Source: Thermodesulfobacteriota bacterium (GTDB taxonomy: Bacteria > Desulfobacterota_D > UBA1144 > Nemesobacterales > Mycalebacteriaceae). From it: a DNA stretch of 64,000 bases. Below, one piece after another: positions 1 through 64,000 of the stretch. The notes beneath the pieces were generated by a model. The model was not told where the DNA came from, ran no database searches, and was given only the letters and a program-made list of their open reading frames with translations. The position numbers and the translations under genes are program-made. Position 1 is the stretch's first letter, and each line of letters begins with the position of its first letter. The DNA lies in the NCBI GenBank assembly GCA_965205855.1, contig OZ242184.1, positions 320,001 through 384,000 of the forward strand, read 5' to 3'.

Positions 1-270
1 CTTCTTAAAGACTAACAAAGAATTAGTTGAAGGGGCTAAGTATGGTGGTTTGGTATTTAACATGTCAGATGCATTGATCGGAGGTATTTACACATACAAA
101 GAACATATTTCAATTGAGTTCAGCAATGGGGCTGATTTTACTGATACTAATTCTATTTTGGAGGGTGGCGGTAAAAAAAGACGACACATAAAAGTATAGA
201 CTGCCGATGATATTCTTAAAAGAATGTCGAATATTTTGTAAAACAAGCAATGAAACGGTTAAAGGAAACT
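1..270 (+). pseudogene. DUF1801 (YdhG-like) protein, 3' part, disrupted
   Basis: Frame 2 reads FLKTNKELVEGAKYGGLVFN...LIGGIYTYKEHISIEFSNGADFTD...LEGGGKKRRHIKV, then TAG at 197-199. A typical tail (DDILK/KNVEYFVKQAMK) continues only after a frameshift. AT-rich. Confidence 0.6.
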
Positions 271-275
271 ATCGA

Positions 276-411
276 ATGGTAAAATTTGGATACAATAAAC
301 TATGTCCATGATGTAGAGGTAGCTCTGTCATTCTTTGAAAAAACATTTGGGATGAAGCGACGCTTTATTTTTGATGTTGCCATTGAGGTGAATTCTACTC
401 CATTCACGTAA
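276..411 (+). pseudogene. VOC/glyoxalase-family fragment with frameshift
   Basis: ATG at 276 gives MVKFGY. A shifted frame gives INYVHDVEVALSFFEKTFGMKRRFI, the typical VOC N-terminal motif, then truncates. Confidence 0.5.
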
Positions 412-429
412 AAAAAAACGTGAATGACA

Positions 430-794
430 TTAAAGACTTGACCCTGTTCTCATCCCTGCGAAACAGGCAATCAGACACAGTGCGACTGACAGGAATATGT
501 TTAAAGCCGCCTTGCCCATCTGTCCGTTTTGTAAAAATACAGAGTCTCAAGTGAAAATGCGGAGAATGTCGTAAATCCGCCTAGCACACCGGTCATGAGG
601 AAAAGCCGCATTGTGTTGCCGTCCGTGCGGTCTTGCAGATACGCATAGAGAATCCCGATCAGGAACGAGCCGATAATGTTGACGCTCATTGTCGCCCACG
701 GGAAATTCAAGTTCGGAAACAGACGGAAAATTGTGTAACGAAAAGCCGAACCGATTGCGCCTCCGGTTATTACAAATATGTAGTTCCAGATCAT
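430..794 (-). CDS. crcB: Fluoride efflux channel CrcB/Fluc, with an apparent 1-nt frameshift near 533-537
   Basis: Motifs GGAIGSAFRY, FPWAT..VN and GVLGGFTTFSAF. Adding one T to the T5 run restores ...LYFLQNGQMGKAALNIFLSVALCLIACFAGMRTGSSL* ending at 430. Confidence 0.85.
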
Positions 795-796
795 TT

Positions 797-1990
797 TTAC
801 TTTTTTCCGCGCGAAACTGTCTCCGCGCCGTTTGCCGATACGATTTTCAAATAAGGGTTGCCGGTGTCGGAGCGGGTTTTAATAAAAATTAAATCCGCGT
901 CTTTTCCGGCTTCAATACTTCCGGTTTTGTCTTCAATAAAAAGAGATTTTGCCCCGCCGAGAGTGGAGATGTAAACTGCCTTTTGCGCGGCTTTTTCTTT
1001 TCCAAGCGGAAGCAGTAACTCGTTGAGCGCTTTTATTTCGTCAAAAAAATTCAAAGTCCGGTTGCTTGAAAGCCCGTCCGTTCCGAGACCCGTTCTTTCA
1101 AATTCCGCGTATTGCGTAACGGGTGCGGTTCCGGTGTTTAGAAATTTGTTGCTTCGCGGGCACAAAACAATTCCCATGTTCGAATCGCGTATAAGTTTTA
1201 TTTCATTTTTTTCCACATGCGCCATATGAACGGCGGTTGTTTTTGTTTTCCCGGAGTTTATTTTGTGAAAATAACTTAGCGGCGTCTTTGCGCGCGCGCG
1301 CGGCATCGGACACCTTCCGATTTCAAGATATATCTCTTTTTCAAATATATTTTCCTCTCCGCGCACAAAAGCCGTCTCTTCGGGACTTTCCGCCAGATGC
1401 GTTCCGGTGGGTGCGCCGGTCCGCGCCGATATTTCAAGAACCCTTTTTGTCAGTTCCGGAGAACAGGAATACGGGGCATGGGGAAAAAACCTTTCCTCAA
1501 ACCTTTTCCCGATTGCGCAAAGCGGGCTTAGATCCGCTTTTGTGTCGGTAATTTCACGGAAAAGAACCGTTCTGAGCGGAGAGTTTTTCAGTATTTTCGT
1601 GTCTTCGCCATAGGACGATATTTCACCGACCGTTGTTACGCCGCTTTTCAAAAGCGTTGCTACGCCGTCTTTTACGGAGTCTGCGATTTTTTCCGCAGTC
1701 GTGCCGGATTTTTTTGCGTCAACTACGTATTTGAGCCAGTCACCGAAATTTTTGAATTCATTTTCCGGTGCAAGCCATCCGAGCTCAAGATGCGTGTGAC
1801 AGTTCACAAATCCGGGCATGAGAATTCCACAGCCGAGGTCATGCACTGGCAGAGACGGAAAATGTTTTTTAATTTCTCCGGCTTTTCCCACCGCTTTGAT
1901 TATGCCGCCACAAACCGCGACTGCGCCGTTTTTCAGCGGCTCCGATGAAATCGGAAGAGCGACGGAGCAGACGATAATAAATCCGTTCAT
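797..1990 (-). CDS. Metal-dependent amidohydrolase (nucleoside deaminase-like; possibly aminodeoxyfutalosine deaminase)
   Basis: PGFVNCHTHLEL (HxH), PHAPYS, HLAESPEE, GTDG, GSIEAGKDAD motifs. Confidence 0.8.
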   Translation of the reverse strand: MNGFIIVCSVALPISSEPLKNGAVAVCGGIIKAVGKAGEIKKHFPSLPVHDLGCGILMPGFVNCHTHLELGWLAPENEFKNFGDWLKYVVDAKKSGTTAEKIADSVKDGVATLLKSGVTTVGEISSYGEDTKILKNSPLRTVLFREITDTKADLSPLCAIGKRFEERFFPHAPYSCSPELTKRVLEISARTGAPTGTHLAESPEETAFVRGEENIFEKEIYLEIGRCPMPRARAKTPLSYFHKINSGKTKTTAVHMAHVEKNEIKLIRDSNMGIVLCPRSNKFLNTGTAPVTQYAEFERTGLGTDGLSSNRTLNFFDEIKALNELLLPLGKEKAAQKAVYISTLGGAKSLFIEDKTGSIEAGKDADLIFIKTRSDTGNPYLKIVSANGAETVSRGKK

Positions 1991-2829
1991 CCCGTTTTCT
2001 GAAGCGCGTGGAGTTTTTTCACAAATTCGCCGCTCAATGTTCCGGCCGCCACTTCTTCTGCGGGACCGCTCATGCGGATGTCAAAATTTTTCGAGACCTC
2101 TATCTCAAGTTCGCCTCCGGGCATCGTGACCGTAACGGGGCTTTCGCATAGCCCGTTTTTCACCGCCGCCGCCGCCGCCGCGCATGAGCTTGAGCCAGAC
2201 GCGAGCGTGTATCCGGCGCCGCGCTCCCAGATGAAAATTTCAAGACGGTTTTTCGCCGCTGCGCGTGCAAACTGAACATTTGTCCTGTTCGGGAAAAACC
2301 CGTGGTTTTCAATCGCCGGACCGAACAGTTTTGTTTCCCTCTCGCCGGGACTGCCCGTGAAAATAACGCAGTGCGGATTACCGACAGACACTGCGGTGAA
2401 GGAAAAAAGTTTTCCCTCAGCCTCTATTTCCTCAAAGAGGACATTTCTCGAAAAAACGGCGCGTCCCATCTCCACCGTCACGCTGCAAACTTTGCCGTTT
2501 TCTGTTTTAATTTCCGCGCGAACTTCGCCGCCCGGAGTTTCAACGGAAAAACCGTCAGATACCGTATGTTCGTGCTCGCGGAGGAATTTGGCGAATATGC
2601 GTAAACCGTTGCCGCTTTTTTCCGCCTCGCTACCGTCCGGGTTGAATATCCTCAGACCGAAATCGGATTTTTGCGGTTTCGTAAGAAGCAGAATACCGTC
2701 CGAGCCGACCCCGTAATTGCGGTCGCATATAAGTTTGATCGCCTCCGGGGTGAGTTTGAATGAGAGGGAGTTTTCTTCAAGGGTTATGTAGTCATTGCCA
2801 AGTCCGTGAGATTTGACAAAAAAATCCAT
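1987..2829 (-). CDS. dapF: Diaminopimelate epimerase (Ser/Ser active-site variant)
   Basis: FVKSHGLGNDY, GVGSDG, IFNPDGSEAEKSGNG, VGNPH, FPNRTNVQF, WERGAGYTLASGS. Likely ATG at 2829. Confidence 0.9.
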   Translation of the reverse strand: MDFFVKSHGLGNDYITLEENSLSFKLTPEAIKLICDRNYGVGSDGILLLTKPQKSDFGLRIFNPDGSEAEKSGNGLRIFAKFLREHEHTVSDGFSVETPGGEVRAEIKTENGKVCSVTVEMGRAVFSRNVLFEEIEAEGKLFSFTAVSVGNPHCVIFTGSPGERETKLFGPAIENHGFFPNRTNVQFARAAAKNRLEIFIWERGAGYTLASGSSSCAAAAAAVKNGLCESPVTVTMPGGELEIEVSKNFDIRMSGPAEEVAAGTLSGEFVKKLHALQKTG

Positions 2830-2882
2830 CCGCTGCCCGCCTTGTTTTCTCAAATTACCGGTCGTTTCCTGCTTGCGGAACG

Positions 2883-3104
2883 TCAGTCTTTCATGTTTTC
2901 CAGAATAAAGGTTATGATTACATGAGCCCTATATTCGGCTATTTTCCCGTCTTCAATGTGGGCGTTCATTTTTGTAACCTCTATTCCCGTGAGTCCCCTA
3001 ATTGTTTTGTTCGCCCTTTCAAGAGCGTTGCGAACGGCATCGTCCCATGATATTTCGGACGAACCTATAACCTCTGATTTCCTTGCTACCTTTGGTGCGT
3101 TCAT
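2883..3104 (-). CDS. Dodecin-family flavin-binding protein
   Basis: EVIGSSEISWDDAVRNALERANKTIR...GKIAEYR. AAGGAGGAG RBS precedes the ATG at 3104. Confidence 0.9.
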   Translation of the reverse strand: MNAPKVARKSEVIGSSEISWDDAVRNALERANKTIRGLTGIEVTKMNAHIEDGKIAEYRAHVIITFILENMKD

Positions 3105-3279
3105 TTTGTTCTCCTCCTTGTTGTTGGAATGAAATAAATAATAATCAAAAAACGGTTTTTTTTCAAATTGAAGCCGCGACGAGACGCGCAAGCCGGAGGG
3201 TTTTTTCATTTGACAAAATTAGATACATAAATAGATTATAAAAACTCTCAAAAACGACAGGTGAGGAGGAATAATATTT

Positions 3280-4041
3280 ATGTTGGAAAAAATGCACGAC
3301 CTCAAGGGTCAGGTTGCCGTTGTAACGGGTGGCTCGCGTGGAATAGGGAAGGCGATTTCTCTTGCCCTCGCGGAGTCCGGAGCGGACATACTTCTTAATT
3401 ATGCAAGAAGCGACAAAGCCGCGCATGATGTGCAGAGAGAGATTGAATCTCTTGGAAGAAAATGCGTAACCGTGAGAGCGGATGTCGGGAATTTCACTCA
3501 GGCGCAGAATATCGGAAAAGCCGCCGTCAACCATTTCGGCAAGGTTAATATTCTTGTTAACAACGCCGGAGTCAACCGTGACAGGATGCTCAAAAGGATG
3601 ACTCTTGAGCAGTGGAACGAGGTTATACAGACAAACCTTTCAAGCGTTTTTAACTGCACAAAAGCGGTGCTTGACCCCATGCTTGAGAATGAAAACGGCG
3701 GGTCGATTGTTTCTATCTCATCAATCATAGGGGAAATGGGAAACATAGGGCAGGCAAACTACGCTTCAACAAAAGCCGGTATAACCGGCTTTACAAAAAG
3801 CATGGCGCGCGAGCTTTCCAGAAACAGGGTCAGAGTCAACGCCGTGGCTCCGGGCTTTGTTGAAACTGATATGCTCATGAGCGTTCCAGAAGATATAAGG
3901 AAGACAATTCTCAAGGACATACCGCTTGGCAGATTCGGCTCCGCCGAGGATGTGGCTCTCGCGGTTGTTTATCTGTGCTCCTCGGCCGGAAGCTGGATTA
4001 CCGGCACAACCCTGAGAATCAACGGCGGACACTACATCTGA
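3280..4041 (+). CDS. SDR-family 3-oxoacyl-ACP / acetoacetyl-CoA reductase (FabG/PhaB-like)
   Basis: TGGSRGIG, NNAG, NYASTK (YxxxK), NAVAPGF; GAGGAG RBS. Confidence 0.9.
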   Translation: MLEKMHDLKGQVAVVTGGSRGIGKAISLALAESGADILLNYARSDKAAHDVQREIESLGRKCVTVRADVGNFTQAQNIGKAAVNHFGKVNILVNNAGVNRDRMLKRMTLEQWNEVIQTNLSSVFNCTKAVLDPMLENENGGSIVSISSIIGEMGNIGQANYASTKAGITGFTKSMARELSRNRVRVNAVAPGFVETDMLMSVPEDIRKTILKDIPLGRFGSAEDVALAVVYLCSSAGSWITGTTLRINGGHYI

Positions 4042-4078
4042 TAGCAGAGACGGTTTTCCACCGGCGGTTGCGTTTCCG

Positions 4079-4105
4079 AAAAAAAAGCGGGGTTGTTGCC
4101 CGCTT
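4079..4105 (-). terminator. Putative intrinsic terminator of the prfA-ccsA unit
   Basis: On the minus strand, stem AAGCGGG/CCCGCTT followed by a T-run, between convergent genes. Confidence 0.55.
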
Positions 4106-4142
4106 GCGGTCGCCATTCGGGTTTTTTACTTGAAAATTAGGG

Positions 4143-4943
4143 TTAGCCCCCGATCAGGTGGTAACTCGCGCCAAACACCGCCACAATCGCGATGAAGCCC
4201 GCGATGGCGCCGAAGGAGGATTTTCTTCCCTTCCACCCGTAGGCGAATCTGCAGTTTATAAGAACGGCATATATAAGCCATGTCGCCACCGAAAGCGTCT
4301 CTTTGACTCCCCAGACCCAGTTGTTGCCCCATAGCTGGCTTGCCGAGACAAATCCCAGCGCGAGCCCCAGTGTTGCGAACGGAAAACCGTAGAGCAGACT
4401 TTTGTGCTGAATTCTGTCCAGAGCCGTTATCGGCAGAAAATCCTCGCCGCCTTCTCTGAGTGTTCCCTTTTTTATGCGCGGTTCCCTGAACAGATATAGA
4501 ACTGCGGTTACGAAAGCGACAAAGAAAAACGCCTGCCCCAGAAGAACAAGCGCTATGTGGGTTTGAATAAGCGGCTCCGCGACAACCGGGCTGCTTTCTC
4601 CAGAGCCCGCAAACGGGATTACGGACGGAACGGTTGCGGTGAAAGCGAGCGTGAAAACAAACGTCCCCAGCGCGGATTTGCCCGTTTTTGATTCCAGAGA
4701 CAGAAGCGCTATCACGGCAAACCATGAGAACAGAAAAAGCGATTTCACAAGCCCACCGACAAGCGGCTCGTCGGTGAAAAACAGAAGGGCAATTTTCGCC
4801 GTATGTGCGGCAAAGCCCGCCACCCCGAACACCAAACCCACGCGCCGCGCGCGCGGCGGGCCTCCTGCGACAAGCAGGATGAAAAACACCGATGAGATAA
4901 AATAGGAAGAGGAGACGAGGATGTTCAGTATCGAGTTATCCAT
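4143..4943 (-). CDS. ccsA: Cytochrome c biogenesis CcsA / HemX-like membrane protein
   Basis: Multiple TM helices, conserved His (QTHIAL), W-rich WGNNWVWGVKET..W..Y motif. Confidence 0.75.
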   Translation of the reverse strand: MDNSILNILVSSSYFISSVFFILLVAGGPPRARRVGLVFGVAGFAAHTAKIALLFFTDEPLVGGLVKSLFLFSWFAVIALLSLESKTGKSALGTFVFTLAFTATVPSVIPFAGSGESSPVVAEPLIQTHIALVLLGQAFFFVAFVTAVLYLFREPRIKKGTLREGGEDFLPITALDRIQHKSLLYGFPFATLGLALGFVSASQLWGNNWVWGVKETLSVATWLIYAVLINCRFAYGWKGRKSSFGAIAGFIAIVAVFGASYHLIGG

Positions 4944-6009
4944 TTGAGTTTTCCCGTGTTTGATCGGATTTCGCCGTGCTTACAAGCGCGTCAACAAGCT
5001 TCTGGATGCCGCCGTTCATTACCGTCTCTATGTTTGACAGTGTAAGACCCGTTCTGTGGTCTGTTACGCGCGACTGTGGAAAATTGTAGGTTCTTATTTT
5101 TTCGCTCCGCTCGCCGCTTCCGAGTTGCTTTTTTCTCTCTCCAGCCCGCTCGCTTGTTTGCCTATTTCTTTCTTCCTCATATAGCTTTGCCCTGAGCATC
5201 CTCATGCTTTGCGTGCGGTTTTTATGCTGCGACCTTTCACTCTGGCACTGTACCACTATTCCGGTCGGAATGTGCGTTATGCGCACTGCGGAATCGGTTT
5301 TATTCACATGTTGCCCTCCCGGTCCGGATGCTTTGTAGGTGTCAACCTTTATGTCTTTTTCATCCACTTCCACGTCCACTTCCTCGGGTTCTGCAAGAAC
5401 GGCCACAGTTGCCGTTGAGGTGTGGATTCTTCCCCCCGTTTCGGTTGTGGGAACCCTTTGAACCCTGTGGACTCCGCTTTCGTGTTTAAGGCTTTCAAAA
5501 ACGTTTTTTCCCTCAATCGTGGTAATCGCTTCCCTGATTCCGCCGATTTCAGTTTCGCTGACCCCCATGAGGCTCATCTTCCATCCGCGCTCCTCGCAGT
5601 ATCTGGAATACATTCTCAGAAGGTTGGATGCGAAAAGAGTCGCTTCTTCGCCTCCCGCTCCGGGGCGTATCTCAAGTATGACGTTTTTCCCGTCGTTGGG
5701 GTCTTTTATGACAAGCATTTCCCCTATCCTGTCTTCCCATTCGTCGCTTTTCTTTTTCAGGGCTTCTATTTCGGCGCGCGCGAGTTCGGACAGTTCCGGA
5801 TCTTTCAAAATCGGGGTGTTTTCCTCAATCCGCGCGAGCAATTCTTTGTAATGTCTGTATGCGGAAACGGTTTCTGATATTTCGGCGATTTCCCTTGAAA
5901 GGCTCACTATCTCGCCGGGCGTTATCCCGGGCTCTCCGAGCCGTTTTTCCTTTTCCATGTATCCGGCTTCAAATTCTTCAAGGGTTTTGAGGGTTTTGGG
6001 ATTGAGCAT
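4936..6009 (-). CDS. prfA: Peptide chain release factor 1
   Basis: GVHRVQRVPTTE (PxT), GPGGQHVNKTDSAVR, RTYNFPQ. Likely ATG at 6009. Confidence 0.97.
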   Translation of the reverse strand: MLNPKTLKTLEEFEAGYMEKEKRLGEPGITPGEIVSLSREIAEISETVSAYRHYKELLARIEENTPILKDPELSELARAEIEALKKKSDEWEDRIGEMLVIKDPNDGKNVILEIRPGAGGEEATLFASNLLRMYSRYCEERGWKMSLMGVSETEIGGIREAITTIEGKNVFESLKHESGVHRVQRVPTTETGGRIHTSTATVAVLAEPEEVDVEVDEKDIKVDTYKASGPGGQHVNKTDSAVRITHIPTGIVVQCQSERSQHKNRTQSMRMLRAKLYEEERNRQTSERAGERKKQLGSGERSEKIRTYNFPQSRVTDHRTGLTLSNIETVMNGGIQKLVDALVSTAKSDQTRENSNG

Positions 6010-6034
6010 TGTAACCGGATTAGGTTCCCACACC

Positions 6035-6063
6035 TTGAACAAATTTCAAGAAAGTATTACAAT
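6035..6063 (+). promoter_or_regulatory. Putative sigma70 promoter of the zapB-zapA-ygfA-rny unit
   Basis: TTGAAC-17 bp-TACAAT just upstream of ATG 6081. Confidence 0.5.
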
Positions 6064-6080
6064 CTAATCGGAGTCAGATT

Positions 6081-6287
6081 ATGAATTCTGTCAAGAACCT
6101 TGAAAACAAGATACTTGAATGCACAAAGCACGCGGATGAATTTATAAACGACTATGAGAAAATTGTTTTGGAAGTCAGGGAGTTAAAAAAAACCATTGAA
6201 AGGCTTCAGGCGGAAAGAAAGGAGTTGAGACGCAGAATAGACGACGTGGTGGAAAGTGTGGAAAACCATGTTAATTCGCGTACGTAG
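6081..6287 (+). CDS. Small coiled-coil protein, ZapB-like
   Basis: 68-aa coiled coil directly upstream of zapA. Confidence 0.65.
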   Translation: MNSVKNLENKILECTKHADEFINDYEKIVLEVRELKKTIERLQAERKELRRRIDDVVESVENHVNSRT

Positions 6288-6293
6288 TAACCC

Positions 6294-6656
6294 ATGGCGG
6301 ATTATAAAAAACGGGTTGATGTTGAAATAGGAGCTTTCGGTTCCACATACAGGGTGAAAGCGGTGCCCGAAAATGAGGGGCGCCTGAAACAAGCCGCCGC
6401 CTTGCTGGAAAAGAAAGTGGAAGAATTTTCAACGGATTTGAAAAAAACTCTGAACACTCCGATACCGGATCAACTTTTCTTTGCCGCGCTCATTATAGCC
6501 GACGAAATGCTTATGTTGAGGGAACAAAATGAAGAAGACAAAGAGTCGCGCAAATCACGGATTGACGAACTTGAACAGGTTGTGGACAAATCTCTTATCT
6601 CCAGATTTATTAAACTCAAAATGGCTTATGGAGCCGAGAGAAAAGAAGGTAGCTGA
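6294..6656 (+). CDS. zapA: Cell division protein ZapA
   Basis: VDVEI..FGSTYRV, RLKQAAALL, AALIIADE; conserved context. Confidence 0.8.
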   Translation: MADYKKRVDVEIGAFGSTYRVKAVPENEGRLKQAAALLEKKVEEFSTDLKKTLNTPIPDQLFFAALIIADEMLMLREQNEEDKESRKSRIDELEQVVDKSLISRFIKLKMAYGAERKEGS

Positions 6657-7263
6657 ACACTCGGCTTCCCGCGCGCATATTTCAAAAACGGAAATACGGA
6701 GCCGCTTTTCCCGTTTGAGGGAAGCGAAGCCCCCCTCTGTGCTTAAGGCCCTGAGCTCCCGTATTGCCACCGGTATTTGCGGTAGCCGCATATTCCGGGA
6801 TTCGTCAAACATCGCCCTCTATTTTCCCGTTCGCGGGGAGGCGGATGTTACCGCCATACTGCCGGAGATCGCCAAATGCGGAAAAAGGGCTTTCCTGCCC
6901 AGAGTCTGCGGAGACCGTCTGCGGTTTTTTGAGGTTACCTCCGCCGCCGGTCTTTTGCCGGGTGCTTTTTCAATTCCCGAACCGCCCGAAGACCCTGAGC
7001 GCGAGATAGAAGTTTGTGAACTTGACCTTATGGTTGTTCCGGGAGTCTGCTTTGATGTCTTCGGCTCAAGGGTTGGATACGGAAAGGGTTTGTACGACCG
7101 TGCGGCTTGCGATTTGAGTCCCGAAAAACTCTGCGGTGCGATGTATCTGTTCCAGTTTGTGGATTTTGAACTTCCGCACGAGCCGCACGACAGAAGGGTC
7201 GGATTTATGGCGACAGAGCGCGGAGTGTTGCGCATGAAAAAACAAAGGAGTGAAAAAAAATGA
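6628..7263 (+). CDS. ygfA: 5-formyltetrahydrofolate cyclo-ligase
   Basis: IALYFPVRGEAD, IPEP, DLMVVPGVCFD..G.RVGYGKGLYDR, PHEPHD. Start uncertain. Confidence 0.9.
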   Translation: MEPREKKVAEHSASRAHISKTEIRSRFSRLREAKPPSVLKALSSRIATGICGSRIFRDSSNIALYFPVRGEADVTAILPEIAKCGKRAFLPRVCGDRLRFFEVTSAAGLLPGAFSIPEPPEDPEREIEVCELDLMVVPGVCFDVFGSRVGYGKGLYDRAACDLSPEKLCGAMYLFQFVDFELPHEPHDRRVGFMATERGVLRMKKQRSEKK

Positions 7264-8822
7264 CTGACATAATCTACATAGCGGCGGTCGGTGTGGTTTG
7301 CTTTCTGGCGGGTTTTTTGATCAACCGTTTTATTATCTCTGAGAGAGAAAGGAAAAATCTGTCCTCAAAGACCGTTCTTGCTAAACGGATAGTTGAAAAA
7401 GCGAAAAAAGACGGGGAAAAAATCCTCAAAGACGCGGATACGAGAGCCTCGGAGGTTATGCGCAAAAAGAAGCTACAATTTGAGAAATCCGATAAGGACA
7501 AACGCAGAGATTTACTCCACGCCGAGCAGAAAGTCCAGAAAAATCAGGAACTGGTGAACAAAAAACTTCAAGATGTTCAGGAGAGAGAGGCGGATATCAA
7601 CCGCAGGCAGAAGAGTCTTGATTCGCTTGAGGACTCTATCGGCGAAAGACACGGCGAGATAGATACAATCAAGACCGAGATGAAAAAGCGGCTTGAGGAG
7701 TTGTCCGGTATGTCCGCCGAAGAAGTTAGAAGCGAGATGATTAAAAACATTGAGGAGGAAGCCAGAAAGGAGTCGTCCCTGATGGTCAGGGAGATAGAGG
7801 ATGAAGCCGAAGCCGGGGCCAAGGAAACCGCGACAAAGATCATCGCGCTTGCCGTGCAGAGGTATGCCGGCAAATACACGGCGGAAAACACATCCTCAAC
7901 GGTCACGCTTCCCGACCCGAACATAAAGGGGAAGATAATAGGGCGCGAGGGCAGGAACATCAGGGCTCTTGAGATACGCACGGGGGTTGATTTTGTTATG
8001 GACGAGTCGCCCGACACGGTCGTTCTGACAAGTCTGAACTCTCTGCGGCGCGAAATCGCGGTAATAGCTCTAAAGCGGCTTCTTGACGACGGCAGGGTGC
8101 ATCCCGCGAGAATTGAAGAAATAGTAAGCGAGGTTGAGGAGGAGATAAACAAGGACATTAAAAAGGCCGGCGAAGGAGCGGTTTTTGAGCTTGGAATACA
8201 CGATATGGACCCCGAGCTTGTGCGTCATGTGGGAATGCTTAAATACAGAAGAAGTTACGCGCAGAATATGCTCAACCATTCGCTGGAGGTGGCGTTTATC
8301 TGCGGGATGCTTGCCGCGGAGATAGGATACGACCAGAACCTCGCCAAACGCGCCGCACTTCTTCATGATGTGGGTAAAGCGGTTGACCATGAAGTGGAAG
8401 GCACGCATATGGAGATAGGGGCGGAACTCGCGAGAAAATACAAGGAAAACCCGCTTGTTGTGAATGCAGTCGCAAAAAGTCACGATTCGCGCATTGACGA
8501 TGTTCTTTCCATCATTGTTCAGGCTGCAGACGCGATTTCCGCGGCGCGTCCCGGAGCGAGAAAAGAGAGTTACGAGAAATATATCAAAAGAGTTGAAGAG
8601 ATAGAGGAAATAGGAGGCTCGTTCAACGGGGTCAGCAAGTGTTTCGCCGTGCAGGCAGGCAGAGAGTTGCGCGTTATAGTTGAAAACTCCTCTGTGGACG
8701 ACAAAGAGAGCGCCGTTCTCTCAAAAGACATTGCTAAGAAGATAGAGAAGGAAGTCAATTATCCGGGTAAGATAAAAATAACCGTGATAAGGGAAACCCG
8801 CGCGGTCGCGTATGCGTCTTAG
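7260..8822 (+). CDS. rny: Ribonuclease Y
   Basis: N-terminal TM, coiled coil, KH (KGKIIGREGRNIR), HD (LLHDVGK). Confidence 0.97.
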   Translation: MTDIIYIAAVGVVCFLAGFLINRFIISERERKNLSSKTVLAKRIVEKAKKDGEKILKDADTRASEVMRKKKLQFEKSDKDKRRDLLHAEQKVQKNQELVNKKLQDVQEREADINRRQKSLDSLEDSIGERHGEIDTIKTEMKKRLEELSGMSAEEVRSEMIKNIEEEARKESSLMVREIEDEAEAGAKETATKIIALAVQRYAGKYTAENTSSTVTLPDPNIKGKIIGREGRNIRALEIRTGVDFVMDESPDTVVLTSLNSLRREIAVIALKRLLDDGRVHPARIEEIVSEVEEEINKDIKKAGEGAVFELGIHDMDPELVRHVGMLKYRRSYAQNMLNHSLEVAFICGMLAAEIGYDQNLAKRAALLHDVGKAVDHEVEGTHMEIGAELARKYKENPLVVNAVAKSHDSRIDDVLSIIVQAADAISAARPGARKESYEKYIKRVEEIEEIGGSFNGVSKCFAVQAGRELRVIVENSSVDDKESAVLSKDIAKKIEKEVNYPGKIKITVIRETRAVAYAS

Positions 8823-10927
8823 ACGTTGTCCCGCGGCTGAGGATTTTGCCCAGCCTTTGCCGTTTCTATCTTTGACAGATCGCCCACTTTGAAGAAGAGG
8901 TCTTTTATTCCGCCGAGCAGAGCCGCGCGGTTTTTTCTTATACGGGCGTTCTTGTGCATTACCATTGTGCTTTCAAAAAAGTCGTCCACGGGTTTGCCGA
9001 GTGATTCCAACAGTTTGAGATAAGCCCCGTAGTCCGACGGTTGCGGTAATTTTTCAATTTGTACAAGTGCTTTCCACAGGTTTTTTTCCGCCGCGCCTTC
9101 AAATAAAGTCTCATCAACCTTCCCGCGCGCGCTGTCTCCGAGGATATTCACAACTCTTTTGAAGGACACCGCGAGTGCGCCGAAGGAGCGGGATTTTCTT
9201 GAGTTTTCAAGCGCGTCAAGACGTGCCCGACAGTCGGTAACGCTGTCGAACCGAGCCGATATGACGGCTTCCAGAGAGTCCGGTTTCGCTCCGCGCTCGG
9301 TCATAATTCCCCTGAACCTTCCCGCGATAAAATCGGTTATTTCCCCGCGTATCAGGTTTGTGTCTGTATACGGGGGGACGGAATATGAGCCCTTTTCCAT
9401 AAATTTGAGGCAGAAGTCCGCAAGTTGCGGAACGCTGAATTTGAGGTTTTTTTCAAGTGTTATGCGTATGAGCCCGATCGCCTGTCTTCTGAGCGCGTGA
9501 GGGTCGGAGGAACCGGTCGGCTTCATTCCCAGATAGAAGCAGGCGCAGATATTGTCCATTTTGTCCGCAATCGCGAGCAATGCTCCCGTGTCGGTTTGAG
9601 GCAAAACGGAGTCTCTTGCGGTGGGCATATATTGTTCCTCAATCGCCGCGCAAACCTCTTTGTCTTCCCCTACGGCTTCGGAGTAGTGTCTTCCCATAAC
9701 GCCCTGAAGTTCGGGAATCTCAAAAACCATCTGTGTTACAAGGTCGGCTTTTGAGAGGGTCGCCGCCCTTTTGAGTTTTTTCAGACCTTTTTGTCCGCAA
9801 AGACGCGCGACCCGGTCGGCGGTTTTTTCCAGACGCGCGGTTTTGTCGCCGTAGCTTCCGAGGCCGGAAAGGAAAATGGTTGACTCAAGTTCTCCAAGAT
9901 TGCTTTCAAGCGGTTTTTTCAAATCCTCTGTGTGGAAAAATTCCGCGTCCGTAAAACGCGCCCGCAAAACCCTTTCATTGCCCCTGATTACCGTTTCGGG
10001 GGTTTTCACCGGAGTTCCGCACACGAAAACAAAATACGGCATAATCTCGCCCGTGGCGGAGAATACGGGAAAGTATTTCTGATGTTTTTTCATCACGCTT
10101 GTAAGAACCTCTTCGGGCAGATTGAGGAACTGTTTCTCAAATCTTCCCGAAAGCACAACCGGATACTCTACAAGCCCGTTTACAGAGCTCAGAAGCTCGT
10201 TGTCCTGCCGGAAGACGCCACCGAGTTTCTCCGTTTCCGAGCGGACTTTTTTCTCTATGATTTTCAGCCGCTCATCGGGGTCGGCTATGACAAAATTCTT
10301 CCTCAGGCCTTCGAGATATGTTTCCCATCCGGCGGGTTTGAAAGGTTCTCCTCCCGCGAACCTGTGACCGGAGACGGTTGTTGAAAAAGGTACTCCTTCC
10401 ATCTCCATTGCAAGCGGCTCTCCTCCGTAGAAGCATGACACCTTCCTGACCGGCCTTGCGAACGCCGCGCTTGCTCTTTGCCACCTCATTGACTTCGGAC
10501 ACCGTACTCCCGCGATGATTGAAGAGATGTTTTGCGAGATTATTTGCCCCGATTCCTTGCCCTTTATTTTTTGTCTGAATGCGAGAAACCTGCCTTTTTC
10601 TCTTTCCACTATCTCAAGGTCTTCCACGCGCGCACCCTTGCCTCGGGCAAACCCGAGCGCGGCGGGAGTCGGGGAGCCGTTTTCGGAAAACGCCGATGCC
10701 TCCGAGGGGCCGAAATTTTCAACCACCGTGTCTTTCTGTCTTGTCTCAACCCCGCCGACCATGAGGGCGAGTCGCCTGGGGGTGTGAAGGCACAAGATTT
10801 TTTCAAAACCGACCGACAGCTCACGGAATTTGTTCTCAAAATTTTCGCATAGCGAGCGGGCGATTTCCGGCGCCATTGTCGCGGGAATCTCCTCAACTGT
10901 CATTTCCATGAAAAAGTCTTTTTTCAT
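8819..10927 (-). CDS. glyS: Glycine-tRNA ligase beta subunit
   Basis: [44 protein letters not shown] 10927 overlaps the glyQ stop (ATGA). Confidence 0.95.
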
Positions 10928-11817
10928 CGTCCGGCTTTGCCGCCTCTTGATTGTACGAGCAAAGGAAAACCGAGTTCGGCGCGTTTTTCGAGCCAGGCCC
11001 TTGAGCACGCGCCAGCAAGCGCGCGCACTTTTGCCATGTAGTTTTCTCTTTCGGCTATTCCAACCGCACCGCGCGCGTCCAGCAGGTTGAACACATGGGA
11101 GCATTTCATGCAATACTCGTAAGCCGGTAGCGGCAGACCGTCTTCGCTAAGTTTTTTGCATTCTACGCTGAATTGCTCAAACAGCAGGGTGAGCATCCTG
11201 CGGTCGGATTTCTCAAAGTTGTAGGTTGAAAACTCAAATTCCCCTTCCCTGTGTATCTCTCCGTAGGAAATCCCGCCGTCCCACTCAAGGTCAAACACGT
11301 TGTCCACTCCCTGAAGATACATTGCGATTCTTTCCGTTCCGTATGTTATTTCCGCAGACACCGGATCAAGGTCAATGCCTCCTGCCTGCTGAAAATAGGT
11401 GAACTGTGTTATCTCCATTCCGTCCAGCCAAACTTCCCATCCGAGACCCCACGCGCCCAGAGTCGGGGACTCCCAGTCGTCTTCCACAAACCTTATGTCG
11501 TGCTTCATGGGGTCTATGCCAAACGACTCAAGGCTTTTTATATATAGCTCCTGTATGTCCGCCGGCGCGGGTTTGATGAGCACTTGAAACTGGTAATAGT
11601 GCTGAAGCCTGTTCGGGTTGTTCCCGTATCTGCCGTCGGCGGGTCTTCTGCACGGTTCCACATACGCCGCCTTCCACGGCTCGGGACCGAGACACCTGAG
11701 GAATGTGTGAGGGTTGAATGTTCCCGCGCCCGTCTCGGTGTCGCAGGGTTGCACTATTATGCATCCTTGTTTCGCCCAGAAATCCTGAAGAGAGAGTATG
11801 AGTTTTTGAAAAGTCAT
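10924..11817 (-). CDS. glyQ: Glycine-tRNA ligase alpha subunit
   Basis: [44 protein letters not shown]. Confidence 0.98.
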
Positions 11818-11979
11818 TGACAGCAAGTGGTGACTGCAAAATCGCCACTAAATCTATCATTAAACGCGCGAAATTGAAAAACCGCACCGGGCTCACGGTT
11901 TTTAAACCGTCTTTTTTTGCCCGAACGGTGCGGTGAAAATCGCACTGAACGGGGTTTTTCTGTATATTTTCGTTGTCAG

Positions 11980-13581
11980 ATGAGTGAGCAATCCACCACA
12001 AACAGCCCGAACGGGCTCAAGTCCGCAGGAGCGGATGTGCCGGATTTTCCGGACAACTTCAGAATTGACCCCGAACTCCTTGAGGTCGTTCCCGAACATT
12101 TTGCCAGAAAACACAGCGCCTTTCCCTTGCGCGGAGAAGACGGTTCCATAGTCATGGCGGTTCCAAAGGGGGTGAAACCCGACGCTTTGGACTGCGTGAA
12201 ATTCCACTCCGGACGCACGACGGAATTTATACCAGTTTCCCCGCAGACCGTTACCGCGCTTATAGAAAACAACTACGCAAAGCCGACAAATCTGACAAGT
12301 CCAGACGGGGGTTTTGCCAGCGATGCAATACAGCGGATAATTGATGAAGTTTCCCTCTCTTCACAAAGCGAAGACGGGAGGCAGTCCGTTACGGATTTTT
12401 CGCAGTCCTCGCCGGTTGTGAAACTCACAAATTCCATTATTGAAGAAGCGTTTTTCAAAAGGGCAAGCGACATACATCTGGAGCCGTATGAGAATGAGCT
12501 CAGGGTCAGATACAGAATTGACGGCGTGTTGTATGTTTTCCACAGACTTCCGATTCGCATAGCACCGGTACTGACTTCAAGACTCAAAGTTATGTGCGAA
12601 CTCAATATCGTGGAAAAAAGACTGACACAACAGGGGCGTATGGATTTTCAGACTTCGCACGGGAAAAGTTTTGAATGCAGAATTTCGGTTGTTCCGGTGA
12701 TTTTCGGCGAGAAGGTTGCCATAAGAATTCTGGATTCGAAACCGCTCCATTTCAGCCTCAGTCAACTCGGCTTTGAGAGCACACAGCTTGCGGATTTTGA
12801 AAGGGCACTGCGCGTTGAAAATGGAATGGTACTCATAGCGGGACCCACGGGAAGTGGAAAAACCACGACCCTTTACTCGGTTCTTGAAGAGATAAAAAGC
12901 GACAATATAAACATCATCACGGCGGAAGACCCGATTGAGTACAACATCAGCGGCATAAATCAGGTTCAAGTCAGGGAAGATATCGGACTTACTTTTTCGG
13001 AGTGTCTGCGGTCTTTTCTCCGTCAGGACCCCGATGTGATTCTTGTCGGCGAGATTAGAGATTCCCAGACCGCGGAGATAGCGGTTAAGGCATCTCTTAC
13101 GGGGCATTTGATGCTTTCCACAATTCACACCGGCGACTCGCTTTCCTCCATTGTGCGTTTGCTTGACATGGGAATAGAGCCGTTTCTTGTGGCATCTTCC
13201 CTGCGCGCCGTTGTGTCGCAGAGGCTTGTCAGGGTGATATGCGACAGCTGCAAACAAAACGCGGAGATTGCCGCCGCCGTGCTCCGTGCCGCGGAAATAC
13301 CGGAGGAAGATTGCCGTCCGGATTCGGTCTGCGAGGGAGCGGGCTGCCCGGCGTGCTCGGAAATCGGATACAGGGGAAGGGAAGCGGTCTACGAGGTTGT
13401 TGTGGTTAATTCCGAACTCAGGGAGATGATTGTGTCGGGGGCTTCTACGGGCGAGATGAGGGAGTGGGCGGCACGCGGGGGGTTAAAAACAATGAGGCAA
13501 AACGCAATTGAAAAACTTTCGCGCGGAATAACAACCCTTGAAGAGGTTTTAAAAAACGTCCCGTACGACGGCGGAGAGTAG
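11980..13581 (+). CDS. pilB: Type IV pilus / T2SS assembly ATPase PilB/GspE
   Basis: ASDIHLEP, GPTGSGKTTT, LRQDPDVILVGEIRD, Zn-binding CxxC...CxxC. Confidence 0.9.
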   Translation: MSEQSTTNSPNGLKSAGADVPDFPDNFRIDPELLEVVPEHFARKHSAFPLRGEDGSIVMAVPKGVKPDALDCVKFHSGRTTEFIPVSPQTVTALIENNYAKPTNLTSPDGGFASDAIQRIIDEVSLSSQSEDGRQSVTDFSQSSPVVKLTNSIIEEAFFKRASDIHLEPYENELRVRYRIDGVLYVFHRLPIRIAPVLTSRLKVMCELNIVEKRLTQQGRMDFQTSHGKSFECRISVVPVIFGEKVAIRILDSKPLHFSLSQLGFESTQLADFERALRVENGMVLIAGPTGSGKTTTLYSVLEEIKSDNINIITAEDPIEYNISGINQVQVREDIGLTFSECLRSFLRQDPDVILVGEIRDSQTAEIAVKASLTGHLMLSTIHTGDSLSSIVRLLDMGIEPFLVASSLRAVVSQRLVRVICDSCKQNAEIAAAVLRAAEIPEEDCRPDSVCEGAGCPACSEIGYRGREAVYEVVVVNSELREMIVSGASTGEMREWAARGGLKTMRQNAIEKLSRGITTLEEVLKNVPYDGGE

Positions 13582-13593
13582 GTACGGACGGTT

Positions 13594-14853
13594 ATGCCGG
13601 TTTTTATCTGGGAAGGAGAATCCAAAGGCGTGAAAACACGCGGTGAAATGGAGGCGTCAAGCAAGTCCGAGGTGGTTTCGCGTCTGAGAAACATGGGCGT
13701 GTTGTCGTCCCCGGACGGCATTCGCCGCAAGGGGGCATTCTTGCGCGAAGGATTCGCAAAAGGTTTTGCGGGGCGGGTTTACGGTATTCTCCAAACCGAT
13801 ATTTACACCGGACCGGTGCCGTCTTCGGCGGTCTATGCGTTTACAAGGAAATTTTCCGTTATGGTCGGCGCCGGCATTGACATTTCCCGCGCGCTTGGGG
13901 TTCTCGCTTCGCAGGAGACAAACACCCGGTTCAGAAATATAGTTGAGCAAACCGCGCGGTCGGTAAGGCGCGGGGAAAGTTTCTCCTCCGCTCTGGAAAA
14001 ACATCCGGAGGCGTTTTCATCCCTCTACACGGGTCTTGTGAAAGCCGCCGAAAAGGGCGGAAACATGGGCGAAATAATGATGAACTTTGCCGACAGTCTT
14101 CAGAAAGCGGAGCAGTTGAAGAAAAAGGCACTTGCCGCGATGGTATATCCGCTGACCGTGATTACGGGCGCGTTTGTCGTTCTTTTTCTTGCCGTGTCGT
14201 TTCTTGTTCCGGTATTCGCTCGAGTGTTTGAGGATATGGGGGCGCAGTTGCCGCCTCTGACGGCTGCCGTTATGAATTTCGGGGTGTTTGTGAAATCCAA
14301 TCTTGTCTTTATCGCGGTTTTCTTCCCCGCCGCGCTGGTTGCGCCCTTTGTTGTTTACAAGCGCTCCGACAAGGCGGCGGAGTTTATCGACCGTCTTGTT
14401 TTCTTTGTTCCGGTTTTTGGCGAAATGACGCACAAATCAATTCTCGCGCGGTTTTGCACGACCCTTGCCGCACTTCTTCGCGGAGGCGTTCCGCTTGTTT
14501 CCGCCCTTGAGGTTGTCTCCACATCCTCGAACAACCGTTTTTTCTCAAAAGCGGTTGTCTCCGCGGCGCGGGAGATGGTCAAGGGAAGGGGAGTTTCGGA
14601 GTCCTTCGGTGGCGGCAAACTTTTTCCTCCGGTATTTCTGTCCATGATAGAAGCCGGGGAACAGTCGGGAAGACTCGCGTTTATCCTTGACGGTCTTGCG
14701 GGCAGTTATCAGCAGGAGGCGGATTCACTCTCCCTTGCGGTTCAATCCCTTGCGGAAAGCTCGGCAATTTTTATTGTGGGCGTTGCGGTCTCGGTTATAG
14801 TGATTTCAATGTATCTGCCGATATTCAACCTTGTGTCACTTTTCTCAAGTTAG
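13594..14853 (+). CDS. pilC: Type IV pilus / T2SS inner-membrane platform PilC/GspF
   Basis: Two T2SSF domains, AAEKGG, AMVYP, QLPPLT, AGEQSG, SMYLPIF. Confidence 0.9.
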   Translation: MPVFIWEGESKGVKTRGEMEASSKSEVVSRLRNMGVLSSPDGIRRKGAFLREGFAKGFAGRVYGILQTDIYTGPVPSSAVYAFTRKFSVMVGAGIDISRALGVLASQETNTRFRNIVEQTARSVRRGESFSSALEKHPEAFSSLYTGLVKAAEKGGNMGEIMMNFADSLQKAEQLKKKALAAMVYPLTVITGAFVVLFLAVSFLVPVFARVFEDMGAQLPPLTAAVMNFGVFVKSNLVFIAVFFPAALVAPFVVYKRSDKAAEFIDRLVFFVPVFGEMTHKSILARFCTTLAALLRGGVPLVSALEVVSTSSNNRFFSKAVVSAAREMVKGRGVSESFGGGKLFPPVFLSMIEAGEQSGRLAFILDGLAGSYQQEADSLSLAVQSLAESSAIFIVGVAVSVIVISMYLPIFNLVSLFSS

Positions 14854-14880
14854 CGCGGGCGTTTCAACAAGGTAATCACA

Positions 14881-16992
14881 ATGAGCGGTTCTTCTAAAAA
14901 ACTCAGAAAAGAGCTTGGCGTAAAAGACATTTTCGCACTCGGAGTTGGCACCTCCCTGAGCGCGGGGCTTTTTCTTCTTCCCGGTATTGCCGCGAAGGAA
15001 TTCGGGCTTGGCTCATCGGTCGTCATAGCTTATATGGTGGCCGTTTTTGCCCTTGTTCCAGTCATATTCAGTATAGCCGAGCTTTCAACCGCCATGCCCA
15101 GAGCGGGAGGCGTCTATTATTTCATAGACCGCTCTCTGGGGCCTCTTTTCGGCACCGTGGGGGGAATTGGCAGCTGGCTGGCCCTTGTTCTCAAATCCGC
15201 TTTCGCGCTTATCGGTATGGGTTACTACCTGTTGCATTTTTTCCCGGATTATAGTAATTATGTTGTTCCGTTCTCAATCTTCTCCTGCTTTGTCATAGGA
15301 ATGGTTAACGCCGTCGGGGCAAAGGGAAGCGGCGATTTCCAGAAGCTACTTGTTACCATTCTCATTTTGACGCTCACGGTTTTCATTGCCGTGGGCATTC
15401 CGGAAATTGATTCGGCGAACCTGTCAACATTTTTTGAATTTTCGCCCGAAGCGATGCTTGCCACTTCCGCGATGGTCTATATCAGTTACGCGGGGATAAC
15501 AAAGGTTACTAGTCTCTCGGAGGAGGTTAAAGACCCCGAGCGCACCATTCCGCTTGGGATGTTTTATGCGCTTGGCGTATCCGTTTTAATTTACGGGCTT
15601 GGCATTCTTGTAATGGTCGGTGTCATTCCCGGAAAGGAAGTGCTCGGGGACTATACCCTTGCTGCGGACGCCGCGGGAGCGGTTCTCGGCAAGACGGGAC
15701 TTCACATCATATCCTTTGCGGCCATTGCCGCGTTTATCTCGGTCGCAAACGCTGGAACGCTTACCGCATCGCGCTACCCTCTGGCAATGAGCCGGGACGA
15801 TGTTATGCCACGCGTTTTTATGAAAATTTCACAAAACGGCACGCCCGTCTATGCCCTTGCGCTGACGGTGCTTGCGGTCACGGTTGTGCTTGTTCTTCTT
15901 GACCCTATCAGGATTGTAAAACTTGCAAGTGCTTTTCAGCTTTTTGTGTTTGCGATTGTGTGTTTTTCCGTGATTGTGATGAGAGAAAGTAGAATTGAGT
16001 CATACGACCCGGGATACAAATCTCCTTTTTATCCCTGGATGCAGTTTGCCGGCATTCTTTTCTCTCTCTGGTTGTTTTTCAGTTTCGGTTTTATGGCAAA
16101 GTTTTTCACCGCAGTTGTCGTAGCCGTGTGCGTGATATGGTATCGGTTTTATGTCCGAGGCGGTGCCGAGAGAGGCGGAGCGATATTTCATCTGTTTGAA
16201 AAACTCGGGCGTTCAAGATACGACGGTCTGGACACCGAACTAAGGGGAATACTCAAAGAAAAGGGCTTGCGCAAAGAAGACCCGTTTGACCGCCTTATGG
16301 TGGGAAGCGGAGTGATTGATTTGAAAGACCGTGACGGGCTTGATTTTGAGATGGTCGCCCATCTTGTGGCGGAGAAACTGTGTCAACGCATAAGGCATTT
16401 CTCTCCCGCGGAAATTGCGCGGCTTTTTATAGAAAACACCGGAGTTGGCATGACACCTGTTACCGGAGACGGCGTAGCTCTTCCGCATTTGAGGCTTGCC
16501 GGGCTTGACAATATGGAGATTGTGATGGTTCGCTCGCGCCGCGGGGTCGGTATCCGTGCAAGTGGCGAAGAACCCATGCAGTCCGCATCCTCGGCGAAAG
16601 CGCTGTTTTTTCTCGTAAGTCCCAAGGACGACCCCAACCTGCATCTCAGAATACTCGCCAGAATGGCAAGCATAGTTGAAGATGAAAGCTTTCACAGAGA
16701 TTGGATGAGAGCTCCCGGAGAGGATGAACTCAGGGAAATATTCACGCGCAGTGAGCAGATAATCACTTTTGAAATCGGCCCCTGGGACAGTCCGTCCCAT
16801 GCTCTTGTCGGCAAGCCGTTGAGGAATTCCAAATTGCCTCAGGGCTGTCTTGTGGCCCTTGTCAAGAAAGCCGGGCACGCTGTTGTTCCCGGTCCGATGA
16901 CCGTTTTGGAGCAGGGGGATTCCGTAACTTTTGTCGGAGAGCCCGAAGCGATTGAAGAGGTTAAAAGAAGATATCTGTGGACGGGGAACTGA
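14881..16992 (+). CDS. APC amino-acid permease fused to a PTS EIIA-like domain and a TrkA-C (RCK_C) domain
   Basis: 12-TM APC (GLFLLPG, AELSTAMPRAGG), then GVALPH (EIIA His) and a C-terminal LVGKPL...VPGPMTVLEQGD. Confidence 0.85.
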   Translation: MSGSSKKLRKELGVKDIFALGVGTSLSAGLFLLPGIAAKEFGLGSSVVIAYMVAVFALVPVIFSIAELSTAMPRAGGVYYFIDRSLGPLFGTVGGIGSWLALVLKSAFALIGMGYYLLHFFPDYSNYVVPFSIFSCFVIGMVNAVGAKGSGDFQKLLVTILILTLTVFIAVGIPEIDSANLSTFFEFSPEAMLATSAMVYISYAGITKVTSLSEEVKDPERTIPLGMFYALGVSVLIYGLGILVMVGVIPGKEVLGDYTLAADAAGAVLGKTGLHIISFAAIAAFISVANAGTLTASRYPLAMSRDDVMPRVFMKISQNGTPVYALALTVLAVTVVLVLLDPIRIVKLASAFQLFVFAIVCFSVIVMRESRIESYDPGYKSPFYPWMQFAGILFSLWLFFSFGFMAKFFTAVVVAVCVIWYRFYVRGGAERGGAIFHLFEKLGRSRYDGLDTELRGILKEKGLRKEDPFDRLMVGSGVIDLKDRDGLDFEMVAHLVAEKLCQRIRHFSPAEIARLFIENTGVGMTPVTGDGVALPHLRLAGLDNMEIVMVRSRRGVGIRASGEEPMQSASSAKALFFLVSPKDDPNLHLRILARMASIVEDESFHRDWMRAPGEDELREIFTRSEQIITFEIGPWDSPSHALVGKPLRNSKLPQGCLVALVKKAGHAVVPGPMTVLEQGDSVTFVGEPEAIEEVKRRYLWTGN

Positions 16993-16997
16993 GACAG

Positions 16998-17648
16998 TTG
17001 AAATACAAAGCCGTAATTTTTGACCTTGACGGGACGCTTGTTGACTCGGTTGCAGACATAGCCAATGCCGCCAATGCGTCTTTACAACGCAACGGGTTTC
17101 CCCACCGGGATGTTGACGAATACAGGCTTTTCATAGGCGAGGGCGCTGAGGGAATGATAAAAAAAGCTCTTCCCCAAAATGCCTCCAGGGCGGACATAGG
17201 CAGATGTCTTGAGGGTTTTATGCTGTCCTACAGAGAGGGTTTTGATGTTCTCACAAAACCTTACGATGGCATAGAGAAGTTGCTTGGCGCTCTTTGCGGC
17301 GGCGGCGTAACGATTGCCGTGCTTTCCAACAAGCCGCAGGAGATGACTTCAAAGATTGTCCGCAGTCTTCTTTCGGACTGGCCGTTTGCCGAGATTGTCG
17401 GACACAGCGGTGAGACTCCGCGAAAGCCCGACCCCGCCGGAGCTCTGGGACTCTGTTCAAGGATTTCGATTGGCCCGGAGCAAACCGCGTTTGTGGGGGA
17501 TTCTGCCATAGACATGAAAACTGCGGTTGCCGCCGGGATGCTTCCCGTTGGGGTACTTTGGGGATTTCGCAGCAGAGACGAGCTTGTCGGCGCCGGAGCG
17601 CGTTATGTTATGGAGCATCCAGCCGACCTTACGGATATTATAGGATAG
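16998..17648 (+). CDS. HAD-family hydrolase (phosphoglycolate phosphatase-like)
   Basis: DLDGTLVDS, VLSNK, KPDP, VGDSAID. TTG 16998 or GTG 16977. Confidence 0.9.
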   Translation: MKYKAVIFDLDGTLVDSVADIANAANASLQRNGFPHRDVDEYRLFIGEGAEGMIKKALPQNASRADIGRCLEGFMLSYREGFDVLTKPYDGIEKLLGALCGGGVTIAVLSNKPQEMTSKIVRSLLSDWPFAEIVGHSGETPRKPDPAGALGLCSRISIGPEQTAFVGDSAIDMKTAVAAGMLPVGVLWGFRSRDELVGAGARYVMEHPADLTDIIG

Positions 17649-17658
17649 GATTCAAACT

Positions 17659-18822
17659 GTGAGCGGATTTTGCGCAAAAGGCATAAAAACACGGCTTGGA
17701 ATTCTCGGTGGCGGCCAGCTTGGCAAGATGCTGTGCCTTGCCGCAGCCGAATGGAATTTGCCGACAATGATTCTTGACCCTTCGGGCGACTGTCCGGCGT
17801 CTTCGGTCTGCTCGGATTTTACAAAGGGGGATTTCAAAAATGCCTCCGATGTGATGAATTTCGGACACGGCGCGGACATGTTGACCATAGAGATAGAGCA
17901 TGTGAACACGGACGCGCTCAAGACTCTTGAGCGCGATGGAACGATGACAAATCCCTCGCCTGAAGTTATTTCGCTTATACAGGACAAGGGGCTTCAGAAA
18001 CAGTTTTACTCGGAGCGGGGGATTCCCTCGCCGGATTTCTCCCTTTTTGACACTCCGCGTGAGATTGCGGATGCGGTTGCGGGCGGCGCGCTCAAACTTC
18101 CTTTTGTGCAGAAACTTCGCACAAGCGGCTATGACGGGCGGGGTGTATCGGTTGTCCGTTCGGAGTCTGACCTCGGGCGGCTTCTTGACGGCCCTTCGGT
18201 TGTTGAAACCTTTGTTGACATAGAAAGAGAACTGTCGGTTATCGTGGCGCGCAACGGGAGCGGGCAGACCGCATGTTTTCCGCCTGTTGAGTTGATATTC
18301 AACAGCGAGGCAAACCTTGTGGAGTATCTTGTTTGTCCCGTGGAGAATGTTGACCCCGTGGCACTTACGGAGGCGGAGAAAATTGCGCTTGAGATTGCGG
18401 ATTCTCTGTCGCTGCGGGGAATAATAGCGGTTGAGATTTTTCTTTCCACAGACGGGCGGGTTATGGTTAACGAGGCCGCTCCGCGTCCGCACAACAGCGG
18501 ACATCACACAATAGAGGCGTGCGTGACATCGCAATACGAGCAGTGCCTTCGCGCCGTGCTGGATTTGCCGCTTGGCGGCACGGCTCTTAAAACTCCGTCT
18601 GTTATGGTTAACATTCTGGGCAAGCCGGGGTATGAGGGGGAAGCGATATACAGCGGATTGGATGAGTGCATGAGGGTGAGCGGGGCGAGCTTTCACATCT
18701 ACGGAAAGACGCGCACAAAACCATTCAGAAAGATGGGGCATGTTACGGTTACCGACAGGGATATAAAAAATGCTTTGACAAAGGCGCGGTTCATAAAACA
18801 AAATCTTAGGGTGGTGTCATGA
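17659..18822 (+). CDS. purK: N5-CAIR synthetase
   Basis: GILGGGQLGKM, GYDGRG, NEAAPRPHNSGH, RKMGH. Confidence 0.96.
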   Translation: MSGFCAKGIKTRLGILGGGQLGKMLCLAAAEWNLPTMILDPSGDCPASSVCSDFTKGDFKNASDVMNFGHGADMLTIEIEHVNTDALKTLERDGTMTNPSPEVISLIQDKGLQKQFYSERGIPSPDFSLFDTPREIADAVAGGALKLPFVQKLRTSGYDGRGVSVVRSESDLGRLLDGPSVVETFVDIERELSVIVARNGSGQTACFPPVELIFNSEANLVEYLVCPVENVDPVALTEAEKIALEIADSLSLRGIIAVEIFLSTDGRVMVNEAAPRPHNSGHHTIEACVTSQYEQCLRAVLDLPLGGTALKTPSVMVNILGKPGYEGEAIYSGLDECMRVSGASFHIYGKTRTKPFRKMGHVTVTDRDIKNALTKARFIKQNLRVVS

Positions 18823-19340
18823 GCAAACCGGTTGTAAGCGTTGTTATGGGTTCTGATTCGGACCTTGGGGTTATGAAAAAGGCGGCGGCCTTTCTTGAGG
18901 GTTTGGGAGTTCCCGTTGAGGTTACAATCGTGAGCGCTCACAGAACCCCGCAGCGGCTTTTTGATTTTGCGCAAAACGCGCACACGCGCGGGATAGATGT
19001 AATCATTGCCGGCGCGGGAGGCGCGGCGCATCTGCCCGGAATGATAGCGTCTATTTCCCCGCTTCCGGTTATCGGCGTGCCGATTAACTCTTCAAACTCC
19101 ATTGACGGTGTGGATTCGGTTCTTTCAATTCTCCAGATGCCCGCTGGTGTTCCGGTTGCGACTGTTGCCGTTGACGGCGGCGAGAATGCGGGAATTCTCG
19201 CGGCGGAGATTCTTGCGGTGAAAGCCCCCGCGCTTCGGGATAAAATTGTTGAGTTTAAAAAGGGACTTGCGGACGGCGTGAGGAAGAAGTTTGAACGGCT
19301 TGAGAAAGAGGGTTATGTGGAGTATTTGAAAGGGAAATGA
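18819..19340 (+). CDS. purE: N5-CAIR mutase
   Basis: VMGSDSD, SAHRTP, GAGGAAHLPGM, QMPAGVPVATV. Confidence 0.97.
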   Translation: MSKPVVSVVMGSDSDLGVMKKAAAFLEGLGVPVEVTIVSAHRTPQRLFDFAQNAHTRGIDVIIAGAGGAAHLPGMIASISPLPVIGVPINSSNSIDGVDSVLSILQMPAGVPVATVAVDGGENAGILAAEILAVKAPALRDKIVEFKKGLADGVRKKFERLEKEGYVEYLKGK

Positions 19341-19939
19341 CTTGGAAAGAGTTTGTTTATGATTTAGTAGTTCAACACTGCGAAAGGAGTGGTGAGAGAG
19401 CTTTTACCCTTCAAGAGCTTCAGAAGCAAAACAAAGACGAAATTTCCGGTTTCAGAGATAAGGCAAAAACTCCGAACGCGACAGTAAGAAGAGTCCTTCA
19501 AGAATTAAGGGACGTTGACCTTATAGCGTTTAAAAGCAAAGGGGAATATTGTTTACGAGGACAGGATTTGCCAATTCTGCAAGCCGGAGCGGAAGATGAG
19601 AGCCTTATTGAGATAATTAAAAAATCTCCCGTGGAAAAGAGAGAATATTTTTTTGAGGTATTTGTCAGAGACGCCTCTTGGAAAACAAAAGCCACAAAGG
19701 TTTTCGGTTTTGACTGTTTACTACCAAAATGCGTTAATTCATTCATCAAAGAGGACGGAACGCCTTATATTGAGGTTCATCACATTAAGTCTCTTTGCGA
19801 AGGCGGAGAGAATAATATTGGGAATTTATCTGTTGTGTGCGCGCACCATCACAGGATGGCGCATTATGCGGATGTCCGCACACGGGAAGATATTCAAAAC
19901 ATATTGATTGAGAAAAACGGAAGTATCATTTCCGATTGA
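19337..19939 (+). CDS. Winged-helix (DpnI/Dam-replacing HTH-like) - HNH endonuclease
   Basis: N-terminal FTLQEL...NATVRRVLQELRD.DLI.F..KG.Y and C-terminal C..C...YIEVHHI..L..GG....NL..VCAHHH. Confidence 0.75.
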   Translation: MTWKEFVYDLVVQHCERSGERAFTLQELQKQNKDEISGFRDKAKTPNATVRRVLQELRDVDLIAFKSKGEYCLRGQDLPILQAGAEDESLIEIIKKSPVEKREYFFEVFVRDASWKTKATKVFGFDCLLPKCVNSFIKEDGTPYIEVHHIKSLCEGGENNIGNLSVVCAHHHRMAHYADVRTREDIQNILIEKNGSIISD

Positions 19940-19941
19940 AG

Positions 19942-20127
19942 TTACTGAAAATTGTCAATAATTGTGGAAAGGTCTTTGATGCAATATCTTTCAATGACTT
20001 TTCCGTCCAGCCAAATCCATAGTTCCTCTCCGTCAAAATCCAGTTCGTCATACGGTTCGTTGGTTGTTTTGAAATAGCGATAGATTGAATTCCATTGTTT
20101 TGAGATTGTGTCGTTAGTCTTGTGCAT
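19942..20127 (-). CDS. Small hypothetical protein
   Basis: 61-aa ORF starting 1 bp after the MTase stop and filling the gap to the HNH gene. Confidence 0.55.
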   Translation of the reverse strand: MHKTNDTISKQWNSIYRYFKTTNEPYDELDFDGEELWIWLDGKVIERYCIKDLSTIIDNFQ

Positions 20128-20128
20128 T

Positions 20129-21016
20129 TTAAGCCCGCCGTAAAGTTTTTCTTCTTTTTGCAGGGGTTTCTAAAAGTCTTGGCTGATTCTGCAAAGCCTC
20201 TTTTTCCATGTCGGGATATTTTTTGTCTCTGATAAATTTCTGTTTGTATTTTATATCTATAAAGCCATTTTTCTCTATGCGTTCCAGTATCATTTTATGG
20301 TACTTCTTGTTTGTCTCACAGGACAGAAAGTTTCTCTTGAGGTTTTTTGTGAGGATTATTTCGGAACCGCTTCCGCCAAAAAGAATAAACACATTATCCT
20401 TTTCCACAGTGCAGGATTTGATAAGCATTTCAACAAGAGGCAGTGGAATCTGGCAGGAATGAAAGGTTTTGTCTTTTGAAACATTTTTTACTAAGTCAAA
20501 GTAAAACCATGAATAGGGCATTCTGCCTTTGTGTCCTTCTGCAATTCTTTGTTTTATCCTTCTGTCTTCGGGGTTTTGATATGGAACCGCCACTTGGTCT
20601 TTGTAGAAGTTATTGTCCTTCGTTTTTGTCGCGTGAAGTATTGAGCGGTGTGCTGTGGTAAAACGCTTTTTTGAATGCCCAACGTTTGTATTGTAAACCC
20701 AAGCGTAATCGTGAACTTCATAAGCTGCTTCATCAAGAAAATTAACCCGAAGATATGAGTTTTGTTTTGGATAGTTAAGCAGAAAAAGATTTCCTTCTGG
20801 TTTTAAAACTCGCAAGCTTTCTTTTGCGAGCTCCGAATACCAGGCAATATAAGATTGCCAAGCCTTTCTGTGTTTTTCTCCTCCAGCGTAAACTATGCCG
20901 ACATTGTAGTCAGGGTCTCCATAGACCATATCAAGACAGTTGTCTGGGAGTTTTTTTAAGACTTTTAGAACATCCTCATTGACAACGGAGTTTCTGTATT
21001 TGTTCGGCAATCTCAT
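20129..21016 (-). CDS. Amino-DNA methyltransferase (N4-C/N6-A, beta-type motif order)
   Basis: Motif IV-like YGDPDYN near the N-terminus, RVLKPEG, H.CQ.P, motif I-like LFGGSGS near the C-terminus. Confidence 0.85.
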   Translation of the reverse strand: MRLPNKYRNSVVNEDVLKVLKKLPDNCLDMVYGDPDYNVGIVYAGGEKHRKAWQSYIAWYSELAKESLRVLKPEGNLFLLNYPKQNSYLRVNFLDEAAYEVHDYAWVYNTNVGHSKKRFTTAHRSILHATKTKDNNFYKDQVAVPYQNPEDRRIKQRIAEGHKGRMPYSWFYFDLVKNVSKDKTFHSCQIPLPLVEMLIKSCTVEKDNVFILFGGSGSEIILTKNLKRNFLSCETNKKYHKMILERIEKNGFIDIKYKQKFIRDKKYPDMEKEALQNQPRLLETPAKRRKTLRRA

Positions 21017-21807
21017 TTATTTACCAATTTGTACTCTGCGGCTTTTAAAAGTTGTATTGAAGTCATGTCGCCTGGTTTTTTAAATGAGTAAAGATAAAGT
21101 CTCAAAACAGATTCGTTTTCAACATTGTCTCTTAACAGATAGCAACAGTTTATTTGTTTCATCTCAAGACCTTCTTCTTTTTTTAGGTCTGAAAAATAAA
21201 CAAAAGGAATATAGATTTGATAAACAGCAAAATCACCCAAAAAACCGTTTTTACCTTCAACGACAGTTACTACTCCGTTGTGTTCAAAAGTCTGGTCTAT
21301 TTCCATTTGTAAGTTTGTGGTCTTTATTTTTTGCTTGCCTACATTATAGGAGATAGTTTTCTTGGTTCTTCTTGATTGATACACTTTCGCTTCTATATTC
21401 TCATTTCCGTAAAGGAAGTGATGAGTTATTCTCTGGTTGAATGCTACAGATAGAATGTTACTTTCGCTTGTATCATACTCATTGAGCAAACTTTTTCTGT
21501 ATGTCCAGTTTTGGATATTCTTTTCGGGAATCGTTTCAAATTTGTGATAGCCATTTTTGATGCCTTTCACAAATTGGTGCTTACCTTCGCCCAAATGTAA
21601 GATGAAGAAATCTTTTGCTTTCAGAAGTTCGGGAAGTTTTTCGGTTGAGTCAATTTTTGTTACATCAAACGGGTTTCCAAACCCAACTTCTTTTGAAATT
21701 TCCTTTACGAGGTCATTGTGGAAAACAAAGTGTTTCTTCTGTAGACAATGTTGCAAAAGCTTCGTTTGCAACTGTTTTTTCTTACCTTCTATTTTTTCTT
21801 TAGTCAA
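21013..21807 (-). CDS. Putative type II restriction endonuclease (DUF6997-like, PD-(D/E)xK)
   Basis: TKIDS.EKLP, QMEID...E....VVEGK, FAVYQIY.PF. TTG start; its stop overlaps the MTase start. Confidence 0.7.
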   Translation of the reverse strand: MTKEKIEGKKKQLQTKLLQHCLQKKHFVFHNDLVKEISKEVGFGNPFDVTKIDSTEKLPELLKAKDFFILHLGEGKHQFVKGIKNGYHKFETIPEKNIQNWTYRKSLLNEYDTSESNILSVAFNQRITHHFLYGNENIEAKVYQSRRTKKTISYNVGKQKIKTTNLQMEIDQTFEHNGVVTVVEGKNGFLGDFAVYQIYIPFVYFSDLKKEEGLEMKQINCCYLLRDNVENESVLRLYLYSFKKPGDMTSIQLLKAAEYKLVNK

Positions 21808-21882
21808 AGATGTATCTCTCTGGCGTGTTCTTCAATATTAGAAGACCCGTTGACTCAAATAATGTCTTATTCTACCTTACCC

Positions 21883-22347
21883 TCACAACCGTGCGTCAAA
21901 CTCAAACGGCAGTTTTTTTACCTTCTTAACCACCTGTTCAAAACCCGTATGCTGCGGGTTCAGTATATAAATCCATTCTCCTGACACAACCGCGCTTGGC
22001 ACGGCAAGGGCGAGGGTTTTCTTTTTCCAGAGCCAAAAGTCGCCGATTATTGCGGTTTCTTGCGGCGACGGGTTGGCTCGCCAGTTACTTGGCAGTTGTT
22101 TTTGTTTCAAATACAACACATCTTTTTCCGGTATTTGCAATTCAAACAAACAGTATCTGTCCATTTTGATATTCCTTCTCTGATGCACAAACACTTCAAG
22201 AATCGCCAGAGACTCCGAACCGGCTGTATAGACGCACGTTGTTCCTATGCTGCTCCACCTTCCGCCAAATTCTTCAGTTCCTTCACCGCTGAACGCAACG
22301 GTTGAATACTCGTCTTTGACAAGCCGGTAAATGTTGAAAACTTTCAA
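21883..22347 (-). CDS. RES-domain toxin (MbcT/ParT-like)
   Basis: YRL, FSGEG...GGRW, YTAGSESLAILE, LAVPSAVV, YILNP.H. Confidence 0.92.
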   Translation of the reverse strand: MKVFNIYRLVKDEYSTVAFSGEGTEEFGGRWSSIGTTCVYTAGSESLAILEVFVHQRRNIKMDRYCLFELQIPEKDVLYLKQKQLPSNWRANPSPQETAIIGDFWLWKKKTLALAVPSAVVSGEWIYILNPQHTGFEQVVKKVKKLPFEFDARL

Positions 22348-22769
22348 ACAAAAATCCCGTGCTCAAGACACCCTATCAAATTCAGAATCTGGTCGCTCTC
22401 AACCGATGTTCCGAGCAAATCAACGGGCTTTTTGTATCCGAGACCGCGAACGGGATGAGTTAGCCAATCCATTGCCGCCTCTTTGTCGCCCGCGAAAAGC
22501 CCCGTTGCCGCTTCCAGAACTTTGACAAACCTGTATAGACGGTCGCTCTCGTTTTTGTTGAACCTTCCAGCCTTTGCCCGCCGCTGAAGTGTGGCGGGAG
22601 AAATTAACGTTATTCTCGCAAGCTCTTTTTTATCAAGCCCGGAAATGGCGGAGAGTTTGTTGTAAATCTGATAGGAAAACCCTTCATTCAACGCCTCATG
22701 CAACTTTGCCCCTTGCCGGGGAACTCCGGTTGCATACCATATATCTTTGTTTTTCTCTTCTGCCGCTAT
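22344..22769 (-). CDS. Xre/MbcA/ParS antitoxin
   Basis: ISPATLQRR...GRF...ESDRLYR, WLT.P..GLG..P..LL, LEHG.F. Open frame extends to an ATA at 22769; first canonical start is TTG 22703. Confidence 0.88.
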   Translation of the reverse strand: MAAEEKNKDIWYATGVPRQGAKLHEALNEGFSYQIYNKLSAISGLDKKELARITLISPATLQRRAKAGRFNKNESDRLYRFVKVLEAATGLFAGDKEAAMDWLTHPVRGLGYKKPVDLLGTSVESDQILNLIGCLEHGIFV

Positions 22770-22798
22770 CTTGCGTATCCTTCACTTGATATATTAGC

Positions 22799-22826
22799 AT
22801 TATATCAAATGATACAACGAAGACAA
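22799..22826 (-). promoter_or_regulatory. Putative TA promoter with palindromic operator
   Basis: TTGTCT-16 bp-TATAAT on the minus strand. Palindrome TATCA-nn-TGATA at 22803-22814 lies in the spacer and overlaps the -10. Confidence 0.55.
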
Positions 22827-23744
22827 GCTCGCGACTTCAATCAATTCCATAATTTTTTTGATTTCTCTGTCTCTTGTCGCTATATCCACAATCAGCGCGG
22901 TCATTATCATCAGCATATAGATGATTGACGCCCCAAACGCAGTTTCATATCCTCTGCCCCTGACCGCGCACCTTATAACCATGAAGTTGAAGTAGATGCC
23001 AAGGGCAAGCGCGGCGGCGGCAAAGTAGGCGGTCGCCATTCCGGTAAGAAACATTGTAAGGGTCAGTGGAATAAGTGAGATTGAATAGAGAACAATCAGA
23101 ATGTTTGTGTATTTTTCACCGAACGCCACAGGAAGAACGTCAATTCCGGCTTTTTCATATTCATGGCTGTATTTCTGCGCAAGTGCCCAGAAGTGCGGCG
23201 GTTGCCACAACATCATAAAAATAAAAAGCAGAAGCGCGTCCGCGCCGATTTCGGGACTGATTGCCGTGTACCCGATAAGCACCGGAAGCGCGCCCGGGAT
23301 TCCGCCGAGAATGGTTCCGAACGGGGAGTTTCTTTTGAGAAACATCGTGTAGAGAACCGTGTAACTCGCCGCGGCAAGGGTGATTAACAAAGCGTTGGGA
23401 AGATTTATCCAGATTGCGGAGACAACTGTCGCGCCTCCCATGAGAATGAATGACAAAACAGCCGCGTTTTTCTCTCCAAGAAGCTCAAGCGCGTTCACTC
23501 TCGCGCAAAGTCTGTCCATAAGTTTGTCGGATTTTCTGTCCAGAAAGTTGTTGAAGATTGCCGAACCGGCCGCCGCAACCATAAGGGTAATGCAACCAAG
23601 CAAGGCGGTTTTTATTTCGGGGATACCACCGCCGGAAAGAACCATCCCGGCAAACCCGGTGAATACGACGCTGAGGATAATTCCCGGTTTTGAGAGGACA
23701 ACCGCTGAAACCACAATTTCCCGAACGGGTTTTTTGCCGTCCAT
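22800..23744 (-). CDS. ctaB: Protoheme IX farnesyltransferase (heme O synthase)
   Basis: KPGI, NNFLDRKSDKLMDR, YT.FLKR, GGIPGALP, WQPPHFWALA. Confidence 0.93.
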   Translation of the reverse strand: MDGKKPVREIVVSAVVLSKPGIILSVVFTGFAGMVLSGGGIPEIKTALLGCITLMVAAAGSAIFNNFLDRKSDKLMDRLCARVNALELLGEKNAAVLSFILMGGATVVSAIWINLPNALLITLAAASYTVLYTMFLKRNSPFGTILGGIPGALPVLIGYTAISPEIGADALLLFIFMMLWQPPHFWALAQKYSHEYEKAGIDVLPVAFGEKYTNILIVLYSISLIPLTLTMFLTGMATAYFAAAALALGIYFNFMVIRCAVRGRGYETAFGASIIYMLMIMTALIVDIATRDREIKKIMELIEVASLSSLYHLI

Positions 23745-23745
23745 A

Positions 23746-24597
23746 CTAACCAACCGGATTTTCGCCGCTTTCAAACCATTTGAAAAGACTGAACGAAAGA
23801 ATATGCAGCGCAACAAGCAGATGGAGCGCGGTCGCGGCAAACTGAAGCCCCGAATGAATCATACCGACACCGATGACGACTTGAAGAAACACCGAGCCGA
23901 GAATCACATATGCGGCTTTTCGCATTTTGCTCCCGGCGTATGTGTGGGAGAAAACCGCCATACCGATTGCGAATAACGCTATGAGATATCCGAGGGCTCT
24001 GTGGAAGAAGTGATAAAGCACCACGCCGGAAAGGTCGGGCGGAATCCACACTCCGAGGCATTTGGGGAAGTCAGCTCCACAGGCAAGCCCCGCGTCCGAG
24101 TGGCGCACAAACGCGCCGGCAACCGCCTGAAAAAGAACAAGCGCGGCGAAGGCAAACCACATTCCGTAAATTCCCGATGTTGAAAGCCCGTTTCGGGGAC
24201 TGGTCTCAAAACGGCTCATGTAAACCGTTATGCAGAAGATAAGAGCCGCGTTGGCGAAATGGACGGTTGTCAGGTCGGTCGGCAGTTTGAGCAAAACCAC
24301 CGAGCCACCGAGCCCAATCTGGACAACAAGCAGAAAAATCGCGAGAGCCGGAAGCAGTTTCGCGGCTCCCGTGTATGACCTTATACGCCTTGCGGAAAGC
24401 CAGATTATAACAACCGCCGTGAATGCCCCGATAATGCGGTGGAGAAACTCGGCGTAGATATCCCAGCGCAAAGGCGGGAGAATCTTGCCGTGACAGAGAG
24501 GCCAGTCCGGACAGGCGAGACCCACCTTTAGCCCCGCGACGATGTTTCCCCAGACCAGAAGAATGACAAGGGATATTAAAGCCAGTCTGGAAAGCAT
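23746..24597 (-). CDS. ctaA: Heme A synthase (COX15/CtaA)
   Basis: GLACPDWPLCHG, EFLHR, second Cys loop CGADFPKC, HR motifs. Confidence 0.92.
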   Translation of the reverse strand: MLSRLALISLVILLVWGNIVAGLKVGLACPDWPLCHGKILPPLRWDIYAEFLHRIIGAFTAVVIIWLSARRIRSYTGAAKLLPALAIFLLVVQIGLGGSVVLLKLPTDLTTVHFANAALIFCITVYMSRFETSPRNGLSTSGIYGMWFAFAALVLFQAVAGAFVRHSDAGLACGADFPKCLGVWIPPDLSGVVLYHFFHRALGYLIALFAIGMAVFSHTYAGSKMRKAAYVILGSVFLQVVIGVGMIHSGLQFAATALHLLVALHILSFSLFKWFESGENPVG

Positions 24598-24914
24598 CAG
24601 TTCACCGCCGGAATACGACTGAAGTTTTCCATCAGAGTTGTTCCTATGAGCAACAGAAGCAGGAAGATCGGATATATCGCGTATACCCAGGTGAGTTTGT
24701 CCTCAAATTTCAAATGCATAAAATAAAGCGCCACTATGCCTGCCTTTACCGAGGCAATCAACATGGCGATTATGATGTTTAGTTGACCGCCCAAATCAAT
24801 GCTTGCGGTCCACAGGGTGAGTGCCGTAAGCGCCATTAGTGCGCCCCAGACAACAAAATACTGCAATGTTCCGTGCGAGTGTTCTTCGGGGTTTGTATTG
24901 TTTTGCGACGACAT
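24597..24914 (-). CDS. ctaF: Cytochrome c oxidase subunit IV
   Basis: Y..VW.AL..LT, KA..VALYFMHLKFE. Confidence 0.88.
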   Translation of the reverse strand: MSSQNNTNPEEHSHGTLQYFVVWGALMALTALTLWTASIDLGGQLNIIIAMLIASVKAGIVALYFMHLKFEDKLTWVYAIYPIFLLLLLIGTTLMENFSRIPAVN

Positions 24915-24926
24915 TTTTTCCTCCGT

Positions 24927-25532
24927 TCAACCTATTAAATACAGCAGTGGAAAAAGGTATATCCAGATCAGGTCCACAAGGTGCCAATAGAGCCCGCCAA
25001 GCTCAATTGGCGTGTTGTATTCGGCGCTAAAAACTCCCCTTCGGGTAAGGACAAACAGTACGCCGAGAAGAATGATTCCGATAAATACATGGATCATATG
25101 TAACCCTGTCATGAGAAAATAGAGAGCAAAAAACACGCTTGTGCTCGGATATATGTGATGGCTGAACTTCGCTCCGTATTCAAAGTATTTATTCACTCCA
25201 AAGGCGAAAGCGCACAGGATTGTTATGCCGAGAAAAAGAAGAACTTTTCTCTGTTCGCCCTTTTTTGAAGCGGCAACCGCAAGTGCCATTGTCAGACTGC
25301 TGAAGATAAGAACAACCGTGTTTATCGCGCCGAGTTTTACATTCAACTCAAAGTGCTGTTCGTGGAAAAGTTCCGGGAATTTCGCGCGGAAAAGCGCGTA
25401 GGCGGCGAAAAGCCCGCCGAAAAGCAGAACCTCAGTTCCAAGAAACAACCACATTCCGAGCTTGGAAGATTGGTATTCCGTAACCGGGTCAAGTTCGTGG
25501 CTCTGGTGCGCGGTTTTATATTGTTCAGACAT
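24927..25532 (-). CDS. ctaE: Cytochrome c oxidase subunit III
   Basis: GMWLFLGTE, TGLHMIHV, LYWHLVDLIW. Confidence 0.95.
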   Translation of the reverse strand: MSEQYKTAHQSHELDPVTEYQSSKLGMWLFLGTEVLLFGGLFAAYALFRAKFPELFHEQHFELNVKLGAINTVVLIFSSLTMALAVAASKKGEQRKVLLFLGITILCAFAFGVNKYFEYGAKFSHHIYPSTSVFFALYFLMTGLHMIHVFIGIILLGVLFVLTRRGVFSAEYNTPIELGGLYWHLVDLIWIYLFPLLYLIG

Positions 25533-27146
25533 TTATTTTTTCTCTCCGTATCCGTAAGTCCAGTCCGTAAAGGTTGGCACTTCGTCAAAATTCTCATGCG
25601 GCGGCGGAGACTCCGTCTGCCACTCTGGAGACAGGGACTCATAGGGGTTTCTGCCCGCTTTTTCCCCTTTGGTAATTCCGTGCAAAAAGTTTGCGAACAT
25701 AAGGATTATCCCGATTGCCAGAATCCATGAACCGTAGGTTGAAACCAGGTGTCCGTAAGTGAACTCGTCCGGATAACTTGCGTATCTGCGCGGCATTCCC
25801 TGAGTGCCCATTATGTGATGTATGAAGAAAGTTACATTGAATCCGATAAAGATCAGAAACCACGCGATTTTTGCCACTGTCTCATTGAAGTTTCTGCCGA
25901 ACATCTTTGGAAACCAGAAGTGAAGCGCACCGAAAAACGCCATAACTGTGCCGCCGAACATAACGTAGTGCATATGCCCCACGACAAAATATGTGTCATG
26001 CAGGTGAACATCCGCGGCGAGCGCTCCGAGAAACACTCCCGTGAGCCCTCCGACAAGGAAGAGAAATATGAAGGAAAGCGCGTAAAGCATCGGTGACGCG
26101 AGCAGTATGGAACCCTTGTACAGAGTGGCCAGCCAGTTGAACACCTTTATCGCCGTGGGGATCGCGACAAGCATTGTTATGAATGAAAACACCTGAGCTG
26201 CGAGAACGGAAATTCCGCTTACAAACATATGGTGCATCCACACAAGGAAGCTGATTACCGCAATTCCGAAACTTGAAAACGCCATGGCTTTGTAGCCGAA
26301 TATGGGTTTTTTTGAAAACACCGGAATAATTTCCGAGATGACTCCCATGCCCGGAATGATCATTATGTAGACCGCGGGATGGGAGTAAAACCAGAAGAAG
26401 TTTTGCAGAAGAATCGGGTCTCCCCCCTTGGCGGGGTCAAAAAACCCGATGTCCAGCGTTCTTTCCGCAATTAGAAGAAGCAGGGTGATTCCCACAACCG
26501 GAGTCGCCAGAAGCTGGAGTATGGACGTCGCGTAGGACGCCCATATGAAAAGAGGCAGTCTCCCCCATGTCATTCCGGGAGCCCTGAGTTTGTGGATTGT
26601 TACTATAAAATTCAACCCGGTCAAAATTGACGAAAATCCCAGAACAAAAATGCCGGCGGTGATAAGGATGACATTTGTTCCCGTTTTCACGCTGTAGGGA
26701 GCGTAGAAAGTCCAGCCCGTGTCAACCGTGTCGCCGAGAAGTGCGTAAAGTAGAACCGCTGTTCCCGCAAGGTATATCCAGTAACTTGCTATGTTCAGTT
26801 TCGGAAACGCGACATCTCTCGCTCCTATCATCAGGGGTATGAGAAAGTTTCCGAAAGACGCGGCAAGACCGGGAACAATAAAGAAAAACACCATTACCGA
26901 GCCGTGAAGAGTAAACAGAACGTTGTATGTATGGGGGCTGAAAATATCACTCTCAGGGGTGGCAAGCTCATACCGCATCAAAAGGGCGATAATTCCCGCG
27001 AAGGCGAAAAAGAAAAGCAGGCTCGCAAGATACATCACCCCGATGCGTTTATGATCGGTTGATGTCAGCCACTGCCACAGTCCGCTTCCTCCGTGGGAGA
27101 AATAGGGCGTGTGCTGCGCCTTTTGAGAATAGTGATTGTCTGTCAT
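25533..27146 (-). CDS. ctaD: Cytochrome c oxidase subunit I (type A2)
   Basis: TDHKRIG, GWTFY, FWFYSHPAVYI (YS motif = A2), WMHHMF, HMHY. Confidence 0.97.
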   Translation of the reverse strand: MTDNHYSQKAQHTPYFSHGGSGLWQWLTSTDHKRIGVMYLASLLFFFAFAGIIALLMRYELATPESDIFSPHTYNVLFTLHGSVMVFFFIVPGLAASFGNFLIPLMIGARDVAFPKLNIASYWIYLAGTAVLLYALLGDTVDTGWTFYAPYSVKTGTNVILITAGIFVLGFSSILTGLNFIVTIHKLRAPGMTWGRLPLFIWASYATSILQLLATPVVGITLLLLIAERTLDIGFFDPAKGGDPILLQNFFWFYSHPAVYIMIIPGMGVISEIIPVFSKKPIFGYKAMAFSSFGIAVISFLVWMHHMFVSGISVLAAQVFSFITMLVAIPTAIKVFNWLATLYKGSILLASPMLYALSFIFLFLVGGLTGVFLGALAADVHLHDTYFVVGHMHYVMFGGTVMAFFGALHFWFPKMFGRNFNETVAKIAWFLIFIGFNVTFFIHHIMGTQGMPRRYASYPDEFTYGHLVSTYGSWILAIGIILMFANFLHGITKGEKAGRNPYESLSPEWQTESPPPHENFDEVPTFTDWTYGYGEKK

Positions 27147-27174
27147 TTTGTCCGTTTCTCCTTCTGTTACGTTT

Positions 27175-28119
27175 CTACTTGAGTGTTTTTAAATACTCTA
27201 TGATATCCGAAACCTCGCTCTCGGAGAGTATTCCCTTGAAAGATGGCATAACCGGCGCATAACCGGCGACTATTTTTGCCTGCGGCTCGTAAATTGACTC
27301 TATTATGTAATTCTCGTCTGCCGTAATACTGCCGTTTGCGAGTTCTCTTGTTTTGCCGAAAACCCCTTTGAAACCCGGCGCGATTCCGGGACTTTCGTCT
27401 ATACTGTGACAGGCGTTGCAACCCCTGTTTGCATAGAGTTTTTGTCCCCGTTCATGTGCGGGAATTGAAGATGAAAAAGCGGCCGCGCTTTTGTTCCCGG
27501 CACCTTTGCCTTCCCATCTGGCGAACGCTTCAGGGCTCATAACATTGACGCGTCCGAGCATCTTGGAGTGTCCCGTGCCGCAGTATTCGGCGCAGAATAT
27601 CACGAAGGTTCCGACTTTTGTCGGTTTGAACCACAGTTGGGTGAATCTTCCGGGCAGGATATCCTGTTTGACCCTGAAGGCCGGAATGAAAAGACTGTGA
27701 AGAACATCGTCGGACCTCATTATTATCCTGACCGGCAAATTGTGCTGAACGTTCAGCTCGTTGATGGTCTTTTTGCCGTTTCCATACTCAAACTGCCACA
27801 GCCACTGTTTGCTGATGGCTTTTACCTCAACCGCGGTTTGGGGCGGGACCCTCATTTCATTGAAGACTACGAGGCCGTAAATGAATATCAGTATCAGAAT
27901 AACAGACGGGACCGCAGTCCAGAATATCTCAAGCGCCTCGTTTCCCGTGATGCTCGGGGTTTTGTCGTTTGCCGTTCTCCGTCTGTATTTTATGGCAAAG
28001 ACGACCAATACTGCCGATATCAGTATGAAAAATATGAATGAAATAACTGTGACCGCGACCAGCACATTGTCCACTTTAAGGGCAATTTCAGACGCGGCTT
28101 CCGGGAGCCAACTGTTCAT
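27175..28119 (-). CDS. ctaC: Cytochrome c oxidase subunit II with fused cytochrome c (caa3)
   Basis: CuA motif DVLH...CAEYCGTGHSKM; C-terminal CNACH heme c and MP. Confidence 0.96.
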   Translation of the reverse strand: MNSWLPEAASEIALKVDNVLVAVTVISFIFFILISAVLVVFAIKYRRRTANDKTPSITGNEALEIFWTAVPSVILILIFIYGLVVFNEMRVPPQTAVEVKAISKQWLWQFEYGNGKKTINELNVQHNLPVRIIMRSDDVLHSLFIPAFRVKQDILPGRFTQLWFKPTKVGTFVIFCAEYCGTGHSKMLGRVNVMSPEAFARWEGKGAGNKSAAAFSSSIPAHERGQKLYANRGCNACHSIDESPGIAPGFKGVFGKTRELANGSITADENYIIESIYEPQAKIVAGYAPVMPSFKGILSESEVSDIIEYLKTLK

Positions 28120-28125
28120 TTAAAA

Positions 28126-28941
28126 TTAATCAACCTCCGACTTTGATTTCCGTCTCCACATTCTGTAAAGGAAAGCCGCAAGAATCAGAAGTGTAACAAC
28201 ACCAGAGATTTTTACTATTGCAATTGCGCGCAGAGCGTATTTCCGGCCGACGGGGTCAAATTTATAACAGAAAAGAAGAACTTTGTTAATTATCTCACTG
28301 CCACCTATGCGGCCGTTTGACGCTTCAATGAGGGCGAGTTTCAGGTCCACTGGCTCGTGCTGTATCCCGTAAAGATAACGTGCAATCCTGCCTCGCGGGG
28401 TCAGCGCTATAAGCGCGGACTGATGGTCAAAGCCGTCTCCCTCTTTTCTGAACCCGAAACCCGCCGCTTCGGTCAGTCTTTCAATTTCTTCCGGACTTGC
28501 GGTAAAAAACCTCAACTCCCCGGCTCCCTCTTTGTGCGTGAGCAGGGAGCGACTTTCCCGCGTTTTTTCCAAAGCCGTCTCCGTGGTGTCGGACTCATCA
28601 AAACTTACCGTCAACACCCGGTAGTCACTACCGATTTTGAAAGATTCAAAATTGTCCGACAGGGCGTTTACGGTTTCTGTGAGAAACTTCATCGCAAAAC
28701 GGCAGTTGTGTGGGCATTTGTAAAAAACAAGTTGAAGAAGAACGGGCTTTTTGCCGTCAAAGTACCGCCCGATAAGTTCCTCCCGTCCCAGGTGATTTAC
28801 AAGCGCAATGTTCGCAGGCACCTGTTCGCCAAGTTTTTCTTCTATGCCAATCCTCTCAAGCTGAGCCGTGTCGGTTATGGAATTTGCGGTCGTAGTCATC
28901 AACAAAACTGCGACAAACAGAAATATTTTTCCCATGTGCAT
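28126..28941 (-). CDS. SCO-family copper chaperone
   Basis: Signal peptide, CPHNC, FDH, C-terminal LLFCY..DP and TM helix. Confidence 0.9.
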   Translation of the reverse strand: MHMGKIFLFVAVLLMTTTANSITDTAQLERIGIEEKLGEQVPANIALVNHLGREELIGRYFDGKKPVLLQLVFYKCPHNCRFAMKFLTETVNALSDNFESFKIGSDYRVLTVSFDESDTTETALEKTRESRSLLTHKEGAGELRFFTASPEEIERLTEAAGFGFRKEGDGFDHQSALIALTPRGRIARYLYGIQHEPVDLKLALIEASNGRIGGSEIINKVLLFCYKFDPVGRKYALRAIAIVKISGVVTLLILAAFLYRMWRRKSKSEVD

Positions 28942-29069
28942 AGAAAATCCTTTACGGATACGCGGAAAACTTATACGCAGGGTTGAAACTGTCAAGAACC
29001 TCCGGAAAAGGAGCCTCAACGCGCCGCCGGATGCGTTTGAGAATCCCGCGTGCCTTTTCTCACCGTTTA

Positions 29070-30302
29070 CTAAATGTGAAGCTCCTCAAATACGGGACCT
29101 TCGGGTCTGTCTCTTGAGAGGTGCTTCGCACTTGCGAGTTCTTCGTCAAATTTTCCCTTTTCAATAAGACCCGAGAGTGCCTCCGCCGCGCCATGGGATA
29201 TCATCAGCCCTCTGCCCGTATGGCCGAAACACTCATACACATTTTCCAGCCCGGGCGCTTTTCCCAGATAGCCTGACCTGTCCGCGGTTTCCGCATACAT
29301 ACCGGCCCAGCCCCTTACAAATTTCAGGTTTTCAAACGCCCTAATTCTTTTTGCGAGCGGTTTCCATATCCATTTCGCAAAAGGGCTTTCTTCGTCCAAA
29401 CGGTAGAAATCATATTCGTAGTTCACTCCGAACGGTTCATCGGGGTTTGAGTATCCGACAAGCGCTCCGTCTCCCTCGCCGTGAAAATATATGTCGCTTG
29501 TGTCAATAACCATACCGACCTTTGAGAGGTCGAGTCCGGGGCATTTCACAATCTGAATCTGCCGCCTGCGGGGTTTTACCGCATTTTCCTTTATCCCGTA
29601 CAGAGAGGCAATCCGCGAAGCCCACGCCCCGCCCGCGTTGACAAGCGTTTCGCACTCATACGCCACTCCTTCTCTGTCGTCCCGCGGCGTCAAACGCCCG
29701 GAAAGCAGGTCTTCGGGTTTTTCGGAGGTTTCCAGTTTTCGGGTAAAAACAGTTTTGGCTTTTCCCATTTCAACTTCAATCCGGCGGACAAAGGTTCTGT
29801 CAACAAATTCCGCTTTTCTTTTCCTCGCCTCTTTTCTGTAAAACTCTCTGAGCGAGTAATGGTCAACAAAACCCGCATCGCGCGACACCGAAAGACTTTC
29901 AATCCCGCTTGTGTCTGTTACAAATTCCAGATGCCTGCGCACCTCTTCCACTCCGTACATATCAACATTCAAGCCGTATTCGCGGTAAAGCGGAAGGTTT
30001 GTCCGCATTTCCAAATCGGTTTTTTCGTTGTGAAGCCAGTAGTACCCGGACTCTTTGAACGCCACGGCGTCCGCTATGGAGCGGTAGAACCGTATTGAGC
30101 GGGCGCAGAGTTCCACATTCGCCTTTCCTCGCCATGTTGCGCGAATCCCGCCCGCGTTTTTCAAAGACGAGGAAAACTCTCCCTCAAGGTCGGGGTCAAC
30201 AACAACGATTTTCGCCTTGGGAAATCTCAGGGAAATTGAGTATGCGCAAGCGGAACCGATTACTCCCGCGCCGATGATGAGGAAATTGCAATGTTTTGCC
30301 AT
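29070..30302 (-). CDS. FAD-dependent oxidoreductase (DAO / sarcosine oxidase beta-like)
   Basis: IIGAGVIG, NAGGIR, VNAGGAWA, GWAGMY, GHTGRG. Confidence 0.88.
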   Translation of the reverse strand: MAKHCNFLIIGAGVIGSACAYSISLRFPKAKIVVVDPDLEGEFSSSLKNAGGIRATWRGKANVELCARSIRFYRSIADAVAFKESGYYWLHNEKTDLEMRTNLPLYREYGLNVDMYGVEEVRRHLEFVTDTSGIESLSVSRDAGFVDHYSLREFYRKEARKRKAEFVDRTFVRRIEVEMGKAKTVFTRKLETSEKPEDLLSGRLTPRDDREGVAYECETLVNAGGAWASRIASLYGIKENAVKPRRRQIQIVKCPGLDLSKVGMVIDTSDIYFHGEGDGALVGYSNPDEPFGVNYEYDFYRLDEESPFAKWIWKPLAKRIRAFENLKFVRGWAGMYAETADRSGYLGKAPGLENVYECFGHTGRGLMISHGAAEALSGLIEKGKFDEELASAKHLSRDRPEGPVFEELHI

Positions 30303-30339
30303 TTGCTCTGAAAACTATATCAGAATTACAGGGGTGGTC

Positions 30340-30369
30340 TTGACAGCCCCGAAAGAATTGGTTTAGAAT
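30340..30369 (+). promoter_or_regulatory. Putative sigma70 promoter
   Basis: TTGACA-18 bp-TAGAAT upstream of the structured leader and DUF2085 gene. Confidence 0.55.
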
Positions 30370-30375
30370 GATTAC

Positions 30376-30510
30376 GTTCAGCAATTTTATAGGGAACCCG
30401 CACTGTCGGGTCTCTGTGAATACAAGACCCTCGGGAAATAAACAGAACTTCTAAATTCTCTATTTAGTTGCTGAACAAGACCCGGCGCCTTGCGTTGGAA
30501 AGTCAGCAAT
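30376..30510 (+). ncRNA. Putative structured 5' leader or small RNA (unassigned)
   Basis: GTTCAGCAA (30376-84) and TTGCTGAAC (30468-76) close an imperfect ~21-bp stem. It encloses a GGGTCT/AGACCC hairpin, and alternative partners lie downstream. Confidence 0.4.
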
Positions 30511-30523
30511 TAAGGAGTGCAGA

Positions 30524-31027
30524 ATGAGAAAATCATTTCTGGTTGTGTTTTCATTTTCAAGACAGTTCCAACTTATAAGAATACTGATCTTTCTCACTTC
30601 CTTTCTGCTGGTTGTTTCCTCATTTGTCGCACCCATACGTCAATCAATCGGCAGATTTCCCAGCGGTGAATCCATTTACCTGTGGCTGTCTTTCATATGT
30701 CATCAGTTGCCCTCCCGGTCATTTTGGGTTTCGGGGTTTCCCTGCGGGCTTTGCTCAAGGTGTCTTTTGGGATATACGGGCGTGGCTCTTGCCGCTTTGT
30801 TTGTTTGCCGTCCGCAAAGGTATTCAAGTCGTGTCCTGCTTGGCGTTTTTTTATTGCTTCCGGCCATTCTGGATGTGTCCATTCAGAGTGTGACCGGTTA
30901 CCAAGGCATGAACCTGACAAGAGCAGTTACGGGTTTTCTCGGCGGAATTGGCTTTTTCATACTCTGCTTTCCGTCAAGATTTGAAAAATCTTTAGTTCAC
31001 AGGAGGACTACAAATGAAATTAATTAA
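30524..31027 (+). CDS. DUF2085-family membrane protein
   Basis: ICHQLPSRSF, CSRC.G.Y.G, P..LD, N..R..TG; AAGGAG RBS. Confidence 0.85.
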   Translation: MRKSFLVVFSFSRQFQLIRILIFLTSFLLVVSSFVAPIRQSIGRFPSGESIYLWLSFICHQLPSRSFWVSGFPCGLCSRCLLGYTGVALAALFVCRPQRYSSRVLLGVFLLLPAILDVSIQSVTGYQGMNLTRAVTGFLGGIGFFILCFPSRFEKSLVHRRTTNEIN

Positions 31028-31535
31028 ACGTTCAGGTTTTTGTATTGCAATAGCAGTATTGGTTTTTTCCGTTTCCGGCACAACAAATGCCTTTGCCCGT
31101 GAAGTTGTTTTGAGGGAATCTGTTCTTGTGCCCGTTCAAACAAAACAACGTATTTCTTCACAACATATGCGAGTCGGCGAACAAGTTATTCTTTTCGTTG
31201 AACGGGACATCAAAGTTGACGGTATAACTGTCATTGAGAGTGGTACTGCCGTTTCTGCTACGGTGTCGGACAGAAAAAAGGCGAGCATGGCCGGAATTTC
31301 CGGACATCTCACAATTACCGTGGATCACACAACCGCTGTTGACGGAACTCTTATTGTTCTGAAGGGCAGTTTTAATACGAAAGGAGATTCTGAAATAGGA
31401 GGGACTGTTGCTGCTGGCGTCATTTTATGTCCGTTGGCTTTCTTAAACAAGGGGAAAGAAGGGGTTATTCCCGCCGGAGCGGTAATCAGGACTTTAACCC
31501 TGTCCGACAGAAAGATTAAAGTCTCGGATAAATAA
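31014..31535 (+). CDS. Secreted hypothetical protein
   Basis: Signal peptide ending AFA, beta-rich body, GG..AAGVILCPLAFL.KGKE..IP.G segment; AGGAGG RBS. Confidence 0.8.
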   Translation: MKLIKRSGFCIAIAVLVFSVSGTTNAFAREVVLRESVLVPVQTKQRISSQHMRVGEQVILFVERDIKVDGITVIESGTAVSATVSDRKKASMAGISGHLTITVDHTTAVDGTLIVLKGSFNTKGDSEIGGTVAAGVILCPLAFLNKGKEGVIPAGAVIRTLTLSDRKIKVSDK

Positions 31536-31596
31536 TTAACATTGCGCAAAATTGACTTAAGCCATTCCACGCCTGATACGGACCGGTATTTTCTTT

Positions 31597-32178
31597 TTAA
31601 CCTGAATTGAATAACGGATTCCGGCTTTCACCGGAATGACGGGGCAAATTTCCCCTGTCGGAAAGACCTTCCCTTATCGCCTTTTTCCATAAAGCGGTTT
31701 TTCGCCCTTTCGCCATACCCGCGTTTGCGGGGCTGGTTGAGGGCAATGTTTCAATGTGAATGCGGTTTTTTATACATTTTTCCATAAGCGGTGTTATATG
31801 AAATTTGAAAACCTGTTCGGGCTTTTTCCCGTTGAAAAACACCGCGCGTATGGAAGGGTTTTGCGCAAGCAGTCCGCCGATGTCATTGGGTATTTCCGTG
31901 GCGGTTTTTATGTCCGAATCAAGACTTCCCCTCCGCTCGCAGAATTTCAGCGTATCCCAAAGCGCGACCCCTGTGTTTTCAAGGGCGCAAACTCTTTCGC
32001 GATAGGGAACGGACGGAGAAAAAGACAGGGCTTCACCCATTATTTTCCAGAACAGGTTTTGCGGATGCGCGTAATACTCTCCCGCTTCAAGGGATTTTAC
32101 TCCCGGCATTGAGCCCAGTATGAGAATTGTGGGGTTTTCCGGCAGAATCGGCGGGAAACTTTCCGCAACTTTTTTCAT
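31597..32178 (-). CDS. DNA-deoxyinosine glycosylase (UDG superfamily, HDG-like)
   Basis: LILGSMPG..SL...YYAHPQN.FW, ALWD, GSLDSDI, FNGKK, LPSTSPAN. Start 32178 (alternative 32280). Confidence 0.9.
   Translation of the reverse strand: MKKVAESFPPILPENPTILILGSMPGVKSLEAGEYYAHPQNLFWKIMGEALSFSPSVPYRERVCALENTGVALWDTLKFCERRGSLDSDIKTATEIPNDIGGLLAQNPSIRAVFFNGKKPEQVFKFHITPLMEKCIKNRIHIETLPSTSPANAGMAKGRKTALWKKAIREGLSDRGNLPRHSGESRNPLFNSG
31616..31641 (-). repeat. REP-like palindromic element inside the glycosylase 3' end
   Basis: Minus strand CGTCATTCCGGTGAAAGCCGGAATCC, stem ATTCCGG/CCGGAAT. Confidence 0.65.
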
Positions 32179-32406
32179 CTTGTATTTGCCTTTGCCGCCG
32201 CTCCTTCCTTTGAGCCGGAGAGCGCTCCGGTATTGTAGCGTTTCGCTGAAAAGCCGCAAGGTCGGAAGTTTCAAAAGCATTTCACCCGCCTTGTATCAAA
32301 TGGCGTATTAAAAAGGTATTTGAAATGAAGATAATGTATGATAAATGTATAATTTAAACTAAGAGGAGAATATGGACGAAATTCCTATTCAGTTCTGTGT
32401 AAAAAG

Positions 32407-34869
32407 GTGTCCGATAAGAAAACATCACTGATGGCGGCTTTTGCGCTTTGCTTTGTCTTGCTATCTTGTAGCCAAGGTGGAAGTTCTCCCCAGCCTGTTT
32501 CTCCTCCTCCCGTTGTTTCTCCTCCTGTTTCTCCCCCTCCCGGTCAATCCACCACCGTTGTTCCCCAGCCTCCTCCCACTGTTCCCGGTCCGACTAATCC
32601 GGACCCAGAACCTCAACTGCCTTCACTGGTGGAATCTCCGCCTCAAGGGTTAACAGACGGGGAAATTGATGATTTTTATCACGACACATATCTGGGACTC
32701 TCCGGGTCGGCAGTAGAACTTCGTATTGTTAACCTGCCCGGAGCATATCGAAACATTTACAAAGCGCGCGGCGAGAGTGAGGCGGCACGTCCGGGCAAAG
32801 GGGTTACAATAGGTTTTGTTGACAGCGGTCTTGATACGGAACATCCGTCGTTCAGGGAGGATGATGGCAAGGCTGTGGAAGTTGAGTATTTTGGCACATC
32901 GAAGGATGCGGATATAGGCAACCTAGTCTCCTCCCACGGAACGGCTGTCGCCAGTATTGCCGCCGGAGCGAGGAGTTGGTGTCTCAACGACGTGACTAAC
33001 TGTACGCTAAACAATGAAGGAGGGCTTTCCCTCGAAGGTATTGCTCCGGGAGCCAATATCTTTATGTTTGCGTTTAATGTTGATAGTCCAAATTGGGTTC
33101 ACAATGCCGGGCGTGCTATTGCGGCGGCTTTTGAAAGAAATGTTGATATATTGAATTTAAGTTTCAGCGAGGCGGAAGGCATTGTTACCGATGCACGCTT
33201 TACAGGGAATACGGATCAGTTTTTAGGGCTGGTGGGCCGGCAAACAGACAGAGAGGAAAAAACAATTTTTGTATGGTCCGCCGGAAATCTCAATGGAAGT
33301 GTATGCACTTCCCCTGCGATTTCGAGCAGTTGCGTAGACGGGCGTATTCGTGCAACGTCGCCTAATGTTCTAGCCGGGTTGCCTTATCACGTGCCCGAAC
33401 TGAAACCTTTCTGGGTTGCCGTTGTTTCCACAGACCTGAATCCGGGAGAGATTTCCAGTTTTTCCAACAGGTGTGGAGTTGCCAAAGAATGGTGCATAGC
33501 GGCTCCGGGAGAAAGGATAGGAGTTGCCGTCACTTCCATGGAAGGAGAGAGAAGGATCAGCTCAATCGGACTCAGGAACGGCACATCTTTCTCCGCCCCC
33601 ATAGTCTCCGGCGGACTTGCCTTGATGAAACAGGTTTTCCGGGGTCAGATAAGCAATGTTGAATTGGTTCAAAGAATGTTTGCCACTGCCAACAAAGACG
33701 GAATATACTTTGACACAGAAATATACGGGCAGGGGCTTTTAGACCTCGAAAAAGCAACCAATCCAGTAGGGACGGCGGGTTTTGCGTCCGTCGGAACGCA
33801 GTTTCTGGACGCCGAGGGGACATTGTTTTCCCCTCTTTATGCCGCGCAAATGGAAACGTCACAAGCGTTTGGAGACGGGCTTGAAAAATTTCTTGCGCAA
33901 CAGGAAGTCGCGGCTTTTGACAGTCTCGGAGCCCCGTTCTGGTATCCGCTTGAGAAGTTTTTCAGCAGAGAGGAAGTCCCGTTTCTTCAAAGGCAACTAA
34001 GCGATTTTATTGATTTTACGGCATCAGGTAAATCAAGAGCCGGCCCCCCACTCCCGCGGGGTTCAAGGGTGTCCGCGCCGCTTTTCCGGGGCAAAGTCGC
34101 AAAGGGTCTGGAAGAGGAGCAAATGCCTGAGATTTACATTTCAACGACGCGGAGCGGGATTGAAGACCCGAACCGTCTTGGTAAATCGGGACATCTGTCT
34201 TTTATTGACAACCCTCTGTTTGCAGGGGTGGATTCCGGCAACTTTGACGTTTTCGCTTTCACTTCCGGGGAAAGGGTGGAAAGGCACGGTCGCGGAGTGG
34301 TCGCTTCATTCCGTCTGCCAAACCTGCCTCTGGGTTTTCGCTCCGGCTACATCTCGGAGTCAAGGTCTGCGCTTGGGGCAACTGCGGAAGGCTTGTTTGG
34401 CGGATTTTCTGCGCAAACCGTTTTCGCAAGCATCGGCTGGGAATACGGATTTGGCGGCTGGCGGCTTGTCGCTGAAGCGGAGGCGGGAGCCGTTTATCCC
34501 GAAGCGGAAACGGGATTTGTCGGTGGCTTGTCGCAGCTTTCGACAAGTTCATTCTCCGCCGGGTTGATACGTGAATTTCCCGACGGCTTGACCATGAAGT
34601 TTTCAGTTTCTTCGCCGCTCAGGGTTGAAAGTGGACACATGGAGTTTGTAATTCCCGTTGGAAGAACGCTGAAAGGGGAGATACTGAGAGACAAGGCAAC
34701 CGCGAACCTTGAACCGTCCGGAAGGCAGGTGGACATCGGGGCGCAAGTGGTGGTGCAAACCTTGCTTGGAAGGGTGAGTTTGGGTGGAGTGGTAAGCCAT
34801 GAACCCGGACACGATAAGGACGCGGAAGTTTCCCTATCTTTTCTGGCCGGTTACAGCGCGAATTTTTAA
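32407..34869 (+). CDS. Lipoprotein subtilisin-like S8 serine peptidase with C-terminal beta-rich (autotransporter-like) domain
   Basis: Lipobox LLSC, Pro-rich linker, VDSG / SHGT / SAGN / GTSFSAP catalytic motifs, terminal ...AGYSANF. Confidence 0.88.
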   Translation: MSDKKTSLMAAFALCFVLLSCSQGGSSPQPVSPPPVVSPPVSPPPGQSTTVVPQPPPTVPGPTNPDPEPQLPSLVESPPQGLTDGEIDDFYHDTYLGLSGSAVELRIVNLPGAYRNIYKARGESEAARPGKGVTIGFVDSGLDTEHPSFREDDGKAVEVEYFGTSKDADIGNLVSSHGTAVASIAAGARSWCLNDVTNCTLNNEGGLSLEGIAPGANIFMFAFNVDSPNWVHNAGRAIAAAFERNVDILNLSFSEAEGIVTDARFTGNTDQFLGLVGRQTDREEKTIFVWSAGNLNGSVCTSPAISSSCVDGRIRATSPNVLAGLPYHVPELKPFWVAVVSTDLNPGEISSFSNRCGVAKEWCIAAPGERIGVAVTSMEGERRISSIGLRNGTSFSAPIVSGGLALMKQVFRGQISNVELVQRMFATANKDGIYFDTEIYGQGLLDLEKATNPVGTAGFASVGTQFLDAEGTLFSPLYAAQMETSQAFGDGLEKFLAQQEVAAFDSLGAPFWYPLEKFFSREEVPFLQRQLSDFIDFTASGKSRAGPPLPRGSRVSAPLFRGKVAKGLEEEQMPEIYISTTRSGIEDPNRLGKSGHLSFIDNPLFAGVDSGNFDVFAFTSGERVERHGRGVVASFRLPNLPLGFRSGYISESRSALGATAEGLFGGFSAQTVFASIGWEYGFGGWRLVAEAEAGAVYPEAETGFVGGLSQLSTSSFSAGLIREFPDGLTMKFSVSSPLRVESGHMEFVIPVGRTLKGEILRDKATANLEPSGRQVDIGAQVVVQTLLGRVSLGGVVSHEPGHDKDAEVSLSFLAGYSANF

Positions 34870-34909
34870 GCCATCCGCACAACTCCGTGCAAAGCAGAGT
34901 GTGGAAACG

Positions 34910-36112
34910 CTACCGTCGTTGCGCTTTGAGCCGTAGCGCGTTGAGTTTAATAAACCCGCCAGCGTCCGCCTGATTGTAGAGGTCATCTTTCTCAAAAGTC
35001 GCAAGTGCGGGATTGTAAAGGGATTTTCCCGCTTTTCTTCCTACAACCGAAACCACGCCTTTGTAAAGTTTCATCCGAGCCGTGCCGGTTACATTTTTCT
35101 GAGATTCTTCAACAGTTTTCATAAGCGTTTCCATCTCCGGCGAATACCAGAAACCGTAGTAGATTATCTCGGAGATTTTGGTCATGAGGAAATCCTTGAG
35201 CCTCATGACCTCACGGTCAACCGTTATGGATTCCACCGCCCTGTGCGCCGGATGAAGAACCGTTCCCGCGGGAGTCTCGTAAACGCCGCGCGATTTCATC
35301 CCGACAAAACGGTTTTCAACAATATCGGCGCGGCCGATTCCGTGCCCGCCCGCGATTTTGTTCAACCGGAGTATCAGATTCGCAGGCGACAGTTTTTTGC
35401 CGTTCACGCTCACGGGCGCGCCTTTTACGAAACCTATCTCAACGTATTCGGGTTTGTCCGGTGCCTTTTCGGGCGAAACCGTCATCTCAAACATCGCCTC
35501 GTCCGGTTCGTTCCACGGGTCTTCAAGAACGCCGCCTTCATAACTTGTGTGAAACAGATTTCTGTCGCAACTGTAAGGTTTTTTCGGTGTTACGGGGATT
35601 TTAATTCCGTGTTTGCGGGCAAAACCCAACAGGTCTGTGCGGGACTTCAAATCCCATTCGCGCCACGGGGAAATGATTTGCAACTTCGGAGTGAATGCAT
35701 GATAAACAAGTTCAAAGCGCACTTGATCGTTTCCCTTTCCGGTCGCCCCGTGCGAGAGGGCGAACGCTTTTTCTTTCAGGGCAACCTCCGCCTGAGCGCG
35801 GGCAATCAGCGGACGGGCGAGAGAAGTTCCGAGTAGATACGAGCCCTCGTAAATCGCTCCCGCCTTTATTGCCGGAAAAACAAAGTCGCGCGCAAATTCC
35901 TCTTTGAGGTTTGCGACGCAGACCTTTTGAGCTCCCGTTTCGAGCGCTTTTTTGCGCGCCGCCGCTATGTCTTCATCCTGACCTACATCCGCGATAAACG
36001 CTATCACTTCGGCGTCGTATTCGGCCGTAAGCCATTTGAGTATGATGGAGGTATCAAGCCCGCCGGAATAAGCAAGAACAATTTTTTTCCGTGATTTTTT
36101 CGATTTTTTCAT
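34910..36112 (-). CDS. argG: Argininosuccinate synthase
   Basis: LAYSGGLDTS, HGATGKGNDQVRF, KSRGVYETP. Confidence 0.98.
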   Translation of the reverse strand: MKKSKKSRKKIVLAYSGGLDTSIILKWLTAEYDAEVIAFIADVGQDEDIAAARKKALETGAQKVCVANLKEEFARDFVFPAIKAGAIYEGSYLLGTSLARPLIARAQAEVALKEKAFALSHGATGKGNDQVRFELVYHAFTPKLQIISPWREWDLKSRTDLLGFARKHGIKIPVTPKKPYSCDRNLFHTSYEGGVLEDPWNEPDEAMFEMTVSPEKAPDKPEYVEIGFVKGAPVSVNGKKLSPANLILRLNKIAGGHGIGRADIVENRFVGMKSRGVYETPAGTVLHPAHRAVESITVDREVMRLKDFLMTKISEIIYYGFWYSPEMETLMKTVEESQKNVTGTARMKLYKGVVSVVGRKAGKSLYNPALATFEKDDLYNQADAGGFIKLNALRLKAQRR

Positions 36113-36118
36113 TGGCTC

Positions 36119-36535
36119 TCAGGAGGTTCCGGTTTGTCCCCGGAGGTCGAGAAGATAGAACTTTGCGCCGCTGTTTTCGTAGAATTTTTCAAGTGACATT
36201 CCCACATACTCTATCCTCTGCAACTCATTGCCTTCATAACGGGCTTTTTTAACCTCATCCGATATTGTCGCTTTAACCTCAATCTGTTTGTCCGGAACCT
36301 GCTGGCAGATAAAGCCCAGTGTAAGCGCCGTTTCCTTGAAATCCGCGGACACTATAAAACCGACCGAAAAAGTCGCGTTGGCAAGCTCAATGACGATAAT
36401 GATAACGGGAGGGGTTGAGCCAGAAGGGTTTTCCGCCACGAACTTATAGCCGTAAACCTGAATATCGTTCACAGAACCCATTATTGAATTAAGGTTCCAA
36501 TAGTCTTCGTTTTCAATCATACAAATTGTGAGCAT
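36119..36535 (-). CDS. Hypothetical protein
   Basis: Clean ORF between rluD and argG on the same strand; possible start at 36520; no recognised motif. Confidence 0.7.
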   Translation of the reverse strand: MLTICMIENEDYWNLNSIMGSVNDIQVYGYKFVAENPSGSTPPVIIIVIELANATFSVGFIVSADFKETALTLGFICQQVPDKQIEVKATISDEVKKARYEGNELQRIEYVGMSLEKFYENSGAKFYLLDLRGQTGTS

Positions 36536-36614
36536 TATAATTTTCTCCCGCGGCTTTGCCGCCCCATCACAGGGTGTTTACACTACCAGAAAGCAGTCTC
36601 TTTTTGAAGCTGCA

Positions 36615-37559
36615 CTATTTCCGCAGGAAAGCGACCGCGGTTGCCATGTCTTCGGGAAGCGGAGCCGAAAAAACCGCATCTTCTCCCGAACCGGGGTGAA
36701 TGAAAGTTATGCGCGCCGCGTGCAGCGCCTGCCTTTTCAGAATTTTTGCCAGTCCGCCGGAGGAGAGCGCGATTTTCGCGGTTTTTCCGGAGTAAATCGC
36801 GTCTGCGGCCACGGGATGACCGGCTTCGGAGAAATGCACCCTTATCTGATGTGTTCTGCCGGTTTTCGGAGTTATCTTCACAAAAGTCCAGTCTGGAAAT
36901 TTCTCAACGGTTTCCCACTCCGTTACGGAGTCGCGCGTTTTTACCGCGTTTTTACCGGACATCTTTTTCCTGTTCGCGGGGCTTCTTCCTATTGCCGTGG
37001 AGAAAACGCCCGAGTTTTTCCTTGTCGCCCCGTGGACAAGTGCGAGATATTCCTTCCGCACCGAGCGCGCGGAGAATTGAGACGCGAGAGAAGCGTGGCA
37101 AATATCATTTTTTGCCGCGACTATAACGCCCGATGTGTCTTTGTCCAAACGGTGAACAATTCCCGGTCTGATGTCTCCCCCAATGGATGAGAGGCGGGCG
37201 CATCTGTGCGCGAGCGCATTTGCGAGAGTACCGTTTTTTCTCCCGGCTCCGGGATGAACCACCATACCCGCGGGTTTGTTCACAACTATCAGGTCTTCGT
37301 CCTCAAAGACAACCTCAAGCGGGATGTTTTCGGGCTCGGCGGAATGTTCCGATTCAAAGAAACTGAACTCAATCTTTTCGCCTCCCTCCAGTATAGTAGA
37401 CGGCTTGAACTGTTTTCCGTCCATAAGGATGTTGCCCGATTTGATAAGAGCGGCTATGCGTGAGCGGCTTTGCGGGGAGATGTCGGAAAGGACGGAGTCC
37501 GCTCTCCTTCCGGTGCATTCGCGCGGCACGGTCAGGGTTCTTGTTTCACTCTCCGGCAC
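36615..37559 (-). CDS. rluD: RluA/RluD-family pseudouridine synthase
   Basis: S4 domain, NKPAGMVVHP, GIVHRLDKDTSG, TGRTHQIRVH, RQALHA. Confidence 0.93.
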   Translation of the reverse strand: MPESETRTLTVPRECTGRRADSVLSDISPQSRSRIAALIKSGNILMDGKQFKPSTILEGGEKIEFSFFESEHSAEPENIPLEVVFEDEDLIVVNKPAGMVVHPGAGRKNGTLANALAHRCARLSSIGGDIRPGIVHRLDKDTSGVIVAAKNDICHASLASQFSARSVRKEYLALVHGATRKNSGVFSTAIGRSPANRKKMSGKNAVKTRDSVTEWETVEKFPDWTFVKITPKTGRTHQIRVHFSEAGHPVAADAIYSGKTAKIALSSGGLAKILKRQALHAARITFIHPGSGEDAVFSAPLPEDMATAVAFLRK

Positions 37560-38337
37560 TTGGTTTTCCTTTTCTTACGGTGATCTTTGTTCCCTCGCCT
37601 CCGAAACGCTCAAACGCACTTCCCCGATTGACCGCTATTTCAATAAATCCCGAACTTCCCCTGACCGCGACCGCTTTTCCGGGTTTGTGTTCCGAATAAC
37701 CGCCCGATATGCCGTCTATTGTGAAGCCGGAAATCTCGATTTGAGCCGGATTTTCCATCCCGTCCGATTCAATGTTTGAGATGAGGTTTCCAAATGAGTC
37801 CACATACGCGACAATTCCTTCCGCTGATTTTCCGCTTAAATACACGGGCTTTTGAATGTTAATTAAAAAGGGGTTCTCAAGAACCGGCCCCAGCATCCGG
37901 GGATTTAATCCGAGCGAAATATGAGCGGCCGCCGGAGCAAAGATGTCTCTTCCGTCAAAAGTGGAACCGACGGGTTTGAGCGTGTATTTGGGGTTTTTTA
38001 TCTCATAAGCCACAAAACGCGGAAAATCCTTGAAAACATGAGTGAATATACCGTTGTCGGGACCCACAAAAAAACTTCCGCCCGCACTTACGGCAAGAGG
38101 TTTTCTGTCGGTTCCGACTCCGGGGTCAACAACGGCGAGATGGACAGAATGTTCCGGAAAAAACCCGTATGAGTTTTTTATCACAAACGCCGCGCGAGCA
38201 GTGTTGAAAGGTCTCAAATTGTGTGTCAGGTCAACCAGATTGATGTCGGGGTTAATTGAAAAAATCACGCCCTTCATTACTCCCGGAAAATGGTCGTTAA
38301 GGCCGAAATCGGAGCACATTGTTATTATTCCGGACAT
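37546..38337 (-). CDS. DUF62 SAM hydroxide adenosyltransferase / chlorinase-fluorinase family protein
   Basis: SDFG, VDLTH, VVDPGVGTDR, VGPDNG, TFDGRD, VDSFGNL. Confidence 0.9.
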   Translation of the reverse strand: MSGIITMCSDFGLNDHFPGVMKGVIFSINPDINLVDLTHNLRPFNTARAAFVIKNSYGFFPEHSVHLAVVDPGVGTDRKPLAVSAGGSFFVGPDNGIFTHVFKDFPRFVAYEIKNPKYTLKPVGSTFDGRDIFAPAAAHISLGLNPRMLGPVLENPFLINIQKPVYLSGKSAEGIVAYVDSFGNLISNIESDGMENPAQIEISGFTIDGISGGYSEHKPGKAVAVRGSSGFIEIAVNRGSAFERFGGEGTKITVRKGKPSAGE

Positions 38338-38367
38338 TGATTGAAAGGAGCGCGGATTTTGCACCGT

Positions 38368-38988
38368 TTATGAACATGGGGGAGATTCTCTGCTTGCGGA
38401 AAAAGACCCTGCCGTTCCCCTGTTGGTTTCGTAGTCTATTGTCTCACACCTTATCACTCCGTCTTCGTAAACGGCAAAGTCTTTTTTGCCTGAAACTCCA
38501 ACACTTATGGGAGATGCCTGCCAGCCGAAACCCGTAACATACAGGCCGCCCGAGCTCTCGGAGCCGCCGCTGTCAAAATCCGCCCTGATACAGTATCCGG
38601 ATTTGGGTTTTTCGCATTGTGCAAGGGTTGATGAGCCGGAATCCGCACCTTCAAACGATTCGTCCACAAGCGCATCAAAGGATTCGCAGGACTCTCCCGA
38701 ACTTTTGGGACAACGTAGCGAGGGACCGGTTGAAAGGTTCCCTATTTTGTCAACATAGTTCTGAATGCCGTCTCCGTTGGTGTCCTGAATTGCAAACTGC
38801 AATTCCGCGGAACCCAGTACCTGAAGCATTTTTTTCGCGCTAATCTCATTTGCCGAGCCTCTTGCGCTCAGAAAATTTGGAACCGCCAAACCAGCAAGAA
38901 CGCCTATGATGATTAGAACAACAAGGAGCTCGACAAGGGTAAACCCCGAATGGAGGTTTGCTTTATTATTTTCAAATATCTTTTTCAC
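38368..38988 (-). CDS. Type IV pilin-like protein
   Basis: Prepilin cleavage site G/FTLVELLVVLIIIGVLAGLAVP; C-terminal Cys residues. Confidence 0.88.
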   Translation of the reverse strand: MKKIFENNKANLHSGFTLVELLVVLIIIGVLAGLAVPNFLSARGSANEISAKKMLQVLGSAELQFAIQDTNGDGIQNYVDKIGNLSTGPSLRCPKSSGESCESFDALVDESFEGADSGSSTLAQCEKPKSGYCIRADFDSGGSESSGGLYVTGFGWQASPISVGVSGKKDFAVYEDGVIRCETIDYETNRGTAGSFSASRESPPCS

Positions 38989-39034
38989 TCCAGCTCACAG
39001 AGATACTACAACATAATAAAATGCGCGGCAATTT

Positions 39035-39823
39035 TCAGGACGCGTCTCCCGAAACAATTTTTACAAGAGAACCGTCGGCGGTTTCAATGTGAAGAAATCC
39101 GTTTTCGTCCACTTTTCTCGCTATTCCCTCAATTTCCGTTCCGTTGTTGTCTATTTTCATGCTCCGGTTCAGGTTTCCCCACTCCACCGCCCACCGGGCA
39201 ACCGTCCATTTCGGGCCCTTTGAGTTGAAATCGCCCTGCTGCCTGAAAAGATTTGCGATAAGCACGGAGGAAATATCCGCCCTGTCAACTCTGTGTCCGA
39301 GGACATCGGACACGGAAGTTACGCTCCCGGAAAAATCTTCCATGAGTTTTTGAATTTCACTTCGGGATATGTTGATGTTAACCCCGATTCCTATAACCAC
39401 GAAATCGCAGAATTCTCTGCCGGGCTCGGATTCGGAGAGAACACCTGCGATTTTTTTCCCGTCTACCAGTATGTCGTTTGGCCATTTGATTTCCGGTTTG
39501 ACGCCAAAAGTTTTGAAAGTTTCGCAAAGCGCAAGCGATGCCATTAAAGTTGAAGCCGGGCAAAGGGAAACCGGCACCCGCGGACGGAAAAGAATTGACA
39601 TAAAAAGATTACCGCCGCGCGGAGAGATCCAGCGCCTTCCCAGTCTTCCGCGTCCGTGGGTCTGGATGTCCGCCATGACGATTGTCCCGTCGCGTGCACC
39701 GTTTCGTCCCATATCGTACAAAGCCGTGTTTGTGGAAACCGTTTCATCAAAGAAATGAACGTCTCCCTTGTAGGACGACACAGCCGAATCGATTTTTAAT
39801 TTTTCGCTTTTTGAAAATCCCAT
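39035..39823 (-). CDS. birA: Biotin-[acetyl-CoA carboxylase] ligase (no HTH)
   Basis: STN, QTHGRGRLGRRW, KWPND, KKIAGVL. Confidence 0.95.
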   Translation of the reverse strand: MGFSKSEKLKIDSAVSSYKGDVHFFDETVSTNTALYDMGRNGARDGTIVMADIQTHGRGRLGRRWISPRGGNLFMSILFRPRVPVSLCPASTLMASLALCETFKTFGVKPEIKWPNDILVDGKKIAGVLSESEPGREFCDFVVIGIGVNINISRSEIQKLMEDFSGSVTSVSDVLGHRVDRADISSVLIANLFRQQGDFNSKGPKWTVARWAVEWGNLNRSMKIDNNGTEIEGIARKVDENGFLHIETADGSLVKIVSGDAS

Positions 39824-39890
39824 TTCAAATTTCCGTTACGACGGGAAGTATGCTTTAAAAAGCGTGCCGAACGCAAGCGGATTAAGCAGA

Positions 39891-39918
39891 TTGACAAAGC
39901 ACCGCTTTACTCTATAAT
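39891..39918 (+). promoter_or_regulatory. sigma70 promoter of the tRNA / zinc-ribbon / rnhA / rnpB unit
   Basis: Consensus TTGACA-16 bp-TATAAT. Confidence 0.8.
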
Positions 39919-39946
39919 ACGGTGCTGACTACCGGAGGCTCGGCTC

Positions 39947-40020
39947 GGGCCCATAGCTCAGTTGGTCAGAGCAGCGGACTCATAATCCGTTGGTCCCAGG
40001 TTCGAGTCCTGGTGGGCCCA
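39947..40020 (+). tRNA. tRNA with CAT anticodon, most likely tRNA-Ile2 (lysidine-modified); CCA not encoded
   Basis: GGGCCCA TAGCTCAGTTGGTCAGAGC A GCGGA CTCATAA TCCGT TGGTC CCAGG TTCGAGT CCTGG TGGGCCC A. Paired 1-72, so not an initiator tRNA. Confidence 0.93.
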
Positions 40021-40040
40021 AACTTGATGGAAATAACCTG

Positions 40041-40772
40041 ATGCAGGAAACTGAAAGCGTAGAAAACAGCGTCCAAAAGCAAATAGACACTCTCAAAGAA
40101 CTTCAGTCGGTTGATATAGAACTTAGGGAAATAGAAAGGGGTTTACAGAAATATCCCGGAGAAGTTTCTGTTTTCAAAGATGAAATTCAGACCGTTAAGG
40201 AGTCTCTTACGGAAAGGAAACTCCGGATAGAGGAATCCGACAAGTCAAAATCTCTTCTGGAGAGAAAACTGTCCGAAAAGAAAGACTACGTTGAGAAAAC
40301 CGAAGAGCGTCTTCTCAGGATAAAAACCCACAAAGAATACGAAGCTTTGCAAAAAGAACTGACCGATGCGAAAAGGGACTGCATTGAGATTGAAGACAAC
40401 ATTCTGAAAGTGATGGAAGGGTTTGAGAAATTGAATTCGGAGTCCGAGGAACTGGCCAATTCTCTAAAGGAAAAAGAAGAAAAATACGGGCCAAAAATCA
40501 GCGAGTTTGAGAATATTATCAAAGAGCTTGAGATCAAACATGCCCCGCGCCGCAAGGAAAAAGACTCAATCGCCGGGCTACTCAACCCCGAAGTGCTCCC
40601 TCTCTACACGAAAATATCAGCAAGAACTCCTATTTTCCTTTCCCTAGCGCGCGCGGAGATGTGCACAAACTGCAATATGAATATCCCACCCCAGATGTTC
40701 AACGAAGTTCTGACCAAAACCAAGATAATCCAGTGTCCGAGTTGTAACAGAATTCTGTATTGTGAAGACTGA
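40041..40772 (+). CDS. Coiled-coil protein with C4 zinc ribbon (DUF164 / CT398-like)
   Basis: L.ELQ..D, KEYEAL.KE, CTNC...IPPQ...CPSCNRILY. Confidence 0.9.
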   Translation: MQETESVENSVQKQIDTLKELQSVDIELREIERGLQKYPGEVSVFKDEIQTVKESLTERKLRIEESDKSKSLLERKLSEKKDYVEKTEERLLRIKTHKEYEALQKELTDAKRDCIEIEDNILKVMEGFEKLNSESEELANSLKEKEEKYGPKISEFENIIKELEIKHAPRRKEKDSIAGLLNPEVLPLYTKISARTPIFLSLARAEMCTNCNMNIPPQMFNEVLTKTKIIQCPSCNRILYCED

Positions 40773-41181
40773 AAACGAGAGTTTTGCCGTTGCCCACATA
40801 GACGGAGCTTCGAAGGGCAATCCAGGAAAGTCCTCCATAGGTGTTGTAATCACAAGCGCTGAGGGCAGGACAATTACAAGAATCAAGAAATTTATCGGAA
40901 CTGCGACAAACAACCAGGCAGAATACAGAGCGTTCATAACCGCATTGCAAGCCGCAGCCAAATTTGGCTTGACCCGTCTGCATGTCAATACCGATTCGCT
41001 TCTGCTTGCGAATCAAATAAACGGCAAGTGGAAGGTCAGGCATCCCGAAATCCTCTCGCTTTTCAAAGAGGCGAAAGAAGCCAAGAAACTCCTTGAAGAG
41101 GTTTCTGTTTCCCATATTGGCAGAGAGCAAAACACCATCGCCGACGGTCTTGCAAACGAAGCCATAATGAACTACGCTTGA
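40762..41181 (+). CDS. rnhA: Ribonuclease HI family protein
   Basis: DGASKGNPG, TNNQAEY, DS.L...Q, HI.RE.N..AD.LAN. Confidence 0.9.
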   Translation: MKTENESFAVAHIDGASKGNPGKSSIGVVITSAEGRTITRIKKFIGTATNNQAEYRAFITALQAAAKFGLTRLHVNTDSLLLANQINGKWKVRHPEILSLFKEAKEAKKLLEEVSVSHIGREQNTIADGLANEAIMNYA

Positions 41182-41186
41182 ATTTT

Positions 41187-41550
41187 GCGAGTCGGTCGGG
41201 CAGTCGCCCGGGTTTTATAAACCCGGGAGGAAAGTCCGGGCTTCTCAGGACAAAGCGCCGGCTAACAGCCGGGTGCCGCGAGGCAACGGAAAGTGCCGCA
41301 GAAAACAGACCGCCGGTCCTTATTGGACGGGTAAGGGTGAAAAGGTGGTGTAAGAGACCACCGCGGAAAACGGTAACGATTTCCGGCATGGTAAACCCCG
41401 CTTGAAGCAAGACAAATATGGAAACACTGCGCGTTTTGCGCGGGAGGTTGTCCGTCTCCATGTTTCCGGGTTGTTGCTACAGGCGACCGGTAACGGGCGT
41501 CGCAGATGAATGGCTGCCCTTGACAGAACCCGGCTTACAGACCGACTCGC
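41187..41550 (+). ncRNA. rnpB: RNase P RNA (type A)
   Basis: GAGGAAAGTCCGGGC, GGTAAGGGTGAAAAGGTGGTGTAAGAG, ACAGAACCCGGCTTA; terminal helix GCGAGTCGGTC/GACCGACTCGC. Confidence 0.97.
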
Positions 41551-42380
41551 TATTTAAGAACATCAACAGTGATTTTTTTATCAATAAGCCCTTTTTTAAA
41601 CGCTTTTTCGTAAAGCAATCCGATTGCCGCTTCGCCGTTCTTTCCAATATCGCGCGTGTATTCGTTTACATACATCAAAACAAAGCGCTCGGCTTTCTCG
41701 CGGCTTATACCCCGTGAAAAACTCATCGCGTATTCAAGCGCCTTGTCCTTGTTTGAAAGCGCGTATTCTATGCTTTCGCGGTGCAGCCTGAGCGCTTCCG
41801 AAGCGATTTCTGCGGGCGTGTTCCTTTTTATCACATTCAGTCCGAGCGGAAGCGGAAGGGATGTGTCTTTTTTCCACAAAACCCCGAGGTCAAAAACCAG
41901 ATTCAAGCCTTCGTTTTCGTAGGTAACCTGTCCCTCATGTATGAGAAGTGCGCAGTCGGTTTTGCCGGATTTTACCGCGTCTGTTACCAGATCAAACGGC
42001 ATTTCAACCGGCGTGAATCCTTCCGCGTAGAGGCGCAGGAGAAGATACGCGGTGGTCAGTTCTCCTGGTACCGCAACCGTTTTTCCCTCCACGGAATCAA
42101 AATTGGAGAGAGAAACCACCACCGGGCCGTAGCCAATTCCCATGCTTGCCCCGCATGACATCACGCGGTAACGGTCTTTGACGGTGGGATAGTTGCGTGC
42201 CGATATGGCGGTCATTTCAAGCTCGCCCCGAAGTGCTCTTTCGTTTAAAGACTGTATATCTTCAACCACATGAACGATTTCCAGAAGCGGTGAGGAAACT
42301 GCCCCGCATGACATCGCGTAAAACATAAAAGCGTCATCGGCGTCCGGGCTGTGTCCGAGTTTCATGGAAATTTTTTTCAT
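41550..42380 (-). CDS. mqnD: 1,4-dihydroxy-6-naphthoate synthase (futalosine pathway)
   Basis: GHSPDADDAFMFY, DIQSLN, GASMG.GYGP, LIHEGQ, LPLG, YVNE. Confidence 0.9.
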   Translation of the reverse strand: MKKISMKLGHSPDADDAFMFYAMSCGAVSSPLLEIVHVVEDIQSLNERALRGELEMTAISARNYPTVKDRYRVMSCGASMGIGYGPVVVSLSNFDSVEGKTVAVPGELTTAYLLLRLYAEGFTPVEMPFDLVTDAVKSGKTDCALLIHEGQVTYENEGLNLVFDLGVLWKKDTSLPLPLGLNVIKRNTPAEIASEALRLHRESIEYALSNKDKALEYAMSFSRGISREKAERFVLMYVNEYTRDIGKNGEAAIGLLYEKAFKKGLIDKKITVDVLK

Positions 42381-42417
42381 AATTGTGTTTCCGTCTCCTC
42401 GCGGGTTTACCCTGTGA

Positions 42418-43251
42418 TTAGGGGTAGAAGTTAACCTTGATTTCGCCCGCGGTTTGTCGTTTCGGGTTTTGTTCGCGTTCTCCGAGTTTAGAGATGAGCA
42501 GTCCGAACTTCAACAGACCCTCAATTTCCTCCGGGCCCAGATTGTATCTTATTTTGTTTTCAAGGTAGTCGCGGCAGATTTTTTCGCTGAGTTTCGGAGA
42601 CGGGCGCTGTGTTTGTGCTATCTCCGGAAGCATTTTCATTCCTCTGTTTTTTGAAGAAATAAGCGCTTGCACGGCGCGGGCGGGGTTGAAGCCAGGGCGT
42701 GCCGCGAAGACTGCGTAAACAAAGGGCAGTCCTGTAATTTCAGTCCAAATCTCGCCTAGGTCAAAACATAAGGGAAACCCTTCGGGCGGAGACGTAGAAA
42801 GCTCAAGCCCGGCGTTCCCTATGACGAGACCCGCGTCAACTTCCGTAAAAAACCGACCGCCGTATTCGCGTTTTTTATAAGCGGGCTTTACGCCGTTGAA
42901 TAACTCAAGTATTACCCTGAGCATCATCGCCGAACTGCTGGAGCCGGAGTCCACGGCGACAGTTTTGATTTCCTCAAGCGGTTTTGTGGAAAAAACGACC
43001 ACACTGCTCACTTTTCCGAAAGACGATATGCAGACATCTCTAAAAACCCTGAAACCGGGGTGGCTGAAGATGTCTGCCGCAGGCAGAAGAGATATGTCAA
43101 CTTCGCCGTTCAGCATGATTTCGCAAAGACCCGAAGGGGGATGCTCGGACACCTCAAATCCTTGCGTTATGATTTCCGACCCAAGGTCGTGAACAAGCGG
43201 TTTTGTGTTCAGAAAAGGCGGAACACCAATTTTAATTTTATCTGCTGGCAA
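42418..43251 (-). CDS. mqnA: Chorismate dehydratase (futalosine pathway)
   Basis: FLNTKPL, ISS.G.V.SV, LVIGN.., DLGEIW...TGLPFVYA. Confidence 0.88.
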   Translation of the reverse strand: MPADKIKIGVPPFLNTKPLVHDLGSEIITQGFEVSEHPPSGLCEIMLNGEVDISLLPAADIFSHPGFRVFRDVCISSFGKVSSVVVFSTKPLEEIKTVAVDSGSSSSAMMLRVILELFNGVKPAYKKREYGGRFFTEVDAGLVIGNAGLELSTSPPEGFPLCFDLGEIWTEITGLPFVYAVFAARPGFNPARAVQALISSKNRGMKMLPEIAQTQRPSPKLSEKICRDYLENKIRYNLGPEEIEGLLKFGLLISKLGEREQNPKRQTAGEIKVNFYP

Positions 43252-43268
43252 ATCCGGTCTCTCACTCG

Positions 43269-44348
43269 CTAAGCGCGCGCATCATGGCTGCCATCAGAGC
43301 TTCGCCATTCCGAAGGGATAAATATCTTTTTGAAAACCGAAACCGCATATGAATCTGTCATTCCCGCAATAAAATCGCAAACCGCTCTCTCATGAGTGTC
43401 TTCGGGATGCAGGGGTTTGATTCCCCATTTCTCTTCAGCCTCGCGGGCGTTTTCACAGAAATGTATGTAAAGAGATTTGACAATCTGCCCGCCTTTTTCC
43501 GCTTCCGTTTTGACCTTTTCCATCAAATAAACCCTGTTGAACATATATTCCCTGATTCCAACCATGGCCTCTTCAAATTCGGGGCTGATTGATATTTTTT
43601 TGTATTTTTCAAGCATACTCTGTGAGACAATGTCTCTTACGGTTCTGTCCAGCCTTTTTGAACAGTCTTTGCCGAGAACCCTGACGCATTCCTTCGGTAG
43701 GTCATCTTCCGATATGATTCCCGACCTTACCGCATCGTCTATATCGTGATTCGCGTAGGCAAGCATGTCCGACACTCTTACCACTTGACCCTCAAGGGTT
43801 TCGGGCGCGTTTTTCCCGCCATCTATGGGACCGCGTCCCTTTGAGTGTTTCGCTATTCCATCCAGCACTTCATGGGTCAGATTCAACCCCTTTCCCCGGT
43901 TTTCAAGGGAAACTGCAACCCGCACACTGTGCTTCACGTGTGAAAAACCTTCTGGAAAAACATCGTTCAACGCTCTTTCCCCCGTGTGCCCGAAAGGCGT
44001 ATGCCCTATGTCGTGTCCCATCGCTATGGCTTCGGTCAGGTCTTCATTCAGGGAAAGTGCCCTCGCTATCGTGCGCGCGATTTGGGAAACCTCAAGTACG
44101 TGAGTCAGGCGGGTTCTGTAATGGTCATTAGTTGGAGAGAGAAACACTTGCGTTTTATGCTTCATTCGCCGGAAGGTTTTGGAATGGATAATGCGGTCTC
44201 TGTCGCGCTGGAAGGGTGTTCTCATAAAGCACTCATCTTCGGGTCTGGCTCTTCCTTTTGATTCTGAACTCAGAGTCGCAAAAGGGGAGAGCAAGATGCT
44301 CTCTTTTTCCTGAAACTTTTCCCGGATGGATTTTCCTTTCTTATTCAT
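43269..44348 (-). CDS. dgt: Deoxyguanosinetriphosphate triphosphohydrolase
   Basis: [40 protein letters not shown]. Confidence 0.95.
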
Positions 44349-45106
44349 ATCCTTACGGAAACCCCCCTTGAGGCGAGATAATGCTTTGTTTCCATTATGC
44401 GGCAGTCTCCGTAGTGAAAAATTGAGGCGGCAAGCAGGGCGTCCGCTCCTCCGGCGGTGGCTCCCTCAAAGAAATGTTCCTGCAACCCAACCCCTCCGGA
44501 TGCGATAACGGGGATTTTTACCCTTTCGCAAACCGCTTTTACAAGAGGTATGTCATAGCCCGCACGCGTACCGTCCCTATCCATACTTGTAAGCAAAATT
44601 TCCCCGCAGCCCGCCTTCTCCATCTTTTCCGCCCATTTTACTGCGTCAATATCCGTGGGCTTTCTTCCGCCGTGCGTATGGACTTCCCATAAACCATCTT
44701 TGCCCGTGGAGCGTGCGTCAACTGCGACCACAATGCACTGACTTCCAAATTTCTTCGCGCCGTCGCGCACAATGGCCGGGTCCGCGACCGCAGCGGTGTT
44801 TATCACAACTTTGTCTGCTCCGGCGAGAAGTATGGCGCGGACATCCTCAAGCGTTGATATTCCCCCTCCTACCGAGAGTGGAACAAACACATTCTCGGCG
44901 GTTTTTTCAACCACATCGATGATTGTTTTTCTGCCCTCATGCGATGCGGTTATGTCAAGAAAAGCTATCTCGTCCGCCCCTTCTTCCGAATAGCGCGCCG
45001 CACATTCAGCCGGGTCTCCGGCGTCTTTCAACTCCACAAATTTGACGCCCTTTACAACTCTGCCATCCTTGACATCAAGACACGGAATAATGCGCTTTGA
45101 GAGCAA
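44345..45106 (-). CDS. hisF: Imidazole glycerol phosphate synthase cyclase subunit
   Basis: [28 protein letters not shown]. Confidence 0.97.
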
Positions 45107-45108
45107 TG

Positions 45109-45831
45109 TCAGGAAAACCTCCGAATGGCGCGCTCAAGTTTGATTCCGCCCGAATAGATAGCTCTTCCCACTATCACGCCCCGAAGCCCGGCGCTCTCAA
45201 AAGGTAGGATTTTCTCTATGTCTTCCTCGCACGAAACTCCCCCGGAAGTTAAGACCGGAATCTTACATATGCCGAGAAAATCCTCCAGACGCGACAAATC
45301 AACCCCGCTCATTGTTCCGTCCCTATCAATATCGGTTCTGATTATGAGACTGATTCCCGAGTCCTCAAGCATTGAGATTGCCTGTACCACAGAAACCCCT
45401 GAATTCTCCGTCCACCCTTTGACCGCAACCGAGTTTCCCCGAGTATCAAGCCCGACCGCTATTCTACCAGGAAAATCCTCGCACGCCCTTTTTAAAAAGC
45501 CGTTTTCTTCAAGCGCCGCGGTGCCGATTATCACCGTTCGCACTCCGCTCGAAAGGTATATCCTCACAGCTTCAATATCTCTGATTCCTCCCCCCACCTG
45601 CACCGGGCATGACACGGACTCCGCGATGGAAGTTATCAAATCGGTATTTTCTGGCTCTCCGTTAAACGCGCCGTCCAAATCAACAAGGTGTATGAGTTCC
45701 GCCCCGCATCTTTCCCATTCCCGCGCTACTGCGACCGGGTCGTCCGAGAAAACGGTTTCGGTTCCTTTCTCTCCTCTTACAAGCCGGACGCATTTCCCTT
45801 CCCTGATATCTATGGCGGGTATTACTATCAT
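45109..45831 (-). CDS. hisA: ProFAR isomerase
   Basis: [34 protein letters not shown]. Confidence 0.96.
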
Positions 45832-45915
45832 TGCAACCGTCTAATATACATACAACCGCCTGCGCGCGATTTATGGGATTTTTAACCTCTCTCGACAGCG
45901 TATATAATCTAACCG

Positions 45916-46332
45916 ATGAATTACTGGCTCGTTAAGTCCGAACCGTTCAAATATTCATGGAAAGATTTTGTTCGCGACGGTCGCACATACTGGGACGGAG
46001 TCCGCAACTATCAGGCACGCAACAACCTTTCGGCGATGAAAAACGGCGATTTGGCTCTTTTCTACCACAGCAATGAGGGGCGTGAAGTTGTCGGAGTGGC
46101 AAAGGTGGTCAAGGAGAGCTACCGAGACCCCACAACCGATGATGAGCGATGGGTTGCCGTTGATTTTGAGCCAGACTCGGTTTTTGAGCACCCGGTCGGG
46201 CTTGGTGATATTAAAACCGACCCGGTTTTGAAAGAAATGAGCATTGTAAAACAGAGTCGGCTTTCGGTGATGCCGGTTTCAAAAAAACATTTTCATGTTG
46301 TTCTTAGAAAAGGGAAAAACAGACCTCTGTGA
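45916..46332 (+). CDS. EVE domain protein
   Basis: MNYWLVKSEP, WDGVRNYQARN, FYHS, RLSVMPV. Confidence 0.93.
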   Translation: MNYWLVKSEPFKYSWKDFVRDGRTYWDGVRNYQARNNLSAMKNGDLALFYHSNEGREVVGVAKVVKESYRDPTTDDERWVAVDFEPDSVFEHPVGLGDIKTDPVLKEMSIVKQSRLSVMPVSKKHFHVVLRKGKNRPL

Positions 46333-47309
46333 TGGCCCTTTCAACCAATCCCGAAGAGCTTGTAAGCGAGATGTTACGCGGCAACAGAGGAGCGCTTGCG
46401 CGTCTTATAAGTCTCGCCGAAGGGGGAAAGATAAACACGGTTGAGGTTCTCGCCCGCGCGGGAGCCGAAGAAGGAGTCCCCGCGGTTATCGGAATAACCG
46501 GGCCTCCCGGAGCCGGTAAAAGCACACTTATGGATAAACTTGTGGGGAATTTCCGCACTTCGGGGCGCAAAGTCGGAGTCATAGCCGTGGACCCCTCAAG
46601 CCCTTTCACGGGCGGGGCGTTGCTTGGAGACCGCGTGCGCATGGGGAACCACTCCGGAGACGAGGGGGTTTTTATCAGAAGCCTCGGTTCGCGCGGTTCC
46701 CTCGGAGGGCTTTCCCGCGCGACTTCGGATATCATCAAACTTATGGGAGCTTTCGGGGCGGACTATATGCTGGTTGAAACGGTGGGCGTCGGTCAGAGCG
46801 AACTTGATATTGTGGGAGTGGCGGACACGGTGGTTGTCGTTCTGGTTCCCGAATCCGGAGACTCAATACAGACCATGAAAGCGGGAATAATGGAAATCGG
46901 CGATGTGTTTGTTGTGAACAAATCGGACAGAAAAAACGCCGAAGCGCTGGCGGCGGAAATACGCGGCACGATTTCTATAAGAGCCGCGAGGGGAGCCGGT
47001 TGGCACGCACCGGTTCTTTTGACACAGGCCGTTGGGGGACAAGGTGTCGGCGAACTTGCCTTGGAGATTGAAAATCACGGGAAGTTTCTTGAGCAAAGCG
47101 GACTCCTGAGAGAAAAAAGGCGAAAAAGAATTAAAAAAGACCTTATGGAGGAAGTGAGCGGAATTCTCGCCTCCTTTGCGTTGGAGGTCGTGGCGGACGA
47201 CAGAGACGGAGCGGAAATCGTGGTGGAGGTTCTCGACGGCAGTATTTCGGTGCATGACGGAGCGAAAAAGATAGCCGCGATTGTCGCAAACAGAGGCGCA
47301 AAGGCATGA
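46329..47309 (+). CDS. meaB: Methylmalonyl-CoA mutase-associated GTPase
   Basis: GITGPPGAGKST, AVDPSSPFTGGALLGDR, ETVGVGQSE, NKSD. Confidence 0.93.
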   Translation: MMALSTNPEELVSEMLRGNRGALARLISLAEGGKINTVEVLARAGAEEGVPAVIGITGPPGAGKSTLMDKLVGNFRTSGRKVGVIAVDPSSPFTGGALLGDRVRMGNHSGDEGVFIRSLGSRGSLGGLSRATSDIIKLMGAFGADYMLVETVGVGQSELDIVGVADTVVVVLVPESGDSIQTMKAGIMEIGDVFVVNKSDRKNAEALAAEIRGTISIRAARGAGWHAPVLLTQAVGGQGVGELALEIENHGKFLEQSGLLREKRRKRIKKDLMEEVSGILASFALEVVADDRDGAEIVVEVLDGSISVHDGAKKIAAIVANRGAKA

Positions 47310-48733
47310 AAAAGCAGATACTGATAAGCCGCACGCTCGGAGAGATACGCATAGCGGTAATAGAAGACGGTGTTCTTGCCGAGTTTCAAGTGGGACGGGA
47401 CACGAGTTCGCGCATATCGGGGAATATTTACAAGGCGAAGGTTCTGAATGTCATTCACGGAATAAGGGCGGTTTTTGTTGACATAGGAATGGGAAAAGCG
47501 GGCATTGTCTCATGGAAGGACATAATACGCACCGAGAATACGGTCGCGTCCGCAAGTCCGGTTACCGAAGGCGAAGACATCATAGTGCAAGCAGTCAAGG
47601 AGCCGGTTGCCAACAAAGGGCCGAGAATGAAGGCGCGCGCTACGCTTGTCGGCAAGTATGTGATTCTTTCAACGGGCTCCGATAAAACCCGCATCTCAAG
47701 AAAAATCGGCAGCGGAGCTGGCAGACAACGGTTCGGCAAGGCGCTTGAGGAGTTGCGTCCACGCGACATGGGTCTGATAGCGCGCACCGCGGCGGTTGAA
47801 ACGGATATTCATCTCATTGAAAAAGAGGTGAAAAAACTACAAGGACTCTGGGCAAACATAACGCAGCTTTCCCGCATAATGCCGTCTCCATCGCTTCTTT
47901 ACGAGGAGCCGCCGACATACCTCGGCATGATACGGGACTTTGCCTCGCCGGAGGATGAGATAATCGTAGACGACTGGGATGTTCTGCTTGAGATAAACCG
48001 ATATGTTGAAGAGAACTTTCCCGGCGAGTGCATATCCATCGGATATCACTATCCGGATTCCCCGCTTTTCAAGGATTTTGGAGTGGAGGAAGAGACGGAA
48101 GGCATATACAGAAGAAACATCAACCTGAAATCTGGCGGCGACATGATTATAGAGGAGGCGGAAGGTCTTACGGTAATAGATGTGAACACGGGGTCTGCGA
48201 CGGACGGAGGCGGAAAAACTTTGTTCAGAACAAACACCGAAGCCGCCGCGGAAGCTGCCCGTCAGATAAGGCTGAGAAATCTGGTCGGAATCATAGTCAT
48301 AGACTTCATAGATATGCAACCAAATGATATGAAGAAAATTTGCAAAACCTTTGAGGACGAAATGAGAAAAGACAGGACAAGCCATACAATTTCCGAAATT
48401 TCGGAGTTCTGCGTTCTTCATCTCACGCGCAAGAGGTCAAGGGAAAGTGTTGCAAAAACCCTTTCCTCAGATTGCGAAACCTGCCGTGGAACGGGTCTTG
48501 TGAAGTCAAGGGAAACGATTAGTTACGAAGTCATAAGAGAAATAAAACAGCACTGCGTTGTCGCACAGGGCGGCGGAATCAGGGTTCGTGCCCATAAGGA
48601 CATATTTGACACCATTGAGAGTATTGAGCCGGGGTTGTTTCAGGAATTTGAGCAAAAAGGTGTTAAAATCCTACACGAGGAGACCGATGTCGCCTCGGAC
48701 GAATTTACGGTAAAAGGAGAATGGAAAACTTGA
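47306..48733 (+). CDS. rng: Ribonuclease G/E family protein
   Basis: S1 domain GNIYK, VIDVNTG, RQIRLRNL.GIIVIDFIDM, CxxC Zn-link. Confidence 0.9.
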   Translation: MKKQILISRTLGEIRIAVIEDGVLAEFQVGRDTSSRISGNIYKAKVLNVIHGIRAVFVDIGMGKAGIVSWKDIIRTENTVASASPVTEGEDIIVQAVKEPVANKGPRMKARATLVGKYVILSTGSDKTRISRKIGSGAGRQRFGKALEELRPRDMGLIARTAAVETDIHLIEKEVKKLQGLWANITQLSRIMPSPSLLYEEPPTYLGMIRDFASPEDEIIVDDWDVLLEINRYVEENFPGECISIGYHYPDSPLFKDFGVEEETEGIYRRNINLKSGGDMIIEEAEGLTVIDVNTGSATDGGGKTLFRTNTEAAAEAARQIRLRNLVGIIVIDFIDMQPNDMKKICKTFEDEMRKDRTSHTISEISEFCVLHLTRKRSRESVAKTLSSDCETCRGTGLVKSRETISYEVIREIKQHCVVAQGGGIRVRAHKDIFDTIESIEPGLFQEFEQKGVKILHEETDVASDEFTVKGEWKT

Positions 48734-49146
48734 CTCAGAAAAGATTGGAAAAGGGAATGCTTCTTGAGAAGAATTTTGAAACTGATGTTTCAATGGCGGC
48801 GGATAGGTTTCATGAAAAATCTCCGAAAGTTTTGTCAACGGCGTCCCTCATAGGGATTATGCAAACTTCATGTGCGGAGATGATGGCTCCGTTTTTGAAT
48901 GATGATGAGATGGTTGTCAGTATAAAAATTGAAATGAGCCATTTTGGAGCCGTTCCGGTCGGAACGACCGTGAAATTAAAAACCGGGATTGCTGAAATTG
49001 TCGAGCGTCAGGTGATTTTCAACATTGAAGTTTCGGATGGACGGCAGACAATCGCGTCCGGAAAGAACAACATGTTTGTAATTGACAGAGCGAGATTTGA
49101 AAGCGGGATAGAAAGATACAAAGCCAAAATGGGAAAAGTTCAATGA
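48721..49146 (+). CDS. Hot-dog fold thioesterase (FlK-like)
   Basis: VLST..LI..M, H..A.PVG, IASG....VID..RF. Confidence 0.75.
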   Translation: MENLTQKRLEKGMLLEKNFETDVSMAADRFHEKSPKVLSTASLIGIMQTSCAEMMAPFLNDDEMVVSIKIEMSHFGAVPVGTTVKLKTGIAEIVERQVIFNIEVSDGRQTIASGKNNMFVIDRARFESGIERYKAKMGKVQ

Positions 49147-49568
49147 AGGCGAATGAAAACGGAAGTCTTTACCACATAGCAATCGCAGTAAAAGATCTTG
49201 CGCAATCTGAAAAACTTTATGAAACGGTTATGGGTCTGAAGGTAACTCATAGGGAAGAGGTTGCCTCGCAGGGAGTCAAGGCATCAATGCTTCAGCCTAG
49301 CAGCGGAGAGGGAACGGCGATTGAGCTGCTTGAGCCTACGGACAAGGATTCGCCGGTATGGAAGTTTCTTGAAAAGAGAGGAGAGGGGATACACCACATC
49401 TGTTTTTTTGTTGATGACATAGAGAAATCCCTCAAGGAATTAAAAGAGCGCGGAGTTCGGTTGATAGATGAGACGCCTAGAGAGGGCGCTTACAATTCAA
49501 AGGTGGCTTTTATTCATCCCAAAGCCGTAAACGGTGTTTTAATAGAACTCGCCGAAATGCCGGCGTAG
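49143..49568 (+). CDS. mce: Methylmalonyl-CoA epimerase
   Basis: HIAIAV, QGV, IELLEP, GEGIHHI, FIHPK...GVLIEL. Confidence 0.92.
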   Translation: MKANENGSLYHIAIAVKDLAQSEKLYETVMGLKVTHREEVASQGVKASMLQPSSGEGTAIELLEPTDKDSPVWKFLEKRGEGIHHICFFVDDIEKSLKELKERGVRLIDETPREGAYNSKVAFIHPKAVNGVLIELAEMPA

Positions 49569-49573
49569 CGGGT

Positions 49574-49783
49574 TTAACCTTTCGGGGAGCGGAATTCGGA
49601 GTTGTCTGTTTTGTTACTTTCGTCTTCGCCGTTCGGGGGAGTTTCTTCCCCGTCAATCGACCTGCGAAAACTTCTTATTCCTTTTCCAAGCGAAGAGCCG
49701 ATTGCTCCAAGCCTGCTCGGTCCGAAAACCAGCAGAACAATTACAAGAACAATTATAAGTTCGGTTATTCCTACTGAACCCAT
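49574..49783 (-). CDS. tatA: Twin-arginine translocase TatA
   Basis: EL.IVL.IVLLVFG..RL..IG.SLGKGIR.F. Confidence 0.9.
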   Translation of the reverse strand: MGSVGITELIIVLVIVLLVFGPSRLGAIGSSLGKGIRSFRRSIDGEETPPNGEDESNKTDNSEFRSPKG

Positions 49784-49850
49784 AGGCTTATGTTACTGAA
49801 TGAAAACGGGGATTGCAATTGACGTATGTTTTCTCCGCACTGCGGAATTA

Positions 49851-50786
49851 TTAGGATTGCTCTTCAAGAAATTTTTCCGCGTCAATGGCGGCGGCGCAAC
49901 CGCTTCCTGCGGCGGTGATTGCTTGTCTGTAACGTCTGTCTTGAACATCTCCCGCAGCAAAAACACCCGCAATGTTCATCTCGCTTGTGTCGGGTTTTGT
50001 GATGAGATAACCGTTCTCATCCATATCCAGCAGATCTTTGAAAATTGAAGTGTTAGGAATATGCCCTATCGCAAGAAACATTCCCTCGCACGGTTTTTCG
50101 GAGGTTTCTCCGGTTTTGAGGTTTTTCAGAATAACGCTTTCGACCCCTTTCTCTTCGGAGCCGCACACTTCTTCAATTCCGGAGTCCCAGATAAAATCTA
50201 TCTTTGGATTCTCAAACGCGCGTTCCTGCATTATCTTTGACGCGCGCAGTGTGTCGCGTCTGTGAATGACGCTAACCTTTGACGCGAATCTTGTGAGGAA
50301 ATGCGCTTCCTCAAGAGCGCTGTCTCCTCCACCGATAACGACTATCTCCTTGTCCTTGAAAAAGAACCCGTCGCAAGTCGCGCAGGTGGACACGCCTCTG
50401 CCGAGAAGTTTTTTCTCCGATTCAAGTCCGAGCGTTCTCGCGGACGCTCCGGAGCAGACTATGAGGGTTTCGGCGGTTATTTCTTCGCCGGATGTGGTTG
50501 TGATTTTGAAAGGGCGAGACGAAAGGTCAGCGGATGATATCTCGTCATTGACGCACTGTGCGCCGAAACGCTGTGCCTGTTTTCTCATTGAGTCTATAAG
50601 TTCCGGGCCCTGGACTCCTTCGGGAAAACCGGGGAAGTTCTCAACCTCGGTTGTGAGCGTCAACTGCCCTCCGGCCTCAAAACCTTCAAAAACAAGCGGT
50701 TCAAGGTTTGCCCGTGCCGTGTAGAGTGCGGCGGTCAGCCCTGCAGGGCCCGAACCCATTATTACAACTTTGAGATGCTTGTCCAT
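49851..50786 (-). CDS. trxB: Thioredoxin reductase
   Basis: GSGPAG, GGQL, CATCDG, GGGDSA.EE, AAGDV. Confidence 0.97.
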   Translation of the reverse strand: MDKHLKVVIMGSGPAGLTAALYTARANLEPLVFEGFEAGGQLTLTTEVENFPGFPEGVQGPELIDSMRKQAQRFGAQCVNDEISSADLSSRPFKITTTSGEEITAETLIVCSGASARTLGLESEKKLLGRGVSTCATCDGFFFKDKEIVVIGGGDSALEEAHFLTRFASKVSVIHRRDTLRASKIMQERAFENPKIDFIWDSGIEEVCGSEEKGVESVILKNLKTGETSEKPCEGMFLAIGHIPNTSIFKDLLDMDENGYLITKPDTSEMNIAGVFAAGDVQDRRYRQAITAAGSGCAAAIDAEKFLEEQS

Positions 50787-50824
50787 AAAACCGGGACTCT
50801 GAAAAACCCGTATATTATATTGCC

Positions 50825-51832
50825 ATGCATGAAAATAACAAAATGCGCCAAAATAAAGCGGAAGATGAAACTGTTTCCGCTCAATACTCTCGCGCGGAAA
50901 AAGACTCCGCCGTTGTTGATATTTCCGGACGAGGCAAGCTTGTTCTCGGCGGAAAAGACCATTTGAAATTTCTTCAGGGTATGCTCACAAACGATGTTCT
51001 GAAACCGCGCGACGGAGAGGGTGCTTACTCCTTTATGCTCAACCAGAAAGGCAGGGTTCTCACAGACATGAGGCTGTTCAGAAAGGAGCGGGAGACGCTT
51101 GTTGACATTGAGGCGCAAGCTGCGGAAAAAACCGCACTGCGCCTGGAAACTTTTAAACTATCCTACAAGGTTGATATCGCAAGGGACGAAAACCGCGCGC
51201 TTTTTCATCTTTTCGGACAGCGCGCGGAAGAAGCCATTGTACGGTTTCTTGATTGCGCCGTGAAGATAAAACAGTTTGACCATTTTGACTCCACAGTCGC
51301 GGGCGCGCGGGTATGGATGGCGCGGGTTGATAGAAGCGGCAAAACCGGATTTGACATTGAAGCCGAGCCCGGCAACTCCGGAAAAATACTTGAATTGTTA
51401 AAAGAAACCGGCGTTTTTCCGGCAAGCCCCGAAGTTCTTGAAATTATGAGAGTGGAAGCCGGAATCCCGCGATACGGAAAAGATATGGACGAATCCGTGA
51501 TAGCGCCGGAAACTGGTCTTTTGCAGGCTGTGTCTTTTGAAAAGGGATGCTATGTGGGTCAGGAAATTGTCGCCAGAGCCCACTGGCGGGGCAGGGTGAA
51601 CAGGCAGCTTTCGGGGTTTTTATTCAGAGGGCAAACTGTGCCGCGCGAAGAAACCGGAATTGTTTCTCTGGGTGGAGACGCCATTGGACGTATAACATCT
51701 TCGGTTTATTCGCCGCGTTTTGGCGTGGCCGCGATGGGATATATAAGGCGCGAATTCAAGAGCGTCGGAACGGAAATTAAAACCGAAACGGGACTCGAGG
51801 GGAAGGTCGCGGATTTTTCTCCGGACGGGTGA
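50825..51832 (+). CDS. YgfZ/GcvT-like folate-binding protein
   Basis: FLQGMLTND, KGCYVGQE signature. Confidence 0.9.
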   Translation: MHENNKMRQNKAEDETVSAQYSRAEKDSAVVDISGRGKLVLGGKDHLKFLQGMLTNDVLKPRDGEGAYSFMLNQKGRVLTDMRLFRKERETLVDIEAQAAEKTALRLETFKLSYKVDIARDENRALFHLFGQRAEEAIVRFLDCAVKIKQFDHFDSTVAGARVWMARVDRSGKTGFDIEAEPGNSGKILELLKETGVFPASPEVLEIMRVEAGIPRYGKDMDESVIAPETGLLQAVSFEKGCYVGQEIVARAHWRGRVNRQLSGFLFRGQTVPREETGIVSLGGDAIGRITSSVYSPRFGVAAMGYIRREFKSVGTEIKTETGLEGKVADFSPDG

Positions 51833-51878
51833 AGATTCCTGTGGAAAAAGAGCTGTCTGACCGCTCCACAATCTCTGA

Positions 51879-54464
<2,586 letters not shown>

Positions 54465-54467
54465 GTT

Positions 54468-57023
54468 ATGCAGGACTATTCGCGATTTCTCAGCCGTTGT
54501 TCAAGTTGGGAGCAGTTTTCGGATTACACAGGCTCCCTGAAAACCGCGAAAGAGAAGGGCGACCTTTTTGAAAAACTGGTTTGGACATATCTGACAGTCC
54601 ATCCCGAATACAGGACAAAGCTTTCCAATGTTTGGTTGCTCCGCGATGTTCCGCAGGCGGTTACCCGCAAGCTCAATCTTCCGTCTGCCGACGAGGGTAT
54701 AGACCTGATTGCGCAAGCTCGCGGCGGCGGGTTCTGGGCGATACAGGCAAAATACAGGTCTGACAAAGACAAAGCGCTGAACACCCGCGACCTTGCGAAG
54801 TTTTTGCACCTTTCTTTTACCCATTGTAACGGCATAACCCACGGCGTTATTGCGCACACGACTTCAAAGCCCGTACGGAAAAAAAATTTGCTTGGTAATG
54901 TGGTTGAAATCGGTCTTTCGCGCTGGCAGGAACTCTCGCCCGAAGGGTGGGACGCAATCCGCGCGAAGGTGGCGAACAAGGTTCACAATCTCGTGCCGCG
55001 CAAACCGAGGAGACATCAGAAGGCGGCAATCGCCAACATACGCAAGCATTACGCGGAAGAAAAAAAGCCGAGGGGCAGGATGATTATGCCTTGCGCGTCC
55101 GGAAAAAGTCTCACGGCGTTCTGGGCAGCGCAAGCCCTTAAAGCGAAGACGGTTGTTCTTGCCGTGCCGAGTCTTTTGCTCGTAAAGCAAAGCGTCAAAG
55201 ACTGGACTCGCGAGTATCTCGCCCATAATGAGACACCGGACTGGCTTTGTGTTTGCAGCGATGAGACTGTTGGCAAGATAGAGGACAGTTTTGTTTCAAA
55301 CATATACGAAACGGGGCTTCCGACCACAACGGACGCAAAAGAGATAGCAGACTTTCTGAGAAAACGCTCATCTGTGCCGAGGGTGATTTTTACAACCTAC
55401 CAAAGCAGTCCCCGGCTTGCGGAGGCGGCGCGCAAGTCCGGGCGCGAGATAGACCTCTGCATACTGGACGAAGCGCACAAGACAGTCGGGGAAAAAGATT
55501 CCGCTTTTGCGACCTTGCTTGACAACAGGAAACTGAAAATCAAAAGGCGGCTTTTTATGACTGCCACAGAAAGGGTTCTTCACGGAAAAAACGATGAAGT
55601 TCTGTCAATGGATGACGAGCGGACTTACGGCGGGTGTTTTTATCAACTCACATTCAGGCAAGCGATTGAGGACGGCATTATATGCGATTATAAGATTCTG
55701 ACTCTTACGATTTTGGACGCGCAGGTACGCGAGATTGTTGAGAGAAACAGACTTGTGAAAGACAGATTGCTTGCTCAGCAGACCCGTGAGTCCGCGCCGC
55801 TTGCCGCGGGAATTGCGCTCGGCAAGGTGTTCAACGAACACTGCATTAAACACGCGGTTTCATTTCACAAAAGCATAAAATCCGCTACCGATTTCAAATC
55901 CCAGCAGGAAGACCTTTCAAAGTCTCGCGTTATCAAAACAAAGATTGAGAACTTTCATATTTCAAGCAATCTGTCCGCCGGAGAGCGAACGGTTGTGATG
56001 CGCGATTTTGAGCAATCCCAAAGGTCTCTTATAACAAACGCCAGATGTTTGACCGAAGGGGTTGATGTTCCCGCGATTGATTGTGTTCTTTTTGCAGATC
56101 CCAAGCACAGCGTTATTGACATTGTTCAAGCGGCGGGAAGGGCGATGCGTCCGAAAGAGGGAAAAGAGAGGGGCTACATACTCCTGCCGATTGTTGTGCC
56201 GGACGGGATGAGTGTTGAGGAATTTGCGGAAACAACCCCGTTCAAAAAGGTTGCAAGTCAGATTACCGCGCTGTCCACTCAGGACGAGAGAGTCAAGGAA
56301 GAGTTCAGGGCGATTACCGAAGGGAAAAGGCCAAGCGCGCAAGGGCGGCTTTTTTCAATCAGCGGCGATGTTCCCGCCGGAATGAATATCAGTCTCAAAC
56401 AGTTTTCCGATGCGATTGAAAGCAAAATTTGGGAAAAGGTTGCCAAAGTTAATTGGAGGGTTTTTAAAGAAGCGCGGGATTATGCGCAGTCGTTGAGACT
56501 AAAAAGTGCAACGGAATGGCGCGAACACACAAAGTCATCCGATTTTCCGTCAGATATTCCTGTTGATCCCAACCGAACATACAAAGACAAAGGATGGGTT
56601 AATTGGGGAGATTGGCTTGGGACTGGAAATATAGCTAATTTTCTCAAAGAGTACCGTTCTTTTAAAGAAGCGCGGGATTATGCGCAGTCGTTGCAACTAA
56701 GAAGTAGAACGGAATGGCGCGAACACACAAAGTCATCCGATTTTCCGTCAGGTATTCCTGTTGATCCCTACCGAACATACAAAGACAAAGGATGGGTTAA
56801 TTGGGGAGATTGGCTTGGGACTGGAAATATAGCTAATTTTCTCAAAGAGTACCGTTCTTTTAAAGAAGCGCGGGATTATGCGCAGTCGTTGAGACTAAAA
56901 AGTGCAACGGAATGGCGCGAACACACAAAGTCATCCGATTCTCCGTCAGATATTCCTGTTGCTCCCGACCAAATATACAAAGACAAAGGATGGGTTAATT
57001 GGGGAGATTGGCTTGGAAAATAA
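54468..57023 (+). CDS. Mrr-like endonuclease - SF2 (DEAH) helicase with C-terminal integrase-repeat-like (INT_rpt) tandem repeats
   Basis: KGDLFE...DEGIDL...AIQAK; MPCASGKS, TTYQS, DEAH, MTAT, NARCLTEGVD, QAAGRAMR; three FKEAR...GW..W.DWLG repeats. Confidence 0.85.
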   Translation: MQDYSRFLSRCSSWEQFSDYTGSLKTAKEKGDLFEKLVWTYLTVHPEYRTKLSNVWLLRDVPQAVTRKLNLPSADEGIDLIAQARGGGFWAIQAKYRSDKDKALNTRDLAKFLHLSFTHCNGITHGVIAHTTSKPVRKKNLLGNVVEIGLSRWQELSPEGWDAIRAKVANKVHNLVPRKPRRHQKAAIANIRKHYAEEKKPRGRMIMPCASGKSLTAFWAAQALKAKTVVLAVPSLLLVKQSVKDWTREYLAHNETPDWLCVCSDETVGKIEDSFVSNIYETGLPTTTDAKEIADFLRKRSSVPRVIFTTYQSSPRLAEAARKSGREIDLCILDEAHKTVGEKDSAFATLLDNRKLKIKRRLFMTATERVLHGKNDEVLSMDDERTYGGCFYQLTFRQAIEDGIICDYKILTLTILDAQVREIVERNRLVKDRLLAQQTRESAPLAAGIALGKVFNEHCIKHAVSFHKSIKSATDFKSQQEDLSKSRVIKTKIENFHISSNLSAGERTVVMRDFEQSQRSLITNARCLTEGVDVPAIDCVLFADPKHSVIDIVQAAGRAMRPKEGKERGYILLPIVVPDGMSVEEFAETTPFKKVASQITALSTQDERVKEEFRAITEGKRPSAQGRLFSISGDVPAGMNISLKQFSDAIESKIWEKVAKVNWRVFKEARDYAQSLRLKSATEWREHTKSSDFPSDIPVDPNRTYKDKGWVNWGDWLGTGNIANFLKEYRSFKEARDYAQSLQLRSRTEWREHTKSSDFPSGIPVDPYRTYKDKGWVNWGDWLGTGNIANFLKEYRSFKEARDYAQSLRLKSATEWREHTKSSDSPSDIPVAPDQIYKDKGWVNWGDWLGK
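56463..57017 (+). repeat. Intragenic tandem repeat, 198-bp unit, about 2.8 copies
   Basis: Units start at 56463, 56661 and 56859 (TTTAAAGAAGCGCGGGATTATGCG...). Unit 1 vs 2 differ at 7 nt. Confidence 0.97.
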
Positions 57024-57051
57024 GCCGCTTTCAATTTCCGATTGGGGGCTA

Positions 57052-58779
57052 TCAGATTTTAAATTGGACGCTAATCAATAATCCCACAACCCTTTCCGCC
57101 GCTTTCTCAATCTCAACATTCTCCGTCTTATCCGTCAGGCGGTTCTTAACCTCAACCACTCCGTTTTTGAGTCCTCTCGGTCCCGCGATAATCTGAAACG
57201 GAATTCCAATCAGCTCGCAGTCTTTGAATTTTACGCCCGCGCTTTCGTCCCTGTCGTCAATCAGGGCGTCTATGCCCGCTTCAATGAGTTTTTTATAGAT
57301 GCCTTCTGCGACCGAAACTGTTTGCTCATTGCCCATGCTTGTTGGAATAACGGCGACTTCAAAAGGCGCTATGGCGGGCGGAATAACCATTGATTTGCCG
57401 TCGTTGTTCTGCTCTATTGCGGCGGCGGCGGTTCTGCCTATTCCTATTCCGTAACATCCCATTACAAACGGCTTCTCGCTTCCGTCCGAATCGGTGAAAG
57501 CAGCCTCCATCGCCTCGCTGTATTTTGTTCCGAGCATAAAAACATGGCCAACCTCTATGCCCCTTATTGAAGACAGTTTTCCGCCTTCGCACGACGGGCA
57601 GCCGTCCCCGTCCGCTGCGACACGGATGTCAAGAAATGCGTCCGGGGTGAAATCCCTTCCTTCGCTCACATTTGTTATGTGCGCGTCTTTTCTGTTAGCG
57701 CCCGCAACGGCATTTGTCATTGCGCGAATTGAAATGTCCGCAACTATTTTGACTTTCTCCTTCATTCCCACGGGCCCGCTGAAACCCACCGCGCCGCCGC
57801 AGACGCGCATAATCTCTTCCGCATTCGCAAGTTCGGCGGTTTCTGTGCCGAGCGCCTTTTTCAGTTTTGTCAGACTGAGTTCCCCGTCTCCGCGCACAAG
57901 AGCGGCAACCGTCCCGTCGTTTGTTGAAATAATCATCGTCTTTATCAAATCGGACGGACTTACTCCGAGAAATTTTGCGACATCCCCGACCGTTTTCATC
58001 CCCGGAGTTTCAACCTCACTGATTTCGCCGGGGTTTGCTCCAGTTTTTTCCGTCTCCGCTTCCGCTACCCCCGCAAGTTCGAGGTTTGCCGCATAGCCGC
58101 ACTTTTTACATGTCATCACAACATCCTCGCCCGTGGGAGCGAGAACCATGAACTCGTGCGACTCGCTTCCGCCGATGTTTCCCGTGTCCGCAAGCACGAC
58201 ACGAAACTCAAGGCCACAACGTTTGAAAATTCTGTTGTATGCGTCAAACATTTTTCCGTATGAGATTTTTGCGTTCTCAACAGAGGAGTCAAAGCTGTAT
58301 GCGTCCTTCATTATAAATTCGCGCGCGCGCATTATGCCGAAACGGGGGCGGATTTCATCCCTGAATTTTGTCTGTATCTGATAGAAATTCACGGGAAGGT
58401 CTTTGTAGGAACGTAAATCTCTCGCGGCTAGGTCGGTGATTATCTCCTCATGCGTGGGGCCTATGCAGAAATCCCTGTCCGCTCTGTCGTGCAAACGCAG
58501 GAGTTCCTTGCCGTAATGGTCCCACCTGCCGCTTTTTTTCCAGAGCTCGGCGGGAAGAACGGTCGGAAGAAGCGCCTCAATCGCGCCCGAAGTGTTCATC
58601 TCTTCACGGACTATTTTTTCTATTTTTCTCAAAAATCGCAGACCGAGCGGCAGATAGTCGTATATTCCCGCCGCGACTTTTCTTATCATCCCGGCGCGCG
58701 CCATAAGTTTGTGGCTTGCGACTTCAGCGTCCGCGGGGTCGTTCTTGAGAGTCGGTATGAAATATGAGGAAAATCTCAA
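57052..58779 (-). CDS. proS: Proline-tRNA ligase (with INS editing domain)
   Basis: SHKLM.RAG, GPTHEE, FRDEIRPRFG, GIEVGH.F, MGCYGIG. Likely TTG at 58779. Confidence 0.97.
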   Translation of the reverse strand: MRFSSYFIPTLKNDPADAEVASHKLMARAGMIRKVAAGIYDYLPLGLRFLRKIEKIVREEMNTSGAIEALLPTVLPAELWKKSGRWDHYGKELLRLHDRADRDFCIGPTHEEIITDLAARDLRSYKDLPVNFYQIQTKFRDEIRPRFGIMRAREFIMKDAYSFDSSVENAKISYGKMFDAYNRIFKRCGLEFRVVLADTGNIGGSESHEFMVLAPTGEDVVMTCKKCGYAANLELAGVAEAETEKTGANPGEISEVETPGMKTVGDVAKFLGVSPSDLIKTMIISTNDGTVAALVRGDGELSLTKLKKALGTETAELANAEEIMRVCGGAVGFSGPVGMKEKVKIVADISIRAMTNAVAGANRKDAHITNVSEGRDFTPDAFLDIRVAADGDGCPSCEGGKLSSIRGIEVGHVFMLGTKYSEAMEAAFTDSDGSEKPFVMGCYGIGIGRTAAAAIEQNNDGKSMVIPPAIAPFEVAVIPTSMGNEQTVSVAEGIYKKLIEAGIDALIDDRDESAGVKFKDCELIGIPFQIIAGPRGLKNGVVEVKNRLTDKTENVEIEKAAERVVGLLISVQFKI

Positions 58780-58810
58780 TTTGTTATGTCCCGCCGGAGA
58801 AGAGATGGCA

Positions 58811-59869
58811 TTACAATGCGTATTCACGAATCTCTTTTATGAGTTCGTCAACAATCCGGGATTCCTTGAAAGAGCGCACAAGTTTGCCGTTTTTGTAAAG
58901 TATTCCCTTGCCCCTTCCGCCAGCGATTCCGATGTCCGCATCGCTTGCCTCGCCGGGTCCGTTAACAGCACAACCGAGAATCGCCACTTTTACGGGTTTG
59001 GACAGGCGCATTGTCTTTGTGCGTTTTTCAACATCTTCCACAAGTTTTATCAAATCTATCTCAAGCCGTCCGCAACCCGGACACGAGATGATTTCAACGC
59101 CGCTTTTTCTCATTCCTATTGATTTCAGTATGTCTATGCCGACCGCCACTTCGCTTACCGGATCGCCCGTGAGAGAGACGCGGATTGTGTCACCGATTCC
59201 CTTTGACAGCAGAGCGCCAATTCCGACCGAGGATTTTATCGTTCCCATTGCCGGGGTTCCCGCTTCAGTAACGCCGAGATGGAGAGGGTATTCGGTCATT
59301 TCAGCGATAATTTCATACGCCTCTATCATCCTTAGCACATCGGTTGATTTCACCGATATTTTAATGTCGTGAAAGTCAAGGTCTTCAAGGATTTCAACAT
59401 GCCTCATCGCGCTTTCGGCAAGCGCGGTGCCTGTTGGCGAGCCGTGTTTGCGCAGGATGTCCTTTTCAAGAGAGCCGGAATTCACTCCTATTCTTATCGG
59501 GATTTTTCTCTCCTTGCACGCCGCTACAACTTTCATTATCTTAGTTGTTGAGCCAATGTTTCCGGGGTTTATTCTCATTGCGTCAACGCCTTGTCCGATG
59601 GCGGCAAGGGCGAGTTTGTGGTCAAAATGGATGTCCGAAACAAGCGGTATGTTTGTCTGGCGTTTTATTTCGCCGAGAGCGTTTGCAGCATCTATGTCCG
59701 GAACCGCAAGGCGGACAATGTCGCAACCGGCCTCTTCAAGCCGTTTGATTTCCTCAACGGTTGAGGAAACATCGCGCGTGTCGGTTTTTGTCATGGACTG
59801 AACCGAAACCGGCGAGCCGCCGCCGACCTCTACAGCGCCTATTTTGATTTTTCTGGAAACTCTCCGCAA
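58811..59869 (-). CDS. ispG: HMBPP synthase
   Basis: VQSMT, DIHFD, RINPGN, HLGVTEAG, SCPGCGR, GCAVNGPGE. Confidence 0.97.
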   Translation of the reverse strand: MRRVSRKIKIGAVEVGGGSPVSVQSMTKTDTRDVSSTVEEIKRLEEAGCDIVRLAVPDIDAANALGEIKRQTNIPLVSDIHFDHKLALAAIGQGVDAMRINPGNIGSTTKIMKVVAACKERKIPIRIGVNSGSLEKDILRKHGSPTGTALAESAMRHVEILEDLDFHDIKISVKSTDVLRMIEAYEIIAEMTEYPLHLGVTEAGTPAMGTIKSSVGIGALLSKGIGDTIRVSLTGDPVSEVAVGIDILKSIGMRKSGVEIISCPGCGRLEIDLIKLVEDVEKRTKTMRLSKPVKVAILGCAVNGPGEASDADIGIAGGRGKGILYKNGKLVRSFKESRIVDELIKEIREYAL

Positions 59870-59927
59870 ACTGCGGACAAAAATAGTTTATGGGGCATGG
59901 AGTGTCAAGCGGAAAACTCCCCGTCCG

Positions 59928-60587
59928 TCAGGCGTAGAGGTCATCTCTTGCGTATTGCGGCGCAAAGGAAAACGCGGTCTCGGTTTTCCCTTCCTTCATT
60001 AAACGCAACCCCAGTTTCGCGCATACAGACGCCTTTGAGGGCTGAACTTGGAACTTCGGGCACGGAAGGGGGGTTATTGCGCCGGAAAAGAGAGCGCCTT
60101 CCTGCAAAACGGCGATGAGCGGGGTTTGCGTGATTTTATCCAGCCGTTTTTGCAACTCATGCGGTTTTGTAGTCATATCTTCGGACAGCCTTGTCGTTTC
60201 TCCTCTCTGTTTTTTAAAAAGAGCCCAGAAAAACATCCCGCTTCTTGCGTCTATGGCGCAGCACACCACGCAGTCTGGCGGGCAGTCCGCGCTTGCGGCA
60301 AGGATTTCAAGGGACGGAACGGGAGCGATTGGAATGTTGAGCGCGAACGCGAATGATTTTGCCACCGCCGCGCCCACCTTGAGAGGGGTGAAGAAACCCG
60401 GGCCGGACGAGACGGCTATCAGGCTTATTTCACTCTTTTCAGAGGCGGTTTCTTTTAGAAGCTTATCCACACAGAGGGGAAGCTCTTCGGCGTTTTTTGT
60501 TACGGAGCGTTCGGCGAGTGTTTTCTCTTCGTCCGCAATGGCGACGCTTCCCCGGTGGGTTGAAGACTCAATGGCAAGAACCTTCAT
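59928..60587 (-). CDS. tsaB: tRNA t6A biosynthesis protein TsaB
   Basis: LAIESS, GPG.FT..K.G, IDAR, P.Y.R. Confidence 0.85.
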   Translation of the reverse strand: MKVLAIESSTHRGSVAIADEEKTLAERSVTKNAEELPLCVDKLLKETASEKSEISLIAVSSGPGFFTPLKVGAAVAKSFAFALNIPIAPVPSLEILAASADCPPDCVVCCAIDARSGMFFWALFKKQRGETTRLSEDMTTKPHELQKRLDKITQTPLIAVLQEGALFSGAITPLPCPKFQVQPSKASVCAKLGLRLMKEGKTETAFSFAPQYARDDLYA

Positions 60588-60589
60588 TA

Positions 60590-61615
60590 TCAGGAATCTT
60601 TGACTCCGGCCTGCGTGAGAATTGCCTTTCGTATCTCGCGCGCGAGCGGAAGGTTTTCGGCGAGAAACTCAACCGTTTTCTGCCTTCCCTGTCCGAGTTT
60701 CTTGTCTCCGTAGGAAAAATACGCGCCCTTTTGCTGGATTATTTTGTATTGTGTTCCGATGTCGATAATCTCGCCAAATTTGGAAATTCCTTTTCCGTAG
60801 ACTATCTCCACCTCGGCAGCCCTGAACGGCGGTGCGACCTTGTTTTTCACCACGCGCACCCTTGCCTTGATTCCGGTTATTTTGTCGTCCTTATCTTTCA
60901 TTGAGGAGATTCTTCTCACATCCATTCTTACTGAGGAGTAAAAACGCAAAGCCGTTCCTCCGGTTGTCGTTTCGGGATTCATATAGGAGGGAACCCCGAT
61001 TTTTTGCCTTGTCTGGTTTATAAATATGACCGTGGTTCCGGATTTGGAGACGCTTCCGGTAAGTTTTCTGAGAGCCTGAGACATCAGCCTTGCCTGAAGT
61101 CCGACATGAGAATCGCCCATTTCGCCGTCTATTTCCGCTTTCGGAACAAGTGCGGCGACCGAGTCAATAACCACAAGATCAACCGTGCCGCTTTTTACCA
61201 GAGTGTCCACTATTTCAAGCGCCTGTTCGCCGCTGTCGGGTTGCGAAACAAGCATCTCCCTGAGGTTCACTCCGAGAGCCCTTGTGTAACGCGGGTCAAG
61301 CGCATGCTCCGCATCCACAAACGCGGCGATGCCTCCCTTTTTCTGGCACTCGGCGATGGCGCTTATGGCAATGGTTGTTTTTCCCGAAGACTCCGCGCCG
61401 TAAATCTCAATAACCCTTCCTCTCGGCAAACCCCCGACTCCGAGAGCGATGTTTATCCCTATGGAGCCAGTGGATATAACCTGAATGTCGGACACTTTCC
61501 CGTCTGCGCCGAGGGTCATAATTGCTCCCTCTCCGAACTGTTTTTGTATGAGAGAGATAACCTTGTCCACTGAACTTTTTGTTTCACCGGGTTGGGCTTG
61601 TTCTTTTGTCGCCAT
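60590..61615 (-). CDS. recA: Recombinase RecA
   Basis: [32 protein letters not shown]. Confidence 0.98.
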
Positions 61616-61626
61616 TTTATTACTCC

Positions 61627-62154
61627 TTAAGGTTTCCGGGAAAGGACGCCGAGCGCCGATCTCCTTATCATATCAAGAGCCCTGGATACCGACTGATTTC
61701 TTATACCGGAACGTTTTCCTTTGAGCTCGCACTTGACACAAACCGCATTGTCCTCGGCTTTGCGGCTGCTCACGGCAATGTAAACAGTTCCGACCGGCTT
61801 TTCAAACGACCCTCCGCCGGGTCCCGCTATTCCCGTTATGCTGACCCCGATGTCTGCGTCGAAGCGCTTTTTTGCGGCGTTTGCCATTGCTATTGCGACC
61901 TCTTTGCTCACTGCGCCGTTTTTTTCAATCACCGACGCCGGCACGCCAAGGATTGCGGTTTTTGATTCATTTGAGTAAGTAACCGCGCCGCCGTGGAAAT
62001 AATCCGAACTTCCGGCAACCCCGGTAAGCGCAGAGGCGAGCATTCCTCCCGTGCAGGATTCCGCCGCCGCGACCGTGAGGTTTTTTTCTCGTAAAGCTGC
62101 GGCAACTGTTTCGGCAAGACACGCTCCTTCGCTACTTTTCAACTTATCAGCCAA
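61627..62154 (-). CDS. cinA: CinA C-terminal / NMN amidohydrolase PncC
   Basis: [28 protein letters not shown]...KPVG. Confidence 0.9.
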
Positions 62155-62617
62155 ATCCCGCGATCTCCAAAGCCCTCACCGCGGCTATGCACAGCCCGGC
62201 AAGTAAACCAGCATATACATCGTCCAGCACGATGCCCCAGCCCCCGGAAAGATTTTCAATCCGGCGGGAAGGGGGGATTTTCATTATGTCGAAAAGCCTG
62301 AAGAGAACAAATCCCGCAATAACTTCACGTGCCTGCCCCGAAGAAAAAAGCATTGCGGTGAAAAACCCCGCCGCCTCGTCCATGACTATTTTTTGCGGGT
62401 CTTTTTCTCCGAAAGCCCGCGCCGCTCCGTTGCAGATAAAAACGGACGCGCCCGTGAAAATTACGCAGAAAAGCGCAAACTCGAAAGACCCGAAACTGGC
62501 GAGGAAAAAGACGTAAAACAGTGCCGCTCCCGCCGTGCCGAAGGTTCCCGGAGCAAAAGGGACATATCCAAGCCCGAAAAGCGAGGATAAGATTTTTTTC
62601 GCCCGTCCCCTGTTCAG
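62147..62617 (-). CDS. pgpA: Phosphatidylglycerophosphatase A (apparent CTG start)
   Basis: The frame of ORF 62147-62383 stays open upstream: [14 protein letters not shown]...[10 protein letters not shown]...FRLFDI.K...GGWGIVLDD. Confidence 0.9.
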
Positions 62618-63141
62618 TTTGCGTCTCCCGACTCAATTTCCAGAAGTATCTTTTTCATCTCAACTCCGCCCCCTCCGCTGTATCCGCCCAGCCCTTTGTT
62701 TCCGACAACCCTGTGGCACGGAATAAGTATCGGAAAAACATTTGCCGCAAGCGCCTGAGCAACCGCTCTGCGGTGGTTTTTACCGCCGACTTTCGCGGCT
62801 ACGGCGGAATAAGTCGCCGTCTTTCCGTAAGGGATTTTTGATATCTCCTTCCAGACATTCATGCGGAACTCGGACGCTTCCGGAAAGACAAGGGAGGTGC
62901 CCGCGTGTCTGCCGTTTCCCTCAACCGCGGACAAAACACTTGAAAGCCCGGAATTAAGGTGTCCCAGAACTTCGGGCGGAATTTTCCGCGTGTTTGAGTC
63001 CGCGAGGGGTTTCTTTCCAAGCCCGACCGATATGTGGCATAATCCTTCTTTGCTCGCGTGCACGGTTATAAAAAACCCCTGTTTGACTTCAACTGTTTTG
63101 GAGAAAATCGACCGCCGTGTCATTTGAGAAAACCGCTCCAT
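62614..63141 (-). CDS. ogt: Methylated-DNA-protein-cysteine methyltransferase
   Basis: IPYG.T.TY, RAV, IPCHRV active-site motif, LGGY.GG. Confidence 0.92.
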   Translation of the reverse strand: MERFSQMTRRSIFSKTVEVKQGFFITVHASKEGLCHISVGLGKKPLADSNTRKIPPEVLGHLNSGLSSVLSAVEGNGRHAGTSLVFPEASEFRMNVWKEISKIPYGKTATYSAVAAKVGGKNHRRAVAQALAANVFPILIPCHRVVGNKGLGGYSGGGGVEMKKILLEIESGDAN

Positions 63142-63249
63142 AAGACTATAATTGCATAATACTCATTGCAAGACTCGTCCCGATTTTTCTGAATTGAAAA
63201 GTTTTTGTTACATTCACAATCTACGCCGGAGCTCCGGGGAAAAAGACAA

Positions 63250-64000
63250 ATGGCAAAGATAGTAGCGGTTGTGAACCAAAAAGGCGGAGTGGGAAAAACA
63301 ACAACCGCCGTGAACCTTTCCGCAAGCCTCGCATTGCTCGGAAAAAAAACCCTTCTTGTGGATTTTGACCCCCAGGGCAACTCTTCAAGCGGCGTGGGCG
63401 TTGATAAAAACGGCGAGGTGGCAACGGTTTACGATGTTCTTGTCGGCAGGATGCCACTTGTCGGTTCGATTCTTGATGTCTATCCGGATTTTTTCGATGG
63501 CAGGTTTGACATTCTACCTTCGAATTCGAACCTGACCGGTGCGGAGGTTGAGTTTCTCGGCCTTGAGGAAAGGGAAACCATACTGAAAAAATCGCTCATG
63601 CGTATTGCGCACCGGTATGCGTATATCATCATAGACTGCCCTCCTTCCCTTAACATTCTTTCGATAAACGCACTTGCCGCGGCGGACTCGGTGATAATTC
63701 CCATACAGTGCGAGTACTATGCACTTGAGGGGCTTGTAAACATAAAAAAAACCGTGTCTTTGATACAAAAGCGCATTAACCCGTCTTTGTGTGTCGAGGG
63801 GTATCTTTTGACCATGTTTGACACAAGAAACAATATCTGCCACTCTGTCGTCCGTGAGACAAGAAACCATTTCGGGGATGACACTTTCAGCACTTTGATA
63901 TCCAGAACAGTCCGTCTCGCGGAGTGCCCGAGCCATGGCAAACCGCTGGTGATATATGACAAAAATTCTCAGGGAGCACGGGATTATATATCTCTTGCGG
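63250..64000 (+). CDS. parA: ParA/Soj chromosome partitioning ATPase (runs off the window end)
   Basis: ATG 63250: MAKIVAVVNQKGGVGKTTT, DFDPQGN, IDCPPSL, QCEYYALEG, TMFD, RLAECPSHG. Not in the supplied ORF track because no stop lies in the window. Confidence 0.95.
   Translation, partial: MAKIVAVVNQKGGVGKTTTAVNLSASLALLGKKTLLVDFDPQGNSSSGVGVDKNGEVATVYDVLVGRMPLVGSILDVYPDFFDGRFDILPSNSNLTGAEVEFLGLEERETILKKSLMRIAHRYAYIIIDCPPSLNILSINALAAADSVIIPIQCEYYALEGLVNIKKTVSLIQKRINPSLCVEGYLLTMFDTRNNICHSVVRETRNHFGDDTFSTLISRTVRLAECPSHGKPLVIYDKNSQGARDYISLA

Follow-up and report, generated by a model that had tools for sequence, protein, structure and literature searches.

A Type ISP-like nuclease-motor protein with a putative nucleic-acid-reading repeat array in a Thermodesulfobacteriota bacterium

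What is the role of a nuclease-helicase that ends in a string of nearly identical repeats, the differences between which almost all change an amino acid? The question is raised by an 851-residue protein encoded in a window of 64,000 nucleotides from a Thermodesulfobacteriota bacterium (positions 320,001 to 384,000 of contig OZ242184.1, assembly GCA_965205855.1), the whole stretch of DNA analysed here. A sequence-only reading of the locus had proposed a loosely TALE-like array of recognition modules that is expanded and reshuffled by recombination and that directs the attached enzyme. The variable patches, the repeat-number variation, the signs of selection and the reality of the differences between units were borne out, whereas the TALE likeness in detail and the mosaic pattern were not.

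The gene and its nuclease-motor part

The ATG of the open reading frame (ORF) lies 3 nt past the stop codon of gyrB, with which the gene may be co-transcribed. The order gyrB, array gene, proS is found in the window and in two congeners (three of five species). The gene lies behind gyrB in three congeners, the genomes being 1.2–1.6 Mb in size, and its N-terminal part is about as slow-evolving as proS in the comparison of congeners. In view of this linked position and slow evolution, a housekeeping role in DNA transactions would also fit. Clustering of 470 flanking ORFs from 48 distant loci yielded no family present in more than three loci; the array gene is a lone gene. The repeat was detected in 5 of 120 genomes of the class and in 1 of 32 genera, and the cluster of the protein at 90% identity has one member.

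By its domains, the protein is a Mrr nuclease with an SF2 motor, both Type ISP-like, joined to an INT_rpt-type array (Table 1). SF2 motifs I, II, III and VI are all found. The catalytic residues of the nuclease and ATPase that are invariant across 75 homologues are all kept, among them D79, Q93 and K95 of the nuclease domain; the motif VI residues Q554, G557, R558 and R561 are likewise invariant in homologues. The closest solved structure is that of LlaBIII (4xqk; E 8.4e-66, residues 24–612 on 27–651), and LlaGI (5ffj; E 2.5e-49) is a second solved relative. The top PADLOC match covers the first 645 positions of the model for Type IIG/ISP enzyme-methyltransferases (6e-101). ISP_coupler (PF22240) gave no Pfam match in the protein at E up to 0.01; the same library detected it at 3.6e-48 in a relative from the same order, which has the full Type ISP set including N6_Mtase. 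No methyltransferase family was matched in the protein either, residues 666–851 being the repeat array, which occupies the place of the Type ISP methyltransferase and target-recognition domains. Neither the array gene nor the genes adjoining it encode a methyltransferase or other modification partner, so a sequence-reading nuclease would need another means to spare the host.

Table 1. Features of the locus (positions in the window; aa, residues of the 851-aa protein)
Feature	Position	Strand	Basis or remark
gyrB	51945..54464	+	directly upstream of the 851-aa ORF
ORF encoding nuclease, SF2 motor and repeat array, 851 aa	54468..57023	+	ORF calling
Mrr_cat_2 PD-(D/E)xK nuclease domain, aa 44–134	54597..54869	+	Pfam, 57 bits (cut-off 22)
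SF2 ATPase N-core (ResIII/DEAD), aa 179–367; Walker A G212-K213, DEAH 334–337	55002..55568	+	Pfam and conserved columns
SF2 ATPase C-core (Helicase_C), aa 465–562	55860..56153	+	Pfam and conserved columns
Connector, aa 612–665, from LlaBIII-like end to unit 1	56301..56462	+	W655 and W663 nearly invariant; no ISP_coupler match
Repeat unit 1, 66 aa	56463..56660	+	majority state at all variable codons but codon 37
Repeat unit 2, 66 aa; own states Q12, R14, R16, G31, Y37	56661..56858	+	5/7 nt differences within 14 nt
Repeat unit 3, 54 aa; own states S28, A35, D37, Q38, I39	56859..57020	+	normal short terminal unit, ends DWLGK; stop next

The repeat array and its variable positions

Tandem Repeats Finder reported a single array at 56462–57016 with a period of 198, 2.8 copies, 94% matches, no indels and a score of 1026, which confirms an in-frame tandem repeat with a partial third unit of 54 codons (56463–57020). 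The differences between units listed in the sequence-only reading were all reproduced by script: units 1 and 2 differ at 7 nt in five codons (R12Q, K14R, A16R, D31G, N37Y), and units 1 and 3 differ by F28S, D35A, N37D, R38Q and T39I. Codon 37 has three states (AAC, TAC, GAC), and the sole synonymous change (GGG/GGA) sits in codon 53 at the end of the array, where T54K is also located. All 12 nt differences in codons 1–52 change an amino acid. As the sequence-only reading had cautioned with regard to so few differences, the lack of synonymous changes among these 12 carries little statistical weight by itself (P 0.02–0.08, depending on kappa and on whether nucleotides or codons are counted). The clustering it had described is firmer, with five of seven changes within 14 nt (P 0.001) and four of five within 13 nt (P 0.006). 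The mosaic pattern among units is weak, a single-breakpoint test giving P 0.05 for nucleotides and 0.11 for codon events.

The unit belongs to a very large family: 5578 clusters at 50% identity contain it. Orthologues differ in their number of repeats, with 2.8, 6, 8, 9 and 9 units in five congeners, and 43 intact distant genes carry 4–14 units each. Conserved unit columns are P29, D31, I32, P33, P36, Y40, G44, W45 and D50-G53, and the window units show the corresponding tandem core P-x-D-I-P ... Y ... G-W ... D-W-L-G. The resemblance to INT_rpt (PF14882) noted from the sequence falls short of the Pfam cut-off by direct score (17.5 bits with the whole protein, 24.1 with the C-terminal 251 residues; cut-off 26.5) and is drawn through homologues. 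The window unit retrieves homologous array proteins at E down to 1e-227, and it is because 23 of the 48 scanned exceed the Pfam cut-off (with up to 100.8 bits) that the window array can be linked to INT_rpt. Both are tandem units of the same kind, and the nearest clusters in a protein atlas carry PF14882; the Pfam model differs in spanning only unit positions ~26–53. No integrase domain was found among the array proteins scanned. Short stretches matching GIDA_C_1st (26.2 bits) and Exonuc_X-T_C (39.5 bits summed over one array protein) were discounted, and matches in PHROGs were confined to unnamed families and generic helicase ones. In PMC8078820, INT_rpt is merely listed as a repeat family without a structure. 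Our literature search, which had most subscription journals outside its range, returned no study on the function of INT_rpt or of nuclease-helicase arrays.

Within-array entropy, computed over 532 units from 71 distant arrays, is highest at positions 37, 38, 16, 35, 20 and 17, which makes the two variable patches a feature of the whole family. These six positions, set from the distant arrays before the window array was tested, account for four of its nine variable codons (hypergeometric P 0.006). In the window, the six codons have 6 changes at ~13 nonsynonymous sites, compared with 0 at ~33 synonymous sites of the whole unit (Fisher P 2e-4, or 1e-3 when one synonymous step is allowed). Covariation was detected between positions 16 and 20, 35 and 38, and 20 and 37. 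Across the family, 39 of 46 arrays had a higher pN at the six positions than pS in the framework (sign test 9e-7). A codon model gave omega 2.8 at the six codons and 0.35 at the other 46 (2dlnL 12.8 against omega = 1), in a likelihood test that assumes a single tree, which recombination among units breaks, and that fits free branch lengths on 6 codons. The proposed diversification had hinged on dN/dS among homologues, and at these codons it is not at or below 1, nor is the variation scattered. Apparent pS at the hypervariable codons is high as well, and retained ancient divergence and faster amino acid change are therefore inseparable.

The frameworks tell another part of this history. Their nucleotide sequences have the nearest neighbour within the same array for 30 of 35 units, and the patch VAPDQI of unit 3 is identical at 17 of 18 nt to units 1 and 8 of a congener. 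Frameworks are thus homogenised within species, and the patch allele of unit 3 is old and shared with the congener. At least part of the differences between units is old variation that was retained, and not new substitution. A diversity-generating retroelement was rejected as their source: no RVT_1 match was obtained in the 1.40-Mb genome, with control genomes matching, the changes are not restricted to adenines, and the 198-bp repeat has no second copy outside this gene. Of 709 units, 697 have distinct signatures; together with at least six variable positions this leaves no small residue alphabet and makes a simple code unlikely. A small-alphabet code was ruled out on the same count.

Possible functions of the array

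An AlphaFold2 model of the array (residues 655–851 only) reached a pLDDT of 92.8, with dips at the linkers, and a pTM of 0.57. In this model, four short helices (positions 1–10, 16–23, 36–39 and 48–52) form the bundle of each 66-residue unit on a conserved linker, and the low pTM at high pLDDT suggests beads on a string. The helix limits place 16, 17, 20 and 21 on one face of helix 2, beside the buried W19 and residue 22. For the three-unit model, Foldseek returned 0 PDB matches at E up to 0.001, the best E being 1.1; among the 48,161 chains compared by VIA-align, 11 reached a Z of at least 2 (best 3.4, to RepB); and the unit sequence profile matched nothing in the PDB better than E 0.074. No solved DNA-binding fold was thus matched, which is no proof of a new fold.

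We propose that the protein is a nuclease of the Type ISP lineage that translocates under ATP hydrolysis as a single polypeptide, and in which tandem INT_rpt-type four-helix modules would have taken the place of the lineage's coupler, methyltransferase and target-recognition domains. Each module would expose a variable polar surface, made up of the exposed face of helix 2 (16, 17, 20, 21) and the start of the short helix 3 (35, 37, 38), on a framework and linker that are conserved and mostly basic. The array would bind nucleic acid, most likely DNA, and the variable residues would determine the choice of ligand. Binding would be coupled to cleavage by placing or licensing the SF2 motor and the Mrr-type nuclease, possibly in defence against foreign DNA. 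Such arrays would evolve by gain and loss of units and by framework homogenisation, the contact patches staying different, and the window copy would be a recently contracted or re-expanded three-unit allele. We regard a nucleic-acid-reading array that aims a translocating nuclease as having an even chance of being the correct reading.

The main alternative is that the array tethers nucleic acid non-specifically or serves as a processivity module, with variable positions that form an unconstrained surface, so that the window pattern reflects chance and patchy gene conversion. Neutral sites should match the synonymous divergence of the framework, yet the six positions are faster in most arrays, and the same six recur across phyla. 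A conserved basic framework and linker would suit a tether, and near-unique signatures are expected of unconstrained sites; the high apparent pS at the hypervariable codons and the modest P of the synonymous-free pattern taken by itself point the same way. Polar, hydrogen-bonding residues (mostly Q, R, K, N, S, T, D and E) nevertheless predominate at these sites, and the six-residue patch of unit 3 was kept between species despite framework homogenisation. We consider a mere tether unlikely.

Each unit might instead bind, independently of the others, a protein (of a phage, for instance) or another ligand that is not a nucleic acid, and binding would switch on the motor-nuclease. The bead-like appearance of the units, the very high signature diversity and the lack of a match to a DNA-binding fold would all agree with a sensor of this kind, as would array-only genes, which occur in tandem sets in Nitrosopumilus and also in viral contigs. 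It is the company and chemistry of the array that make this decidedly unlikely. The mean net charge is +3.9 per unit (596 units), although that of window unit 1, only about +1, weighs against nucleic-acid binding; the array stands at the place of a target-recognition domain; and every recognised fusion partner is a protein acting on nucleic acids. Among 48 scanned representatives with a non-array part, these partners were only nuclease and SF2, or SF2 and Methyltransf_8. A restriction-modification pairing of these two architectures was considered and rejected, as a nuclease-helicase relative at E up to 1e-20 was absent from four of the five genomes that carry the array-SF2-methyltransferase form; in the fifth there is a 1609-aa ORF at 35% identity.

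A different concern is the window allele itself, which has fewer units than any intact relative seen and may therefore work poorly. It could be a collapsed remnant (2.8 units, compared with 6–9 in congeners) under relaxed constraint and on its way to loss. The array is the shortest properly ended one among those seen, and the gene is missing from one species of the genus. Two of the changes, D31G and F28S, fall at positions that barely vary inside arrays (entropy 0.46–0.51 for D31 and 0.72–0.76 for F28); D31 is D in 86% of units, and F28 is the state of the genus itself. Relaxation predicts synonymous and scattered changes, however, and the observed changes in codons 1–52 are clustered and never synonymous. 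With an intact ORF, all catalytic motifs in place and a normal ending of the terminal unit, decay is in our view very improbable.

The reality of the repeat differences was checked by the depth of unitigs and contigs from four sequencing runs (X1–X4), of which X1–X3 may represent the source sample and X4 comes from a second study. In X1, a unitig specific to unit 2 (56664–56736) has a depth of 490, segments common to two units have 950–951 and a 34-nt segment common to all three has 1400, the flanking contigs being at 506 and 479; these 1x, 2x and 3x depths fit three copies. No variant letters or alternative joints were present at the repeat in the contigs of the four runs, and X4 holds unit 1 (56467–56620) without a difference at a depth of 2.8. 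As far as contigs show, the differences are real. That they or the unit count stem from faulty assembly of a longer, collapsed array is scarcely credible, even though short-read contigs break at the repeat, congeners carry 6–9 units and the repeat unitigs of X3 lie below flank depth (54 and 52 vs 125 and 115, ~0.43 of flank depth).

Comparison with known systems

Type IV (modification-dependent) enzymes such as SauUSI lack a methyltransferase and have, on a single chain, a nuclease and an SF2 ATPase together with a recognition part at the C-terminus. The window protein has the same overall layout and a weak PADLOC match to mREase_IV (29.5 bits, over the helicase part), but its nuclease family and putative recognition domain are different. 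It resembles the Type ISP enzymes LlaBIII and LlaGI in carrying a Mrr-family nuclease at the N-terminus and an SF2 helicase-like motor behind it on one polypeptide, the domain order given for Type ISP in PMC4666363. It differs from these enzymes in having a repeat array after the motor in place of ISP_coupler, N6 methyltransferase and target-recognition domain, and in the lack of a modification partner in or beside the gene. Should the array read nucleic acid, thousands of proteins annotated as 'DEAD/DEAH box helicases' would be restriction-like enzymes of a new kind; should it only act as a tether, what is left is a large family that shows unusual concerted evolution. Natural arrays of 3 to 14 units with known variable positions make the hypothesis open to direct testing.

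TALE repeats are near-identical tandem units that differ at few positions. The loose likeness to them suggested earlier does not extend to detail: the four-helix unit of the window is about twice as long, has at least six variable positions in two patches and no small alphabet, and its model gives no sign of a rigid solenoid. By analogy, the array seems closer to PRDM9 zinc-finger arrays. Zinc fingers contact their ligand through positions -1, 3 and 6. Like the C2H2 arrays of PRDM9 and KRAB proteins, the array is a minisatellite-like coding array with framework homogenisation within lineages and a changing number of units; for C2H2 arrays, PMC2779102 describes selection at few ligand-contact positions and homogenised frameworks. 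The likeness is one of analogy and not of membership, as the window units have no zinc ligands, are 66 instead of 28 residues long, are prokaryotic and are fused to a nuclease-motor.

A broader view, which we offer as possible but doubtful, is that such arrays are the prokaryotic counterpart of PRDM9/KRAB zinc-finger arrays: a germline-encoded, modular and rapidly re-assorting nucleic-acid-recognition scaffold of 66-residue helical units, in which about six contact residues per unit would set specificity. They would aim a translocating nuclease or, in the sister architecture, an SF2 ATPase and methyltransferase at foreign DNA, and would constitute a widespread class of innate immune receptors in bacteria, archaea and large viruses. 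In the event that the array reads nucleic acid, the choice of target would be encoded by repeats, through unit turnover and patch diversification, and not by a methyltransferase-linked recognition domain. The small helical module could then serve as a programmable DNA-binding scaffold for binder engineering, and prokaryotic defence would have a new recognition principle, a bacterial parallel to zinc-finger arms races.

Unit differences in the window

The repeat array lies in frame at the 3' end of the gene for P0001, an 851-aa protein with a nuclease and an SF2 motor, and was the sole tandem array detected by Tandem Repeats Finder in 55000-58500 (period 198, 2.8 copies, 94% matches, no indels). 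With units cut at 56463, 56661 and 56859, a script comparison recovered every unit difference listed in the sequence-only reading, and no others. Unit 1 differs from unit 2 at 7 nt in five codons (R12Q, K14R, A16R, D31G, N37Y) and from unit 3 by F28S, D35A, N37D, R38Q and T39I; the array end adds codon 53 (GGG/GGA) and T54K. All 12 differences in codons 1-52 fall at codon position 1 or 2, and the absence of synonymous change among these 12 (P 0.02-0.08) is by itself weak evidence against chance. The changes are clustered, with 5 of the 7 nt between units 1 and 2 within 14 nt (P 0.001) and 4 of 5 between units 1 and 3 within 13 nt (P 0.006). Six hypervariable positions (16, 17, 20, 35, 37 and 38) were set from 71 distant arrays, this genus left out; at these codons the window holds 6 changes at ~13 nonsynonymous sites versus 0 at ~33 synonymous sites of the whole unit (Fisher P 2e-4). 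The proposed mosaic of units has weak support (P 0.05 counted by nucleotide, 0.11 by codon event), and the pattern is explained equally well by a star-like history in which unit 1 is the majority type.

Coordinates of features in the window, in P0001 and at related loci
Feature	Sequence	Position	Source
P0001 gene	window (+)	54468-57023	
Tandem array	window	56462-57016	Tandem Repeats Finder
Promoter-like site	window	51933-51961	11/12 consensus matches
TTG opening gyrB frame	window	51945	
Repeat unitigs, run X3	window	56462-56689	
Mrr_cat_2	P0001	aa 44-134	Pfam
ResIII/DEAD	P0001	aa 179-367	Pfam
Helicase_C	P0001	aa 465-562	Pfam
gyrB-proS site	L110 (congener G001)	2-3189	
Type ISP gene	L009 (G014, same order)	1462-4863	
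Apparently broken orthologue	L080 (SAR86 chromosome)	~5767-8360	
Array-only ORFs	L092 (Nitrosopumilus contig)	~31-9341	
Array-only ORFs	L102 and L103 (viral contigs)	2-6729	
345-aa 'hypothetical protein'	L114 (Xanthomonas phage Xoo-sp13)	2677-3714	

Diversification and predicted structure of the array

Orthologues in four of five congeners have 6, 8, 9 and 9 units. Frameworks are homogenised within species, since 30 of 35 units find their nearest neighbour by framework nucleotides in their own array. The same positions vary everywhere: within-array entropy in distant arrays is highest at positions 37, 38, 16, 35, 20 and 17, much as in a 121-protein set. In congener G005, which has the closest array, codons 16, 17 and 20 differ by two or three nucleotides between units and 23 of 52 codons are identical across all eight units. 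Codon models of the 35 units gave omega 2.8 at the six codons versus 0.35 at the other 46 (2dlnL 12.8 against omega = 1), figures whose underlying tree model is violated by recombination among units; the G005 array alone gave 2dlnL 18, and the arrays of congeners G001 (locus L006) and G003 (locus L007), taken singly, were not significant. Among 46 arrays from 43 loci, compared only over unit pairs with framework pS < 0.35, six-codon pN exceeded framework pS in 39 (sign test 9e-7), the arrays being not fully independent and the apparent pS at the six codons high too. These data show homogenisation of the unit outside the patches, which stay different; they fit both faster change and the protection of old variation from conversion. 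Part of the diversity in the window is old: the unit 3 patch VAPDQI, identical to G001 units 1 and 8 at 17 of 18 nt, is a case of such protection.

An AlphaFold2 model of P0001 residues 655-851, based on a 141-row alignment of three-unit windows, scored 92.8 in mean pLDDT and 0.57 in pTM, and this combination of high local confidence and low pTM suggests that the units are separate modules on a string. Each unit is predicted to form helices at 1-10, 16-23, 36-39 and 48-52, followed by a conserved linker at 53-66. Helical periodicity would put positions 16, 17, 20 and 21 together on one face of helix 2, with the conserved W19 and residue 22 opposite, and covariation of the pairs 16-20, 35-38 and 20-37 hints that the two variable patches are close to each other. 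No matching solved fold was found in fold searches with the array model or in a search with the unit sequence.

The best-supported explanation, to which we give about an even chance, is that P0001 is a translocating nuclease derived from Type ISP enzymes, whose target choice would be held in a modular, putatively nucleic-acid-binding array. The mean net charge per unit is +3.9, and at the variable sites, kept different between units, most residues are Q, R, K, N, S, T, D or E. It is unlikely that such an array is a non-specific tether, and slightly less likely still that it is a sensor for a protein or other ligand.

Spread of the gene and status of the three-unit array

The unit of P0001 scores under the Pfam cut-off for INT_rpt, which 23 of 48 scanned proteins matching the unit pass. 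With E limited to 0.001, a search with the unit returned 5578 clusters (50% identity), in which a protein can hold as many as 17 units; a literature search found no paper on the function of the family. Two partner types were recognised among the 48 proteins: Mrr_cat_2 and SF2 ahead of the array, or SF2 and Methyltransf_8 downstream of it. The latter architecture, with an N-terminal array ahead of an SF2 (ResIII/Helicase_C) ATPase and then an Rrp8-like Methyltransf_8 domain (P0195, P0199 and P0183; loci L039, L047, L051, L083, L087 and L091), is common among cyanobacteria, and the nuclease form is absent alongside it in four of five genomes checked. Array genes at 80 loci in species genomes span many bacterial phyla and Nitrosopumilus. 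Thirteen array loci lie on viral contigs, and 5 of 50,697 phage records match the unit. The viral contigs L097, L099 and L100 carry the array-SF2 form, and L104 the nuclease-helicase form. The jumbo phage Xoo-sp13 protein has about two units, as have phage XacN1 and two Stenotrophomonas jumbo phages. On the Nitrosopumilus contig, which is archaeal, array-only genes without an enzyme domain form a paralogous cluster (six or more tandem ORFs of 4-8 units and a seventh with a single unit), and the near-identical contigs L102 and L103 (501 and 308 kb) hold six tandem array-only ORFs of 3-8 units.

The P0001 gene starts 3 nt past the gyrB stop and is followed by convergent proS, an order common to congeners G003 and G004. 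The site is empty in G001, because gyrB and convergent proS are directly adjacent there (~560 bp apart); its nuclease-helicase gene lies ~230 kb away, flanked by genes for a TPR protein and a HAD hydrolase. The gene is elsewhere in G005 too, and G002 is without it. Identity among congeners is 71-76% over the N-terminal 620 residues, 72-81% for gyrB and 75-80% for proS. Beyond the genus, none of the 115 other genomes sampled in the class yielded the repeat (5/120 genomes and 1/32 genera positive), and the distant loci showed no conserved neighbour in other phyla. From this synteny, identity, scarcity and lack of conserved neighbours, we conclude that the gene is a lone, horizontally spread one, long kept by the genus. 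The promoter-like site could drive gyrB together with it; since the site overlaps the TTG, the true gyrB start is probably further downstream.

Among the 120 closest relatives of P0001, picked by the N-terminal part alone, 28 have 0-2 units and mostly end within a unit or in short unrelated tails, as would cut or frameshifted genes. P0001 is the only three-unit member and has a normal terminus (…DWLGK). The 48 distant nuclease-helicase loci include 44 complete ORFs, 43 with 4-14 units (mode 7) and one broken gene with 1 unit. On the SAR86 chromosome the orthologue appears broken, its 742-aa ORF holding a single unit before its end and three further units lying in a separate 175-aa ORF. The enzyme of P0001 looks intact, since the nuclease residues D79, Q93 and K95 and the ATPase motifs (Walker A G212-K213, DEAH 334-337, motif VI), invariant across a 75-homologue alignment, are all present. 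That this short array is a decaying allele seems improbable.

Contigs from four public runs, of which X1-X3 may be the source sample, were placed on 55800-57600, where they end at the repeat, as expected. As far as contigs tell, the three copies are real and no assembly artefact, since depths in X1 fit (flanks 506 and 479, unit-2-specific piece 490, pieces common to two units 950-951, piece common to all three 1400), no variant letters or alternative joints occur in these contigs, and unit 1 is present without change, at low depth, in the second-study run. An artefactual copy number or set of differences is very improbable. In X3, unlike X1, the repeat unitigs have a depth of 52-54 versus 115-125 in the flanks, for which strain heterogeneity within the array may be the cause.

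Relation to known systems

The closest solved structures to P0001 are the Type ISP enzymes LlaBIII (4xqk, E 8.4e-66, residues 24-612) and LlaGI, and its top PADLOC hit is to positions 1-645 of a Type IIG/ISP enzyme-methyltransferase model. Type ISP enzymes combine Mrr nuclease, SF2 motor, coupler, methyltransferase and recognition domain in one chain (PMC4666363). The same-order relative carries this complete set, ISP_coupler and N6_Mtase included, in a gene with 34% identity to P0001 across the nuclease-motor part. P0001 has the nuclease and motor, followed by a 54-residue connector and the array, whereas no coupler, methyltransferase or recognition domain was found in it; it therefore lacks three of the five features of Type ISP. 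Contrary to the loose suggestion of the sequence-only reading, the array is not TALE-like, since of 709 units 697 carry a six-residue signature of their own. Its pattern is that described for PRDM9 zinc fingers, in which arrays evolve in concert and positive selection acts at the DNA interface (PMC2779102). Set beside these systems, P0001 is a restriction-like nuclease-motor with an undescribed putative recognition module.
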